From contig CBDFLJ010000002.1 in the NCBI GenBank assembly GCA_965248835.1, positions 672,001 to 736,000 on the forward strand: a DNA stretch of 64,000 nt, read 5' to 3'. The notes under the pieces are model-generated. The model worked only from the letters and a program-made list of their open reading frames with translations. It had not been told where the DNA came from and did no database searches. A program made the translations under genes and the position numbers. Positions 1 through 64,000 of the stretch are shown in pieces (within the stretch, counting starts at the first letter, position 1; the number at the start of each line of letters is the position of its first letter). Source of the stretch: Alphaproteobacteria bacterium. GTDB lineage: Bacteria > Pseudomonadota > Alphaproteobacteria > MPNO01.

Positions 1-506
1 TGATCGACGATCCCGACACCGATGTCCTCGTCTGGGTGGCGCGCGGCCACCCGCAGGCGATCCGGCGCCCGGAAATGTTCGGCTGGGTTGACGCCGACGC
101 GGACGGACTGATCCGGGGCGTCTCGGTGAAGACGCCCCTCGCCGCCCCGGCCGCCGACCCGATCATCACCGGCGCCTTCACTTTCGGACGGGCACGCGAT
201 TTCATCGCCGCCGCCGAGCGGATGATCAGACGGAACGCCCGCATCAACGGCGAGTTCTATGTCGACACCGCGATCGAGGACGCGATGGTCCTCGGCCTGC
301 GCTGCCGCATTTTCGAGGTCGACCACTACCTCGGGTGGGGGACGCCGGACGACCTGAAGACCTTCGAGTACTGGCAATCCTGCTTCCACAAATGGCCGTC
401 GCATCCCTACCGGCTGGAGCACGACAAGCGCGTCCCGGCGCGCGCGGTGTCGGTGCTCGACCGCCGTTACGCCACGCGCAGGCCCTCGCGTCCGGTCCGC
501 CGGTAA
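1..506 (+). CDS. Sugar-phosphate nucleotidyltransferase-like protein, C-terminal part (5' end outside window)
   Basis: Open frame from the window edge. Motifs GAFTF, RINGEFYVD and LGWGTPDDL are typical of NTP-transferase/dTDP-glucose pyrophosphorylase-like C-termini. Confidence 0.7.
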   Translation, partial: IDDPDTDVLVWVARGHPQAIRRPEMFGWVDADADGLIRGVSVKTPLAAPAADPIITGAFTFGRARDFIAAAERMIRRNARINGEFYVDTAIEDAMVLGLRCRIFEVDHYLGWGTPDDLKTFEYWQSCFHKWPSHPYRLEHDKRVPARAVSVLDRRYATRRPSRPVRR

Positions 507-883
507 CGCGCCGTGGGCACCGGCCGGCAAGTCAACCTGTTCATCGCGATCGGCGTCGCCATGGTCTTCGTCGACCTGGCGACTTACCGGTCGCTGTTGT
601 GGGGCGGTCTCGGTATCGACCTCGCGAAGGGGATCGGATACTGCGTCGGCACGATCTGCGCCTATTCCGACAGACCCCACACAAGGGCAGCCAAGCCAAA
701 CGCTTACCGGTCGTCGTCAGTTCCGTGGGTTGAACCGGCATACCGGCGGCGGCCGCGACCGACTTTGCCACTGGTGTCACGCTGAGGCCGATGACGGCCG
801 CGAGGGACATCGCGCGCGCCCGCAATTGAGGACGGCGGCTTGTCCGCCCACGGTCGGCCGAGAACCGCCGGCCGTCGGAAAAC

Positions 884-1690
884 CTACGTCTTTGTCAGGA
901 CGACACGGCGCGCCATGGCGAAGGTATTTGGCGACAATCGGCACAATCCGTCATCGATGATCTTTACGAACTCGAGAATCCGCATTGGGAGCTCGACGAC
1001 CCGCCGTTTCGAAATCACGCCACCCGACAATGGAAATAGAAAACACTCATCAGGCTGGTTGAGAACAACTTCGAGGCCCGGGAAGTTCCGCTCGAACGTT
1101 CGGGAATTCCGGAAGAGAAGGTAAGGCACGGCGCAATTCGCCGACCACGGGTCGTCGGAATTGTTTGCAATTCTCTCTCCGTCGAACGGGTCGACATCAA
1201 ACGACCACCCTTCGTGCCGCATGAGGCGGAGCAGCAGTTGCAGAAAAAAACTAATATTGACATCGTGGATGATTATTCTGCCATTCTTCTTCAGAGAGAA
1301 ATACAATGAATCGAAAAATATCTTTGGTTTTGCAACGTGATGTATCATATGTGAACAAATAAATACGTCGACACTAGAGGGTTCGAATGGAAGATCGAGC
1401 GCGTCGACGATTTCGTCTACCCATTCGTACTTTATGACATCGGTGAGGATCATATTCTCATGGTCAATGAAGAATCTCGAGAAACCCGCACCACAGCCCA
1501 GTTCGACGACCCTGTCCCCAGCGTAGATGTGGTCGTTCATCCATTTGTACCGGTTCATTAGGAGGAAATGCAAATTTTTGGTGCGGTGACTTTCAAATAT
1601 TCTTCGGGCATTTGTTACATCGCCCTCGTGTTCCATGAGGTTTTCCTCATGACGCGGGAAATACCTATCCGCCAGCTTTAGGAGAGGCAT
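884..1690 (-). CDS. Class I SAM-dependent methyltransferase (passenger gene, lower GC than flanks)
   Basis: VVELGCGAG motif I, DALDLPF and SHMIHHV. Start placed at MPLLKL. Confidence 0.8.
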   Translation of the reverse strand: MPLLKLADRYFPRHEENLMEHEGDVTNARRIFESHRTKNLHFLLMNRYKWMNDHIYAGDRVVELGCGAGFSRFFIDHENMILTDVIKYEWVDEIVDALDLPFEPSSVDVFICSHMIHHVAKPKIFFDSLYFSLKKNGRIIIHDVNISFFLQLLLRLMRHEGWSFDVDPFDGERIANNSDDPWSANCAVPYLLFRNSRTFERNFPGLEVVLNQPDECFLFPLSGGVISKRRVVELPMRILEFVKIIDDGLCRLSPNTFAMARRVVLTKT

Positions 1691-2497
1691 TTTATGTCGT
1701 GCCCCAAAAGGCCCAAGTCGCGATCTCCATGCCCGGTAATCGCAACGTCCGGTGATCGTTGCGCCGTCGTAACGCATACCGCTTCAGGACGCACCCCAGT
1801 ATTTTCCGCGAATCGCAAGTAGGTGGCGGCCGCATGCTGGTCAGGCGCCTGGCAAGCACCGGACCCTGAACACCGGGGACGCGTGTTCCTTCGAACCCGA
1901 CGATCTTCAATTCCAAACGCCTGAAAAGACGAAGCCCGGAAACAGACGCCCGACGGCATCGGGCACCCGCTCGCGCCAGGCCGGCACATTCAAAATCAGC
2001 GACAGGATGAATAGATCGGGTCAGGTCTTCCATGGACTCCAATTCGCCTGATTCCTCCTATGCGACCGACATCTGGTCCGCGGGTCCGCGGAACCGCCGG
2101 GGGCTGGGCTCGGCGCTGTAAACAGAAGCCGGTGCGGCGCACGCAAAGACCACGTTAATCCGACATTCCCCAGATGACTCCCAAACTCGGTCCCGATGGT
2201 AGCAGAAGAGGTCCCATCCTAGAACCATGAACGGCATTTCTGCCCGGCGCATTGAGTTTTCGACCGCCGGATCGGCTTTGACAGCCCAATCCCGCCCGAT
2301 TTCCTCCGCTCCGGACACACGTCTCCGTCCGTCATCTCGGTTTTTCCTCCGTTCAGGCCGTTGCCGGGGATGGTCGCCACAGTCCGTCGATCAATCCCAG
2401 GATGCTTCGGAACAGATCGCGGGACACGGCCACTTCGGCCATCTGGAACGTAACGTAGCGGCCATGGCTGACGACCTTGGCCCCGATCTTGACCACC

Positions 2498-2520
2498 CTT
2501 GATCGGCTTTGCCGCTCAAG
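2498..2520. repeat. 23-nt imperfect hairpin CTTGATCGGCTTTGCCGCTCAAG inserted in the IS1380 transposase
   Basis: Interrupts the expected SLTT(L/I)REKLVKIG motif. Matches the reverse complement of 2763-2785 at 20/23 positions. Confidence 0.75.
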
Positions 2521-2762
2521 CCCGGATTGTGGTCAGCGAACGGTGCTCCACCTCCTTCGGCAACGCCAGGGTCCGCATGAAGTTGGCGAGGTTGTATGCC
2601 AGGGCGTGAAGTTGCAGCCGGACCTCGTTGTTGCGGAACTTGCGACACGACAACCGGGTCCACTTGATGGCGTTCTTGCCCTCCTTGATCCACTGTTCCG
2701 CCGTGCCCCGATGATTATAGAAGGCGACGACCCGTTCGGCCTTGCGGCTCAGGTTGGTAACG

Positions 2763-2785
2763 CTTGAGCCGCGAAGCGGATCAAG
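2763..2785. repeat. 23-nt imperfect hairpin CTTGAGCCGCGAAGCGGATCAAG inserted in the IS1380 transposase
   Basis: Turns the expected YPRVGFIVTNL into YPRVGLDPLRGSSVTNL. Confidence 0.75.
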
Positions 2786-4077
2786 CCCGACGCGGGGATA
2801 CAATTCTCCGGGATCCATTCGACCTTGGCGACCACCCGGCGTTTTCTGCCCCACGATCCGGCTTGGTAGCTGAAGCTGGCATACTGACGGCGAACATGGT
2901 TGAGCGGGCGTCCGACCGGGCGACGGAGCAGATGGGCGATGCTCTCCTGGAGAACCTTGTTGGCGGGCAGGCGGATCGCGTAGAGCACGCTCTCGACTTC
3001 GAGGTATTCGTAGATGTCCGGCGAGGCGAAGGCCGCATCGCCTCGGAAATAGAGCCGAACCTGCCGTTCCTTGTAGCGTTCCACGACCGGGGCCAGGACA
3101 TCCCACCATCCGTTGGCACTGTGGACATTGCCGGGACGCAGGCGGCATCGTTCCAAGTCGCCCATGTGATTGAACAGAACAGGGGATGGTAGCAGGTGCA
3201 GCCGAAGTGACGGTTATAGGCTGTCCCTTCCTGGTCGCCGTAGATCGGGCTGACGCTGGAACCCATGTCGAGGATCACCTTCTTCGGTGGGTGGCGGTCA
3301 TGAACTCGGTCGATCCAAGCCCCGGACAGGTCGGCAAGAGCAGCGATGTTATCATCCGTCGCCAGAAATTCCGTCTCGAAGCGTCCCATCTGGCTCGCGG
3401 ACGCCGCCTGCTTGGCGACGGCATTCCCGCCGACGATCCATCGCATGGCCGGATCACGCCCAAGGCGGTCAGCATCGTTCACGTCTTCGTAACCGCCGAG
3501 GCGACCGAAGGTCGATTGGTGGAACAGCCCGGTCATCCCATGCTGACCGTTCTTGCCGGTTCGCGGGTCCGCTAAACGTCCCCCGGCGACTTCGGTCAAG
3601 CCAAGTGCATCATCGAGTTCCCGGAAGGGAAGGAGGCCCGCATCCGATGTGACCTTCGAGCCATTGAACTCCAGCTTCAGCCGACGGTCAATATCGAGCC
3701 GCAGCACCTCCCGTTTCGCTTTCACCCATCGGATGGGCCATTCCTTCTTCCCCATTCCGATAACAACCCATTGATTCTTAGATCAGAATCTCGCCACAGC
3801 GTTATCAAGGCGTTGCTTAATCTGGGGAATAGGGGCTATTTCCTCAACCGGCGCTTCACGTTCCGCGCCAAAGGGGGCCGAAGAGCTTCGTCGCCTACGT
3901 CATGCTGTACGTCGTCACTCTCGGGCTCAACGTCGCGGCCAACGCCGGCGTCCTCCACCTGCTCCCGTTCGACGGTGAAATCGCGCTCGCCATCGCCTAT
4001 GTGTTCGCCACTGGTCTGGCCGCGGCGACCAATTTCCTCGGTTTGAAATACGTCGTGTTCCGCTCGCCGCGCGTCGG

Positions 4078-4842
4078 CTAAACCGCGTGGCGGTCGGCGA
4101 AGAGGTCGCGCAGCAGCGGCCGCAGCTCGGCGAAATGGTCGAACACCAGATCGGGACCGTGGTCGCCGCTAAGCACCTCGACGCCCTTGTGGCGTTTCTG
4201 CAGCGTGGCGGCGCCGATCGCCGCGCGGGCGCCCTGGATGTCGTTCACCGCGTGGTCGCCAATCATCCAGAACGGACCGGTGTTGGGTTCGAGCTTCGCC
4301 AGCGAAAGCAGGAACGGCGCCGCGTTTGGCTTGTCGAAGCCGGCTTCCTCGGACGTCACCATGTAGTCGAAATAATGGTCGAGCCCCCAGTACACGATCT
4401 TGCGAAACTGAATCTGGGCGGTGAGGTCGGTGACAACCACGGTGGTGATATCGGCCAATCGCAAATCGTCGAGGAAGTTCTTGACCTCGGGGAAGAGGCG
4501 CGCGGTGCCCAGGAAGGTCCGCCAATAGGTCTGCTCGAAGTCGAGCGCGAGAAGCGTCTGGGTTCGCAGGCCGAGGATCTCCAGCATGCGCTGAAAATAG
4601 AGCAGGCGGCTGTGCGCGCTGGCGGTGCCCTCGAGGCGTTCCTTCACCCGTCGCCGGGCTTCGCGGTAGGCCTCGTCGAACTCGGCGCCGGAAAGGTTGA
4701 GCATGCGGTTTGCCTTGGCGCGCGTCGCATCAAGCGCTGCCGCATGCGCCGGATCGTAGGCGTAGAGCGTATTGTCCGTATCGAAGAGGACGATCGCCGG
4801 GGGCCCGGCGAATGCTTCGGAGCGGCGCATGGAAAGGGTCAC
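4078..4842 (-). CDS. HAD-family hydrolase/phosphatase
   Basis: LFDTDNTLY motif I, VTD, SEEAGFDKP and IGDHAVNDIQGA. The GTG start overlaps the upstream stop. Confidence 0.85.
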   Translation of the reverse strand: MTLSMRRSEAFAGPPAIVLFDTDNTLYAYDPAHAAALDATRAKANRMLNLSGAEFDEAYREARRRVKERLEGTASAHSRLLYFQRMLEILGLRTQTLLALDFEQTYWRTFLGTARLFPEVKNFLDDLRLADITTVVVTDLTAQIQFRKIVYWGLDHYFDYMVTSEEAGFDKPNAAPFLLSLAKLEPNTGPFWMIGDHAVNDIQGARAAIGAATLQKRHKGVEVLSGDHGPDLVFDHFAELRPLLRDLFADRHAV

Positions 4843-6911
4843 AGCCGCCTCTCCTGCAAGGCGCGTACGGCCTGGGTGAGGACAAACAGCTGCATGACAC
4901 CGGACACGCCGGCGCGCCACTTCGGGCGCAAGTCGAGCAGCTCGTCGAGCTGCGGCACGAGGGCGGCGGCCGAAACGGCGATGTCCTCGGCGTCGGCCTC
5001 GCCCTCGACCCAGATTTCCACACCGCCCGTGTCCTTGTGCATAAGGACCTCGACATGCATGCCGCAGACGGCGATCAACGACCGTACCAGCTGCTCGTAG
5101 TGCGCGCCCGTGGGCATCAGGATGCGCAGCTTGAGCGCGGGATCGCGGCCGCCGCCCGCGTCCCGCAAGAGATCGGGGTGGAGCGGATGCAGCGAAAGGA
5201 CCAGGTCCGCCGCCTTCGCCTGGGGCGAGACGAAATGGGCGCCGTCGGGCTCGCGCTTCTCGAGCGACGCGATAACCGTCTCCTGTGACGCGCCACGTTC
5301 CTCGATGTCCCTCCGCGCCTTCAGGTAGCGCCGCAGGGCGGGATGCATGTCAAGAAAGACGCGCAAATCGTAGTGCCGGTTCAACTCGGGGGAATAGAGC
5401 GCGTGAAGACCGCTGGCAACGACAACGTCGTTGCGGTGGATGAGGCGCGGCTTGCTGCTGTGGCCGGTCGCGTGGTCGTAATGGCGGTTGCGCACCGACC
5501 TGCCGGCCATCAGTTGGACGACATCCTGATTGAACTGGTAGAGGTCGTTTGCCTGGGGGTTGAGATGGGTGAGCACCTTCCACATCGGCTGACGCCGGTC
5601 CCAGTTGTGGTAGTCGTCGCCGGAGATGCGGGCGACAGAGTGGGCGCCGAAAAGTCCTTCGATCGAGTCGGCGAGGGTATCCTTGCCCGTGCCGCTGTCG
5701 CCGGCGATTCCGATGGCCAAAGGCCGCCGGCTCAGGATGTAGTAGTCGTTGTGCAAGATGCCTTCGCGGGCCATCTGATAGCCGAGCATCGCGCCGGTCG
5801 CGACCATGAGAGAAAGGATCAGCGACGGCACCCGCTCCGACGCCGCCGGCAGCGACCCGATCACCGGCGACCGCAGATCGACCCCGAGCAAGGGGATCGC
5901 CGCACCGCTCGCTTCGAGCAGGTTCAAGGCGACGTAGAGGACGGTGAATATCGCCATTAGCACCTTTCCAGTCAGGCCGCTCTTGGTCTGGTAGTTGACC
6001 AGGAACGGCATCACCCACAGGAACCAGCCGGGCGACGCGGGGGTCAGCAGCAAGAGCACGAAGAAGCCGATACCCAGTAGCGCGAGAAGCAGATCGAAGC
6101 TGATCCGCCCGATCCGCCACGCCACGAACAAAACCACCAGATACACCAGCGGTATCAGATAGATGTTCAGCCCGCCCCCGAGCGTGATCGCCATCGCGTA
6201 GAGCTTGTCCATCTGCGGCGTCTGCAACACCATCGATCGGAAACCGTCCGACAGCAGATACGGCCCCATGACCAGCGCGGCGACCGCGGCGCCGGCCGCC
6301 GCATAGCGCGGCGCCAACCCGCGCAGCCGGTTGCTGTTGGCGAGGTAGACCAGGACGAACGGCGCGGCAGCCGCCATGCTCAGCTTGGCCGCCATCGCGA
6401 GGCCGATCATCGCGCCCGACGCCGCGACCCGCAGTCGCGACATCAGCACCAGCGAGAAGACCATCAGCAGGACTGGGACAATATCGAGCTGGCCGTGCCA
6501 GTAGCAGATGTAGATGACGATCGGCGACAGCCAATAGAGCGCGAGGACCTGTCCGGGCTTCTCGGGCACCAGCCGGTTGAGCGCGGCGTACAGCAGATAA
6601 TCATACAGCAGAACCGCGAAGCCGAGCCCCACCGCGCCGCCGGACTTCCCCAGGATCGAGTCGGCGAGCGCGCCGAGCAACACCGCCGGCGCGAGCATGA
6701 CGACGTAGACCGGGCCGTAGGGGAATGCGAACGGATTGCCGCCCCGCCCCAGATGCGCCGTCCAGAAATCCAGGCCGCCGCCCGCGGCCACGGATGCGAG
6801 AAACGGCACGAACCACTCCCCGTAGGTCTGCGGCACGACCAGCACGACCAGCGCCACCCGAAGCGCCAAGCCGGCGGTAAACAGGGATCCGCGCAACCCG
6901 TCGACCGCCAT
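4839..6911 (-). CDS. Fusion of a multi-TM GT-C (GT87/mannosyltransferase-like) domain and a C-terminal phosphoribulokinase/uridine-kinase-like domain
   Basis: About 390-aa hydrophobic N-terminus with FPYGP and HGQLDIVP. C-terminus has Walker A GDSGTGKDT, DDYHNWDR, HLNPQAN, YDH and GLHALY. Confidence 0.75.
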   Translation of the reverse strand: MAVDGLRGSLFTAGLALRVALVVLVVPQTYGEWFVPFLASVAAGGGLDFWTAHLGRGGNPFAFPYGPVYVVMLAPAVLLGALADSILGKSGGAVGLGFAVLLYDYLLYAALNRLVPEKPGQVLALYWLSPIVIYICYWHGQLDIVPVLLMVFSLVLMSRLRVAASGAMIGLAMAAKLSMAAAAPFVLVYLANSNRLRGLAPRYAAAGAAVAALVMGPYLLSDGFRSMVLQTPQMDKLYAMAITLGGGLNIYLIPLVYLVVLFVAWRIGRISFDLLLALLGIGFFVLLLLTPASPGWFLWVMPFLVNYQTKSGLTGKVLMAIFTVLYVALNLLEASGAAIPLLGVDLRSPVIGSLPAASERVPSLILSLMVATGAMLGYQMAREGILHNDYYILSRRPLAIGIAGDSGTGKDTLADSIEGLFGAHSVARISGDDYHNWDRRQPMWKVLTHLNPQANDLYQFNQDVVQLMAGRSVRNRHYDHATGHSSKPRLIHRNDVVVASGLHALYSPELNRHYDLRVFLDMHPALRRYLKARRDIEERGASQETVIASLEKREPDGAHFVSPQAKAADLVLSLHPLHPDLLRDAGGGRDPALKLRILMPTGAHYEQLVRSLIAVCGMHVEVLMHKDTGGVEIWVEGEADAEDIAVSAAALVPQLDELLDLRPKWRAGVSGVMQLFVLTQAVRALQERRL

Positions 6912-7498
6912 CACCGCCACCTCTCGGGCGTCTTCGTGCACACCGCGTCGGCGGTGATGCCCTGCCCGGCGAGAATCGCGCGCAGAGCCTCGACATCCTC
7001 GGCGGAGATGCGTCCCTGCAGCTCGGGCGACACCAGGCAGAGCTTGAAACCCGCCGCCCGAAGCCTGTCCGCCGACTCCCTGTTCAGCGGAAACCGCGAA
7101 AAACAGTCGACCCACACCCAGTCCACCATGCCGCCGAGGCCGAGCGCGGTATCGACCGATTCGAACTCCGACACCCGCACCGCGCAGCGGCTTTCGCCCC
7201 GTCGTGCGGTGCGGACCAGGAACGGAAACGACTGATCGAGGAAGAAAAAGTCGTCGATGCCGTGGCGACGCATCAGGTCGAGCAAGCGGTCCTCAAGCCC
7301 CTCTTCCTTGACGTTGAGGATCAGCGTGCCGTGACGGTACGACTCGAGCCATTCCTCGAACGCGTCGCCTTCGACGAACGGATCGTGGTGCGTGACCAGA
7401 CGATCACCGAAGCTGCGGATGTCGACCTCGATCCCCAGCGAGGGCGGCGTCGCGGCAAGCTCGGCGATGGCGTTGCGGCGGTGCCGTATGATCTGCAC
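6911..7498 (-). CDS. Small PI-PLC/glycerophosphodiester phosphodiesterase-like protein
   Basis: IIRHRRN, GIEVDIR, HHDPF, LNVKEEG, VSPELQG and DAVCTK. Confidence 0.7.
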   Translation of the reverse strand: MQIIRHRRNAIAELAATPPSLGIEVDIRSFGDRLVTHHDPFVEGDAFEEWLESYRHGTLILNVKEEGLEDRLLDLMRRHGIDDFFFLDQSFPFLVRTARRGESRCAVRVSEFESVDTALGLGGMVDWVWVDCFSRFPLNRESADRLRAAGFKLCLVSPELQGRISAEDVEALRAILAGQGITADAVCTKTPERWR

Positions 7499-7558
7499 GC
7501 GGCGCTTCCTTCGTCGATGGCGGTTCCGGGCGCATGATAATAGGCATGTCCGTCGCCC

Positions 7559-8260
7559 TCAAAGCCGGCGGCGCAGTTCCAGGCTGTAGGCGACGGTGCG
7601 GCGAATGAACTTCAGCTTCGCGCGCCAATCGACGTTCCAGTGGGACGCGCCGTGGGCGCGGGCGCCGAACCGCACCGGAAACCGCTCGATCGCGAGGCCC
7701 ATGCGCCTGGCCTGATAATAGGCAAAGAGGTCGAGCGCGAAATCATACGGCGGATTCCGCCAACGATGGAAAAACGACCGCGGGAACAGGGTCGGCTGGG
7801 CGTTGATGTCCCACATGGCGGTCTGCATGAGGGCGGACTCGAACACCGCCATGCCCGCGGTGAAGAGCACATCGGCCAGGGGCCGGCCATGGCGCCTGCC
7901 CTTGACGAAAAGCGTCTCGGGATCGCGCGCCCCGAGAAACCGCTCGAACCCCGCGATCGCATCGGCCGGATCGGTCTGCATGTCGGCGTGAGTCCAGCCG
8001 AGCACGTCGCCGCGCGCCGCGCGCAGGCCGGACAGGATGCCGAAGCCGTAGCCCCGGTTGGTCTCGACACGCAGGCTGCGGCACCCCGGATGGCGCGGCA
8101 GCAGTTCCGCGAGCACATCCGGGGTGTCGTCGCGCGACCCATTGTCGACCAGAACGACCTCGGTGTCGGCGCGCCGCGCGACCTCGGCGCAGCGCGGCAG
8201 CAAGAGGGGCAAGTTCCGCGCTTCGTCGAAGCAGGGTATGACCAGCGAAAAGGATGTCAT
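7559..8260 (-). CDS. GT2 glycosyltransferase, polyprenol-phosphate glycosyltransferase (DPM1/GtrB)-like
   Basis: SLVIPCFDEA, VDNGSRDDT, NRGYGFGI and THADMQTDP. Confidence 0.85.
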   Translation of the reverse strand: MTSFSLVIPCFDEARNLPLLLPRCAEVARRADTEVVLVDNGSRDDTPDVLAELLPRHPGCRSLRVETNRGYGFGILSGLRAARGDVLGWTHADMQTDPADAIAGFERFLGARDPETLFVKGRRHGRPLADVLFTAGMAVFESALMQTAMWDINAQPTLFPRSFFHRWRNPPYDFALDLFAYYQARRMGLAIERFPVRFGARAHGASHWNVDWRAKLKFIRRTVAYSLELRRRL

Positions 8261-10266
8261 GGGGCCGGCTCGCCGACCGTCTGGAACAGAGTGATGTACA
8301 GGCTGTTGGGGCGCGTGAAGGCGAATCGCCCATCGCCCATGCGCGGCACGAACGCGGTGAACGCCTGGCGCGATTGGATAACCACGACGTCCTCGATTTC
8401 CGCGATTCGGGCGACGCCCTCGTAATCCGGTGCCACGCGCACCAGCCACGACGCAAACGGCTCGTCGGTGCTCGCATAGAGGAACCTGCCGCCGCGCTGC
8501 AACGCGTCCTTGATCCGCAGGACCGGCTTGCCCGCGTCCCACGCGACGGGAAGCGCATTTCCGACCACGCCCTCGATCTCCGCCGGGACCGCAATTGCGG
8601 CGGTCGGGTCGGTCACGGCTGCGAAGCGCGTCTGCTGCGCCGTAAACCCGACCAGCGACCAGGCGACCAACGCCAACGGCCCGGCCGCATGGCGCGCCGC
8701 CGGCCGCATCCGCCCGAGTGCTCCGCCGGCACCGCGCCAAAGGCCCGATCCGCACCACGCGATCCCCACGGCGATCACGGCTATGAATACCGGCGCGACG
8801 AACAGGATGTGGCGCGTGGGCGCGATGTTCAGAAGACCGGCGGCGACGAACGCGAGATAGACCCCCGCAGTCGCCACGATCAAGCTCGCGCACGCGTCCC
8901 GATGAAGCCCCCAATCCGAGGGCTTTCGGCACAGCGCCGCCGCGCCAGCGCAAAACGCGGCCCCGCCGACGGCGAACTGGACCGCATTCAGAGCGCCGAC
9001 GCCGTTGACCAGCGCGACGTAGTTCAGGATCGAATAGTAGAGGTAATCCGGGGCCTCAGAGACCGACCGCATGACGCCGCGCAGCCCCTGCCCGGTCTGG
9101 AAGAAAAGCACGGCGACGGCGAGGGTCGAGGCAATACCGGCCCGGTTCGCCGCCAGGACGCCGGCGCTCGCCGACAGGGCCCTCGCCGCCAACGACGGGG
9201 CGATTTCGCCGCGCCGGATGCCAGCGGCCCATTCGAGGACCAGCGCGGCAATGTAGTAGACGACGATGAGGTAGCTGAATAGGACGAGAACGGCGGCAGA
9301 CCAGCTCACCCGTGCCGCGAACGCCGTCCGTCCCCAGGAGGTCGCCGCCGCGTACAGGAAGATGGACGCCGCGGCGAGAGACCAGATCGTATTTCCCAAA
9401 TGAAATGCATAGGAATAAATGCTTATGGAAAACACGAATAATAGTATAGAAATGCTAGAAGCATATATATTTATGCCAGTATTCAATAAAAATAAAAATA
9501 ACAATAAAGAAGAAATATAAAATATCGTTATCGTTAGGAGCGTCGCGTAATCCATGAACTCCCTGTATGACTCCGAGAATCCGTAGATCGCGCTGTAGAG
9601 AAGTCCCGGACCCACGGAGATCGTGCTCGCGAGCGGAACCAGCAGCGCCCGCTCCACCACATCGGGCAACGGCAGAGTGGAGACGCCGATGATGAGACCG
9701 AACCGATACAGTCCGTGGAGCGGCAGCCGTTTCAGCCGCTCGTCGCTCTTAAGCTGGGCGACCAGGAACGCCCGAATCTCCGCCGTGGTCCTGGCGTCGA
9801 TATCGGGCCCGGCGCGCGTCCTGTAATAGCGCTCGAAGATGGGCTGTCGTCTGAGGGTCTCCAACGCCCAGTCCGGCGTCCAGTCGTCGACGATCCTGGC
9901 CGCCACCGGCATATCGTCGGCCTCGCGAGCCTGCCGCGATGGCGCGCCCCACGCGGCCGGAAGATTCGACCACGATGTATAGCTTAACGCGGATTCCTTC
10001 GGATCCTGCAGAATGGCGTAAACCGAATAGGAATCGAGTTCCTGAAAATGCTCAGATCGGAATGATAGCGACGTGGCAAATGACAGCAGGATGGCCGCCA
10101 ACGTCAATCCAACGACCAGTCCGCGATGGGGATCAAGAGGCCCGGCGGCCGCGCGGCCATGGGGTTCCCCGTCCTCGATCGGCTGGTTCACCTTCTGATG
10201 TCCCGGGTGATCAAGCGGCCGCGCCGCCTTCGAGAATGGCGGCCCGCCCTCGCGGGCCGGTGTCAT
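8257..10266 (-). CDS. Large polytopic membrane protein, possible GT-C glycosyltransferase
   Basis: Many TM segments, with an acidic ELD motif after the first TM. Stop/start overlaps with both neighbours. Start uncertain. Confidence 0.55.
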   Translation of the reverse strand: MTPAREGGPPFSKAARPLDHPGHQKVNQPIEDGEPHGRAAAGPLDPHRGLVVGLTLAAILLSFATSLSFRSEHFQELDSYSVYAILQDPKESALSYTSWSNLPAAWGAPSRQAREADDMPVAARIVDDWTPDWALETLRRQPIFERYYRTRAGPDIDARTTAEIRAFLVAQLKSDERLKRLPLHGLYRFGLIIGVSTLPLPDVVERALLVPLASTISVGPGLLYSAIYGFSESYREFMDYATLLTITIFYISSLLLFLFLLNTGINIYASSISILLFVFSISIYSYAFHLGNTIWSLAAASIFLYAAATSWGRTAFAARVSWSAAVLVLFSYLIVVYYIAALVLEWAAGIRRGEIAPSLAARALSASAGVLAANRAGIASTLAVAVLFFQTGQGLRGVMRSVSEAPDYLYYSILNYVALVNGVGALNAVQFAVGGAAFCAGAAALCRKPSDWGLHRDACASLIVATAGVYLAFVAAGLLNIAPTRHILFVAPVFIAVIAVGIAWCGSGLWRGAGGALGRMRPAARHAAGPLALVAWSLVGFTAQQTRFAAVTDPTAAIAVPAEIEGVVGNALPVAWDAGKPVLRIKDALQRGGRFLYASTDEPFASWLVRVAPDYEGVARIAEIEDVVVIQSRQAFTAFVPRMGDGRFAFTRPNSLYITLFQTVGEPAP

Positions 10267-11210
10267 TCGGACGAGTACACCCCTTCGGATCGCGCGTCAC
10301 CGACGAGGTCGGCGACCACAAGGAGTTCGTCGCCATTTAGCGGCGCGGCGGCCGGTTGAGTTGAGAAGAATTCGCAGGCGCGAAGTGGAGTGTCATACGG
10401 GTCGGTGGCGAAACGTGCGGTGAAGGCGTAATCGGGCAGATTCCGCGCGAAGAAGTGGGCGTCCAGCGCCAGCGCGTGATTCTCGCTAATCGACCCGCCC
10501 CATTTCGTACCGAGGCGGCGGGCCTTCTCGCCTGCGCCATTGGGGACGAATATGATTAGTTTCCCCGAAGGCTTGAGCAACCGGCGAAACGTCGCGAACG
10601 ACGGCTTGAGGTCTGGCAAGTGCTCAAGAACATGATGAGAGTAGACGACGTCGAACGATTGCGGCGCAAGCTTGTCAAGCGCCGTGAAGCTGTCGACGAT
10701 GTCGACACCCAATTTCGTACGCCCGTACTCGGCGCGCGCTCCTGATATCTCGAATCCGACAGCGTCGAAACCGGCTTGACGAAATTGGTGGACGGTGTAT
10801 CCCCATGAGCATCCGTAGTCGAGAAGCCGCCCGCCTGGCGCAAGCTCTTTGATCAACGCGATCTTTCTCGAAAAATCAACCATGGTCCCGCGAAACTCGC
10901 TGGCGACGAGTTCGGACAGACGGCTCTCCGACGGGACGTCGGTGACCACGCCGCCCTCGAAATCGGCTTGATAGAATTCGCTGTTTATCCGCACGTCGTC
11001 CTTTGGATAGCGGTACATGAGTGCACAGCGCGCGCAGCGGCGCAACTCGAGCACCAGAGCCTTTCGGCCGATTAGAGACGTTTGTCCGCTTCCGCAAAAG
11101 GGACAGCTGGTATCCTGGCCGGCCAGCCTCCGGCGCATCACGGAGATGAGAAAATTGATACGAGCCATCCTACGAATCCAGGTCCCAGAGGCATAACCGT
11201 GTACGCCCAC
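10263..11210 (-). CDS. Class I SAM-dependent methyltransferase with an N-terminal Cys cluster
   Basis: CPFC...CARC, LLDYGCSWG and HHVLEHLPD. Confidence 0.85.
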   Translation of the reverse strand: MGVHGYASGTWIRRMARINFLISVMRRRLAGQDTSCPFCGSGQTSLIGRKALVLELRRCARCALMYRYPKDDVRINSEFYQADFEGGVVTDVPSESRLSELVASEFRGTMVDFSRKIALIKELAPGGRLLDYGCSWGYTVHQFRQAGFDAVGFEISGARAEYGRTKLGVDIVDSFTALDKLAPQSFDVVYSHHVLEHLPDLKPSFATFRRLLKPSGKLIIFVPNGAGEKARRLGTKWGGSISENHALALDAHFFARNLPDYAFTARFATDPYDTPLRACEFFSTQPAAAPLNGDELLVVADLVGDARSEGVYSSE

Positions 11211-11301
11211 GCGCCACGCCCTTGCGCGATCCGTCCCTGATACCCCAATTCATGGCAATCGTACCAACCCGACATATCTTGGGGTAGCCATATCTCTCCG
11301 G

Positions 11302-12588
11302 TCAACCAAGGCTGGCGGTAGGAGCGCCGCCTTCGCGCTCCGCCAGCAGCGACGCATAGAGCCGTCCCAGCGACTCGCCGTAGCGGGATTGCCGGTAGCA
11401 CCGGCGGATCAGATCGGCATTGCGCCGGCCGATCTCGGCCAGTCCGGCGCGGTCGCCAAGCGCCCGGCGCAGCGCCGCCGCGAGGGCCTCGGGGTCGGCG
11501 GGCGGCACCAGGGCGCCATGGACGCCGTCCTCGACGATCGACCCGGCGTTCTCGGTGGTGATCACGTAGCAGCCGCAGGCGAGCGCCTCGAACACGACCC
11601 GCGCCGAGCCTTCGCAAAGGGACGGGAATACGAAGACGTCGGCGGTCGTCATCAATGACGCGAGCGCGGCCCTGGGCAGCGTTCCCCGGATGGCCACGCG
11701 CGGGTCGCCGAGAACGTCGCGGAACCGCCGTCCGATATCCGGCGCGATCGGGCCGGCGATATCGAGGCGCCAGTGCGCATCGCCGAGCTTCGGGAGCGCG
11801 GCCAGCAGCGACTCGGCTCCCTTGCGGCGGTCGAGCGCGCCGGCGAACAACACGCGTAGCGGCGCGGCGGCGGCCGCGTCCCCGGCCTCCGGGGACACGG
11901 CGTTCATGAACTGATCGTCGACGCCTCGGTAGATGACATGCACCCGCGCCGCGTCCCATCCCTGGTGGAGGAACGTCGTCTTGACGAAGTCCGAATTGAC
12001 TACTACGTGGTGAGCCTGGGCAACATCCTCGGCGATGGCGCGCCACATCGGCGAGATCGGCCCGGACTGGCCGCGGGCGGGTAATCTGCCACCATTCTCA
12101 ATCAGATACGCGAGCACCGCCGGATGCGCGATGGAATGCTCGCAGAGGATCACCAGGCCACGATCCCTGGCGACGCGCACCGAGGCGTGTCCATAGCCCG
12201 AACGGTAGTGGTAGAGCCGCGCCCCGGTGGCGCGCACCGCGGCGGAGGCCTGCCACCCGTAAAGGCGCCGGGCGGCGTCATATATGTACTCCGCGTGCCG
12301 TGGCGTTCGGCTCACGGCGCGCACCAGATGACCGAGGTGAATGATGGCTTCGCTGAGCCACAGGCCGTGGACGGCGTCCTCGGGGATCGCCGATTCCTCG
12401 CGTCTCAGCAAGCGCCGGACCGAGGCCAGCCGCGTGAGCCCGGTCGCGGCAAGCACCGCGCGAACCGGCGCCGTGGGATAGCCTCCAGTGATGAAATTTG
12501 CCAATTCGCCGCGCCGCGCCATTTCGGCGGCGGCCAGCCGCAGGGGGAATAGTCCATGGCCATTCGAGATGACGTACGATCCGCTCAC
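11302..12588 (-). CDS. GT4 glycosyltransferase
   Basis: VLFAGALDRRKG and FPSLCEGSARVVFEALACG. Start placed at GTG (VSGSYVISNG). Confidence 0.85.
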   Translation of the reverse strand: MSGSYVISNGHGLFPLRLAAAEMARRGELANFITGGYPTAPVRAVLAATGLTRLASVRRLLRREESAIPEDAVHGLWLSEAIIHLGHLVRAVSRTPRHAEYIYDAARRLYGWQASAAVRATGARLYHYRSGYGHASVRVARDRGLVILCEHSIAHPAVLAYLIENGGRLPARGQSGPISPMWRAIAEDVAQAHHVVVNSDFVKTTFLHQGWDAARVHVIYRGVDDQFMNAVSPEAGDAAAAAPLRVLFAGALDRRKGAESLLAALPKLGDAHWRLDIAGPIAPDIGRRFRDVLGDPRVAIRGTLPRAALASLMTTADVFVFPSLCEGSARVVFEALACGCYVITTENAGSIVEDGVHGALVPPADPEALAAALRRALGDRAGLAEIGRRNADLIRRCYRQSRYGESLGRLYASLLAEREGGAPTASLG

Positions 12589-12596
12589 GGCACCGC

Positions 12597-14302
12597 TTAG
12601 CTCAGCCCCTGGGCGGCGCGGCCGAGGCGCCGCTCGAAGGCGCTCCAGGCCACAACCTTCCATGCGGCCCGAAAATGCCGGTGAATGTCCAGGGTGCGCC
12701 ATTGCGCGGGCGACCGCCGCAACGCAGGCGGCAGCCGCTCCTCGAAGCGCTCGATCGCCGTCCGGTCCGCGAGCTCGCGAAAGCCATTGTAGCCCGACAC
12801 GAGCCAAATCCAGCGGAGGTTGTAGGCGAACCCCCCTTTCCGCCGATTGACGAACCATTTCGGCCAATGCGCCAGCAGATCGAGCAGCAGCGCCTTGGGC
12901 CTGCCGCCGTGGAGCAATATGTCGGGGGGAATCGTGCGGACGTAGTGGAGCAGGTCCCAATCCAGAAATGGCGCCCGCAGGATCACCGCCTGCTCGGACG
13001 CGGCGCGATCCGATTTCGCGAACCCGTGCCCGATCATCGAATCGGTGACGATGTGCCGCGCCCAGGTTCCCATCCAGGGTGGCAGAGCGCCGGGCCGGAC
13101 TGAAGGGATATGCCGCGCTCGACATAGGGCGGCTGGCCGCGCGCGTTCGTGTCCGTCCACCGGGCAAATTCGCCGAAACCGCAAAACGCCTCGTCGCCGC
13201 CGTCGCCGACCAGCGCGACGCGGCCGCGTTCCTTGGCCGAGCGAAGCAGCGTGCAGAGTTGAAAGAACGAGATCATGCCGAGCGGCTCGTCCTGAATCTC
13301 GAACGCGAACGCGATCTCTTCGGAAAGGTTCTTGAAATGGGGGTAGACCACCCTCAGCGGCAATCCGAGACGCCAGCCCGCGTAGCGTCCGTAGCGCTCG
13401 TCGTAGGAGAGCGGGATGACGCTGCCCATGGTAAGCGCCGCAATTCGAAGCTCCCCGCCGTTCAGCTCCGTCATCAACAGGTCGCTCAAGACTGTTGAAT
13501 CGATGCCGCCCGACAGGAGAATCGTCGGCAAGTGGTCGTCGCCCGTGCAGCGTCCGATCGCCTGGCAAAGCAGGCTGCGCACCCTGCGCACGACCTCGTC
13601 GCGGGTCTCGCCGTCATGGACCGGACCGCCGGTGGGCCGGCAGTCGGTTTCTCCTACGAGGTCGCCTTCGAAGTCGTAGACCAGGACCTGGCCGGGCCGC
13701 ACGGTCGTCGCGCTGCGTAACACGGTCCGGTGGGGCAGGATGTATTCAAGTTCCCAGAAGTCCTCGGCGGCCTCCTCGTCGATGGCCAACCCGCCGCCCT
13801 GGGCCGCCGCCATCGCCATGATCGACGAGGCGAACAGAACCATGCCTCCCCAGTTCGCCACCAACAGGGGCTTGGTGCCGACCGGGTCGCGCACGAGCAT
13901 GACGCGACGGGCGCGCAGATCGACCAGGGCGAAGGAAAACGCGCCGCGAAACTTCCTGAAGCCCTCGACGCCGTCGGCCTGATAGGCGGAGATGATGACC
14001 TCGGTGTCGCATTCCGTCCGGTAATCGAAGTCGCCGTAGTCCCGGCGGATCTCGCGGTAGTTGTAGATTTCGCCGTTGAACACGACGACCAGGCTATGTC
14101 GCTCGTCCACGAGCGGCTGGTTGGACCTCGGAAGCGGGTCGACCGTCGGCAGCCGCGAGTGCATCAACTCGATGCGGCCGTCGTCAGACGTCCAGACCCC
14201 CTGATGGTCAGGTCCGCGCCGCGCGAGCCATGGCATTCCGGCGGCGAGGGGGCGCGTGTTGGCCGACCGGTGCGTCAGGATTCTTCCGGCCAGCCCACAC
14301 AT
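12597..14302 (-). pseudogene. Asparagine synthase (glutamine-hydrolysing)-like amidotransferase, frameshifted near 13100
   Basis: MCGLAG, RGPD, NGEIYN, LSGGIDS and GDGGDE in one frame. The C-terminal RAPFLD...KALL...RKGGF is in another frame. Confidence 0.75.
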
Positions 14303-14428
14303 TCCGCTACCCAGATTGCTTCCGGCATCGCTCCTCGGAGATGCCGGGAACCGCTTGAATCGCCGTGAAGTGTAGTCGAATCCGCGCCCTGACGCCAACC
14401 GGCCCATCGTCCGGGCATGCGGCAAGGG

Positions 14429-15799
14429 TCACGATTTCAACAATTCCCGCAGGACGCCGATGGGTGGCCGAACGACCGTCAAACCGAAGGTCGTCAATGG
14501 CTCGTCGAGATGCGCCAGGCAAACACGCAAGACGTACCCAACCATGAATGCCTCGGCCATGAAAACGCTTGCGGCGACGCCGGTGAGCCCGAACATGCGT
14601 CCCAGCAAGTACGCCGCCGCTAACGAAATGACGCTGACCGTGATATAGGCGACGGCCACGCGCATGTGCCGGTTCGTCGCATGGACCAGCATGAAACTCG
14701 CTTGCCACAGCCCGCTTGCCATGAGGACGAAGAGGAAGACTGCGAACAAGCCCCACTGCATGGCCACCGCGCCGCCGGTCCAGACCCGCAGCAGCCATTC
14801 GCCGAACACTACGAAGCCCACGACGACTGCGGCCAGGATCCAGACCGCCACTTGGCAGGCGTGGTTGTGCAGCTTGCGGACCCGTTCGGTATTCTCCGCA
14901 CCAAACGCAGTCGAAATCTCCGGAACCACGATACTGTTGACGACGCTCGCGAGCTGTAATCCGAAACGCGTCAACGTACGCAGCGTCGAGAACACCACGA
15001 CGGCTGTCGGCGAGAACAGGATGCCGACGACGATGACCATGCCCTGAAGGTTCACGGCGGTCGCCAAGGGCAGCACGGTGAACGCCAGGGCGGGTCGGGC
15101 GAGGCGCCTCACGGTCGCGGCATTGGCGTGTCGCCAGCCGAGCGTGATTCCCGGATTGACGCGCCGCAGTACGACGCCCATGGCGATCGTTCCGGCGAAC
15201 CTGCCGGCAAACAGCATGCCTGCCGCGGCGACGGGACCGCCGTCCAGAACCACCGCCGCGAAGAGCAGCGCGAATTCCGCGGCGCGCAGGCTGGCGAGGG
15301 CGAACTGACCCATGCCGTAGCGTCCCTCGCAGTGGAACCCGGCATAAACCAACGAACTCTGCAGGCTCACCAGCACATAGCCGCCGAGCAGCAGCAGGAC
15401 GGCCGCGGCGTCGGCGTCGCTCAGCCCCGAAAGATCGAGCCACGTGGCGATGTGCAGGAAGGGGACCGCCGCGGCGCAGGCCGCGACGACCACGACGGTG
15501 ACCGCAACCACCAGGAGCCAGGCGCTCTGGAAGGCTTCCAGCGCGGCCGACCGGTCGTCGCGGCCGACGGCGATCGCCATGTCGTTTTGGGCGGCGGTTG
15601 CGAATCCCAGATCGCTCATGGCGAGATAGGCGGGGATCGCCGTCAGGATCAGCCAGGCGCCATAGAGTTCGACACCCCAGGCCCCGATCAGCAGGGGTAC
15701 GGTGACGACCTGGACCACAACGGTAACCAGCCGGGCATAGGTCTGGGCGCCCAATCCCGATCTCACCCGTTTGCGTAGTCCACGATCCATGGGGCGCAC
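14429..15799 (-). CDS. wzx: Polysaccharide flippase (Wzx/MATE-like)
   Basis: About 12-14 TM helices, with GVELYGAW and SDLGF motifs, inside a glycan locus. Confidence 0.75.
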   Translation of the reverse strand: MRPMDRGLRKRVRSGLGAQTYARLVTVVVQVVTVPLLIGAWGVELYGAWLILTAIPAYLAMSDLGFATAAQNDMAIAVGRDDRSAALEAFQSAWLLVVAVTVVVVAACAAAVPFLHIATWLDLSGLSDADAAAVLLLLGGYVLVSLQSSLVYAGFHCEGRYGMGQFALASLRAAEFALLFAAVVLDGGPVAAAGMLFAGRFAGTIAMGVVLRRVNPGITLGWRHANAATVRRLARPALAFTVLPLATAVNLQGMVIVVGILFSPTAVVVFSTLRTLTRFGLQLASVVNSIVVPEISTAFGAENTERVRKLHNHACQVAVWILAAVVVGFVVFGEWLLRVWTGGAVAMQWGLFAVFLFVLMASGLWQASFMLVHATNRHMRVAVAYITVSVISLAAAYLLGRMFGLTGVAASVFMAEAFMVGYVLRVCLAHLDEPLTTFGLTVVRPPIGVLRELLKS

Positions 15800-15905
15800 C
15801 TAGTCGATGATGCGGCGGTCGACCGCCGCGTCGACGCGTATCGGAGGGCACCGCGGCAAGGCCGAGCGCCTCACTCGCGCGGCCCGGCGCAAACGCGAGC
15901 GGCTC

Positions 15906-16664
15906 TCAGGCGAAGTGGTCCTCCCGGATGTAAATGGCGTCGAAGCCCATAATCCGTCCAGCCGCGCTGAGGCCCGGTGGAAAGGAACCCGCAAATCGAT
16001 AATTCTTGCCTGACAAGAACGCGTTCACGTCGTGAAACGTCGGATGGCCTTCGAACAATTCCATCAAATGTATTTCGACGATCAGCGCAATGACATTTTC
16101 GAGTGTATGGAGTCCCCCTTTGAAGACGTCGATCTCGAAACCCTCGACATCGACTTTCAAGACGATTCCCTTGCCGTTGCGGCCGACGAATCTGTCTGCG
16201 TAGTCGTCGAGCGTGTGAACATCGACCTGTATGGTCCGGGTTTCCCGGGTGTAGGGAAACTCGCCCTTCATCAACGCGGTCGTCTTCAGGAACGACGACG
16301 ACATGGTGTGCTCGGTGTGGAGGAAGAATTCGTGCCGTCCCGGCTCGCGCCCCAACGCAACATTGAATATCTCCACCCGATTGGGAACGCTTTCGGCCCA
16401 TTCCCGAAGCTGGTCGAAGACGTCGGGCACGGGCTCGAAACAGTATATCCGCGCTTCGGGAAACGCCTTGATCGCGCGTCTGGCGAACTGCCCCTGGTTG
16501 GCGCCGACGTCGACGACGGCATCGACTGGAAGAGACGTGAGACCGAAGAACCTCTGCTCGGCCCGTATGTCGCGAATATCATAGCCAAATCGTTGAAAAA
16601 TCGCCTTAACAATTTGTCTTATTCCGATCATCTCTCCATTTCCGATGCGGTCATTACCGTTCAT
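15906..16664 (-). CDS. FkbM-family methyltransferase
   Basis: VVDVGANQGQF, CFEPVP and LKVDVEGFE. Confidence 0.9.
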   Translation of the reverse strand: MNGNDRIGNGEMIGIRQIVKAIFQRFGYDIRDIRAEQRFFGLTSLPVDAVVDVGANQGQFARRAIKAFPEARIYCFEPVPDVFDQLREWAESVPNRVEIFNVALGREPGRHEFFLHTEHTMSSSFLKTTALMKGEFPYTRETRTIQVDVHTLDDYADRFVGRNGKGIVLKVDVEGFEIDVFKGGLHTLENVIALIVEIHLMELFEGHPTFHDVNAFLSGKNYRFAGSFPPGLSAAGRIMGFDAIYIREDHFA

Positions 16665-16944
16665 TTGTTGCCGTTATTCGACGCGTCTGTTTTGGTGTCG
16701 GTCTCTTGCAACATTGTTTCGGCTCGCGCGTCGCGACCGACGACACCGCCATGTTGCCCGCAATCGACGCCCCGCGCAACGCAGACCGAGGACTGGCCGT
16801 CGCATGGCGATGGCGTTCGGCGTAGCCATCGCAACGACGACCATGGCATAATTGCCGTGGCAGATGTATTCCGGCGATGACCCGATGGGTGAGTGCTCCA
16901 GGCTTCCATCCTAGGTCTTCGGAGTCGCTGAAAACGGCGGAGCG

Positions 16945-18270
16945 ATGGGCATTATTCGCGGCGACTCGACGACCACCCCGCCACTGCGTCCGGGAATGCC
17001 GGTCCGTGGCGCGCACGGGCGTGCCTCGAGGGGCGGGGTGCTTCTCGACATTTTTGTCTTTGTCGTGCCGTGTACGATGTTCGTCGAAGTGACGGTCGTC
17101 GGCAGGATATTTGCGCCCGAATTCATGCTGCTCGCCGCGCTGCCCATCCTGCTGGTCGGCAGGGGGCGGGCACTCTCGGCGCCGCTTCCGCGGACGCTGA
17201 TATATCTAGGACTGCTCTGGCTGGCGGGCCAGGTTGTGACGGATCTGATTCGCGAGACCCCGTTCGGGGACTACGCGCGGGGTTGGGCAAAGATCGCGTT
17301 TACCATGCTCGATTTCGTCGCCCTGTATCTGCTTTTGCATGGCAACCGAAGGCGCATCGTGCTGTTCGCCAGCGGCTGGGTCGTGGGCGGCATTCTCGGC
17401 TATTTCGTTAACCCGGGGGTGTTTGCGGAAGGACATCCGTGGAAATTCGGCTACGGCGTCCCGGTGACCTTGATGCTCGTGCTCGTCGCACAGTACGTCT
17501 TCGAGCGCAACGACCCGAGAATGGTTTCCGCCGTTCTGTTGTTTGCCGCCGGTTTGAACCTTGTGATGGAATTCCGTAGTTTCGCGGGAATTTGCTTTCT
17601 CACCGGCGTATACCTCTTACTGCGGACGCGGCGGTCGCGAGGTCGGCCGCGGATATCGTTCGCTCGGATGGCCGCCGTCGGTCTCGGTATGCTGGCGGCG
17701 ACGACCGGGTTCATTGAGCTGTACGGCTACGCGGCGCAAACCGGCGCCTTGGGAGCCGAGGCACAGGCGAAATACGAGATCCAGGCGTCCCGAAAGCTGG
17801 GCCTCCTTTTGGGCGGGCGGTCGGAGGTGGTTGTTGCCCTGCATGCGATCGCGGATTCACCCCTGATCGGGCACGGATCCTGGGCAAGGAACCGGGAATA
17901 CGCCTCACTCTTGCTCGAACTCCAGGGATATGGCCCTACAGCGAGGCAAATAGTTCTGGGGTCCGACGTCATCCCGTCCCACTCGTACATCTTCGGCGCT
18001 TGGGTGCAGGCCGGTCTCGTGGGCGCCGTGTTTTGGGGTTGGGTGGTATTGCTGATCGCCCTGGTGTTGACCGGTCAGTACCAGACCCGAGAACCCTTGA
18101 CCCCTCTGATCGTGTTCGTCTGCTTCGTGCTTCTGTGGGATGTCCTGTTCTCGCCGTTCGGCGCGTTGGGGCGACTGCAAGCGGCTTTTTACACGGTCGT
18201 TGTCATGTTTGCGGTAGAATCGGCGCGCGCGGCGGATCGCCGGAGCGTTCCAGCGGCGGAGGCCTCGTGA
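16945..18270 (+). CDS. O-antigen polymerase/ligase-like (Wzy/WaaL) membrane protein
   Basis: Multi-TM protein with SPLIGHGS and a periplasmic HS..GAWVQAGLVG motif. Start may lie ~30 codons later. Confidence 0.7.
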   Translation: MGIIRGDSTTTPPLRPGMPVRGAHGRASRGGVLLDIFVFVVPCTMFVEVTVVGRIFAPEFMLLAALPILLVGRGRALSAPLPRTLIYLGLLWLAGQVVTDLIRETPFGDYARGWAKIAFTMLDFVALYLLLHGNRRRIVLFASGWVVGGILGYFVNPGVFAEGHPWKFGYGVPVTLMLVLVAQYVFERNDPRMVSAVLLFAAGLNLVMEFRSFAGICFLTGVYLLLRTRRSRGRPRISFARMAAVGLGMLAATTGFIELYGYAAQTGALGAEAQAKYEIQASRKLGLLLGGRSEVVVALHAIADSPLIGHGSWARNREYASLLLELQGYGPTARQIVLGSDVIPSHSYIFGAWVQAGLVGAVFWGWVVLLIALVLTGQYQTREPLTPLIVFVCFVLLWDVLFSPFGALGRLQAAFYTVVVMFAVESARAADRRSVPAAEAS

Positions 18271-19103
18271 GGGTCTCCGTCGTCACGATCTCCTTCAATC
18301 AGGCGCCCTTCCTCCAACGCGCAATCCGTTCGGTCGTGGAACAGGACCACGACGATATCGAATACATCGTCGTCGACCCGGGCTCGACCGACGGAAGCCG
18401 GGACATTATCGCGCGGTATCGCGACCGGATTTCCGTCACCGTCCTCGAGCCCGACGCGGGGCCCGCCGACGGCCTGAACAGGGGCTTCGCCCGGGCCACC
18501 GGCGACATCTTCGGCTATATCAACGCCGACGACGCCTACCTGCCCGGCGCAATCGGCAAGGCCGTCGACGCCTTTCGCGCGGCCCCGGACGCCGATGTCG
18601 TCTGCGGACACGGCTTTGTCGTGAACGCCAGCGGGACGGTCCGGCGGCGTTTCTATTCCGACCCGTTTTCCGCCTGGCGGTACGTTCACGGCGGGGTAAC
18701 GGTCATGCAGCAGTCAACGTTTTTTCGCCGCGACGCGTTTCACGCCGCCGGCGGCTTCAATCCCGAAAATCGAATCTGGTGGGACGGCGAGCTGTTGCTG
18801 GACATGTACCTGGCGGGAAGCCGGTTCGCCGTGGTCGACGACTTCTGGTCGATATTTACCATTCACGAAGCCTCGATTTCGGGACAGCGTGGCGGCCAAA
18901 GCGACGCGGCGCGGACACTCGAGGAACGTCGTCGACCCACCCAAGCGCGGTTCTACCGCAAGGCGATGGGCAGGCCGCCCGATAGCCTCACGTCATTTTG
19001 GTTCGCCGTGGCGCGGGTGCAGAAATGGCTGCTCAACCCTGTCGGCACGTCTTGGCGCGTCATCGAGAAGCTGGGGCTGCGGTTGGACCGCCCGCCGCTT
19101 TGA
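18267..19103 (+). CDS. GT2 glycosyltransferase
   Basis: VSVVTISFNQ, VVDPGSTDGS and YINADD. Confidence 0.9.
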   Translation: MRVSVVTISFNQAPFLQRAIRSVVEQDHDDIEYIVVDPGSTDGSRDIIARYRDRISVTVLEPDAGPADGLNRGFARATGDIFGYINADDAYLPGAIGKAVDAFRAAPDADVVCGHGFVVNASGTVRRRFYSDPFSAWRYVHGGVTVMQQSTFFRRDAFHAAGGFNPENRIWWDGELLLDMYLAGSRFAVVDDFWSIFTIHEASISGQRGGQSDAARTLEERRRPTQARFYRKAMGRPPDSLTSFWFAVARVQKWLLNPVGTSWRVIEKLGLRLDRPPL

Positions 19104-19105
19104 CG

Positions 19106-19759
19106 TTACGCCGATTTCTCCAACAGAACGGTTCGCTCGGTTCCGATGGGCGACGTGCATTTTCGAAGCGACGCGATTCGCAGACCGGCGGCCGCCGCCA
19201 TCCATTCCAGTTCTTCGAATATCACCGGATAGGATTCGACCAGGCGCCGGCGTCGCCAGATCTCGTAGTTCAGGTGGGTGAACACACCGAACGAACAGAT
19301 TACGCCCCGCCGCGCGATGCGTGAGAACTCGGCGAGCACCTGATATTGAATCGGTACCGGGAGGTGCTTGGTCAGCGCGTGGCTAAAGGTGTAGTCGATC
19401 GAACCGTCGTCGAGCGGCAGACGCTCTGCTTCGCCCGGCATGACCTCGATATCGAGGTTCATGGTCGCGGCGCGCTCGCCCGCGTAACGCTGCATGCCTT
19501 CGGAGATATCGATACCGATGATACGCCGCGCCCGCCGCGCCAGGACCGGCCACCATCGGCCGGTGCCGCAGGGGCAGTCGACGATCACGACGCCCGCCGG
19601 CAGCCGATCGACAAGCGCGCCCACCGCCTTCTGTTCGCGCCGGTAGAGGTAGCGGCCGACGAGGCTCGCGTAACGCTCCCGCTCGTAGTCGCGCGCGGCC
19701 GAATAGTCCTGGTAGCTGTCTTTGGCGCTGTAGGGAAACTGTTGGCGGTTCCGGTTCAC
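19106..19759 (-). CDS. Class I SAM-dependent methyltransferase
   Basis: VDCPCGTGR, GIDISEGM and AERLPL. GTGA overlap with the upstream gene. Confidence 0.85.
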   Translation of the reverse strand: MNRNRQQFPYSAKDSYQDYSAARDYERERYASLVGRYLYRREQKAVGALVDRLPAGVVIVDCPCGTGRWWPVLARRARRIIGIDISEGMQRYAGERAATMNLDIEVMPGEAERLPLDDGSIDYTFSHALTKHLPVPIQYQVLAEFSRIARRGVICSFGVFTHLNYEIWRRRRLVESYPVIFEELEWMAAAAGLRIASLRKCTSPIGTERTVLLEKSA

Positions 19760-20982
19760 GAGATCAACTCCCGATACACGCCGATCTTGACCGCCGCGGT
19801 CCGATCCAGCGACCATTCCCGTTCCGCTTTACGCCGCGCGCGCGCGGCGAGCGCTTGTCGCCGCGACCCATCGCGGACCAACGCCGCGACCGCATCTGCA
19901 AGCTCGTTCGGCGCCGATGGTGCGACCAGTACGCCCGCGCCGCCGCCGAGTATCTCAGGGATGATGCCCGAGCGGGTTCCGATCGAGGCGACGCCCGCCG
20001 CCATCGCCTCGAGCAGCGCATGCGCATCATGTTCCTGATGATCGTCCAAGATGCGCGAGGGCAGCACGAAGATATCGAGCTGGCGCAGAAAGTCCGCGAC
20101 CTCGGCATTGCTCACCGGTGGGAATACCTCCAGCCAATCGCCGCCGCCGGCCCGTTGCTCGAGGTCTGGCCCGAGTGTCCCCCGGCCAATAATCTTCAAC
20201 ACCACGCCCCGCGGGCCGTCATGGCGACAACGCGCGACGGCGGCGACCAGATCGGACACGCCCTTGTCTTCATCCAGCCGACCGCAATAACCCACGGTCA
20301 CGTTCTGCCGTTTGGACTCGCTGCACGCGCGGCGCGGCGCAAAATGCTCGATATCGACGCCGATGTGATGAACGACCGTGATGGCCTCGGCCCTGACCGC
20401 AAACGCCTCCCGACACAAGCGCTTCACCATTTCGCTCGCGGCGAGAACGTGATCTACGCGGCCGATGGAAAACCGCGCCAACCGGTCCTTGGCCCAGCCC
20501 CATACGCCGGGGTATCGCCGATAGGTGTTCTTCTTGAAGATACACACGATTTTCGCGCCGCGGCAATAAAGCGCCCGGCATATCAGGGCCTGCAGAAACA
20601 TGAGCGACCAGGGGTTGTATTCGACCTGGATGACATCCGGCTTGAACCGCGCGAAACCCATATCTGCCGTCAACAGAAGGTATTGCGCCGGCAGAACGTA
20701 GAGCGGACGGAAGATGCGGAAGAACCGCATCGCGAACGCGCTCTTATCGAACTGGTATTTGCGAAATACCAGCACGGGCCCCCAGGCCGGGCACACCACC
20801 ATGACGTCGGCTTGCCGTGACAACGCTACGATGTTCTTTCGATTCTCAGGCTCGAGATAAGTGTGTGAAACGACTGCGATCTTCAACGCGCGCCTCGCCA
20901 GCGGCCGTGTGGGAGAGTCTAGCATAGTCGCCACGACAATGGGGCCGTCTCGACATGGGTGACGCCAGAGCGGCTCACGCAC
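19756..20982 (-). CDS. GT4 glycosyltransferase
   Basis: CGRLDEDKG and VLPS...LLEAMAAG. Start uncertain. Confidence 0.85.
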   Translation of the reverse strand: MREPLWRHPCRDGPIVVATMLDSPTRPLARRALKIAVVSHTYLEPENRKNIVALSRQADVMVVCPAWGPVLVFRKYQFDKSAFAMRFFRIFRPLYVLPAQYLLLTADMGFARFKPDVIQVEYNPWSLMFLQALICRALYCRGAKIVCIFKKNTYRRYPGVWGWAKDRLARFSIGRVDHVLAASEMVKRLCREAFAVRAEAITVVHHIGVDIEHFAPRRACSESKRQNVTVGYCGRLDEDKGVSDLVAAVARCRHDGPRGVVLKIIGRGTLGPDLEQRAGGGDWLEVFPPVSNAEVADFLRQLDIFVLPSRILDDHQEHDAHALLEAMAAGVASIGTRSGIIPEILGGGAGVLVAPSAPNELADAVAALVRDGSRRQALAARARRKAEREWSLDRTAAVKIGVYRELIS

Positions 20983-22759
20983 ACGAATAGCAATCCCGGT
21001 GAACTATGCGCGCCCAGCCGCGCAGGCCGCGCGCGCGGCCGGCGGCGCCCTGAAGCCAGTCGCGCACCGGCACGGCAAACCCGGTCTTGGGCCGCGAGAG
21101 CACCGCGTCGGGAAGTGGCGTCTTCGGCGTCCGTGCCATGTCGCGCTTGCCCGGCGCAGCCGCCGACACCAGCAGCGGCGCCAGCGCCCGGAACAGATCG
21201 GCATCGACCAGCGGCACGCGAATCTCGAGCGAATGCGCCATGCCGGCCCAGTCGGCGTCGCGCAGGAGCTGGTTGCGCATGTACCAGCCGATCTCGAGCG
21301 TCGAAACCGCCGCCCGCCCTCCGCCGAGACGGCCGACTCCGGCCTCAAGGCGCGCCAGCGCATCCAGCGCGCGCCAGCCGTCGCGGAGCATCTCGCCGTC
21401 GAGCAGATCGCCGAGCTCCCAGGGCATGAACAGCCCGCGGCGCAGGAGGTAGGCGTCGCCATAGCTGGTGCCCAATTCGAGGAGCCCAGCGAATTTCGGC
21501 GACGTGATTCGCCGCACCAGCGGCGCCGCGAGCAAGCGGAAGCCCCGTCCGAGGGCACGCAACGGTCTGAGCGGTCCCAGCGCGCCGACGATCCGCGGCA
21601 GTTGGCGGAAGCTCGGATAACCGCCGAACAGCTCGTCGCCGCCCAACCCCGACAGCGCCACCTTCAAGCCGGTCCCGGCGGTCACCTTGGCCACGAAGTA
21701 GGTGTTGACCCCGTCGATGCTCGGCTGGTCCATGGCCCGGAGCAGCCCCTCGCGGTCGGCCGCGAAATCGGCGCCGCGCACCCGTTCCGTGCGATGCTCG
21801 GCGCCGTAGGTGCGGGCGGTTTCCGCGGCCAGCGGTGATTCGTCCCCGGCCGTACCCGCATATTCGTCGAATGCGAGCGTCACCGTGCGCAGCACCTCGC
21901 CGGCCTGCTCGGCGGCGAGCCCCAGAAGCGTCGCCGAATCGAGCCCGGCGGACAGAAATACTCCCACCGGCACGTCGGCGACAAGATGATGCCCCACGCT
22001 GTCGGCCAGGGCGGCGCGCAGGCGTTCGCCGTTCGTCGCGGCCGGCGCGTCGGCGGCTTGGGCGAATTCCTCGGCCACGTCGAAGAAGCGCTGCGGCGCC
22101 CGCGGACCGTTCTCGTCGACCCACAGGGTCGATCCGGCGGGCAGCGCCCGCACGCCGGCGAACATGGTGTGGGGCTCCGGGACATAGCCCCATAGATAAA
22201 AGCCGACGTGGCCAGCGGGGTCCGGCGCGGTGGCGATCCGTCCACCGGCGAGCAACGCCTTGACCTGGGACGCGATACGGAATCCGGCGCCGTCGTCGGC
22301 GTAGTACAGCGGCTTTATGCCGAACGGGTCGCGGGCGAGGAACAGCCCGCGCCTGGCCTCGTCCCAGATGGCCAGGGCATACATGCCGCGCAAGGCGTGC
22401 ACCATGTCGGGACCATCGCGGTCGTAGAGATGCAGCAGCACCTCGGTGTCGGACTGGGACCGGAAGGCGCGCCCCTCGGTGATGAGCTGGCCGCGCAGCG
22501 CCCGGTAATTATAGATCTCGCCGTTGAAAACGATATGCAGGCCCCGGTTGCCGTGGCGCATCGGCTGGGCGCCCGCCGGGCTGAGGTCGATGATCGTAAG
22601 CCGCCGGTGCGCGAGCCCGATGCGGCCGTCGTCCGACAACCACAGACCCGCGCCGTCGGGGCCGCGCGCGGTCATCGAATCGCGGATCGCCAGTAGCTCG
22701 GCCTGGTCGACCGGCGGGGCCTCCGCGCCATAGGCGAAAATACCCGCTATCCCGCACAT
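20975..22759 (-). CDS. asnB: Asparagine synthase (glutamine-hydrolysing)-like amidotransferase
   Basis: MCGIAG, RGPD, HRRL, NGEIYN, RDPFGIKPLY, LSAGLDS, LSGLGGDE and EIRVPLVD. Confidence 0.9.
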   Translation of the reverse strand: MCGIAGIFAYGAEAPPVDQAELLAIRDSMTARGPDGAGLWLSDDGRIGLAHRRLTIIDLSPAGAQPMRHGNRGLHIVFNGEIYNYRALRGQLITEGRAFRSQSDTEVLLHLYDRDGPDMVHALRGMYALAIWDEARRGLFLARDPFGIKPLYYADDGAGFRIASQVKALLAGGRIATAPDPAGHVGFYLWGYVPEPHTMFAGVRALPAGSTLWVDENGPRAPQRFFDVAEEFAQAADAPAATNGERLRAALADSVGHHLVADVPVGVFLSAGLDSATLLGLAAEQAGEVLRTVTLAFDEYAGTAGDESPLAAETARTYGAEHRTERVRGADFAADREGLLRAMDQPSIDGVNTYFVAKVTAGTGLKVALSGLGGDELFGGYPSFRQLPRIVGALGPLRPLRALGRGFRLLAAPLVRRITSPKFAGLLELGTSYGDAYLLRRGLFMPWELGDLLDGEMLRDGWRALDALARLEAGVGRLGGGRAAVSTLEIGWYMRNQLLRDADWAGMAHSLEIRVPLVDADLFRALAPLLVSAAAPGKRDMARTPKTPLPDAVLSRPKTGFAVPVRDWLQGAAGRARGLRGWARIVHRDCYSCA

Positions 22760-23018
22760 CGCTGTCCGCCCCCGGCGGCCTGGTTCGCGCGCATGGTAAC
22801 AGCCGCCCCCGCGCTACGACAGCACAGCGAAGCGTCGCGAAGGGTTGCGGCGGAAACACGGCTACCCCCGAGCGCATCGTGTTGATTCCATTGCCCGGGT
22901 TTCGGCGCGGCGGCCGCCTATTCGATGGAGAAGACTCGTGTGAATCGATCGTCTGACGACGCAGGTCGGCTATCGTCTACTCCTGCCGAACCCTCGGGCG
23001 CGCGCCTGGATTCAAAAG

Positions 23019-23767
23019 ATGCTGTTTCCGGACCGGGACGAAACCGTGCGATTGATCGGCGCCGATGTCCGCATCAATTCGCAGCGCGAGTTCGGGTACT
23101 GGCGCGCCTCCCGCCTGCAACAGGCGAGTATCGACTTCCGCCACGAAGTCGCGCCCATGATGGCGGTCTGCGCGCTGGTGCGCGACGGCACGACCTTCGT
23201 CGATTGCGGCGCGAACGTCGGCTTGTGGACGGCCAACCTGCTGCGCCTCGGGGCGCTGTTTCCGACCCTTACCGTGCTTGCCTTCGAGCCGAACCCCAAC
23301 ACCTTCGCGCGCCTCCGCCGCACCGTCGGCGACTCCCCGTCGGTCGAACTCCAGCCGGTCGCGCTGTCCGATGTCGAAGGCGAGCGACCATGAGCGAAGG
23401 GGTGGTGTCTGGCGTGAGCACGATCGATACGGACACCCATGGACTGGGCGGCGCATACGGGCGCAGCTTCGGCGTGCCCGTCCACCGTCTCGACCCGTAT
23501 TTGGCCGGGCGCCGCAACCTCATCATCAAGATCGACGTCGAAGACCACGAGTTGAAGGTCCTGCGCGGCGCCGAGAGGGCCTTCGCGGAACGGCGCGTGG
23601 ACGCGGTGTTCGTCGACGGCTTCAAGCCGAGCGACGAGGCGGACATTTCGGGTGTCTTGCGCGGCGCGGGTTTCGGCCTGCTCAACGCACGGACGCTTCA
23701 ATCCTATGCGTCGGGCGACACCTCCATCCTCGCGGTTCCGGCGGCCGGAGGCAGCGGCACCGCGTAG
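23019..23767 (+). pseudogene. FkbM-family methyltransferase, frameshifted near 23390
   Basis: FVDCGANVG and AFEPNP in one frame, IKIDVEDHE in another. Confidence 0.75.
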
Positions 23768-23781
23768 CAGGCAGCGCGTCG

Positions 23782-24624
23782 CTACTTGCCGAAATTCGGC
23801 AAGAGCGCACCCGTTCGCGAACCATAGAGGTAGGCGATCTCTTCGGGCGCGACGGCGTCGCCAAATTCGTCGGTCCAGATCACCGAGAATCCGTGGTCGC
23901 GGAGAACGTCGACCAGGATCGAGGGCACGCCCTCCGCCGGGTGTACCTCGAGCGTCAGGTCGTCGACCAATCCGAGCCATTCGTTGTTTCGAGTGAGGAG
24001 CGAAATTTCGCTTCCTTCGATGTCGACCTTGAGGAACGAGACGCGCTCGATCGAGAATCGATCGATGATCTCGGGCATCGTCGTAACCGTCACATCTTGC
24101 CAGTCGAAACTATCGGCCCAATGCTCGGCGCTCTCGGAGTTGCCGTCCAAGACCGCCTTGGCCACCCAGCGGATGTTGGCGTGCCGCTCGCACAGCTTGC
24201 GCGAATAGGCGTGATCGCTGTACGCGGCCTCGATGGCGATGACGACGTTTTGGCGATCGCCGAGATTGCTCAGCACCTCGCTTACGAGTCCGACGTTGGC
24301 GCCGATGTCGACGCAGGTGTCGAAGCGCAGCCGACTGGGGTCGAAGGGCCGGAAATAGGCGTTTCGTCCGATGAACTCGCGCAGCCCCGCGAACGGGTTG
24401 CCGCCATCCCGGCCCATCAGATCGAGATCGATAGAGAACCGCTTGCCGTTGAGGCGGAACTCGGTTTCGCCTTTCATTTGCAGATCGGCGGCATAGAATT
24501 TCCGCGATCGAACAATGCTCACGGCGTTCAGCAAAACGTAAACGCAATATCGAAGCGCCGTCCCGGCGCGGCACATCCGCCAAACATTGCACAGCTCGCG
24601 GAGGAAACGAATGAGAGTCGTCAA
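23782..24624 (-). CDS. FkbM-like methyltransferase
   Basis: VDIGANVG and FLKVDIEGSE. Confidence 0.8.
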   Translation of the reverse strand: MTTLIRFLRELCNVWRMCRAGTALRYCVYVLLNAVSIVRSRKFYAADLQMKGETEFRLNGKRFSIDLDLMGRDGGNPFAGLREFIGRNAYFRPFDPSRLRFDTCVDIGANVGLVSEVLSNLGDRQNVVIAIEAAYSDHAYSRKLCERHANIRWVAKAVLDGNSESAEHWADSFDWQDVTVTTMPEIIDRFSIERVSFLKVDIEGSEISLLTRNNEWLGLVDDLTLEVHPAEGVPSILVDVLRDHGFSVIWTDEFGDAVAPEEIAYLYGSRTGALLPNFGK

Positions 24625-24862
24625 TTCGAGGTCAATCCCAGATTGTCAATCCGCGAAAGATGCCTAGGCTCGCAATGGCTGCCTGGCGCCAAGAAATGAC
24701 CTTGCGGCTATGGTCGACCGCGCCGAATCGTGGAGCCCATCGAATCTCCGCGGTTCGACGTCGATAAATCAACGAGCGCGCGACCATAGCGCATTCTGGT
24801 GAGCCCATGGAGACGAATCAACCGGTGACAAGAGTGTCGTGTCCGAGCTGTGTACCAACCGA

Positions 24863-26065
24863 ATGAAAATTCTTCACGTCATCGCCAACCTCGCGCCACG
24901 TTACGGCGGACCCTCGAAGGCATGCCGCGACATGGCCCGCGCGATCGCGCAGCGAGGCCACGCGGTGAGCATCTTCACCACCAACATGGACGGTGCCGGC
25001 GAACTGGACGTGCCGACGGATAGGCCGGTGGTCGAGGACGATGTCGCGGTGTCCTATTTTCCCGTCGGCGTTCCCCGCTTCTGGGGAACGTCATGGCCGC
25101 TGGCGGCGGGTTTGAAGCGGGCGATTCCGGGCTTCGACGTCGTGCATCTCCACTCTCTCTACCTGTTCCACGACTGGGCGACCGGACACTACTGTCAGGC
25201 TGCGGGCGTGCCCTATATTCTGCGCCCCCACGGCACGCTGGACCCGTACATCTATCACCGCCACCGCCTGCGCAAGGCGGTGATGGAGACGTTGTTCCAG
25301 AACCGCGTGCTACGCGGCGCAGCGGCAATCCACTACACCACCGAGGAAGAAATGCGCCTCGCCGAGCCCTTCGCCTGCGGCGCGCCCGGCGCGGTCGTTC
25401 CGCTCGGTCTGGATATCGCCGAATACGGAAACCTGCCGCCACCGGGATCCTTCCGCGCCCGCCATTCCGAGATCGGCGACAAGACCATCGTGCTGTTCTT
25501 CGGGCGCCTCAACTTCAAGAAGGGTCTCGACATCCTCGCCCGCGCTTACGGCTCGGTGGCTTCCGCGCGCGACGACGTGCACCTCGTCCTCGCCGGGCCC
25601 GACGACGGCATGTTGGCCAAGGCCAGGGCGTGGCTGGGCGAGGCGGGCGTGCTCGACCACGCAACGTTTACCGGCATGCTGCTCGGAGAGGAAAAGCTCG
25701 CGTTGCTGCGTGACGCCGATCTGTTCGTCCTGCCGTCGCACAGCGAAAACTTCGGCATCGCCGTGGTCGAGGCGATGGCCTGCGGCCTGCCGGTGGCGAT
25801 CTCCGACAAGGTCAATATCTGGCGAGAGGTCGAAGGCGCCGGCGCCGGAACGGTCGCGCCGCCCGAGGCCGAGGCATTCGCGGCGGCGCTCGCCGGGCTT
25901 CTCGACGACCCGGCGCTGCGCCGGACCATGGGCGAAGCCGGACAACGGCTGGTCGCGGACGCCTTCGATAGCAGCCGCGTAGCCGAGCGGCTCGAAGCTC
26001 TGTACACTGCGGTCGCCGGCGGAGAGCGGCCGAACCAAGGCACGCCGCGCCGCGCGTGGTCGTAA
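24863..26065 (+). CDS. GT4 glycosyltransferase
   Basis: MKILHV, GRLNFKKG and PSHSENFGIAVVEAMACG. Confidence 0.9.
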   Translation: MKILHVIANLAPRYGGPSKACRDMARAIAQRGHAVSIFTTNMDGAGELDVPTDRPVVEDDVAVSYFPVGVPRFWGTSWPLAAGLKRAIPGFDVVHLHSLYLFHDWATGHYCQAAGVPYILRPHGTLDPYIYHRHRLRKAVMETLFQNRVLRGAAAIHYTTEEEMRLAEPFACGAPGAVVPLGLDIAEYGNLPPPGSFRARHSEIGDKTIVLFFGRLNFKKGLDILARAYGSVASARDDVHLVLAGPDDGMLAKARAWLGEAGVLDHATFTGMLLGEEKLALLRDADLFVLPSHSENFGIAVVEAMACGLPVAISDKVNIWREVEGAGAGTVAPPEAEAFAAALAGLLDDPALRRTMGEAGQRLVADAFDSSRVAERLEALYTAVAGGERPNQGTPRRAWS

Positions 26066-26077
26066 CCCTGGGAGCCG

Positions 26078-26953
26078 ATGGAGACCCTGCCCCTTTCGGT
26101 CCTTGTTCCGACCCGGGACGAAGCCCGCAATATCGCCGACTGTCTCGCCGCCGTTGCCTTCGCGGACGAGCGGATCGTCTTCGATTCACACTCGACCGAC
26201 GAGACCCTGGCGCTCGCGCAAACAGCCGGGGCGCGTATCGTCCTACGCCAATTCGATGTGTTCTCTCGGCACAAGAACTGGGCGCTCGACAACATCGAGT
26301 TCGCGCACGACTGGATCCTCATCGTCGACGCCGATGAGAGGGTAACGCCCGAGCTCGCCGCCGAGATCGCCGCCACCCTCCGCGCTGCGGACGCGGCGGA
26401 CGGCTACTACATCGCCCGGCGGAACCTGTTCCAGGGCAAATGGATCCGCCACGCCGGCATGTATCCCGACTGGCAGTTGCGGCTGTTCCGGCGGGGCAAG
26501 GCGCGCTATGAGGACCGTATCGTCCACGAGCACATGGTGGTCCACGGCCGCGCCGCCTTCCTTCGCCACCACTTCGTCCACCACGACTTCAAGGGCATCG
26601 AGCGCTACTTCGAGCGCCACAACCACTACACCAGCCTCGAAGCCGTCGAAATCCACCGCTTGCTGAATGCGCTGCCCGGAAGCGACCGGGTCATCGCCGG
26701 CGATCTGTCGGCGCCCGGACCCCAGCGCCGGCGCGCGATCAAGCACTTCGCCTACCGCCACCTACCGGGGCGGGCGTTCCTGATGTTTCTGTACATGTAC
26801 GCATGGAAGCTCGGCTTTCTCGACGGCCGCATCGGCTTCCGCTACTGCCTGATACGCGCCTTTCACGAATATCAGATCAGCCTGAAGCTTCTCGAATTGC
26901 GCGAGGCGGACTCGCCCATGGCGTCCAAGTACAAGGACTACATCACGCGATGA
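26078..26953 (+). CDS. GT2 glycosyltransferase (beta-glucosyltransferase-like)
   Basis: SVLVPTRDEA, DSHSTDET, VDADERV and RIVHEH. Confidence 0.9.
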   Translation: METLPLSVLVPTRDEARNIADCLAAVAFADERIVFDSHSTDETLALAQTAGARIVLRQFDVFSRHKNWALDNIEFAHDWILIVDADERVTPELAAEIAATLRAADAADGYYIARRNLFQGKWIRHAGMYPDWQLRLFRRGKARYEDRIVHEHMVVHGRAAFLRHHFVHHDFKGIERYFERHNHYTSLEAVEIHRLLNALPGSDRVIAGDLSAPGPQRRRAIKHFAYRHLPGRAFLMFLYMYAWKLGFLDGRIGFRYCLIRAFHEYQISLKLLELREADSPMASKYKDYITR

Positions 26954-27894
26954 ACGTCGAGCGTTGCCTGGTTTGCGGCGGCGCGCTGGTAGTGGTGTTG
27001 CGCGGGCTGGAGGATACGCGGTTCGGCGCGCCGGGGCGCTTCGATATCGCGCGCTGCGACGCCTGCAGCGTCGAGCAGACCGTACCGCGGCCATCGGCGG
27101 ATGAGCTCGCGGCGCTCTACGAGGCGCATTACAACTTCGGCGGCTCGCGCGAGGATTCGCGCTATAGCCGGCTGCGCGCGGCGCTTCTCGCCTCGCCGCT
27201 CTACCGCCTGTGGGTCGCCATCGACGGCGATATCTCGTTTCACGGTGTCTATTGCGCGCGTCCGGGCCAGCGCCTGCTCGATATCGGCTGCAACGAGGGC
27301 CGCGGCCTCGCCCTGTACTGCGCCGGCGGTTTCACCGTCGAGGGGCTCGAGCCCAACGGAGTCGCCGCCGCGCAGGCGCGATCACGTGGCTTCACTGTGC
27401 ACGGCGAGACGCTGGGCGCGTTCCGACCCGACCAGCCGTTCGACGTCGTCGTCCTTTCGAACGTCCTCGAGCACGCCCTGGATCCGCGGCGGATGCTCGT
27501 CGAGGCCCGGCGCCTGCTGGCGGCGGGCGGCGAGCTTTGGGTAAGCTGCCCGAACAGCGAGAGCTGGCTGCGCCGGCTGTTCGGGCGTCACTGGATCAAC
27601 TGGCACGTCCCCTACCACATCGTGCATTTCTCGCGGACGACGCTCGCCCGCCTGCTCGGCGAAGCGGGCTTCGCCATCGGCGACTCGCGCCAGGCGACGC
27701 CCGCCCTGTGGGTCGCGCACTCGGTGATCGTGACGCTCTTCGCCAGGCCCGGCCGGGCAACGCGGACGCTGCGCCGTCCGCTACTGGTCATGGCGCTGAT
27801 GGCGGCGGCGCGCGGCCCGGGCTTTCCGCTTCTGTGGCTCGCCAACCGCCTGGGACGAGGCGATTGCCTGGTGGTCCGGGCGTACAAGGTGTAG
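26950..27894 (+). CDS. Class I SAM-dependent methyltransferase with an N-terminal Cys cluster
   Basis: CLVC..CDAC, LLDIGCNEG and NVLEHALDP. Confidence 0.85.
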   Translation: MNVERCLVCGGALVVVLRGLEDTRFGAPGRFDIARCDACSVEQTVPRPSADELAALYEAHYNFGGSREDSRYSRLRAALLASPLYRLWVAIDGDISFHGVYCARPGQRLLDIGCNEGRGLALYCAGGFTVEGLEPNGVAAAQARSRGFTVHGETLGAFRPDQPFDVVVLSNVLEHALDPRRMLVEARRLLAAGGELWVSCPNSESWLRRLFGRHWINWHVPYHIVHFSRTTLARLLGEAGFAIGDSRQATPALWVAHSVIVTLFARPGRATRTLRRPLLVMALMAAARGPGFPLLWLANRLGRGDCLVVRAYKV

Positions 27895-27897
27895 CCC

Positions 27898-29154
27898 GTG
27901 CGGGTCCTGCTCTACACCCTGAACCACGCGCCCGAGATGATCGGCGTGGGCAAGTACACGGGCGAGATGGCCGCCTGGCTGTCGGACCGCGGATACCAGG
28001 TCCGGGTGATCGCGGCCCCGCCCTACTACCCCGCCTGGCGGGTCGTCGAAGGCTACCGCGCGGGCCGCTACGCGCGCGAGCGGCGCGACGGGGCGACGGT
28101 TTACCGCTGCCCGATTTACGTGCCCCGGCGGCCGTCGGGGCTGCGACGCGTGCTCCACCTCGCGTCCTTCGCACTTAGCAGCCTTCCCGTCGCCTTGTGG
28201 CAAGGGCTCGTCTGGCGTCCCGCGGCGGTGTTCGTCGTCGAGCCGACGCTGCTGTGCGCACCGGCCGCCTGGGCGGCGGCCCGTCTGGGCGGCGCTGCAG
28301 CGTGGCTTCACGTTCAGGATTTCGAGGCCGACGTCGCCTTCGAGCTCGGCCTCGTCGAGGGCGCTTGGACGCGCCGGGCGGTCGAAGGCCTCGAGCGCGC
28401 CCTGATGCGCCGCTTCGACGCGGTATCGGCGATTTCTCCGGGTATGTGCGAGCGCCTCGCGGACAAGCGTGTCACGCGCGACCGCATAGCGCTCTTCGAG
28501 AACTGGGTCGACACGCGCACCATCCATCCCCTGGACGGCGCCAGCCCGATGCGCGCCGAGCTCGGCATCGATCCCGCGGCGGTGGTTGCGCTCTACGCGG
28601 GAAACATGGGCGAGAAGCAGGGGCTGGAAACCCTTATCGACGCCGCGCGCCGGCTCGCCGATCACCGCGACATCCTCTTCGTGATGGCCGGCGACGGCGT
28701 GGCGCGCGAGCGGCTGGAGGCCGAGGCGCGAGGGCTCGCCAACCTGCGGCTCATGCCGCTCCAGCCGTCGGGGCGGCTCAACGACCTTCTCAACGTCGCC
28801 GACATCCATCTGCTGCCCCAGCGCCGGGAGGCGGCCGATCTGGTCATGCCGTCGAAGCTCGTCGGCATGCTCGCGACCGGCAGGCCGGTCGCCGCGGGCG
28901 CCGCGCCGGGAACCGAAGTCGCCGCGCTCGTCGGTAGCCGTGGCGTCGTCGTCGCGCCCGACGACGGCGCGGCCATGGCCGCCGCCATCCTATCGCTGGC
29001 CGCCGATCCTGACCGGAGAAAACTACTGGGCGCCGCGGCGCGCGACCTCACCGTGGCCGAGTTCGATAAGGGCGTGGTGTTGTCGCGCTTCGCCGAACGG
29101 CTCGAATCGCTCGCATCGGCCGCGGGAGGGCACTGTCAGAGTAACTCGCCTTGA
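27898..29154 (+). CDS. wcaI: WcaI-like GT4 glycosyltransferase; last codons supplied by the IS6 end
   Basis: NHAPEMIGVGKYTGEMA, PPYYPAW, GNMGEKQGLE and DLVMPSKL. Confidence 0.85.
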   Translation: MRVLLYTLNHAPEMIGVGKYTGEMAAWLSDRGYQVRVIAAPPYYPAWRVVEGYRAGRYARERRDGATVYRCPIYVPRRPSGLRRVLHLASFALSSLPVALWQGLVWRPAAVFVVEPTLLCAPAAWAAARLGGAAAWLHVQDFEADVAFELGLVEGAWTRRAVEGLERALMRRFDAVSAISPGMCERLADKRVTRDRIALFENWVDTRTIHPLDGASPMRAELGIDPAAVVALYAGNMGEKQGLETLIDAARRLADHRDILFVMAGDGVARERLEAEARGLANLRLMPLQPSGRLNDLLNVADIHLLPQRREAADLVMPSKLVGMLATGRPVAAGAAPGTEVAALVGSRGVVVAPDDGAAMAAAILSLAADPDRRKLLGAAARDLTVAEFDKGVVLSRFAERLESLASAAGGHCQSNSP

Positions 29155-29185
29155 GCCGTGAAGTAAGCTCTCGTAACCTCCAGCG

Positions 29186-29863
29186 ATGGACAATCCCTTC
29201 GGTTATTTCAACAGCTCGCCCGAGGTAATCCGCCTCGCGGTGATGACGTATATCCGCTATCCGCTGTCGTTGCGGCGGGTCGAAGACATTCTTTTCGAAC
29301 GAGGTATCGACATTTGCCACGAGACCGAGCGGTACTGGTGGAACCGCTTTGGCCCCGTGTTTGCCGCCGAGATCCGGAAACGCCGCGTTCGTAATGGATC
29401 CTATTCGCTGTGGTGCTGGCATCTTGATGAGGTGTTCGTCCGCATCAACGGTGAGACACATTATCTATGGCGTGCCGTTGACCATGAAGGCGAAGTCCTT
29501 GAGGTTTTTGCCACGAAACGGCGGGACCGCGAAGCCGCGCTCAGGTTTCTGAAGCGGGCTATGAAGCGCTATGGCCGGCCGGCCACGATCGTCACGGACA
29601 GGCTACAATCATACCGGGCAGCGATGGAGGTGATCGGCAACGAGGGCAGCCGGGAGGACAGGCGTTGGCTCAACAACCGGGCAGAAAACTCACATCGACC
29701 CTTCCGACGACGGGAACGCGCAATGGCCAAATTCAGGGACGTAAAAACTCTGCAGAAATTCGCCTCCGTCGATGCCTCGGTCCACAACCATTTCAACCAC
29801 CAACGCCATCTCAACCGCCGCGACATTTTCAAACAAGACCGGGCTGCTGCGCTGGCCGAGTAG
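29186..29863 (+). CDS. IS6-family transposase (TAG a few codons before the usual end)
   Basis: WHLDEVFV, YLWRAVD, IVTD and LNNRAENSH. Confidence 0.85.
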   Translation: MDNPFGYFNSSPEVIRLAVMTYIRYPLSLRRVEDILFERGIDICHETERYWWNRFGPVFAAEIRKRRVRNGSYSLWCWHLDEVFVRINGETHYLWRAVDHEGEVLEVFATKRRDREAALRFLKRAMKRYGRPATIVTDRLQSYRAAMEVIGNEGSREDRRWLNNRAENSHRPFRRRERAMAKFRDVKTLQKFASVDASVHNHFNHQRHLNRRDIFKQDRAAALAE

Positions 29864-30641
29864 AGGCAACTTGCAGCCTAAGAGCCGATCCGGAAAGTTT
29901 GAATCTATGGTGAGTGTGTTGCGGCGAGTCTGCGCAGCATGATGCGGATCATGGCGAGTCGGATGAAGGCGACGACGGATCGAACGTGACGTTCGAAGTC
30001 GCGAGCGAGGCGCCTGTTGCGGCTGATCCAGGCGAAGGTGCGTTCGACAATCCAACGCTTTGGCAGCACCTCGAAGCGGGGCACGTCGTTGCGCTTGACG
30101 ATCTCGAGCCGCCACCCCCCGGTCTTGGCGACAGTCGCGGCCATCTTCGGTCCCTGATAGCCGCCGTCGGCGTAGATCACCTCGATGAATGGGAACCGTC
30201 GCCGGGTGCGGCGCAAGAGCTCGTGGGCACCGTCGCGATCCTGAACGTCGCCGGAATGCACCACGATGCCCAGCATCAGGCCGAGCGTGTCGACCATGAT
30301 GTGCCGCTTGCGACCGGTGACCTTCTTGCCCGCATCGAAGCCTTGATCGTCGATCGACGCCCCCCTTTTTGCGCCGCCTTGGCGCTCTGGCTGTCGATGA
30401 CCGCGGCCGACGGGCTGGCTTCGCGTCCTTCCTCATCGCGCACCGCGACGTAGAGTTCATGATGGATCCGCTCCAGCGTGCCATCCCACTCCCATAGATC
30501 GAAATAGTCGTACACCGTCGACTTCGGCGGCAGATCCTTGGGCAGTGCATTCCACTGGCAGCCCGTGGACAGCACGGTGAAGATGCCGTTCAGAACCTCG
30601 CGCACGTCGACTGAGCGCTTGCGCCCGCCGCGCTTGGCAGG

Positions 30642-32033
30642 GAGCTATAGCCGAATCTTGGTGACGGCTTGGGTCAGGCGGCGGCTTGAGGTTGTTGCCT
30701 GACGGCTTCGATTCCGTCGATGAACTTTACGCCGACGATCGGCTTGGGCAACTGGTTGTGTCCGTCGAGGCGGCGCCAACTGTTCTGTGCCGCCTGGGCG
30801 AGTTTGAAGACCATGGCGAGCGCCGTCTTGTTGGAGAGGCATCCCTTGGATCGCACGGTACGGTGTCGCACGGTGGCGAATGTGCTTTCGATGGGGTTGG
30901 TGGTGCGCAGATGCTTCCAATGCTCGGCGGGAAAGTCGTAGAACGCCAGCATCGTCTCGCGATCCTTGACCAGGCATGCGGCCGCCTTGTCGTACTTGAC
31001 GGCGTAGGTCTCGATGAAGGCGTCGAAGGCGCTGTCTGCGTCGTTCCTGGTCTCGGCCATCCAGATCTCCTGGAGAGCACGCTTTGCCTTCGAGTGCTGG
31101 CTCTTGGGCAGCTTGTTGAGCATGTTGGCGGTCTTGTGCACCCAACAGCGCTGGCTGCGGGTCCGGGGCCACACTTCCTCGATCGCCTTCCAGAAGCCGA
31201 GCGCGCCGTCGGCGATGGCGAGTTCGGGCGCGACCGCGAGCCCGCGCCGTTTGAGGTCAAGTAGCAGCTCGCGCCACGATTGGGCGCTCTCGCGCACCCC
31301 GTCGACGAGGCCTACGAGTTCCTTCTTACCCTCCGGCGTCGCGCCGATGATGACCAGCAGGCATTGCGCATCGTCCTCGAGCCGGGCCTGCACATGGATG
31401 CCGTCGGCCCAGAAGTAGACATAGTGCCTGGCCGACAGATCCCGCTTCAGCCAGTGCGCGTGCTCGTCCGCCCAAACCTCGGTGAGCCGCGCCACGGTCG
31501 AGGCCGACAAGCCGCCGGCGTCCGGCCCGAGCAAGGCCGCCAGCGCCTCGGCGAAGTCGCCCGTGGAGATGCCCTTGAGGTAGAGGACGGGGATCAGGAC
31601 TTCGAGGCTCTTCGAGCGCCGCGCATAAGGCGGCAGGAGCGCGGAGCTGAACCGGATGCGGTCGGCGCCCAGGCCCGTGCGGTCGCGAACGCGTGGCGCG
31701 CGAACCGCAACCGGGCCGATGCCGGTCATGATCTCGCGTTCGGGCAGGTGGCCGTGGCGCACCAGCCGTCGGCGGCCTTCTTCGGTGCGCGCCTCGGAGT
31801 GGCCATCAAGGAACGCGGCAACCTCCGCCTCGACCGCCCGCGCCAGCAGGGACCGGGCGCCGCTGCGCAGCACCTCGGTCAACGGATCGGAAAACGTCGA
31901 TGGCTGGGAAAGCTTCAAAACGTTATTGTCGCTCACGGCGTATCACTCCTTCGTTGGAGAGGTGGAGGCTCGATCACCCCCACGATACGCCGCCTTAACC
32001 CTTCACCCCGTCACCAACTTCTGGCCATAGCTC
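30642..32033 (-). mobile_element. IS256-family element with a 9-bp target duplication CTTGGCAGG
   Basis: Duplication at 30633-30641 and 32034-32042. IRs GAGCTATAGCCGAATCTTGGTGACG and GAGCTATGGCCAGAAGTTGGTGACG. Confidence 0.9.
30674..31936 (-). CDS. IS256-family transposase, intact
   Basis: WADGIH, IADGALGFW, QRCWVHK and RTTNPIESTF. Confidence 0.95.
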   Translation of the reverse strand: MSDNNVLKLSQPSTFSDPLTEVLRSGARSLLARAVEAEVAAFLDGHSEARTEEGRRRLVRHGHLPEREIMTGIGPVAVRAPRVRDRTGLGADRIRFSSALLPPYARRSKSLEVLIPVLYLKGISTGDFAEALAALLGPDAGGLSASTVARLTEVWADEHAHWLKRDLSARHYVYFWADGIHVQARLEDDAQCLLVIIGATPEGKKELVGLVDGVRESAQSWRELLLDLKRRGLAVAPELAIADGALGFWKAIEEVWPRTRSQRCWVHKTANMLNKLPKSQHSKAKRALQEIWMAETRNDADSAFDAFIETYAVKYDKAAACLVKDRETMLAFYDFPAEHWKHLRTTNPIESTFATVRHRTVRSKGCLSNKTALAMVFKLAQAAQNSWRRLDGHNQLPKPIVGVKFIDGIEAVRQQPQAAA

Positions 32034-32223
32034 CTTGGCAGGCGGGATCATTGGCGCGATCAGCGCCCACTCGGCGTCGGTCAGATCACTCGGATAGCGA
32101 AGTCCGCGACGCTCCGCCGCGCGGCGGTGTTCCGCAGTCCACATCGGGCTTCCTCCTGTAAACCGGATGCCCAGCACAGAATCACAAACGATTCTTCCGA
32201 TTCAAGAACTTTCCGGAAGGGCT

Positions 32224-33264
32224 CTAAGGGGCATCAACTGAAGGTTCTGCAGGTCCAGGCCATTTAGTCTGACAATGCCCTCTTCCGTGCGGCCGGCATG
32301 TGGCGACGTTATCCAGGTACCACCGGTAGGTCGCGGCGATTCCCTCGGCCAGGCCGATCCGCGGCTGCCAGCCCAGCGCGGCCAGCCTCCCGCCCGCCAG
32401 CGCCTTGCGCGGCGCGCCGTCGGGGTACTCGGTGCGGAAGACGATTTCGCCCTCGAACCCGACCTCCGCGGCAACCAGTTCGGCCAGCGCGTGGATCGAC
32501 AACTCCTGCCCGCTGCCGACATTGATGTGCGACTCGTCCGAATAGGTCTTCATCAGGTGGACCAGCGCATCGGCGAGGTCGTCGATATGCATGAACTCGC
32601 GCAACGGATCGCCGCTGCCGCACACCTCGAAAGACCCGCCGAGCCGCTTCGCCCGATCCGCCTTGACCAGAAGCGCCGGCAGGACATGGCTGGTTTCCAG
32701 GTCGAAATCGTCGTTCGGCCCATAGAGGTTGGTCGGCATCGCCGAGATGAAATCGCAGCCGTGCTGGCGGCGGTAGGACTGGCACAACCTGATACCGGCG
32801 ATCTTGGCGATGGCGTACCACTGGTTGGTCGGCTCCAGCGGGCCGGTGAGCAGCGCCTCTTCGGCCATCGGCTGCGGCGCCAATCGGGGGTAGATGCACG
32901 ATGAGCCGAGGAACAGCAGCTTCTCCGCTCCGGTCTCGCGGGCGCCGTGGATAATATTGGCTTCGATCAACAGGTTGTCGTACAGGAAGTCGGCCGGATA
33001 TCTGTCGTTGGCGCGGATTCCGCCCACCGTCGCGGCGGCCAGGAACACCGCCTGGGGCCGGGTTTCGCGCATCCAGCGCTCGACATCGTGCTGGCGGCGA
33101 AGATCGAGCTGGCCACGGTCGACACTCAGGATCTCGCAGCCCTCGCCGACCAGCCGGCGCAACAGCGCCGCGCCGACCATTCCGCGATGGCCAGCCACCC
33201 AGACACGCTTGCCGGCAAGCTCATAAGGCAAGGCTTGACCGCCCGAGGTCGCGTGCGCCGCCAT
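32224..33264 (-). CDS. fcl: GDP-L-fucose synthase; C-terminal tail reads into the IS6 end
   Basis: [31 protein letters not shown] and [10 protein letters not shown]. Confidence 0.93.
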
Positions 33265-34312
33265 TGGCCAAGGCGGCCATGTCGCTTGCCACCATCTCCC
33301 GCACGAGCTCCTCGAAGGTGGTGCACGCTCGCCAACCGAGCCGCTGGTGCGCCTTGCTCGCGTCGCCCAGCAGCGTATCGACCTCGGTGGGCCGGAAATA
33401 GCGTGGGTCTACGCGCACTAGGACTGCGCCGCTGGCGGCGTCGACGCCGATCTCGTCGACGCCCTCGCCGGACCAGGTGATCCGGTACCCGGCTTCGGCG
33501 AAGGCGAGCTCGACGAACTCTCGCACCGAATGGCTTTGCCCGGTCGCCAGCACATAGTCGTCGGGCTCGTCCTGCTGCAGCATCAACCACATTCCCTCGA
33601 CATAGTCACGGACATGGCCCCAATCGCGCCACGCATCGAGATTGCCGAGATAGAGGCAGTCTTGCTGCCGGGCATGGATCGCCGCCACGGCGCGGGTGAT
33701 CTTGCGGGTGACGAAGGTCTCGCCGCGGGTCGGACCTTCGTGGTTGAACAAAATGCCATTGGAGGCATGGAAGCCGTAGGCTTCGCGGTAGTTCACCGTG
33801 ATCCAATAGGCATAGAGCTTTGCCGCCGCGTAAGGGCTGCGCGGATGAAACGGCGTGGTTTCGCGCTGCGGCGACTCGCGCGCCATTCCATACAGTTCCG
33901 ACGTCGAAGCCTGGTAGAACCGGACCCGATCGGAGATGCCAAGAATGCGAATCGCCTCAAGCAAGCGCAAAGTGCCGAGTGCATCGGCGTTCGCGGTGTA
34001 TTCCGGGGTCTCGAAGCTGACCTGAACATGGCTTTGCGCGGCCAGATTGTAGATTTCGGTCGGCTGGGTTTCCTGCACGATGCGGATCAGATTCGACGCG
34101 TCGGTGAGGTCGCCGTAATGCAGGTAGAAATCGGTCTTTCCGACATTGTGCTCATGCGGATCGACATAAAGGTGATCGACACGGTCGGTGTTGATCAGCG
34201 AAGACCGCCGCTTGATTCCATGCACCTGGTAGCCCTTGTCGAGCAGAAACTCGGCAAGACAGGCGCCGTCCTGGCCGGTCGCGCCAGTGATCAAGGCAAC
34301 ATGACCGGGCAT
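33221..34312 (-). CDS. gmd: GDP-mannose 4,6-dehydratase
   Basis: [35 protein letters not shown] and [10 protein letters not shown]. Confidence 0.95.
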
Positions 34313-34531
34313 GCGAAGCGCCGTTCCTTCAATACCTGGGCGCCGCCAACTTAACGCAAAGCGCCGAGCGGTTCAAACGGATAGCGAAGATCGGCCGGCC
34401 GCGGGCCGAGGGTGACTCGAAAAACCGAGGACAGTGAGTTGATTTTGAACCGAATAATAAGCATCGTAGCCGGTTTTTCCCGGCTCGATCGGAAATGCTT
34501 TAGGCTGTTCGGATCACAGTGGGGAAATGCC

Positions 34532-35105
34532 GTGAGCGCGGTGTTCATCACCTCTTCCGGGACCGGGATCGGCAAGACGTGGTTGCCGCCGCGCTCGCCT
34601 GCCAGTTGGACGAGGCCGGTCGCGCGGCCAGGGTGTTGAAACCCGTATTGAGCGGGTTCGATCCGGACGCCTCGGAATCCTCCGATGCCGCGGCGCGGCG
34701 TTGTGCGACTCCTGCCGCGCGGCGATCGCGGAGGCCCGCGCGGCCGGACAGGCGCTGATCATCGAGGGGGTCGGTGGCGTGATGGTCCCCTTGAACCGGC
34801 GCCCGACGGTGCTCGATTGGATCGATGTGCTGGCGATTCCGGCGGTCCTGGTCGTCGGCAGCTATCTGGGCGCGCTGAGCCGCGCTTTGAGCGCGGCCTC
34901 GGTGCTCGCCGAGCGCGGCATCGGATTGGCGGTGATCGTCGTCAGCGAATCAGCCCAGAGCGTCGGCATCGAGGCGACCGTGGAGACGCTGGGTGATTTC
35001 TTGCCCGGCGCGAAAATACTTGGCGTGCCGCGAATCGAGACCGCCGCCGAGCCGTGGCGCCGGGCGCCGGGCGCCGGCACTGGGGAGATCTGCCTCGACG
35101 GTTAG
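34532..35105 (+). pseudogene. bioD: Dethiobiotin synthase remnant (frameshifts and internal deletion)
   Basis: VFITSSGTGIGKT, LKPVLSG, IIEGVGGVMVPL and VVGSYLG split across frames. Confidence 0.8.
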
Positions 35106-36407
35106 AGCGCCTGGACGATCTCCTCGGTCATCTTCTTGGCGTCGTCGAACAGCATCATGGTGTTGTCTCTGTAGAACAGCTCGTTGTCGACCCCGGCATA
35201 GCCCGGGGCGAGCGAGCGCTTGACGAACAGCACCGTGCTCGATTTGGCGACCTCCAGGATCGGCATGCCGAAGATCGGGCTCTGCGGGTCGGTCTTGGCC
35301 GCCGGGTTGGTGACGTCGTTGGCGCCGATGACGTATGCAACGTCCGCGGTCGCGAACGCGTTGTTGATCTCCTCGAGCTCGAAGACCTCGTCGTAGGGAA
35401 CACTCGCCTCGGCCAGGAGCACGTTCATATGCCCCGGCATGCGGCCGGCGACCGGATGGATCGCAAAGGCGATGTCGACGCCTTTGTCCTTCAACATGTC
35501 GGTCATCTCGCGCAGCGCGTGCTGGGCCTGGGCGACGGCCATCCCATAGCCGGGCACGATGATCACCTTGGACGCATTCTTCATCACGAAGGCCGCGTCC
35601 TCGGCGCTGCCCGCCTTCACGCCCCGGTCGGCCGCGTGCATGGCACTCGGCGTATCGCCGGCGATGCCGAAGCCGCCCAGGATCACGTTGAAAAAGGACC
35701 GGTTCATCCCCTTGCACATGATGTAGCTGAGGATCGCTCCGGACGAGCCGACCAGGGCACCGGTGATGATCAGCAGCGTGTTGGACAGGGTGAAGCCGAT
35801 CCCGCAGGCCGCCCATCCCGAATAGGAGTTGAGCATCGAGATCACTACCGGCATATCCGCCCCGCCGATCGGGATGATGATCAGGAACCCGAGCGCAAAC
35901 GCCAGCAGCAGCACCATCCAATAGGCCGCAACGGTCTCGGTCGAGCAGAACCAGACGCCGAGCCCGACCAGAACGACCCCGAGCGCGGCGTTCAGCGGAT
36001 GCTGGCCGCGAAAGATCAGCGGCGCGCCGGAGACCAGCCCCTGCAGCTTGGCGAAGGCCACGATCGAGCCGGAAAAGGTGACCGCGCCGACCGCGGTGCC
36101 GATCGACATCTCGATCAGGCTCGCGGTCTTGATCGACCCGATCGTACCGATGCCGTAGGACTCCGGCGAATAGAGCGCGGCCGTGGCCACCGCTGCCGCG
36201 GCGAGCCCGACAAGGCTGTGGAACGCAGCCACGAGCTGGGGCAAGGCCGTCATCCGGATGCGCAGCGCGACCACGGTGCCGATCGCACCGCCGATCAGGA
36301 TTCCGGCGGCGATGATCTCGAAGGAGATCACGTTGGGGTCCGCGAGCGTGGTCAGGATGGCGATCACCATGCCGGCGACGCCGATCGCGTTGCCGCGCCG
36401 CGCCAGG
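35102..36407 (-). pseudogene. pntB: NAD(P) transhydrogenase beta subunit lacking its native N-terminal ~30 aa
   Basis: MTALPQLVAAFHSLVG, GGADMPVVISMLNSYSGW and HPVAGRMPGHMNVLLAEA. Similarity begins abruptly at ARRGNAIG. Confidence 0.85.
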
Positions 36408-36468
36408 ATGAAGTGTCCCCCGTCAGCGCCTATGAGACAGATTGGGGGTATTGAATAAAGGAGGATAT

Positions 36469-36864
36469 CGGGTGCCTGCCCCGGAGATCATCCTGCCCCA
36501 ACTCGCCGCCTGGCCGACTCGGCGGACCGGCAGCCTGCTCGATCTGCTGGCGCGTTTCGTCCATCTGCAGACCGGAGAGAAGCGCGACAATCAGGGGCGT
36601 AGGGCAAAGGTCGAGTTGATGATCTTCCCCCGCTACCACCAACTCGATGCCGTCCGCATGTTGGTGGACGCGGCACGGCGCGACGGCGTGGGCCATAACT
36701 ACCTGATCGAGCATTCCGCCGGCGCCGGCAAGAGCAACACCATCTACTGGCTTGCCCACCGCCTCGCGTCGCTACGCGACGCGGCCGACCGGCGGGTTTT
36801 CGACAGCGTGCTCGTGGTGACCGACCGCGTGGTGCTCGACCAGAAATTGCAGGACACCATCTAC
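36469..36864 (+). pseudogene. hsdR: Internal fragment of a type I restriction subunit R
   Basis: IFPRYHQLDAV, YLIEHSAGAGKSNTI and DSVLVVTDR. Cut at an IS3 end. Confidence 0.8.
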
Positions 36865-37143
36865 TGAACCGTGCCGGGTTTGCCGGAGGCCATTTTGTTT
36901 GAGTCACGCCACCATGGGAGATTGCTCCAGCATGGCGTAGCAGAGTTCCTCGGCTTCGACCGGCGGGATGTTGCCGATGGGCTCCAGGAGCCGCCGGTTG
37001 TTGAACCAGTCCACCACAGGCCCAACAGCATCAACAGAAGAGCTCAATCCACAATGCTCTCGACAGCACCGTCACGTTCCCACTGGAGAAAAGACCGAAC
37101 ATGAACTAACTTTCAAACCGGACTACCCGGTGCGGGCCGGTCA
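36865..37143. mobile_element. Two IS3-family right-end remnants joined back to back
   Basis: Begins TGAACCGTGCCGGGTTTGCCGGAGGC with a minus-strand tail VDWFNNRRLLEPIGNIPPVEAE. Ends ...GGACTACCCGGTGCGGGCCGGTCA. Confidence 0.7.
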
Positions 37144-37182
37144 GCGCTGCATCCCACCGTAAACGAGCAAGACGCTTGACCC

Positions 37183-38595
37183 ATGGAACAGCACCTGCAG
37201 GGTCTGCCCAGTCAAAACCACTCGAAGCTCGCGTTCGTTCATCGGATAGCGGACGCTCTCATCATCATGCTCGTGCTCCGGGTGAGCGCCGCCCTCTACG
37301 GCAACGTTTGGAGCGAGCGCTACCTCACCGCGAGCGTGTTCGCAATGGCTCTCTTCTATCTCTTCGGCGAGAGCCTGCGACTCTATCGCCCCTGGCATGG
37401 CAATCCGGCGCGGGAACTGCTCCCGCTGATCATTTTCGCCTGGGTATCCGCGGGATTGGGACTCGTCGTGCTCGCCTGGATAACGAAGATCACCGCCGAT
37501 TACTCCCGGGTGACCATCGGTCTGTGGATGATCTTCACACCGCTCATTCTGATACTGTGGCGAGTAGCTCTTCGCTCACTCCTCCGTGTGCTGCGGGCGC
37601 AGAGCCAGAGCGCGCGGCGCGTGGCGATCGCCGGCGCGAACGAGCATGGCGAACGCCTCGCGGAGATCGTGACATCCACTCCGTCTCTCGGGCTGCGGCT
37701 GATCGGATTCTTCGACGATCGGCGAGCCGAGGAAGCACAGCGAAAGCAGGACCTGCCGGCACCGTTCGCCGGAGATTTCAATGCCCTGGTGGAGCAGGCG
37801 CGGGCCGGGCAGCTAGACATCATCTACATCACGCTGCCGACGAAGGCGGAAGAGCAGATCAGCCGATTAATCGATCGGCTCTCCGACACCCCCGCCGCGG
37901 TCTACATTGCTCCGAATTTCTTCATCTACAATCTGCTCCATTCCCGCTGGGTCAACGTCGAGTCGATACCGATGATCAGTGTGTTCGAGTCGCCCTTCCT
38001 AGGGATCGAGGGATGGACGAAGCGGCTCGAGGACATCGTGCTTTCGATCTTCATTCTGATCATCGCCGCGGTCCCGATGCTGGTGATTGCGGCGGCGATC
38101 CGAGTGAGCGCTCCCGGCCCGATTATATTCAAGCAGAGGCGCTATGGACTCGATGGCCGAAAGTTCATGATGTGGAAGTTTCGCACCATGACCGTAGGGG
38201 AAGACGACGAGAATCTCGTGCAGGCCCGCAAGGAAGACGATCGAGTTACCCCGCTCGGCGCGTTCCTGCGGCGCACGTCGCTCGACGAGCTGCCCCAATT
38301 CTTCAACGTCCTGCTCGGCGACATGTCCATCGTGGGACCAAGACCTCATGCGGTGGCACACAACGAGAAGTATCGCAAGCTGATCTCGGGCTACATGTTG
38401 CGCCACAAGGTAAAGCCGGGGATCACGGGGTGGGCGCAGATCAACGGTTGGCGGGGAGAAACCGATACCATCGACAAGATGGAGCGCCGGATCCAGTTCG
38501 ATCTGTGGTACATTCAGAGTTGGTCCGTCTGGTTAGACCTGCGGATTATCGCGACGACGGTATTTCGGGGCTTTGTCAACGAGAACGCGTATTGA
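37183..38595 (+). CDS. wcaJ: Undecaprenyl-phosphate glucose phosphotransferase
   Basis: KRLEDIV, FKQRRYG, WKFRTM, SLDELPQF, GDMSIVGPRPHA and VKPGITGWAQ. Confidence 0.93.
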   Translation: MEQHLQGLPSQNHSKLAFVHRIADALIIMLVLRVSAALYGNVWSERYLTASVFAMALFYLFGESLRLYRPWHGNPARELLPLIIFAWVSAGLGLVVLAWITKITADYSRVTIGLWMIFTPLILILWRVALRSLLRVLRAQSQSARRVAIAGANEHGERLAEIVTSTPSLGLRLIGFFDDRRAEEAQRKQDLPAPFAGDFNALVEQARAGQLDIIYITLPTKAEEQISRLIDRLSDTPAAVYIAPNFFIYNLLHSRWVNVESIPMISVFESPFLGIEGWTKRLEDIVLSIFILIIAAVPMLVIAAAIRVSAPGPIIFKQRRYGLDGRKFMMWKFRTMTVGEDDENLVQARKEDDRVTPLGAFLRRTSLDELPQFFNVLLGDMSIVGPRPHAVAHNEKYRKLISGYMLRHKVKPGITGWAQINGWRGETDTIDKMERRIQFDLWYIQSWSVWLDLRIIATTVFRGFVNENAY

Positions 38596-38612
38596 GACCG
38601 GAAAAGGCCAGC

Positions 38613-38978
38613 ATGGAGCGCATTCTTGTCACCCGAGCCTGGGGATTCATTGGCCATCACCTGATCACCTATCTCAAAGAGCGGCAGTACTGGGGTGCGC
38701 GGGGTCGACATCAAGCAACCCGAGTTCATCGGTACCGACGCCGACGAGTTCGAACTGCTCGATCTCCGGCGCTGGGATGACTGCCTGCGAGCCACCCGTG
38801 ATGTCGACCACGTCTACGCGCTGGCGGCCGACATGGGCGGAATGGGATTCATCTCGTCGAACCATGCGACCATCCTGCGCAACAACGCACTGATCAACCT
38901 CCACACTTTGGATACGGCACGGGTCAATAGCGTGGGCCGCTACCTATTCACGTCTTCTGGGTGCATTTTCCCCGAGCA
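38613..38978 (+). pseudogene. NAD-dependent epimerase (GDP-mannose 3,5-epimerase-like) 5' fragment, frameshifted and truncated
   Basis: MERILVTRAWGFIGHHL, RGVDIK, LAADMGGMGFI and TSSGCIFP. Confidence 0.75.
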
Positions 38979-39045
38979 TCACTCGTATTCGAACTGGCGC
39001 TGGCACCTTGATGAGGTGTTTGTCCGGATCAACGGCGAGACACAT
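38979..39045 (+). mobile_element. Short internal IS6 transposase fragment
   Basis: WRWHLDEVFVRINGETH, closely similar to 29410-29461. Confidence 0.7.
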
Positions 39046-39197
39046 TGCACGCATCCGGTGAGGGCCGCTTTGTCGTATTTGGCGTAATTACCGAGTTTGT
39101 CACCTTCTGAAGTGGGCACTTTGGTTGTGCCCACGATGTCGAAGGTGGGCACGATCTTGATGTCGGAGGATATTGTTCCGATCGAAGCGATTGGGGT

Positions 39198-39540
39198 TGA
39201 CCTTCCCCCCGTGATCCGGGCCATAGCGGAAGAGAGTTTTCCCGAGGCGACTTTTGAAGGGAGAACTCGACATGAAGCGGAATCGGTTTACGGACGAACA
39301 GATCATCGGTGTGCTTCGGGAGCATGAGGCCGGCGGGACGGCGCGGGATCTGTGCCGTCGTCATGGGATCTCGGAGCAGACCTTCTATCGCTGGAAGTCG
39401 AAGTACGGCGGCATGGGCGTGTCCGAAGCGCGGCGCCTGAAGGATCTGGAATCGGAGAACGCCAAACTGAAGCGTCTTCTGGCGGAAGCGCACTTGGACA
39501 ACGCCTCGCTGAAGGATCTGCTATCAAAAAACTCTGGCAA
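39198..39540 (+). mobile_element. Truncated IS3-family element (left IR and orfA only)
   Basis: TGACCTTCCCCC end. OrfA MKRNRFTDEQII...ISEQTFYRWKSKYGG. A6C slippery site near 39526. Confidence 0.8.
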
Positions 39541-39637
39541 CACGGGCAGCTTCGCATGAGCTCCGCAAGGGTGAGGTGGCGCCGGAAAATCGGACAGGTA
39601 GCTAAGGTGTATTCCACCGCCTGACGGAGGAATACAG

Positions 39638-39922
39638 ATGAGCAGCAAACGACGCAGATTTTCAGGGGAGCTGAAGGCGAAGGTGGCGTTGGCGGCGCTT
39701 CGGGGCGACCGGACGCTTCAGGAGATCGCCTCGCAGCATCAGGTTCATCCGAACCAGGTAGGCGCCTGGAAGCGCCAGGCGATGGAGGGTCTGGTGGAGG
39801 TATTCTCGAAGGGCGCCGAGCGTCGGGTCCGGGACCATGAGAGCGAGGTCCGCGATCTTCACGCCAAGATCGGGGAGCTGATCGTGGAGCGGGATTTTTT
39901 ATCGCGCGGGTCCGGTCGATGA
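39638..39922 (+). CDS. IS3 transposase OrfA
   Basis: RRRFSGELKAKVAL and HQVHPNQV...WK. Confidence 0.9.
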   Translation: MSSKRRRFSGELKAKVALAALRGDRTLQEIASQHQVHPNQVGAWKRQAMEGLVEVFSKGAERRVRDHESEVRDLHAKIGELIVERDFLSRGSGR

Positions 39923-40890
39923 GCCGGCCGGAGCGCCGCGCGATGATTGTGCGCGACCACCCGGCGCTGAGCCTGAGCCGGCAATGCCGCTTGCTGTCGG
40001 TCGGGCGTTCCTCGCTCTACTACAAGCCCAAGGGCGAGAGCGCGGAGACGCTCGTGCTGATGCGGCGGATCGACGAGTTGTTCCTGAAGTACCCGTTTTA
40101 CGGCGCCCGCCGGATGGTGCTTCACCTGCGCCGCGAGGGCGTGCGTATCGGGCGCCGGCGGGCCGCACGGCTGATGCGCCTGATGGGGCTTCAGGCGATC
40201 TGGCGGGCGCCGCGGACCAGCGCGCCGCACCCCGAGCACCGGGTCTGGCCCTATCTGCTCAGGAGCTTGACGATCGAACGACCGAACCATGTCTGGTGTG
40301 CCGACATCACCTACATCCCGGTGCAGCGCGGCTTCCTTTACCTGGTGGCGATCATGGACTGGGCGAGCCGGTTCGTCCTGGCCTGGCGGCTGTCGAACAC
40401 GCTGGACGCGGGCTTCTGCACAGACACGCTCGACGAGGCCCTGGGTCGATACGGCAGGCCGGAGATATTCAACACCGACCAAGGCAGCCAGTTCACCAGC
40501 TTCGCCTTCACCGGGCGCCTGCAGGCGCCCGGCATCCGGGTCTCGATGGATGGCAGGGGCCGGTGCATGGACAACATCTTCATCGAGCGGCTGTGGCGCT
40601 CGCTCAAATACGAGGCGGTCTATCTCCACGAGATCGCCGACGGCTACGCCGCCCGGCGCCTGATCCGTGATTGGGTCCGCTTTTACAACCTCGAGAGGCC
40701 GCACGCGGCGCTGGACGGGCGAACCCCGGCCGAGGCATACCGCGGCGACCCGCCCGTGGATATGATGGACAAGCCGCTCCGCGCCTTGCCCTTGAACGCA
40801 TGCGTTCAAGGGCAAGGCGCAACAGCAGCAACAGGAAGATCGCATGAAAGGGATCCTGGCGGCCTGATCGATAACCGGAATACACCTTAA
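39919..40890 (+). CDS. IS3 transposase OrfB (DDE)
   Basis: WCADITYIP, FNTDQGSQFTS and DNIFIERLWRSLKYE. Confidence 0.9.
   Translation: MSRPERRAMIVRDHPALSLSRQCRLLSVGRSSLYYKPKGESAETLVLMRRIDELFLKYPFYGARRMVLHLRREGVRIGRRRAARLMRLMGLQAIWRAPRTSAPHPEHRVWPYLLRSLTIERPNHVWCADITYIPVQRGFLYLVAIMDWASRFVLAWRLSNTLDAGFCTDTLDEALGRYGRPEIFNTDQGSQFTSFAFTGRLQAPGIRVSMDGRGRCMDNIFIERLWRSLKYEAVYLHEIADGYAARRLIRDWVRFYNLERPHAALDGRTPAEAYRGDPPVDMMDKPLRALPLNACVQGQGATAATGRSHERDPGGLIDNRNTP
40781..40820. repeat. Perfect 40-bp palindrome near the IS3 right end
   Basis: GCGCCTTGCCCTTGAACGCA|TGCGTTCAAGGGCAAGGCGC. Confidence 0.9.
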
Positions 40891-40950
40891 CTCAGCCGCC
40901 AGGCTGTCCGAAAAGGTGGAGCCACCTCACCCCCACCTGCGTGCACGCCA

Positions 40951-42695
40951 TCATTCTTCCGCCTCCGCATAGGGGCGGTAATCCACCAGCGCCGACCGGC
41001 CGACGATATCGATGATGCGAACCAGCATTTTCTTTCCGTCGGCGTCGGTGAGGCGCAGGTCTTCGCCGAGAACGAAGTGAACCGGCTGCTGGCGTCCTTC
41101 GTTGATGGCGATGTTGGAGGCATACAGGTAGGTTCTGTCGTGGGTATCCAGGATAGGGTTCAAGCGCCCGGTCAAGCCCGGAACCTGGCCGGTGGCCTCC
41201 GGAAAGATGACGGCGCCGCCCTCCGGCAGGGCTTCGAGTTCCAAGGCGAGCGCACCTCTGCTTGGCCGCCACTCCCGTTCCAGACAGGCGGCATGTCCTG
41301 AAGCGGCTGCGAACACCGTCATCGGAAGATGGGTCGTGTGCAGATCGACGGCCGCCTCGCCGTGTTCGTTCGTCGTGGCGCGCTTCCAGGTTTTGTTCGG
41401 AAACAGGACCAAAAGGTCGGCGTCCGGCAAGGGTTGGCCGACGGTCCGCACCGTGATGACAGCGCGCGCGGGACTTTGCTCCTGGGCTGACGCAGGAATG
41501 GTAAGGCACACTTCCGACCCGTCGATCAGCCGGTATTCGGGCAGTTGTCCGCTGAGTGCCCTGGTCTCGCGCTGGATGATGGGCACCCCGTCTCCGCGGC
41601 GCTCCATGAAATACTGCCGATCCTCCGAGCCTTCGACGCCCCCCACAGGCATTCGTCCCAGAACCGAGGTCAAGGCTTCGTTACGTGTCGCCTGCCGCGT
41701 TGCCATGCTGTCGATGGTCAGGTTGTTAGGCAGCGATCCGGGCGATTGAATTTCCAGGCGATCCTCAAACATCGACAGGCGGATCTTGCTGGCGCGCATC
41801 GAATAGTCGCGATGCGCCACGGCATTGACCACTGCCTCAAATAGCGCCTTGCCGCTGTACTGGGGCAGGTCCACGCGCGCCGGCTCCTTGCGCGCCGCAA
41901 CCCGCATGTTCCTTATGGCAAAGACCACCGCATCGGCGATTTGGCGGTTAAGCGGGCCGGTAATTTCCTGTGTGTCGATCTGGCCAGAGGCGCGGTCTTT
42001 GCCCCGATAGTGCGTAGCCGTTATGCAGGCGTTGGGAAGCCGCTGCTCGGGACTTCCGGTACACAACAACACCCCAGCTACCGTGGCCCGCGGAATTCCG
42101 GCCTCGTCGGGCGCCATGAGCGCCATCTTCCCGAGTGCTGACTCGGGGTCCGCAGCGCCCTCGGCGGTCAACAGTGGTTTCCAGAGCGATTCATCCAGCG
42201 TTCCGAATCCGGTATCTGGAAGAGTTTGCTCGTCGAACGACGGGAAACGCGCCTGTCCCCGTCGTTGCGCCAAGCGCAATCGCTCGTCGTTGGTCATCCT
42301 TCGCTTTGTGCCGCCTACGCGGATATAGCTTCCACCTGGGCTGTCGTGCAGCGATTCGCCCTGCGGCACTTCGAGCAGCAGCAACGGTTTGCCATCCAGT
42401 TGCGCGTGCTGGGTGCGGATGCGAACGGGCGGTACGATGGTGTCGGAGCTCACCTCCACCAGAACCCTATCCAGCTCGACAATCTGTTCGCCGGACATGC
42501 CCTGTACTTCGCCGTGGTCAGTGACGCCGCAGAGCAGCACGCCGCCGTCCGCATTGGCAAACGCCGCGATCTCGTCCGCCCAGTCATCGCGCCTGGGACT
42601 CCTCGGGCGGTTGCCGGCGAACTCGATCTGCTTGAACTCCCAGTGGCTGTCTTCGCCGAGGCCGAGTTGGCGTCTGATTTCTTCTTCTCTGTGGG

Positions 42696-42699
<4 letters not shown>
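40951..42699 (-). CDS. Schlafen/AlbA_2 domain + GHKL-like (HATPase_c_4) domain + C-terminal beta-rich extension
   Basis: [35 protein letters not shown] and MERRGDGV. Confidence 0.8.
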
Positions 42700-44312
<1,613 letters not shown>

Positions 44313-44342
44313 GTAGCGTCTCTCCCGTTCTCGTCGTGCCGC

Positions 44343-44660
44343 CTAGCGAACCGCCTGGACCTTGAGGTGAAGCCCCTCGCGTTCCTGAAGGCAGCCGATG
44401 ATCTCGAACAGGTTCCGGGCCTGCGGATTGCCGTTCGGGCCGAACATGCGCATCAGGCTCTTGGGCGACTTGTCGGTCAACCCGCCAAGCTCCTGAAAGC
44501 CGATGGTGGCGTTGATGTAGTCGCGCAGCACCGCCTTGCCGGTATTCACATCGCCGGAAAGCAGGCACTCGACCCCTTCCTTGAGCAGCTCCTCGCGGAA
44601 CGCCGGGTCGCGCTCGATGCGGGCCTGGATCGTCGCCTTGAAGCTTCGTGTCAGGGACAT
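44343..44660 (-). CDS. Addiction-module antidote/HigA-like HTH protein
   Basis: [31 protein letters not shown] and [13 protein letters not shown]. Confidence 0.8.
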
Positions 44661-44665
44661 GGTTC

Positions 44666-44714
44666 TCAAGTCTCCCGTTGCTTGCGCTTCGATGTACGCC
44701 CTGGTTTCGATCAT
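44666..44714 (-). pseudogene. Vestige of a RelE/HigB-like toxin gene (start and stop retained, middle deleted)
   Basis: MIETRAYIE joined to a shifted-frame KRKQRET* directly upstream of the antitoxin ATG. Confidence 0.55.
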
Positions 44715-44722
44715 CGATAACA

Positions 44723-44740
44723 GGTAACTATAACGTTACC
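44723..44740. promoter_or_regulatory. Palindromic operator GGTAAC-N6-GTTACC upstream of the TA operon
   Basis: Inverted repeat beside a TTGCCA -35-like hexamer (44744-44749, minus strand). Confidence 0.55.
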
Positions 44741-44897
44741 ATTTGGCAAGTCCGATCAGCGAGTCTATGTCGTGGGAAGATATCCCGCCGGGCGACCCGG
44801 AGGCTTCAGCGATCCTGCTGGCGATACGGTTGGCGGCGGATTTGACGGATGCGGGGTGCGCCTTGGTTAGACGGAATCTTCTGACTTCGGCCCGGTG

Positions 44898-46238
44898 CTA
44901 ATTCGTCATCAGCCCGGGCAGGTAGAGCGCGAGCCCCGGGAAGACGATTAGCAGGACGAGCACCACCAGCGCGCAGCCGATATAGGGCGCGGCGGCGAAG
45001 GCGACCTGCCACAGCGTGGTGCCCCGTGGGGCGACCCCCATCATGACGAACAGCAGCAGGCCGAACGGCGGCGTGGTCAGGCTGATCTCCAGCGCCAGCA
45101 GCATCACCAGGCCGAACCAGATCAGATCGAATTGCAGCGTCGCCGCGAGCGGGAAGAAGATCGGCACGGTGATCAGCATCATCGAGACCTGGTCCATGAA
45201 CATGCCCAGGACCAGCAGGACCGCGAACATGATCAGCAGCATGACGATGGGCGCGAGCGCCACCGTGGTCGCCCAGTCGATCAGACCCGCGCTCGCCCCG
45301 GTGAACGCCAGAAGCTGGCTGAAGGTCGACGACGCCAGGATGATCAGGAGCACCATCGCGGTCACCCGCACCGATCCGGCGAAAGCCTTCACCAGGATGT
45401 CCCAGCTCAGCACACGGTAGAGCAGGGCGAGCACCACCACGCCGAAAGCGCCGAAACCGGCGGCCTCCGTCGGCGTCGCGATGCCCAGGATGATCAGCCC
45501 GATGACGCAGAAGACCACCAGCCCCATCGGCAGGACGTTGACCGCCACCGAAAGGATCATCTGGCCGAGGGGGGTCTTTTCGACTTCGTAGGCCGGTGCG
45601 GCTTCCGGATCGAGCTTGACCTGGCCGTAGATCAGGATCGAATAGAGCAGTGCCAGCACCAGGCCCGGAAGGACGCCCGCGATCAGCAGCTTGCCGATGT
45701 CGATCTCCGCCAGGCTCGCCAGCAGGACCGCCAGCGCCGAGGGCGGGATGATCATCGCAAGCCCGCCGGTGCCCAGGATCGGGCCCATCGACATGTGCTT
45801 CTTGTAGCCCCGCGCGGTCATCTCGGGCACCATGAGCGAGCCCATCATGGCGGTGTTGGCCATCGTGGAGCCCGACAGGGTCGCGAAGATGGTGCCGCCG
45901 GCGACGGTGATATAGGCGAGCCGGCCCGGAAGGCGGCCGAAGCAGCGATCGAGCGCGTCGAACACGCGAACGGCGAGCCCGGTGTGGAAGAACAGCTCGC
46001 CCATGATGATGAACAGCGGGACCGGGATCAGCGCGAATATGGTCACCGATTCCACGGCATTGGCCACGATCTGCGGCATCGCGTCCAGGCCGCCCATGAA
46101 GATCATCGCGCCGATGATGTTGGCGGTCAGAAACGCGAACGCCACCGGGATGCCCAGCAGCATGAAGGCGATCACTATGCCGACCAGGAAAGCCGCGATG
46201 GTGTACCATTCGGTGAGCAGGGAGGCGGCCCACGCCAC
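44898..46238 (-). CDS. dctM: TRAP transporter large permease
   Basis: LGIPVAF, IPVPLFIIMG, GGLAMIIPPS, TPTEAA and TPPFGL. Confidence 0.92.
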   Translation of the reverse strand: MAWAASLLTEWYTIAAFLVGIVIAFMLLGIPVAFAFLTANIIGAMIFMGGLDAMPQIVANAVESVTIFALIPVPLFIIMGELFFHTGLAVRVFDALDRCFGRLPGRLAYITVAGGTIFATLSGSTMANTAMMGSLMVPEMTARGYKKHMSMGPILGTGGLAMIIPPSALAVLLASLAEIDIGKLLIAGVLPGLVLALLYSILIYGQVKLDPEAAPAYEVEKTPLGQMILSVAVNVLPMGLVVFCVIGLIILGIATPTEAAGFGAFGVVVLALLYRVLSWDILVKAFAGSVRVTAMVLLIILASSTFSQLLAFTGASAGLIDWATTVALAPIVMLLIMFAVLLVLGMFMDQVSMMLITVPIFFPLAATLQFDLIWFGLVMLLALEISLTTPPFGLLLFVMMGVAPRGTTLWQVAFAAAPYIGCALVVLVLLIVFPGLALYLPGLMTN

Positions 46239-46750
46239 TAAAGCGACTCCGAAGCGCTGACGGTGTCGGAGTAGTAGGTGTCGAAACCGAGCAGGTAGCG
46301 CAGGAACTCGATCGCGACCAGAGAGAAGCCGAGCGGGAACGGCACGTAGAGGATCCACTTGGGCATGTCGATCGAGCGGAGATCCAACTCCTGCGACCCG
46401 ATGGCTTCGACCATCTCGACGAAACCGTAATAGGCGAACAGCAGCGACAGCGCGATGCAGACCAGATAGGCAAACTTCGCCATGATCGTGCGGACCGCCG
46501 GCGGCATCGCCAAAGTCAGGGACTCCACGACGACATGGCCCTTGCGGCGGACCAGCCAGGGCGCGCCCAGCATGGTCGAGAACAGCAGGCAGTATTCCGC
46601 GATCGCGCTGTACCACTGCAGCGCGTTGAAGCCGATCGTGCGGATGCTCACGTCGAGAATTATGCCGACGAAGATGACCGCGAGCATCACCCCGGCCAGG
46701 ATCGCAAGACCGACGATCAGCCCGTCATAGACCTTGTAGACGGCGTTCAT
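46238..46750 (-). CDS. dctQ: TRAP transporter small permease
   Basis: Four TM helices and GHVVVE, located between dctP and dctM. Confidence 0.88.
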   Translation of the reverse strand: MNAVYKVYDGLIVGLAILAGVMLAVIFVGIILDVSIRTIGFNALQWYSAIAEYCLLFSTMLGAPWLVRRKGHVVVESLTLAMPPAVRTIMAKFAYLVCIALSLLFAYYGFVEMVEAIGSQELDLRSIDMPKWILYVPFPLGFSLVAIEFLRYLLGFDTYYSDTVSASESL

Positions 46751-46824
46751 GTTTCAACCGGGCCGAAACCGACGGTGCGGGCCCCGTCGCCCGACGAGGC
46801 CCGCGCTGCGCCTGAAACGGAACT

Positions 46825-47829
46825 CTATTGGCCGTGAAACTGGCCGTGATAGAGCCTGCTGAGGGTCTTTGCCTCTGGGGTCTCGACCTTCTTGAGCCGC
46901 TCGATCGGCGTGTTGTTGGCAAATCCGAGATACTTTGCGGCCGCGGCGCCGGTCAGCGTGATTTCCTTCTGGCCGAACTCCTTGGCCAGGATCGCGCGCT
47001 CTTTTTCGACCAGGGGCTTCCAATATTCGTACGAGGTGTGCTCCCACTGCTCGCCGAGCTTGAGCATCAGCGCCCGGCCATCCGGGGACAGCTTGTTCAG
47101 CGCCTTGTTGCTGATGAAGGTGCACGGCTCGAGCTGGTAGAAGGTGGGATAGACCCGGTATTTGACGAACTTCGCCCAGCCGAACTTGCGGGTCCACAGC
47201 TCGGGGAAGGCGAAGCCGTTGACCAGGCCGCGCTCCAGGGCGTTGTAGATCTCTGGCACCTGGACGGTGATGGTGGTCCCACCGAGCGCCCGCAGGAAGC
47301 CGTCATAGATCGGCACCGAGCGCATCTTGAAGCCCTTGAGCGAGATCATCCCGTCGGCCGACTGCTTCGGCGCGCCGCTGAGATAGAGATTGAACGACAC
47401 GCTGGTCGCCACCTGCGACAGGATGATGCCGTCGAGCCGCTTGGTGATCGCCTTGTTCAGCGCCGCCATCGCGCCGTTCTTGCGGGCCTCCCAGGGCCTG
47501 AGCTGCGTGCCCGACAGGGCGTCGACCTCGGGCACCACGCCGCGGTGATAGCTGGCCGCGGTGAACATCAGATCGTAGAGGCCGCTCTTGAACCCCTTGG
47601 ACTGCGCCGGGGCCTTGGAGATCTCCGGCCCGCCGATATGGCGGATGCTGAACAGTCCCTTGCCCTCCGCATTGGCTTTGTCGACGAACCGCAGAAAATC
47701 GCCGGTCAACGGAAAGTTCTTGGGCCAACCGGAAATGCCCTTCAGCTTGACTTCGGCGGCTTGCGCGAGCGAGGCGGACAGGATTGCCGCCAGCCCCGCC
47801 GTCGCCAGGAATGGGCCGAGTCTCCTCAT
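46825..47829 (-). CDS. dctP: TRAP transporter substrate-binding protein
   Basis: Signal peptide, LKGFKMR and EIYNALERGLVNG. Confidence 0.88.
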   Translation of the reverse strand: MRRLGPFLATAGLAAILSASLAQAAEVKLKGISGWPKNFPLTGDFLRFVDKANAEGKGLFSIRHIGGPEISKAPAQSKGFKSGLYDLMFTAASYHRGVVPEVDALSGTQLRPWEARKNGAMAALNKAITKRLDGIILSQVATSVSFNLYLSGAPKQSADGMISLKGFKMRSVPIYDGFLRALGGTTITVQVPEIYNALERGLVNGFAFPELWTRKFGWAKFVKYRVYPTFYQLEPCTFISNKALNKLSPDGRALMLKLGEQWEHTSYEYWKPLVEKERAILAKEFGQKEITLTGAAAAKYLGFANNTPIERLKKVETPEAKTLSRLYHGQFHGQ

Positions 47830-48023
47830 GGTGTTCTCCCGTCTACTCGAGGACGTTTTCCAACCGTCCCAGACTTCCCGATTTCGGCGTCCAGCGCAAG
47901 CGATTGTGGCGCCAGGCCGAAGGCCGGCGGTCGCCGGACCGGAATTCCAACCGGACGCGGTTTGTCCTATCCTCCGGCTCCGGCAGCATCGCCGGGCGGC
48001 CGCGCGCGACCAGGGAGCACCCG

Positions 48024-49388
48024 ATGGCCGAGCACAAGCATTTCGCCCGCACGCCCTACAGCGCCTATCACAACCCGGCGACGGCGCGCGAGGATGCCGA
48101 GCTTACCCATGTCGAGCGCGGATCGGCCTGCGGCGCGTATCTGCGCCATTTCTGGCAGCCGGTGGCGCTGTCCTGCGAGGTCGGCGAACTGCCGGTCAAG
48201 GTGCGGCTGTTCGGCGAGGACCTGGTGCTGTTCCGCACACGCGCGGGCGACGTAGGTCTGCTGGAGCTGCATTGCAGCCACCGGGGGACTTCGCTGGAGT
48301 TCGGCGTCATCGAGGACCGCGGCATCAGGTGCTGCTATCATAGCTGGCTGTTCGCAATCGACGGCAAGATCCTGGAGACGCCCGGCGAGCCGCCGGGAAG
48401 CACGCTGAAGGACCGGCTCTATCACGGCGCCTACCCCGCCCGCGAATACGAGGGCCTGGTCTTCGCCTATATGGGCGATCCGGCGACGATGCCGGAATTC
48501 TCGATCTTCGATACTTTCGACATCCCGGGCGATCGGCTGGTTCCCTATTACATCACCTACCCCTGCAACTGGCTGCAGGTGCAGGAGAACGTCATGGACC
48601 CGGCGCACGCGGTGTTCCTGCACACCAGGGTCAGCTTCTCGCAGTTCGCCGATGCCTGGGGCGCCCTGCCGGTCACCGAGTTCCGCGAGACGCCGACCGG
48701 CATGATCTACATCACCACCCGGCGCTGGGGCGACAATGTCTGGGTCCGCTCGAACGACATCATCAACGGCAACCTCGCCCAGGTCGGCCATATATGGGAG
48801 GACGGCCAGGCGCTGAAGAACTACGTCCGCGTCGGCATCACCCGCTGGACCGCCCCGATCGACAACACCACCTGCCGCATCATCGGCTGGCGGCATTTCC
48901 ACCCAGACGTCGATCCGCGCGGAATGGCCGATGAGGATGCCTGCGGCCCGGAGAGCGTCGACTTCTTCGGCCAGGCCGCCGACCGCAGCTACGAGGACCG
49001 CCAGCGCATCCCCGGCGATTACGATGCCCAGACCAGCCAGCGCCCGATCGCGGTCCACGCGCTCGAGCACATGACCGCGACCGACAAGGGCGTGCTGATG
49101 CTGCGCAAGCTGCTGCGCGGCGAGATCCGCAAGGTGGCCCGGGGCAAGGCGCCCAAGGTCTCGCCGGTCCGCGCCGGGGGTGCGATCCCGACCTACTGCC
49201 ACGACACCGTGGTCCGGATTCCGCCGCTTGCGGGACGGGACGACGACGCGCTGCTTCTCCGGGTCGGCCGCCACATCACCGACATCAACGTGGACGGCGA
49301 TCACCAGACCGAAGACGACCGCGCCGAACGCATCCGCGGCCTGATCGACTGCTACGCCGCCTCGGAAACCGCGCAGGCCGCGGAATAG
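48024..49388 (+). CDS. Rieske non-heme iron oxygenase alpha subunit (phthalate dioxygenase/LigX-like group)
   Basis: CSHRG...CCYHSW Rieske motif and ENVMDPAHAVFLH mononuclear-iron motif. Confidence 0.9.
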   Translation: MAEHKHFARTPYSAYHNPATAREDAELTHVERGSACGAYLRHFWQPVALSCEVGELPVKVRLFGEDLVLFRTRAGDVGLLELHCSHRGTSLEFGVIEDRGIRCCYHSWLFAIDGKILETPGEPPGSTLKDRLYHGAYPAREYEGLVFAYMGDPATMPEFSIFDTFDIPGDRLVPYYITYPCNWLQVQENVMDPAHAVFLHTRVSFSQFADAWGALPVTEFRETPTGMIYITTRRWGDNVWVRSNDIINGNLAQVGHIWEDGQALKNYVRVGITRWTAPIDNTTCRIIGWRHFHPDVDPRGMADEDACGPESVDFFGQAADRSYEDRQRIPGDYDAQTSQRPIAVHALEHMTATDKGVLMLRKLLRGEIRKVARGKAPKVSPVRAGGAIPTYCHDTVVRIPPLAGRDDDALLLRVGRHITDINVDGDHQTEDDRAERIRGLIDCYAASETAQAAE

Positions 49389-49449
49389 GGCGCGCCGTCC
49401 CGAACGACTGCGGCGACGGCCGCGCCGGCTTGCCGGCGCGCGCCCGGCC

Positions 49450-51075
49450 TCAGTCGATCCTGGGGTAGACGGTCTTCAGCCCGGCCGCGCGGACCTCGTC
49501 CTCGTCCCAGAAGCCGATCAGGATGCCGGTCGGCTCGCTGGCGTGCGCCATCCGGTCGACCTGCTCCGGCGTGCGGGTGATCCGGCTGTGATGGCGCCGG
49601 GCCCAGGCGAACAGCGTCTCGTGCAGGCGCGCCCTGACCTCTTCCAGGCCGGGCTCGGTGCCGAGGTCGACCAGCTCGTCGGGGTCGGTCTCGAGATCGA
49701 ACAGCAGCGGCCGGAAACCCTCGGCTTGGATGTATTTCCAGCGTCCGTCGAAAACCATCAGCAGACGCGCATCCGCCTCGTCGACGCCGAGCTCCAGGCG
49801 CGACTGGCGGGTCGCATAGTCGTATTCGGAGATCACGTAGTCGCGCCCCGCGGCGGTTTGGCCGTGGAGCAGCGGCTGCAACGACCGTCCTTCCACGATA
49901 TGCGGCTTCTGCGCGCCCTTGAAGAAGTCGAGGAAGGTCGGCACCAGATCGATGCCCTCGACCAGCGCATCGCTCGCCGTGCCGCGGGTGGCGTCGGCCT
50001 CCCGCCTGGGGTCGTAGATGATCAGCGGCACGCGCGCCGAGCAGTCGTGGAACAGGTCCTTCTCGCCCAGCCAGTGGTCGCCGAGATTGTCGCCGTGATC
50101 GGAGGTGAAGACGATCATCGTGTCTTCCATCCGTCCGGTGCGCTCGAGATGGGCGAACAGCACGCCCATCTGATCGTCGATCTGCTTGACCAGCCCCATA
50201 TAGACCGGGACGACGCGCTCGCGCACCTCATCGCGCGAAAACGCCTGGCAGACCCGGTGGTTCTGCCAGGCGCGGTAGACCGGATGATCGGTCATCCGCT
50301 CGGCGTTGGAGCGCACCGGGGCGAGGATGTCGCCGGGGCCGTACATGTCGTGATACGGCGCCGGCGCGATATAGGGCCAGTGCGGCTTGATGTAGGACAG
50401 GTGGCACAGCCAGCGCCGGTCTCCGGCGCCGTCCATGAAGTCGATGCAGCGCCGCGTCAGATAGGGCGTCTCGGAATGCTCCTCGGGCACGCGGGCCGGC
50501 CGGTCGGCATAGCGCATCAGCCAGCCGGACAGCAGCTCGCCGTCATCACCCTCGGCCGAGTTCGCCCATTCCTCCCACGGGTTGACGCCGTCCATCCCGT
50601 GTGCGCGCAGATAGGCGTCATAAGGCGGGTCCTTGTCGTAGTCGCCCTGCGGGTGCAGGCCGTCGTCGCGCTCGAACGGTGTGAAGCCGCACTCCGCGGT
50701 ATGGATGCCGATCACCGAGTCGGGCTCGATCCCCAGCCGCTTCATGCCCTCGATGTCGGGGATCATGTGGGTCTTGCCGACCAGGACGCAGTCGACGTCG
50801 ATCTCGCGCAGATGATCGCCCAGCGTCGGTTCGCCGACGCGCAGCGGAAACCCGTTCCATGTCGCGCCGTGGCTGTGGACGTAGCGGCCGGTGTAGAAGC
50901 TCATGCGCGAGGGCCCGCAGATCGGCGACTGGACATAGGCGCGGTCGAAGCGCACCCCGCGCTCGGCCAGCCGGTCGAGGTTCGGCGTGTGCAGCCTCGG
51001 ATGGCCGTAGCACGACAGATAGTCCCAGCGAAGCTGGTCGACCATGATCCAAAGAACGTTCCGCGCCGATGACAT
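49450..51075 (-). CDS. Sulfatase-family hydrolase (phosphonate monoester hydrolase-like)
   Basis: IMVDQLRWD, CGPSR, GKTH, KPHWP and TSDHGD. Confidence 0.88.
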   Translation of the reverse strand: MSSARNVLWIMVDQLRWDYLSCYGHPRLHTPNLDRLAERGVRFDRAYVQSPICGPSRMSFYTGRYVHSHGATWNGFPLRVGEPTLGDHLREIDVDCVLVGKTHMIPDIEGMKRLGIEPDSVIGIHTAECGFTPFERDDGLHPQGDYDKDPPYDAYLRAHGMDGVNPWEEWANSAEGDDGELLSGWLMRYADRPARVPEEHSETPYLTRRCIDFMDGAGDRRWLCHLSYIKPHWPYIAPAPYHDMYGPGDILAPVRSNAERMTDHPVYRAWQNHRVCQAFSRDEVRERVVPVYMGLVKQIDDQMGVLFAHLERTGRMEDTMIVFTSDHGDNLGDHWLGEKDLFHDCSARVPLIIYDPRREADATRGTASDALVEGIDLVPTFLDFFKGAQKPHIVEGRSLQPLLHGQTAAGRDYVISEYDYATRQSRLELGVDEADARLLMVFDGRWKYIQAEGFRPLLFDLETDPDELVDLGTEPGLEEVRARLHETLFAWARRHHSRITRTPEQVDRMAHASEPTGILIGFWDEDEVRAAGLKTVYPRID

Positions 51076-51265
51076 TCAGCCTCCGCCTCGCCGATGGTGC
51101 CCGCAATCCAAGGCGCGACGATACAATCGGACCCCGGCGGAGACCATACGGGAATTCCCCGCCGCGCCCGCCCTCGCCCGGCCGTGCAGGCAGCACGGCG
51201 GGGAAAAGCTTGTTCCCGGGCCTGGCTACATGATGCGGAGCCAAGACCCCCGCGCGCGGGCTCCG

Positions 51266-51335
51266 GTTGACAGGTGTTTGCCGCACGTTCGGAGCCCGCG
51301 CGCGGGCTCCGAACGTGCGGCAAACACCTGTCAAC
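51266..51335. repeat. Perfect 70-bp intergenic palindrome, with its 17-bp centre copied just upstream
   Basis: 35-bp arms with no spacer. CCCGCGCGCGGGCTCCG occurs at 51249-51265 and 51295-51311. Confidence 0.9.
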
Positions 51336-51580
51336 GGTTCGCGAACAGCCCGCCGCCCTTGTGCCCGCCGCGGCCGATCAGCAGCGGGCCGGGCTGGGCC
51401 GTTCCCGGTTCGTTGGCGAAGTCGTAAAGCTGGTGGCGCTGTCAGTCCGTGTTCGGCCGCGCCGGGACCCGCTCGGTCATCCGCGCTTCGAGCGCCGCCG
51501 GGATGGCTGTCCAGGCGCTGTCCAGGCATTGGGACCGCTCATCAGGACCTGCATGTCTCCCGGGGTGAAGCGATAGGAGT

Positions 51581-52384
51581 TCATGCGCTCCACAACAGCG
51601 GGAACGGGTCGCCGGTCAGCGGTTCCCCGACCTTGAGGCCGAGATCCGAGAAGGGCGGCGAATGCGTACCCTTTTCGGCATAGACGGCATCGTCGCCGAC
51701 CCAGCGGACCGAGAATGCCCGCCGCCGCTCCGTCGAGGCGTTGGCCGGCGCACCGTGAACCGTCCAATAGGTGAAGGCAACGGCATCGCCGGGCGCCATC
51801 GCCCAGCCGCGAATGTCGAAGTCGGCGCGGTTGGCGGCGATATCGGGTACCCGCTCGCGGGAATCCCCGTCGTTCAGCGGGGTGCCGTTGAACCGTTCGG
51901 GCCTGAATTCGCGACCCCATTTGTGGGAGCCGGCGACATACTCGATCACGCAGTCGCGCGCCACCGGATCGAGCGTGATCCACAAGCTGCACGTCATTGC
52001 GACGTCCACGCAATAATAGGGCATGTCGTGGTGCCATGGCGTCACGACCGACGAGCCGGGCTCCTTGACCAGGACATGATCGTGAAACAGGCGTGCCGTC
52101 TTCGACCGCATCAGACGCCCGGCGACGGCCGCAGCCGACGATTCGGTCACGAAGCGTCGGTATTCCGGAATCCTGTTCCAGTTGCAGAAATCCTGAAAGA
52201 AGGGCGCCGTGCCGTCCGCCGGCCGGATGCTTCGCTCGCGCCAGCTTGGCGCCGACATGTTGGTCTCCATCCCGCGCCGCAGCTCATCGACCCAATCGGC
52301 GAAGACGCCCTTCAGAAGGAGCACGCCGTCTGTCTGAAAATCGTCCACGTCCTGATCGGTGACGTAGGGGCGGCCGGCAGCCAT
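51581..52384 (-). CDS. Phytanoyl-CoA dioxygenase (PhyH)-family Fe(II)/2-oxoglutarate dioxygenase
   Basis: HVLVKEPG, TPWHHD, PGDAVAF..WTVHGA and RRAFSVRW. Confidence 0.88.
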   Translation of the reverse strand: MAAGRPYVTDQDVDDFQTDGVLLLKGVFADWVDELRRGMETNMSAPSWRERSIRPADGTAPFFQDFCNWNRIPEYRRFVTESSAAAVAGRLMRSKTARLFHDHVLVKEPGSSVVTPWHHDMPYYCVDVAMTCSLWITLDPVARDCVIEYVAGSHKWGREFRPERFNGTPLNDGDSRERVPDIAANRADFDIRGWAMAPGDAVAFTYWTVHGAPANASTERRRAFSVRWVGDDAVYAEKGTHSPPFSDLGLKVGEPLTGDPFPLLWSA

Positions 52385-52440
52385 TCTGTCCTCCCCGCTC
52401 GCGGTTCGGCGGCCCGCGCCGCCGGTATCCCGATCCAGCC

Positions 52441-52480
52441 TCTTGAATTGTATATATAAATCTTGACTTGTATATATATT
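52441..52480. promoter_or_regulatory. Two tandem HutC-like operator boxes in a divergent promoter
   Basis: 20-bp direct repeat TCTTGA(A/C)TTGTATATATA, similar to the TGTA-N2-TACA HutC box. hutC is in the downstream operon. Confidence 0.75.
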
Positions 52481-52590
52481 TCGATCTTCACTGACAAGAC
52501 GCCTCGCCGCCGGAGCCAATGCCGGTCCGGCGGCGTAATGCGGTTGAGAGCGGGCACGAAAACGCCGGGCTCGCCGAAGGGAGAAGCACA

Positions 52591-53736
52591 ATGACGTCCT
52601 GGAAGTTCAGCATCGCCGCCGCTGCGGCCGTCGCAATGACGGCATCTGCGGCCTCGGCGGAGACCATCAAGATCGGGTTCAACACGCCTCAGACAGGTTT
52701 CGCGGCGGCGGACGGCAAGTCGGTCCTGACCGGCGCGCAGATCGCCGTCGATACGGTGAACGCTGCCGGCGGCGTCAACGGGAACAAGGTCCGCTTGATC
52801 GTCTATGACGATCAGGCCAAGCCCAAGTTTGCCGTGCCGATTGCGACCAAGCTGATCCAGCAGGACAAGGTCGTCATGAGCATTTCGGGCAGCTATTCCG
52901 CGCCGACGCGCGCGTCGGCCGGCGTCTACCAGAGCGCAAAGGTGCCCTACATCTCCGCCTTTGCCGTTCACCCGGACGTTACCCGGGCCGGCGACTATGT
53001 TTTCCGGACCGGTATTCTGGCCAGCGTTCAGGGCAAGGCGGCCGCCAAGCTGGTCGGCGAGACGCTGGGCAAGAGGCGCGCCGTCCTGACAATCATGAAG
53101 AACGATTACGGCAAGGCGCTTGCCGCAGGCTTCAAATCCGTGGCCGCCCGATACGGCATCGAGGTGGTCAAGGAATACCAGTATTCCCTGCGCGATCGTC
53201 AGTTCGGCCCGATCGTTTCGTCGATCAAGGGGGACAATCCCGACGTTATTTTCGATACCGGCTACTGGTTCGTCTCCGCGCCGTTTGTCAGCCAGCTTCG
53301 CGCCGGCGGCGTCAAGGCGGTGGTTGTCGCCCAGGAAGGCTATGACGGCGTCAAGTTCATCGAGATCGCGAAAGAGGCCGCCGAGGGCGTCATCATCGTC
53401 ACGGCGCTGGACCGGGACAGCAAGGATCCGGCCGTCCGCAAGTTCATGGAAGCGTTCAAGGCGCGGGCCGGATACGGGGCGGACATGGTCGGCGCTTCCG
53501 GTCACGCCGCCGTGACGGTCGCCGTGGCGGCGTTGAAGAAGGCCAGCAAGGTCGACCGGGCGGCGGTGCGCGATGCGCTGGCCGCGATCAAGGTGAATGC
53601 GATCACCGGGACGCTTTCGTTCAATGCGCTGGGCGAGGTGCAGAAGTCGATCAAGGTCCAGGTGGTGCGGGACGGACGCTGGCGCTATCACTCCGAGATC
53701 ACCGACGCCAAGCTGCTCACGCCGCCGAACAAGTAA
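52591..53736 (+). CDS. Branched-chain amino acid type (LivK-like) ABC substrate-binding protein
   Basis: Signal peptide, IKIG, AAGGVNG, YDDQ and GDYVFR. Confidence 0.88.
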   Translation: MTSWKFSIAAAAAVAMTASAASAETIKIGFNTPQTGFAAADGKSVLTGAQIAVDTVNAAGGVNGNKVRLIVYDDQAKPKFAVPIATKLIQQDKVVMSISGSYSAPTRASAGVYQSAKVPYISAFAVHPDVTRAGDYVFRTGILASVQGKAAAKLVGETLGKRRAVLTIMKNDYGKALAAGFKSVAARYGIEVVKEYQYSLRDRQFGPIVSSIKGDNPDVIFDTGYWFVSAPFVSQLRAGGVKAVVVAQEGYDGVKFIEIAKEAAEGVIIVTALDRDSKDPAVRKFMEAFKARAGYGADMVGASGHAAVTVAVAALKKASKVDRAAVRDALAAIKVNAITGTLSFNALGEVQKSIKVQVVRDGRWRYHSEITDAKLLTPPNK

Positions 53737-53812
53737 GCCGCGCGCCGGCGGGCATGGGCGGCGCCGTATCCCGCTGCGGCGCCGCCTGTTTTCGCGCGGC
53801 GAATCCTCACGA

Positions 53813-53872
53813 GACCTGTCGATAAGCGACCTGTTGATCGGCGAATTTTTGATACGCGAATTTTTGATGCAA
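53813..53872. repeat. Four degenerate 15-bp tandem repeats, intergenic
   Basis: GACCTGTCGATAAGC / GACCTGTTGATCGGC / GAATTTTTGATACGC / GAATTTTTGATGCAA. Confidence 0.6.
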
Positions 53873-53889
53873 GACCGGGGTTTCCCGCG

Positions 53890-54750
53890 TTGAACTACTC
53901 CGATCTCCTGATTCAGGGGCTGGTCGAAGGGTGCATCTATGCCCTGATCGCCGTCGGCCTGACGCTGGTCTACGGCCTGCTCCGGATCCTCCATATCGCC
54001 CATGCCGGCATCTTCACGCTGGGCGCCTATATCGGCCTGCTGCTGACCAACGAATTTGGCAGCTTTGCCGCCGCCTTCGTCGTCACGATCGTTGCAGTGG
54101 GCTTTTTCGGCATGGCCTTCTACCGGGTGTTCTACGAGCCGATCCTGGACAATCCGCCCCATGTCGCACTGATCGCCTCGATCGGCCTGTTTGTCGCCAT
54201 GGAAGAGATTTACCGGATAGTTTTCGGCGCGACGAGCATCTCCTTTGTGGCGCCGCCGCTGAAGGAAACGGTCTTGGTTGCCGGTGTCCACCTGGAGGAG
54301 GCGCGCATCGTGGTCGTCGTGCTGGCCGTCGTTCTCATCGGCGGACTGGCCGTTCTGGCCGGCAGGACGCGCATCGGCATCGCCTGGCGGGCGACGGTCT
54401 CGGATGCGGCCATGGCGGAGTCTTTCGGGATCAATCTTGCCAGGGTCCGCTACATCAATTTCTTCGTGGCTTCCGCCCTTGCCGCCGCGGCCGGTGTCAT
54501 GGTGGCGCTTCTCATCAACCAGGTGATCCCCACCATGGGCGGCGTGCCGGCATACAAGGCGCTGGCCGTGATCGTTCTGGGCGGCCTCGGCAACGTCAAG
54601 GGAACCCTGATCGCCGCGCTTGCGCTGGGGGTGATCGAATCCTTCGGCACCATCTATCTCGACAAGGTGCTCGATCGCGACGCCATCGCTTTCGCCTTTC
54701 TCATCGCCGTCCTGATGATCCGGCCGCAGGGCCTGTTCAGCCGGCATTGA
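53890..54750 (+). CDS. LivH-like ABC permease
   Basis: YALIAVGLTLVYG, VLGGLGN and RPQGLF. Confidence 0.9.
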   Translation: MNYSDLLIQGLVEGCIYALIAVGLTLVYGLLRILHIAHAGIFTLGAYIGLLLTNEFGSFAAAFVVTIVAVGFFGMAFYRVFYEPILDNPPHVALIASIGLFVAMEEIYRIVFGATSISFVAPPLKETVLVAGVHLEEARIVVVVLAVVLIGGLAVLAGRTRIGIAWRATVSDAAMAESFGINLARVRYINFFVASALAAAAGVMVALLINQVIPTMGGVPAYKALAVIVLGGLGNVKGTLIAALALGVIESFGTIYLDKVLDRDAIAFAFLIAVLMIRPQGLFSRH

Positions 54751-54768
54751 GGGGAAGCGGCGTCCGGC

Positions 54769-55623
54769 ATGTACGAAGTCTCGCTCCTGACCGTCATGAG
54801 CTTCAGCGTCATCTTCGCGCTGAGCCTAAACCTGATCACCGGCTTCTGCGGTCAGATCAGTCTGGGTCACGCAGCCTTTTTCGGCCTCGGCGCCTATGCG
54901 ACCGCCTTGTTCACGACCAACGGCGGGTCGTTCTGGCTGGGTCTTCCAATCGCCGCGGCGGTGGCCGGTTTTTTCGGGTTCATCGTCGGTTTCGCCTCGC
55001 TCCGCGTCCGCCACGATTTTCTGGCGATCACGACCATGGGCGTTGGCTTCCTGTTCACCGGTTTCGTGCGGCAACAGGAGTTTCTGGGCGGCGAGGAAGG
55101 AATTGCCGGGATCCCGGACCCCGGCCTGGGCCAGGTCGGCTACATGCTGCTTTGCGCCGGCTTCGCCGCCTGCGTCATCGGCTTCAGCCTCTACCTCAAA
55201 AGGTCCTGGATGGGGCACGTTTTTGACGCTATCGCGGCCGATGAGGACACGGCTCGGACAATCGGTATCGACGTTGCGCGCTACAAGCTGACCGCCTTCG
55301 TGTTCGGCACCGGGCTTGCCGGCCTCGCCGGGGCATTGTTCGCCCACTACGTCAAGTTCGTCGAGGTCGAGAGTTTCGATTTCATCGAGTCGCTCTCCGT
55401 TCTGGCCATGGTCATCGTCGGCGGCATCGGATCGGTCTGGGGCATCGTGGTGGCGGCAGCTTTCTTGAGCGTGTCGCCGCTCCTTCTCCAGGTTTTCGCA
55501 GACTACAAGCTGCTGATCTACGGCGTGCTGCTGTTCGTCGTCATGCGGTTTGCGCCGGGCGGCATCGACAGCCTGATGCGCGTCCTGTGGCGGCAGGCGT
55601 TCGGCAAACGTCCGGCGGTGTAA
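54769..55623 (+). CDS. LivM-like ABC permease
   Basis: GQISLGHAAFFGLGAY and VIVGGIGS. Confidence 0.9.
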   Translation: MYEVSLLTVMSFSVIFALSLNLITGFCGQISLGHAAFFGLGAYATALFTTNGGSFWLGLPIAAAVAGFFGFIVGFASLRVRHDFLAITTMGVGFLFTGFVRQQEFLGGEEGIAGIPDPGLGQVGYMLLCAGFAACVIGFSLYLKRSWMGHVFDAIAADEDTARTIGIDVARYKLTAFVFGTGLAGLAGALFAHYVKFVEVESFDFIESLSVLAMVIVGGIGSVWGIVVAAAFLSVSPLLLQVFADYKLLIYGVLLFVVMRFAPGGIDSLMRVLWRQAFGKRPAV

Positions 55624-55627
55624 GGCG

Positions 55628-56401
55628 GTGGTAACCGACGCGCTCCTCACCGTATCCGGCGTCTCGGTGCGCTTCGGCGGAGTCAATGCGCTGAGCGACG
55701 TCAGCTTTCGGGTTCCCGAAGGCTGTCTGCTGGGGCTGATCGGTCCGAACGGCGCCGGCAAAACGACGATGATGCGCGCGATTACCGGCATGGTCCGGCC
55801 GCAGTCCGGCAGCATCGTTCTGGATGGCGCGGAGATTTCCCGGCTGCCGACGCATCGCCGGGTGCGCATGGGGCTGGGCCTGTCCCAGCAAATTGTTCGT
55901 CCGTTCGCCAGCATGACGACGGTCGAGAATGTCGTGCTGGCCGCCGGATATGTCAGGACCCGGCAACCGCTCAAGGCGCTTGCCGCCGTCGCCCGGCAGG
56001 CGGAGCGGGAACGCGCGTGCGCCTTGCTGGATCTGGTCGGCATCGCCGATGCCGCGGAGGCGTTCCCGGCCGAACTGCCGCTCGGCCATCTCAAGCGGCT
56101 GGAGGTGGCGCGGGCGCTTGCCCTCGACTCGAAGGTGCTGCTGTTGGACGAACCGCTGGCCGGCCTGAACGGCTTCGAGGCCACCCGGCTGGCCGACACG
56201 ATCGTTGCGTTGAACCGCGAGGGAACCACCGTGGTTCTGATCGAACACAATCTGGGCGAGGTCATGCGCGTTTGCCGGCACCTCGTGGTTCTGGACAACG
56301 GCAGAAAGATCGGCGACGGCGACCCGGCGGTCGTTATGGCCGATCCGGCGGTGCGCGATGCCTATCTCGGCGCGGCGGAGGCGGGCGATGTTGCGACTTG
56401 A
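55628..56401 (+). CDS. LivG-like ABC ATPase
   Basis: GPNGAGKTT, LLLDEP and IEH. Confidence 0.9.
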   Translation: MVTDALLTVSGVSVRFGGVNALSDVSFRVPEGCLLGLIGPNGAGKTTMMRAITGMVRPQSGSIVLDGAEISRLPTHRRVRMGLGLSQQIVRPFASMTTVENVVLAAGYVRTRQPLKALAAVARQAERERACALLDLVGIADAAEAFPAELPLGHLKRLEVARALALDSKVLLLDEPLAGLNGFEATRLADTIVALNREGTTVVLIEHNLGEVMRVCRHLVVLDNGRKIGDGDPAVVMADPAVRDAYLGAAEAGDVAT

Positions 56402-57095
56402 TCGCCTGAGCTGCGGCTATGGCCCTTTCCGGGCGGTCACCGACCTCAGCTTCGAGATCGCCGATGGAACGGTACTGGCGTTGATCGGCGCCAACGGTGC
56501 GGGCAAATCGTCGACGCTGATGACGATTGCCGGCCATGTCGCCGTGATGGGCGGGACGGTGGTGTTCCACGGCGAAGACATTACCGCCGAACCGGCGCGC
56601 GCGCGGGTCGGGCGCGGCATTGCCCTTGCGCCGGAAGGAAGGCGCCTGTTCCCGGATCTGACCGTGCGGGAGAATCTGACCGTCGGCGGTTACAGCCGGC
56701 CCCGGCAGGCGGAAGCGCGCAATGTCGAGCGGGTTCTGGCGCTGTTCCCCCGGCTGGAAGGGCGGCTCCGGCAACTGGCCGGGTCGATGTCCGGCGGCGA
56801 ACAGCAGATGCTGGCGATCGGCCGCGCCCTGATGGCGGAGCCGCGGCTGCTGATGATCGACGAAGTCTCTCTTGGCCTCATGCCGACCGTGATCGACATG
56901 TGCTATGAGGCGCTGGGCCGGTTGCGCGACGAAGGGCTTGCCATTTTGCTGGTCGAACAAAACACGCAGCGCGCCTTCGACATTGCCGATTCCGTGTGCG
57001 TCCTCGAATCCGGCCGGGCCGTCTGGAGCGGTACGGCCGAAGCCGCACGCAACGATCCGGCGCTGGTGGAAGCCTATCTGGGATTGGCGGGATGA
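56388..57095 (+). CDS. LivF-like ABC ATPase
   Basis: GANGAGKS, MSGGEQQMLA and LVEQN. Confidence 0.9.
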   Translation: MLRLDRLSCGYGPFRAVTDLSFEIADGTVLALIGANGAGKSSTLMTIAGHVAVMGGTVVFHGEDITAEPARARVGRGIALAPEGRRLFPDLTVRENLTVGGYSRPRQAEARNVERVLALFPRLEGRLRQLAGSMSGGEQQMLAIGRALMAEPRLLMIDEVSLGLMPTVIDMCYEALGRLRDEGLAILLVEQNTQRAFDIADSVCVLESGRAVWSGTAEAARNDPALVEAYLGLAG

Positions 57096-57871
57096 ACGGA
57101 TCGGCCCCCACACTGCCTTTCGATGCGGCCGATCGGACGCCGCTCTACCAACAGGTCAAGGACTATGTCCGCCGGTCCATCCTGACCGGCGCCTGGCCGG
57201 TCGATCACCGCATTCCTTCGGAGAACGAACTCGTCGGAATGTCCGGCGCCAGCCGGATGACGGTGCACCGCGCCCTGCGCGAGCTCAAGGATGACGGGTG
57301 GCTCCGCCGCGTGCAGGGCCAGGGGACGTTCGTTGCCGACCGGCGCGCGCGGCTCGACCTGCTCGAGATCCGCAACATCGCGGACGTCATCCGCTGCCGC
57401 GGCGCCTATAGCTGCGACGTCATCGTGCATGAAAGCGCCCGGCCGCCGGACGCGATTGCCGACCGGCTCGGCATGGATGCGCAGGCCGATCTGTTCCACA
57501 GCCGGCTGGTCCACCGGCTGGACGGCGCCCCGTTTCAACTGGAAGACCGGTGGGTCAATCCCGCCGTTGCGCCGGACTATCTCGGGGTCGATCTCTCGCG
57601 TCAGACGCCGAACGAATATCTCATGCGCGCCGCACCTCTCAGCGACGTCGAGCATCGTCTCGAAGCCGTCTTGCCCGGCCCGATGGAACGCAAGCTGCTG
57701 GGCATCGACCGTCATCAGCCCTGCCTGCTGCTGCACCGCCGCACCTGGTCCCGCGGTATGGTCGCGTCGCGCGCCTGGCTCACCCACCCGGGCGACCGGT
57801 TCTACCTGTCAACCCGCTTCGCGCATGACGAACGCCTGCCGCGACGCCCTCGATCGGAGCAGCCGCTATGA
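57092..57871 (+). CDS. hutC: Histidine utilization repressor (GntR/UTRA)
   Basis: [32 protein letters not shown] and TPNEYL. Confidence 0.9.
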
Positions 57872-59556
57872 CCTCTCGCCCGGCGGGGAGCACCCGCCTC
57901 GACAACAGCCGTGAAATCCGTGCGCCGCACGGCACCGAATTGAGCTGCAAGAGCTGGTTGACCGAAGCGCCGATGCGCATGCTCATGAACAATCTGGACG
58001 CTCAGGTCGCCGAGAAACCGCACGAGCTGGTGGTCTATGGCGGCATCGGCCGGGCGGCGCGCAACTGGGATTGTTACGACCGCATCGTGGCCGCGCTTCG
58101 GGCACTCGAGGCCGACGAAACCCTGCTGGTCCAGTCGGGCAAGCCGGTCGGCGTGTTCCGGACCCATGCCGATGCGCCCCGGGTGCTGATCGCCAACTCC
58201 AACATCGTGCCGCATTGGGCGACCCTGGAGAAATTCAACGAACTCGATCGTCTGGGCCTGATGATGTACGGCCAGATGACGGCGGGGTCGTGGATCTATA
58301 TCGGCAGCCAGGGGATCGTTCAGGGCACCTACGAAACCTTCGTCGAAGTCGGCCGGCGGCACTATGGCGGCGACCTTTCCGGCCGCTGGATCCTGACCGG
58401 CGGCCTGGGCGGCATGGGCGGCGCCCAGCCGCTGGCGGCGACCATGGCCGGCGCGTCCTTGCTGGCGGTCGAGTGTCAGCCGAGCCGGATCGAGATGCGG
58501 CTGAAATCCGGCTATCTCGACCGGCAGTCGACCGATCTGGACGAGGCATTGGCGATCGTCGGGGACGCCTGCGCCAGCAAGACGCCGGTGTCGGTGGGCC
58601 TGCTGGGCAATGCCGCCGAAATCTACCCGGAACTGTTAAAGCGCGGCGTGCGGCCGGACGCCGTGACCGATCAGACGAGCGCCCACGATCCGCTCAACGG
58701 CTACCTGCCGGCGGGCTGGTCGCTGGCCGAATGGGACGAAAGGCGGGAAAAGGACCCCGCGGGGACCATGAAGGCCGCCAAGCAATCCATGGCCGTCCAG
58801 GTCCGCGCCATGCTGGACTTCTGGGCGCAGGGGGTGCCGACCCTCGATTACGGCAACAATATCCGCCAGATGGCGCAGGAAATGGGCGTCGACAACGCCT
58901 TCGACTTCCCGGGCTTCGTGCCGGCCTATATCCGCCCGCTTTTCTGCCGGGGAGTCGGGCCGTTCCGGTGGGCGGCGCTGTCCGGCGATCCGGAGGACAT
59001 CTACCGGACCGACGAGAAGGTGAAGGCGCTGATCCCGAACAACCCGCAGCTGCATAACTGGCTCGACATGGCGCGGCAGCGCATCCGGTTTCAGGGCCTG
59101 CCGGCGCGCATCTGCTGGGTTGGCCTGGGCGATCGGCACCGCCTCGGCCTGGCGTTCAACGCGATGGTGGCGAAAGGTGAGCTGAAGGCGCCGGTGGTGA
59201 TCGGCCGGGATCATCTGGACAGCGGCTCGGTCGCCAGCCCGAACCGGGAGACCGAAGGCATGATCGACGGCTCGGACGCGGTGTCAGACTGGCCGTTGCT
59301 GAACGCGTTGCTCAACGCGTCTTCCGGCGCCACCTGGGTCAGCCTGCACCATGGCGGCGGCGTCGGGATCGGCTTTTCGCAGCACGCCGGCATGGTGATC
59401 GTCTGCGACGGCACGGACGAGGCGGCGGCGCGCATCGAGCGGGTGTTGTGGAATGATCCGGCAAGCGGCGTCATGCGCCATGCCGATGCCGGCTACGATG
59501 ATGCCGTGGCCTGCGCCCGCGAGCACGACTTGAACCTGCCGTTTCTAGACGGTTGA
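57868..59556 (+). CDS. hutU: Urocanate hydratase
   Basis: [39 protein letters not shown] and [12 protein letters not shown]. Confidence 0.97.
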
Positions 59557-59769
59557 GGTGCTCCCGCCGCATCACGGCGGCGCCCCGGCGGATGACGGGC
59601 GCCAGATAACGCCGGCAAACGCAAGATCACCTACGGAGCTGCTGCGCGGACTCATTCGGACCCTGTTCCCACATGCGCGACGGATCGTCATATTTCAATG
59701 GTTTGGGCGGTATCGCGCGAATCTCTATCGCATGTGTCTATTGTGTGTCTGTGCACGACGGAGGACGAC

Positions 59770-60438
59770 ATGGCAGGACAAACGCAGAAAAGCGACGAAG
59801 AGTTTTTCGCCGAGAGAGGGTTCGGGCTCAAGATCGGCTTCGGCGAGCGGCCGGCACTGATCGTTATCGACATGTTGAAGGCGTTCACCGATCCGGACAG
59901 GATGCTGGGCGCAAACCTGGATGCGGAGATCGAGGCGATCCGGCCGCTGCTCGACGCCGCGCATGAACGCGGCATCCCGGTGATCTTCTCGACGGTGATC
60001 TACGAGGACGACGATCTCAAGGACGCCGGCATCTGGGCGCTCAAGCAGAAGGGCGTCGTCACGCTGAAGGCCGACACCGACGGCGTCGAGGTCGATTCAC
60101 GGCTCGATTTCCGACCGGGCGACACCCTGCTGGTCAAGAAGTACGCCTCCTGCTTCTACGGCACCGACATCGTCTCGCGGCTGATGGCGCATGGCGTTGA
60201 TACGCTGATCGTCACCGGCTGCACCACGTCGGGCTGCGTGCGCGCGACCGCCGTCGATGCGTGCCAGGTGGGGTTCCGGCCCATGGTCGTCCGCGAGGCG
60301 GTCGGCGACCGCTCGCAGTCGGCGCACGACCAGAGCCTGTTCGATCTCAACGCGAAATACGCCGACGTGATCTCGCTCGACGAGGCGCTGCAATACCTCG
60401 CGACGGTGGGTCACAACCGGCCGGCGGCATCGGAATAG
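59770..60438 (+). CDS. Isochorismatase-family cysteine hydrolase (N-carbamoylsarcosine/maleamate amidohydrolase-like)
   Basis: ALIVID, KKYASCFYGT and GCTTSGCVRATAVDA. Confidence 0.88.
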   Translation: MAGQTQKSDEEFFAERGFGLKIGFGERPALIVIDMLKAFTDPDRMLGANLDAEIEAIRPLLDAAHERGIPVIFSTVIYEDDDLKDAGIWALKQKGVVTLKADTDGVEVDSRLDFRPGDTLLVKKYASCFYGTDIVSRLMAHGVDTLIVTGCTTSGCVRATAVDACQVGFRPMVVREAVGDRSQSAHDQSLFDLNAKYADVISLDEALQYLATVGHNRPAASE

Positions 60439-60596
60439 GCCCGCCGGGTCGACCCGGTCGGGCAAGCCGGCGCGCGATTATTCGGACGGGCGCCGGCGTC
60501 GGGATCGGCGTTCCTCTCCGCGGGTGCCTGTCTCGCGCTCATGGCGCGCGAACGCGACGACCGGAGGCAGAGACGGAAGCGATGCCGGGACAGGCT

Positions 60597-61895
60597 TCAT
60601 AGAACCTCGACCCATGTCTTCATGCCCGACGCCTGGTGCGCGAGGGTATGGCAGTGCAAGAGCCATTTGCCGGGGTTGTCGAACACGCAGAGGATGTCCC
60701 GGCTCTGCCGCGGGTTGACCAGCGTCGTGTCCCGGTAGTGACCGAGGGAACCGTCGTCCCGGATTTCGTGGAAGTGGTGGCCGTGAAGATGGATGCCGTG
60801 CGGGAAGGCGGTGTCGTTCCGCATGGTGATCCGCGCGGTCTCGCCGCGGGCGAAGCGATGCCAGGGCGCGTCGGGCAGGCCGGAACGATCGTTGAGGGCC
60901 CAGAAGTCGTTGCCCCCGTGCCGCCCGCCCATCGCGCCGCCCTGCATGACCAGACTCAGGCGGGTCGCCCCGCCCCGGTCCGGTGTCGGGATGTCCGGGC
61001 GCGGAAGGGGCGCGATCGGGGTGTCGATGGGCGCCGGGTTCCGGCCCTTCGCCGCGATCGTCCCGAGTTCGTAGGGATCGCCGCGGGTCAGGAGGGAAAA
61101 CGACACCGGTCCGGTCACGTCGAGGATGACGTCGGTCCGCTGGGCGGGGGCGAGCATCGCCTCTCCGAGCGGCTGCGGCTTCCTCAGCGGCATGCCGTCA
61201 TGGGCCACGACCCGCCCGGCTCCTTGGTCGATCTTCACGCGGAATGTCCTTGCGGTTGCGGTATTGATCAGCCGCAGGCGAACCCGGTCGCCGAGCCGGA
61301 CGGTATCGGGCGAGAACAACGCCCGGGCGAAATTTCCGAGCCGCCCCGCGTGGGAAAAGTCGTGGCGGTTGCCGAACCCGCCGCGCATCTCTCCCGTCCT
61401 GGACAGGCGCCAATCGTCCAGAACGACCGTGATGTCGCGGTCGATTCGGGGCGGGTTGCGTTCCTCGACGATCAACGGGCCGTACAGCCCCTTGGCCACC
61501 TGCTCCCAGGACCGGTGGTGGGCGTGGTACCAGTAGGTTCCGGCGTGGGGCACGACGAAGGCGTAGTCGAAGGTCTCGCCGGGTTCGACCACCGCCTGCG
61601 TAAGGCCCGGCACACCGTCCATCGCGTTGTCGAGGTGGATGCCGTGCCAGTGGATGGCGGAGCCCTGGTCGATTCCGTTCTCGAACGCAACCGATATCCG
61701 ATCGCCCTGGCGGGCGCGGATTTCTGGTCCCGGTGTCAGTCCGTTGAACCCGAGCATCCGCGCAACGCCGTCGCCGTCGGGCAGTAGGCGGGCGGTGACG
61801 GGGCCGGCCCTCAACTTCATAGCCGGTCCCGCCCGGCCGATTGCCGGGGCGAGGGCCATTGCGGTCGAGGTCATGAGAAACGTTCGTCGATCCAT
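60597..61895 (-). CDS. Tat-exported multicopper oxidase
   Basis: MDRRTFL Tat motif, HWHG, WYHAH, HGIHLHGH and HCHTLAH..M. Confidence 0.92.
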   Translation of the reverse strand: MDRRTFLMTSTAMALAPAIGRAGPAMKLRAGPVTARLLPDGDGVARMLGFNGLTPGPEIRARQGDRISVAFENGIDQGSAIHWHGIHLDNAMDGVPGLTQAVVEPGETFDYAFVVPHAGTYWYHAHHRSWEQVAKGLYGPLIVEERNPPRIDRDITVVLDDWRLSRTGEMRGGFGNRHDFSHAGRLGNFARALFSPDTVRLGDRVRLRLINTATARTFRVKIDQGAGRVVAHDGMPLRKPQPLGEAMLAPAQRTDVILDVTGPVSFSLLTRGDPYELGTIAAKGRNPAPIDTPIAPLPRPDIPTPDRGGATRLSLVMQGGAMGGRHGGNDFWALNDRSGLPDAPWHRFARGETARITMRNDTAFPHGIHLHGHHFHEIRDDGSLGHYRDTTLVNPRQSRDILCVFDNPGKWLLHCHTLAHQASGMKTWVEVL

Positions 61896-62091
61896 GGAAC
61901 ACCTCGGAACGGCAAACCCGGCATGCTCGTCAGCGTGCCACCATAGCCGGTTGCGGCCGGGGCTGAAACATCCCTGACCAGGCCGCGGCGAGGCGCCGGA
62001 GACTAGCGCCGCAGGCGGTGATGCGAACGACGATAACGCCCTGTCGGTCGCGCCGAAAAATGCCGGAGCCCCTTTGTCGCTTGCCTTGAAG

Positions 62092-62138
62092 CGGTGGTGA
62101 CGGACGGTTGGCGCCTTGACGACCGTCCGTCACCACCG
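62092..62138. repeat. 17-bp perfect inverted repeat (13-nt loop) at the 3' end of the recombinase
   Basis: CGGTGGTGACGGACGGT and ACCGTCCGTCACCACCG. Confidence 0.8.
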
Positions 62139-63410
62139 AGACCGACATTCCCTGCGCAGGAGTGTCGGTCCTGTTGGTTCTGGCGCCGCCGGCAGCCCAT
62201 TCGAGGATGGTTCCGAGATCGCCGTGGAGCGTGGCGTTCATCTCGCCGCGCTTCGCGCCAGGGGTAAGCACGATGCGCTCGATCAGCCCCCGGATGGCGG
62301 ATGCCGCCTCGTCGCGGTCGCGAGGATCGGCGAGGGCTTCGGCAAGGCGCTCCACCTTGCGCCGGTAGATGTCGGCGATCCGGGGGTGGATGTCCGAGAG
62401 GTCGGCCGGGACGGCGGAGAGGCGTGCGTTGAGTTCGTCCTGTCTCGCTTCGAGATCGCGCAGCCGGTCCATCATGCCGCGCACATAGCCGCCGTCCTCG
62501 ATGACGGCGATCGCAGTGGCGTATTTCTCCGACAGTTCCCCCTGCCGGGCCTTCGCGGCCTGCCAGAGTTCGTCGTCCACGATGCGCAGTTCCGGAACCT
62601 CGGTCACGATCCAGTCCTCAGTCGGGTTGATCCGCGCCACCCGCCGCCCGGTCTCTGGGTTCTTCACGAAGCGCTGCCGGTTCCACACCAGCCGGCCGAT
62701 ATAGAGTTCGTTATTGATGAGGCCCGTTCTCCGCTTGGCTTGGCCGCGAAGGGCGGAGTCGGTCCAGAGTTTCCCGGAGGGACCGGGGATGCCGTCCTTG
62801 TTCAGCCGCCGTGCGATGGCGCGCGGGCTGGCGCCGGAGGCAAACTCCCGGAATATCTGACGCACGATCTCCGCTTCGGTCTCATTGATCCGCCGCTCGC
62901 CCCGGATGAGCTCGCCGGCGGCATCGACCGCCTCCACCACGTCGTAACCGTAGCAAAGCCCACCGCCCGACTTGCCCTTCTCCACCCGGCCTCTGAGACC
63001 CCGGTGCGTCTTCGCCGCGAGGTCCTTCAGGAACAGCGCGTTCATGGTGCCTTTGAGCCCGACGTGAAGCTCGCTGATCTCGCCCTCGGCGAGCGTCAGG
63101 ATACCAACGCCCGCGAAGCGCAAATGCTTGTAGAGCGCCGCCACGTCTGCCTGGTCGCGGCTCACCCGGTCCAGCGCCTCGCGGCGGCCAAGACCTCGAA
63201 CCGGCCCCGCCTTGCGTCCTCCAGCAGCATCTGGATGCCGGGGCGCAGGATCACGCTGGCTCCCGACGCCGCCGAGTCGCGGTAGCACCCGGCAATGGAC
63301 CAGCCCTCGCGTTCGGCGTGCTCCTGGCAAACCCGGAACTGGTCCTCGATGGACGCCTGCCGTTGCAGGTCCGACGAATAGCGGGCATAGAGCGCGGCGC
63401 GCAGGGTCAT
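62130..63410 (-). pseudogene. Large serine recombinase (integrase), frameshifted near 63185 and internally deleted near 62500
   Basis: ALYARYSSDLQ...SIEDQ, EALDRVSRDQ and NELYIGRLVWNR. No zinc-ribbon segment. Confidence 0.85.
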
Positions 63411-63420
63411 CGGGGTTCTT

Positions 63421-63635
63421 CTATCTCTCGCCGGCCTCGCTCGCCGGCACATTGTCGTTGGCACATTGTCGTTGGCGGCGTCCTGCCGGGCGAATTGCTC
63501 GCGCGCGATGCGCCGCCCGGTCAGCCGCGCCAGCGTCATCACGGCGGCCTCGATCCGGGCTTCCGGCCCGCCGTTGTCGTTCGCGGCCGCGCGGCGCAAT
63601 CGCGTGCGCTCGCGGCCGTCCCCGTCTCTTCCCAT
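63421..63635 (-). pseudogene. Small AANDN-motif ORF upstream of the recombinase, frameshifted by a 14-bp tandem duplication
   Basis: ...AAANDNGG...LARLTGRRIAREQF...AANDNVP. GGCACATTGTCGTT is repeated at 63446-63473. Confidence 0.55.
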
Positions 63636-63805
63636 CGCTGCCGCGCTCCTGGAATATTCGTCCGTCAAGGGCGGATTTGAACCTGCGAGCAAGCGGTGTC
63701 AAACGGTTCGAATAGTGATTTTCACAGCAAAATCATAGACTTGAGAACGACCGCGCACCACTGGCGCGACAAGGGCAGACCCGCGTGCGATGAAAAAAAC
63801 TCTCA

Positions 63806-64000
63806 TCATCGCATCCTCGTATAGTCGGCCAGCGTCAAGACTGCCTCGCCATGCTCGGTCGGTGCGAGTGCATTGGCAAAACGAAGGTCCGCCGTCACCA
63901 CGGCCGCGCCGATTCGGTGCGCGAGCGCGAGATAGACGCAATCGTAAACCGGCCGGTCGAGCGCCAGCGCGATACGCACCGCGTCCGCGCAGACCGCCTC
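63806..64000 (-). CDS. vapC: PIN-domain (VapC-like) toxin, C-terminal part
   Basis: My translation: ...ALALDRPVYDCVYLALAHRIGAAVVTADLRF...*. Confidence 0.75.
   Translation of the reverse strand, partial: EAVCADAVRIALALDRPVYDCVYLALAHRIGAAVVTADLRFANALAPTEHGEAVLTLADYTRMR

Follow-up and report, generated by a model that had tools for sequence, protein, structure and literature searches.

Two 23-nt hairpins in a defective IS1380-family element belong to a dispersed family of candidate mini-insertions

Results

The host element and its two hairpins

The window, i.e. the whole stretch of 64,000 nucleotides that was analyzed, contains a defective insertion sequence of the IS1380 family (positions 2160..3834, minus strand), which was recognized by blastn comparison with its paralogues and by Pfam. 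The genome of the window (G000, 100% complete, with contigs C1 and C2) contains a twin of this element at C1:26983-28660 with 98.3% identity over 1679 nt, while the other paralogues are 65–81% identical (blastn). The ends were placed by comparison of the window copy with the C1 copy. In gene orientation, the terminal inverted repeat of the right end, CCGACATTCCCCAGATGA, lies at 2160..2177 (plus strand) and that of the left end, CCCTATTCCCCAGATTAAG, at 3816..3834 (minus strand). IS1380 elements have a short target duplication in addition to terminal inverted repeats; no convincing duplication was found around the window copy or the C1 copy.

An N-terminal open piece of the transposase of 190 aa (3186..3755, minus strand) matches the Pfam family DDE_Tnp_1_4 (PF13701; 149 bits, E 1.4e-43). 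The C-terminal tail, VKIGAKVVSHGRYVTFQMAEV..., is found at 2353..2496 (minus strand), downstream of hairpin 1 and now in another frame. In the translation of the host gene YNHRGTAEQWIKEGK is legible, which matches Y-x2-R-x3-E-x6-K, the motif of IS1380 transposases. Two frameshifting deletions of 1 nt each were detected on the minus strand, one at 2814..2815 (coding strand TGG-ATCC versus TGGCATCC in paralogues) and one at 3176..3177 (GTTC-TG versus GTTCGTG), the latter at "site 1" of the gene (HPLF|VFNQ). Contigs from the sequencing runs X1–X3 hold a variant with a G inserted after 2814. As judged from the sequence, hairpin 1 and the two deletions break the window copy.

Hairpin 1 (type 1) occupies positions 2498-2520 of the plus strand and reads CTTGATCGGCTTTGCCGCTCAAG, and hairpin 2 (type 2) occupies positions 2763-2785 of the minus strand, where the reverse complement reads CTTGATCCGCTTCGCGGCTCAAG. 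Direct comparison of the two sequences revealed three differences: one is in the loop (position 13), and the other two (positions 8 and 16) form a stem pair that is G-C in type 1 and C-G in type 2. A T6·C18 mismatch is common to both. The initial annotation, which had described two 23-nt hairpins at this locus with a compensatory pair, one loop difference, and a retained T-C mismatch, was thus accurate in all these respects. The computed fold of both hairpins is (((((.((((...)))).))))), with DNA folding energies of -6.5 kcal/mol on the named strand and -8.1 kcal/mol on the opposite strand (z -3.2 to -5.9 versus shuffled sequences).

An alignment with five paralogues revealed what the hairpins have replaced. 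At "site 3" (TLRE|KLIKIG), hairpin 1 takes the place of (C)TTCT on the plus strand, equivalent to AGAAG on the coding strand (E-K codons), which results in a net gain of 19 nt and introduces an in-frame TGA. At "site 2" (PRVGF|VVTNL), hairpin 2 replaces TTCGTN (F-V codons) with a net gain of 18 nt, remains in frame, and is translated as LDPLRGSS. Both hairpins are therefore insertions in comparison with the hairpin-free paralogues, with 4–6 nt replaced at each and no target duplication at either in this alignment, as had been proposed from the window sequence. A translational bypass of hairpin 1 was also considered and was rejected on reading the sequence, which lacks a matching pair of take-off and landing codons. 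The reads, which the annotation had suggested as a control, bridge both hairpins: Logan contigs from three sequencing runs (X1–X3) of a single sample are gap-free across both, although this support is not independent because the sample is probably the source of the assembly. Empty hairpin-1 alleles are visible as loose ends in the reads.

Copies in IS1380 relatives

In G000, nine copies with at most 4 substitutions were found, and all nine reside in five IS1380-like loci. Type 1 with the same junction is also present at C1:28300, C2:854000, and C2:1023051 and in another genome, G323. The type 2 insertion of site 2 recurs at C1:28035, C2:2382958, and C2:1023317 (1 mismatch) and in loci L110, L175–L178, L180, and L182. 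A type 2 hairpin is situated exactly at site 1 in paralogue D (C2:2382541) and in locus L078; the junctions differ between these two, which points to independent hits. Paralogues with an empty site are available for all three IS1380 sites. Paralogue D clusters with hairpin-free copies (support 95/93), yet it has 25 identical hairpin-adjacent nucleotides in common with copy E, and hence, on the sequence evidence, the spread within IS1380 can partly be due to gene conversion between paralogues.

None of the 19 further genomes that were searched from the family of G000 contains the pattern. The confinement of all nine copies to IS1380 relatives suggests that the hairpins have been inherited in this genome and are not spreading. 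The idea of a REP-like family spread through this genome was consequently not upheld; the hairpins of the window appear to have been inherited with the IS1380 lineage, not acquired locally, and were possibly passed among paralogues by gene conversion.

The insertion at site 2 is not confined to broken genes. The exact peptide LDPLRGSS is present in the full-length IS1380 ORFs P0062, P0064, P0070, P0072, P0073, and P0077, a version with one altered residue (LDPLRGSI) in the full-length ORF P0099, and the hairpin 2 insertion also in the full-length ORF of L215; the full-length ORFs that carry it comprise 455–457 aa. In total, 12 of the 120 closest long homologues carry the insertion. The initial annotation had interpreted the hairpins as inactivating scars, and for hairpin 1, with its TGA and its net gain of 19 nt, this interpretation is correct. 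The annotation had also listed the occurrence in intact members of the IS as an outcome that would speak against its proposal. This outcome was observed for hairpin 2, and only for this one; it refutes the reading as a scar and leaves the origin by insertion untouched.

Since hairpin 2 is present in frame in full-length ORFs, one could also regard the hairpins as original components of the IS1380 gene that are selected as a peptide or as an mRNA structure. However, the site-2 motif is readable in 94 of the 120 closest long homologues and is F-I or F-L in 89 of these 94, and 79 of 80 metagenome relatives are free of the hairpin. Furthermore, the same DNA was seen in either orientation, and its contexts include non-coding repeats as well as unrelated genes. 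An assembly artefact would not explain why the 23-mer recurs in assemblies that are independent of each other and also in contigs derived from reads. For practical purposes, native parts and artefacts are both refuted, and we regard this pair of explanations as extremely improbable.

A covarying family of 23-mers

The contigs of the assemblies were scanned with a pattern that fixed 18 of the 23 positions, so that variation beyond positions 8 and 16 and the loop is under-sampled. The scan yielded at least 121 matches in at least 118 stretches, including at least 66 exact type 2 23-mers. The consensus of the family is identical to CTTGATCCGCTTCGCGGCTCAAG; its 5+4-bp stem holds the conserved T·C mismatch and is closed by a loop of 3 nt. 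The reversed pattern, which was used as a control, did not match in any of the 20 or any of the 401 genomes searched, showing that the matches of the family are not due to chance. In a sample of the class, 7 of 400 genomes carry the 23-mer, and one of these seven looks like a chance match. The copy number per genome does not exceed 16 (counted in carriers G001–G004).

Among the matches listed, positions 8 and 16 are paired in 109 of 121, compared with 85.1 expected if they were independent, and the pair is C-G in 92, G-C in 10, and T-A in 4 cases. The copy in L108, which lies beyond the search pattern, has C-G instead of G-C at the pair 9/15. Together, these results support the view that the hairpins form a covarying family. 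When positions 6 and 18 were left free, the T·C mismatch was retained in 7 of 8 copies in G001, 13 of 14 in G002, 16 of 16 in G003, and 3 of 3 in G004, and thus in 39 of 41 copies. The most frequent loops among the matches listed are TTC (75), TTT (11), TCT (7), and TTG (4).

The junctions are similarly regular. Each resolved site has lost 3–6 nt of the target, typically about 5 nt in exchange for 23 nt, and the net gain is usually 18 nt (six codons) and sometimes 19 or 20 nt. The lost pentamer ends with TCT in 6 of 11 resolved contexts, for some of which the native sequence was deduced from homologues or codons. The unit is flanked by C on its 5′-side (position -1 in 34 of 49 and 39 of 53 matches listed) and by C, CC, or CCC on its 3′-side (C at position +1 in 47 of 49 and 42 of 53 matches listed), and the typical target is often C|NNTCT|C. 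Two simple models for the origin of the sequence could be discarded: the loops do not agree with the lost bases as expected if the loop was derived from the target, and the flanks do not agree with the lost bases as expected for a fold-back copy of the flanks.

A scan of viral contigs yielded a single match, in which positions 8 and 16 do not pair and the loop is unusual; it was judged to be due to chance. Rfam gave no match at the gathering threshold for five loci with a REP-like repeat and the 23-mer. Literature searches with the 21-nt core (both strands) and with keywords retrieved no description of the 23-mer, only general papers on repeats.

The two inverted arms of 10 nt around a variable center of 3 nt might suggest that the 23-mer is the excision footprint of a larger transposon with terminal inverted repeats of 10 bp. 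Several results contradict this explanation. A longer element ending with CTTGATCCGC...GCGGCTCAAG was not found in G000 or in the loci. In inverted orientation and at a spacing of 40–8000 nt, half-sites form 11 pairs in G000, two of which were inspected individually, and 9 pairs in the loci, most of which include a full hairpin; no convincing pair emerged. Half-sites are common in G000, with 37–56 of each outside full hairpins. In addition, target bases are deleted and not duplicated, and the compensatory change preserves the complementarity of the arms. A footprint is therefore very improbable.

Homes of the 23-mer

Most commonly, the 23-mer resides in the 5′-arm of a GC hairpin that resembles REPs and terminators, CCCTCACCCAAC-CCTCT-CCCCCAAGGGGAGAGGG, in genomes of the Acetobacteraceae type; the empty site reads …AACCCTCTCCCCC…. 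In G001, one REP-like repeat is represented by 19 empty and 8 filled copies at unique loci, and the 5′-junctions vary among the filled copies. The orientation of the 23-mer was identical in all 49 REP-like contexts classified among the matches listed. Some of the filled copies may have arisen by multiplication of the entire repeat.

Transposase genes are the second type of home. Besides IS1380, the 23-mer was found inside genes of IS630, IS3, IS256, IS66, IS5-type, and IS21 elements and thus in at least seven IS protein families. About 29 of the 118 stretches among those listed fall into transposase genes, as judged by eye. In nine representative loci the host genes were verified with Pfam. 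Matches above the curated cut-off were obtained for Transposase_mut, DDE_3, HTH_21+rve, HTH_Tnp_1, DDE_Tnp_1 (L009), and IstB_IS21, and weak matches below the cut-off for DDE_Tnp_IS66 (L068, the protein of which also matches DUF6444 above its cut-off) and DDE_Tnp_1 (L021). Pairs of filled and empty sites were seen in IS256 and IS630 homologues, and the net gain of 18 nt is shared by IS1380 sites 1 and 2 and the IS256 (L035, L061, L080), IS3, and IS66 contexts. Some carriers contain inverted pairs of the 23-mer (L029, L053). No near-identical hairpin-free copies of the IS630 element of L065 were found in its own genome, and hence this locus does not offer a pair that would document a recent insertion.

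An ultra-short element mobilized in trans is predicted to occur in unrelated contexts of many genomes with empty sites available, and this is what was observed. The idea of a mobile mini-element is therefore largely supported, by sequence evidence that comes from outside G000.

Candidate enzymes

ORFs of at least 130 codons were clustered across 118 loci, and no recurrent non-transposase neighbor was found. According to the initial annotation, the hairpins should be substrates of Y1 HUH enzymes (IS200/IS605 or RAYT), a proposal that was based on the imperfect hairpin with its conserved mismatch, the lack of a target duplication, and a suggested resemblance to the ISDra2 boundary motifs TTGAT/TCAA. 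The survey of the genomes did not favor it. The Y1_Tnp family (PF01797) had no match in G000, G001, G003, or G004 and two matches in G002, i.e. in one of five carrier genomes, and the 23-mer does not lie beside either of the two genes. Moreover, 3–6 target nt are lost, a GTAG or CGTC tag is missing, and the copies are few and often intragenic. A role of a Y1 enzyme is thus highly improbable.

A specific version of mobilization in trans is that an IS91-family transposase (HUH-Y2, rolling-circle) mobilizes the 23-mer. According to PMC13181058, IS91-family elements have imperfect subterminal palindromes and insert without target duplication beside 5′-CTTG or 5′-GTTC, with CTCG, CTTC, CTGT, and CTGA as minor sites. 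The 23-mer has CTTG at its start and CAAG at its end, and 3 of 11 targets hold GTTC (IS1380 sites 1 and 2) or GAAC (the LNP site of IS630). Y2_Tnp was detected in G000 (4 matches), G002, G003, and G004, compared with 13 of 150 further genomes from the class sample, and in G000 CAAG abuts one end of three near-identical IS91-like copies. However, Y2_Tnp was absent from G001, which has 8 copies of the 23-mer, and from all five other carriers examined, so that it is present in 4 of 10 carriers, and the hairpin is missing from all 13 genomes of the class sample that have Y2_Tnp. The Y2 carriers are large, IS-rich, and maybe related, so that the co-occurrence carries little weight. A search of 12 loci around Y1 and Y2 genes, which covered a distance of about 1.5 kb from the gene matches and allowed up to 6 substitutions, did not find any 23-mer-like sequence. 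In addition, IS91 retains its target tetranucleotide, whereas here target bases are lost; CTTG is constant in the 23-mer and thus belongs to the unit and not to the target; and NNTCT, which contains neither CTTG nor GTTC, makes up 6 of the 11 targets. We consider mobilization by an IS91 enzyme decidedly unlikely, and the link to IS91-type HUH enzymes is only a lead.

The fact that the clustering of neighbors and the Y1 and Y2 searches did not reveal an enzyme would also fit an origin without any dedicated mobility. The 23-mer could have arisen once, e.g. in a REP-like repeat, and could have been distributed by rare illegitimate events at microhomologies, followed by gene conversion and horizontal transfer of ISs. 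Nearly all hosts are multi-copy (ISs and REP-like repeats), the IS1380 paralogues bear traces of conversion, the flanking C or CCC could be microhomology with a REP-like donor, and the 5′-junctions of the filled copies in G001 are variable. Nevertheless, this explanation is unlikely. The replaced stretch is strikingly regular across IS1380, IS256, IS3, and IS66 (about 5 nt, net +18), insertions recur in the same orientation at NNTCT|C, as is the case for all 49 REP-like contexts, and the conserved T·C mismatch with compensatory changes fits poorly to illegitimate recombination.

Discussion

The explanation that we consider probable assigns both hairpins to a so far undescribed family of near-palindromic mini-insertions of 23 nt that is, or was, moved in trans and whose members at this locus were inherited with the IS1380 lineage. 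From the distribution and the junctions we infer that the 23-mer is, or at least once was, mobilized. The junctions show that it enters the target without duplication, with about 5 nt usually being swapped for 23 nt. In the proposed mechanism, the 23-mer would be moved as a single-stranded hairpin by an enzyme encoded outside the element. The retained mismatch and the compensatory changes in the stem argue that the folded strand is recognized.

A bolder version is offered here as a tentative and rather doubtful proposal. The 23-mer might be a "nano-transposon" of Alphaproteobacteria that consists only of a folded recognition site. A single-strand nuclease-ligase of the host or of an IS, perhaps an IS91-like HUH enzyme with a nick at CTTG^A, would paste it into C|NNTCT|C-like sites, converting 5 nt to 23 nt and adding six codons. 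The terminator-like repeat would be its home, and transposase genes from seven or more IS families would frequently be hit, either collaterally or by preference. It would thereby act as a mutagen or tamer of mobile elements and be carried between phyla inside them.

If the 23-mer is truly mobile, it is among the smallest mobile DNAs known and would be the first such element described outside cyanobacteria. Its clean signature (a constant unit, about 5 nt replaced, six codons gained, a retained mismatch, and a recurrent target) makes the movement of tiny repeats directly testable. It illustrates how mobile elements can be parasitized by other mobile elements, and its riding in IS1380, IS630, IS256, and other ISs can account for a patchy distribution across phyla. 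It might also serve as a marker for tracing IS lineages. Hairpin 2, as far as can be judged from the ORFs, represents a natural case of a tolerated six-codon insertion near the active site of a transposase. For genome annotation, the family accounts for recurrent peptides of the LDPLRGSS type and for frame breaks in transposase genes.

Comparison with known systems

The 23-mer resembles REP and REPIN sequences with their RAYTs, as described in PMC3116915 and PMC3733652, in being a short imperfect palindrome and in having a dispersed, extragenic hairpin as a home. It differs from them because it has no GTAG/CGTC tag, no associated Y1 gene, and at most 16 copies per genome, and because it is often intragenic and associated with the loss of target bases. 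It also does not conform to the REP super-families of Di Nocera et al. 2013 (GTAG/CGTC tag, high copy number, extragenic), as the unit starts with CTTG. IS91 elements, as described in PMC13181058, are similar in the absence of a target duplication, in CTTG/GTTC, and in their imperfect terminal palindromes, which are processed as single strands; in contrast, the 23-mer lacks a gene, CTTG is a constant, internal part of it, its targets are often of the TCT type, and the occurrence of Y2_Tnp is inconsistent. The imperfect hairpin with a conserved irregularity is a feature of Y1 HUH-type substrates. However, these substrates typically flank a Y1 gene and are inserted beside a fixed tetra- or pentanucleotide without gain or loss of target bases, and neither was seen for the 23-mer. 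MITEs are larger (more than about 50 bp), have terminal inverted repeats matching an IS, and duplicate their target, in contrast to the 23 nt without duplication observed here.

Small palindromic selfish DNAs that are found in coding genes and can stay in frame include the RPEs of Rickettsia, and the small GC-cluster, double-hairpin, and "byp" elements known from fungal mitochondria. These comprise about 27–150 nt and occur in other lineages, and nothing in the sequence of hairpin 1 suggests a translational bypass. To our knowledge, RPEs do not prefer transposase genes.

The closest precedent appears to be the small dispersed repeats of cyanobacteria. SDR4-6 of Nostoc and other cyanobacteria are reportedly palindromic sequences of 21–27 nt that are mobile without coding capacity; they are said to be recognizable as insertions when otherwise similar sequences are compared, to be often nested in repeats and IS elements, and to insert without target duplication by an unknown mechanism. 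The 23-mer shows the same features, with a length of 23 nt, a hairpin, empty sites, and ISs and repeats as hosts. The two systems belong to different phyla and are presumably unrelated in sequence, and the 23-mer is distinguished by its defined exchange of about 5 for 23 nt (+18), its C|NNTCT|C-like target, and its carriage in intact transposase ORFs.

Two hairpins in a defective IS1380 element

Inspection of sequence, coordinates and fold confirmed the two 23-nt hairpins reported in the initial annotation, type 1 (CTTGATCGGCTTTGCCGCTCAAG, window 2498-2520, plus strand) and type 2 (CTTGATCCGCTTCGCGGCTCAAG, window 2763-2785, minus strand; hairpin 2). As had been described, they differ by a G-C to C-G exchange at stem positions 8/16 and by one loop base. 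Both fold alike into stems of 5 bp and 4 bp, interrupted by a T·C mismatch and closed by a 3-nt loop; the DNA folding energies of the two strands are -6.5 and -8.1 kcal/mol (z -3.2 to -5.9). The hairpins are located in a defective IS1380-family element (window 2160-3834, minus strand) with inverted repeats at both ends (2160-2177 and 3816-3834); the N-terminal 190 codons of its gene match Pfam DDE_Tnp_1_4 (E 1.4e-43). The source genome contains a twin that is 98.3% identical (C1:26983-28660) and more distant paralogues (65-81%).

The window copy (A), the twin (B) and four paralogues (C, D, F, G) were aligned, and by this comparison both window hairpins are insertions relative to the hairpin-free paralogues. 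At site 2 (PRVGF|VVTNL), the type 2 unit in A, B and D replaces TTCGTN of the hairpin-free copies, with a net change of +18 nt, and translates as LDPLRGSS. At site 3 (TLRE|KLIKIG), the type 1 unit in A and B replaces AGAAG of the coding strand, i.e., (C)TTCT on the hairpin strand, and the net change of +19 nt brings a TGA into frame. Copy D holds a further type 2 unit at site 1 (HPLF|VFNQ), with one mismatch (CTAAAG) that creates a TAA. The paralogue alignment revealed no target duplication at any of these three sites. It also revealed a 1-nt deletion common to A and B at window 2814/2815; both copies have another one exactly at site 1 (window 3176/3177).

Read-derived contigs from three runs of one sample spanned both hairpins without gaps. 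The genome was probably assembled from this sample, so that an assembly slip is ruled out, yet the support is not independent. Empty site-3 alleles were seen as loose ends of read-derived contigs in the same sample and in a run from another study.

Two further sequences were noted in the source genome. The first, outside the window at C2:230054-230357, is an internally deleted, MITE-like derivative of this IS1380 element with a length of about 305 bp. It has lost the hairpin region; what remains are some 270 bp at the right and some 45 bp at the left, including the two inverted repeats, with identities of 92% to window 2160-2425 and 87.5% to window 3788-3835. The second is a repeat of about 120 bp just beyond the IS end (window 1900-2020), with copies of 79-84% identity at C2:1768359, C1:264991, C1:1715422, C1:1717737 and C1:952212.

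Distribution of the hairpin

The whole source genome (4.89 Mb, 2 contigs) contains 9 copies with at most 4 substitutions, all within five IS1380-like loci, and the pattern CTTGANCNGCNNNGCNGNTCAAG was present in 0 of 19 other genomes of the same family. Therefore, the hairpins arrived in this genome with the IS1380 lineage; there was no sign of movement, and the proposed spreading at this location was not borne out. The genome is reported to be 100% complete and 9.51% contaminated; many IS families are common to its two contigs of 2.29 and 2.61 Mb.

Of 400 other class genomes, sampled evenly, seven contained the pattern, with 1-3 copies each; one of the seven has a perfect GATC palindrome and is probably a chance match. 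The reversed-pattern control yielded 0 matches throughout the family and class samples. Eleven class-sample sites were examined: six were IS1380 site 2, one was type 1 at IS1380 site 3, and four were in a REP-like repeat. The ORFs of five examined IS1380 copies (L185-L189) were all broken. In L186 (G234:C55), which has an in-frame hairpin, the frame is otherwise broken solely by two in-frame stops, and the three open pieces (1294-1677, 1681-2121 and 2125-2697) are in one frame.

When one genome per species was scanned, at least 121 matches in at least 118 stretches were retrieved, with at least 66 exact type 2 and at least 3 exact type 1 units. The titles, obtained for 80 of the 118 stretches listed, were mostly Acetobacteraceae, Rhodospirillales or Alphaproteobacteria MAGs, and the outliers among the stretches listed include Acidobacteriaceae, Solirubrobacterales, Bryobacterales and one Streptomyces. 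About 16 of the matches listed look like chance (more than two mismatches from both types, unrelated taxa).

A strict regular expression placed 49 of the 118 full-flank matches listed inside a GC-rich REP-like hairpin (about 64 by eye), and the orientation was identical in all 49. In the carrier genome G001, this repeat is empty 19 times, at unique loci (ACCCCTCACCCAAC-CCTCT-CCCCCAAGGGGAGAGGGCTTT), and filled 8 times. In the filled repeats, CTCT or CCTCT in the 5' arm of the stem is replaced by the 23-mer; the junction is invariant on the 3' side and shifts by a base or two on the 5' side. The copy numbers of the 23-mer are modest, i.e., 8 in G001 and 14, 16 and 3 in the carriers G002, G003 and G004. 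A dispersed terminator-like repeat, ACCCCTCACCCAACCCTCTCCCCCAAGGGGAGAGGGCTTT, was found at L119-L145 of G001 and at many scanned loci. It has genome-specific variants in other Acetobacteraceae-type MAGs, and the G003 variant includes an extra small hairpin, GGCGCTTCGCGCC, upstream of the 23-mer. The repeat matched no Rfam family.

Host genes and target rules

Inspection of translated flanks and ORF clusters by eye located the unit inside transposase genes in about 29 of the stretches listed. Nine representatives were compared with Pfam at the curated cut-off. Matches above the cut-off were Transposase_mut for IS256 (L035 and L080), DDE_3 for IS630 (L102), HTH_21 plus rve (L062) and HTH_Tnp_1 (L033) for IS3, DDE_Tnp_1 for an IS5-type host (L009) and IstB for an IS21 helper (L006). 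Weak matches were DDE_Tnp_IS66 for IS66 (L068, 22.5 bits versus a cut-off of 23.1) and DDE_Tnp_1 for a second IS5-type host (L021, 21.5 bits versus 23); the L068 protein also matches DUF6444 above the cut-off. The reading frame runs through the unit in L035, L062, L068 and IS1380 site 2. Sites outside IS elements, identified by eye, were the carA-carB spacer in three Acidobacteriaceae genomes (type 1) and a gene end in Streptomyces. In one IS630 copy (L065), a diverged unit occupies the FIDE (catalytic D) site (6352-6374), and 255 nt away the LNP site (6607-6629) holds a canonical unit in the opposite orientation. This arrangement mirrors that of the two hairpins in the window (265 nt apart, opposite orientation), but the likeness may be a coincidence.

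For the analysis of the junctions, all cases were oriented by the T·C mismatch and compared with homologous empty sequences or, if these were missing, with the codons expected of conserved motifs. The lost bases were CTTCT at IS1380 site 3 and in IS256 L080, CCTCT in the REP-like repeat, TATCT, GCTCT and TACTT in IS256 L035, L061 and L034, TTCGT and CTGTT at IS1380 sites 2 and 1, and CTGAA at the IS630 LNP site (homologues show TTCAA, CTCAA and ATGAA); from expected codons, they would be GGTCT at the IS630 FIDE site (L065:6352) and CTCGA in IS3 L062. The lost 5-mer ends with TCT in 6 of 11 contexts. C is the base retained directly after the unit in every one of the 11 and, usually, the base directly before it, in agreement with the flank counts over all matches listed (C at -1 in 34/49 and 39/53, at +1 in 47/49 and 42/53). 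Most gene contexts gain a net 18 nt, other contexts 19 or 20. The site 1 junctions of copy D and L078 differ, which argues for independent events.

Conservation of the structure

Positions 8 and 16 are paired in 109 of the 121 matches listed, compared with 85.1 expected from the marginals (C-G 92, G-C 10, T-A 4). Copies detected independently of the search pattern show two further variants: the pair 9/15 is switched from G-C to C-G in L108:1842, which has a REP-like context, and L065:6352 has T-A at 8/16. When positions 6 and 18 were left free, 39 of the 41 copies in G001-G004 retained T·C. A fixed asymmetry together with symmetric changes is predicted by recognition of a folded single strand, and not by a dimer on a duplex palindrome; we infer that the former would apply to the 23-mer.

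Hairpin 2 in full-length ORFs

The best 120 long homologues of a C-terminal piece of IS1380 include 12 with the insertion (LDPLRGSS or a near variant), which is located about 17 residues ahead of the YREK motif (YNHRGTAEQWIKEGK). Eight of the 12 are 451-457 aa long, including P0070, which represents a cluster of 112 member sequences. F-I or F-L is found at site 2 in 89 of 94 homologues with a readable motif. The canonical DNA unit was in frame in one of 80 metagenome relatives (L215, a 468-codon open frame). Decayed versions (LDPFHGSS, LDRFHRSS) show that, after becoming part of a gene, the DNA hairpin erodes. Judged from these in-frame units in ORFs of full-length size, hairpin 2 is not a scar, and its interpretation as inactivating is not supported.

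In a tree of the C-terminal 480 nt, calculated with the hairpins removed, copy D groups with the hairpin-free copies (support 95/93), and D and a further copy, E, have 25 identical bases in common beside the hairpin. Both results point to gene conversion between IS1380 paralogues, which probably also spreads the unit. In another IS1380 copy (L116/L182), about 230 codons are deleted and the 23-mer is at the deletion junction. Its upstream flank ends in CGCGTCGGC, as in the normal site 2 flank, which suggests a microhomology deletion beside the hairpin.

Candidate enzymes

Neither ORF clustering nor the searches for Y1_Tnp and Y2_Tnp brought out an enzyme that moves the unit. Clustering around the 118 listed loci yielded transposase hosts only, and no recurrent non-transposase neighbour gene. 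Y1_Tnp had no match in the source genome (G000), G001, G003 and G004, and no hairpin-like sequence was present near Y1 or Y2 genes at 12 loci examined; these results speak against the Y1/RAYT mechanism of the initial annotation. An IS91-type enzyme (Y2_Tnp) is an attractive candidate on three grounds. According to PMC13181058, IS91-family elements make no target duplication, carry imperfect terminal palindromes and insert beside CTTG or GTTC (minor sites, e.g., CTCG, CTTC, CTGT and CTGA), and the 23-mer is bounded by CTTG and CAAG. However, CTTG is constant in the 23-mer and target bases are lost at its insertions, and therefore such an enzyme can be considered only as a lead. Y2_Tnp is present in G000, G002, G003, G004 and 13 of 150 other class genomes, and absent from G001 and five other carriers; 0 of the 13 Y2-positive class-sample genomes have the hairpin.

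Three near-identical (98.5-99.1%) IS91-family elements with Y2_Tnp and a 395-codon frame are present in G000 outside the window (C2:633560-636100, C2:654031-657567 and C2:2373623-2376302). Each adjoins an IS630-like end at a GATT|CAAG junction, and one is flanked on either side by about 27 nt of the IS630 end, as if adjacent DNA had been carried along.

Comparison with known systems

Five carrier loci gave no match to any Rfam family, and the core sequence of the 23-mer was not found in the literature searched. Because of the cross-genome evidence, a mini mobile element is the best explanation of the 23-mer, and a fairly likely one; this part of the original proposal is retained, without Y1/RAYT, local spreading and inactivating scars. 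REPs (GTAG and CGTC super-families) and REPINs (PMC3733652, PMC3116915) are set apart from the 23-mer by tag, copy number, location and enzyme. What makes the 23-mer interesting is above all its insertion signature, which is clean and testable, and its residence inside other mobile elements. It belongs to a known but barely studied sort of element. Rickettsial RPEs and mitochondrial GC-cluster or "byp" elements are larger analogues that likewise land in genes. The best precedent is the small dispersed repeats of cyanobacteria, reportedly described by Elhai et al. in 2008.
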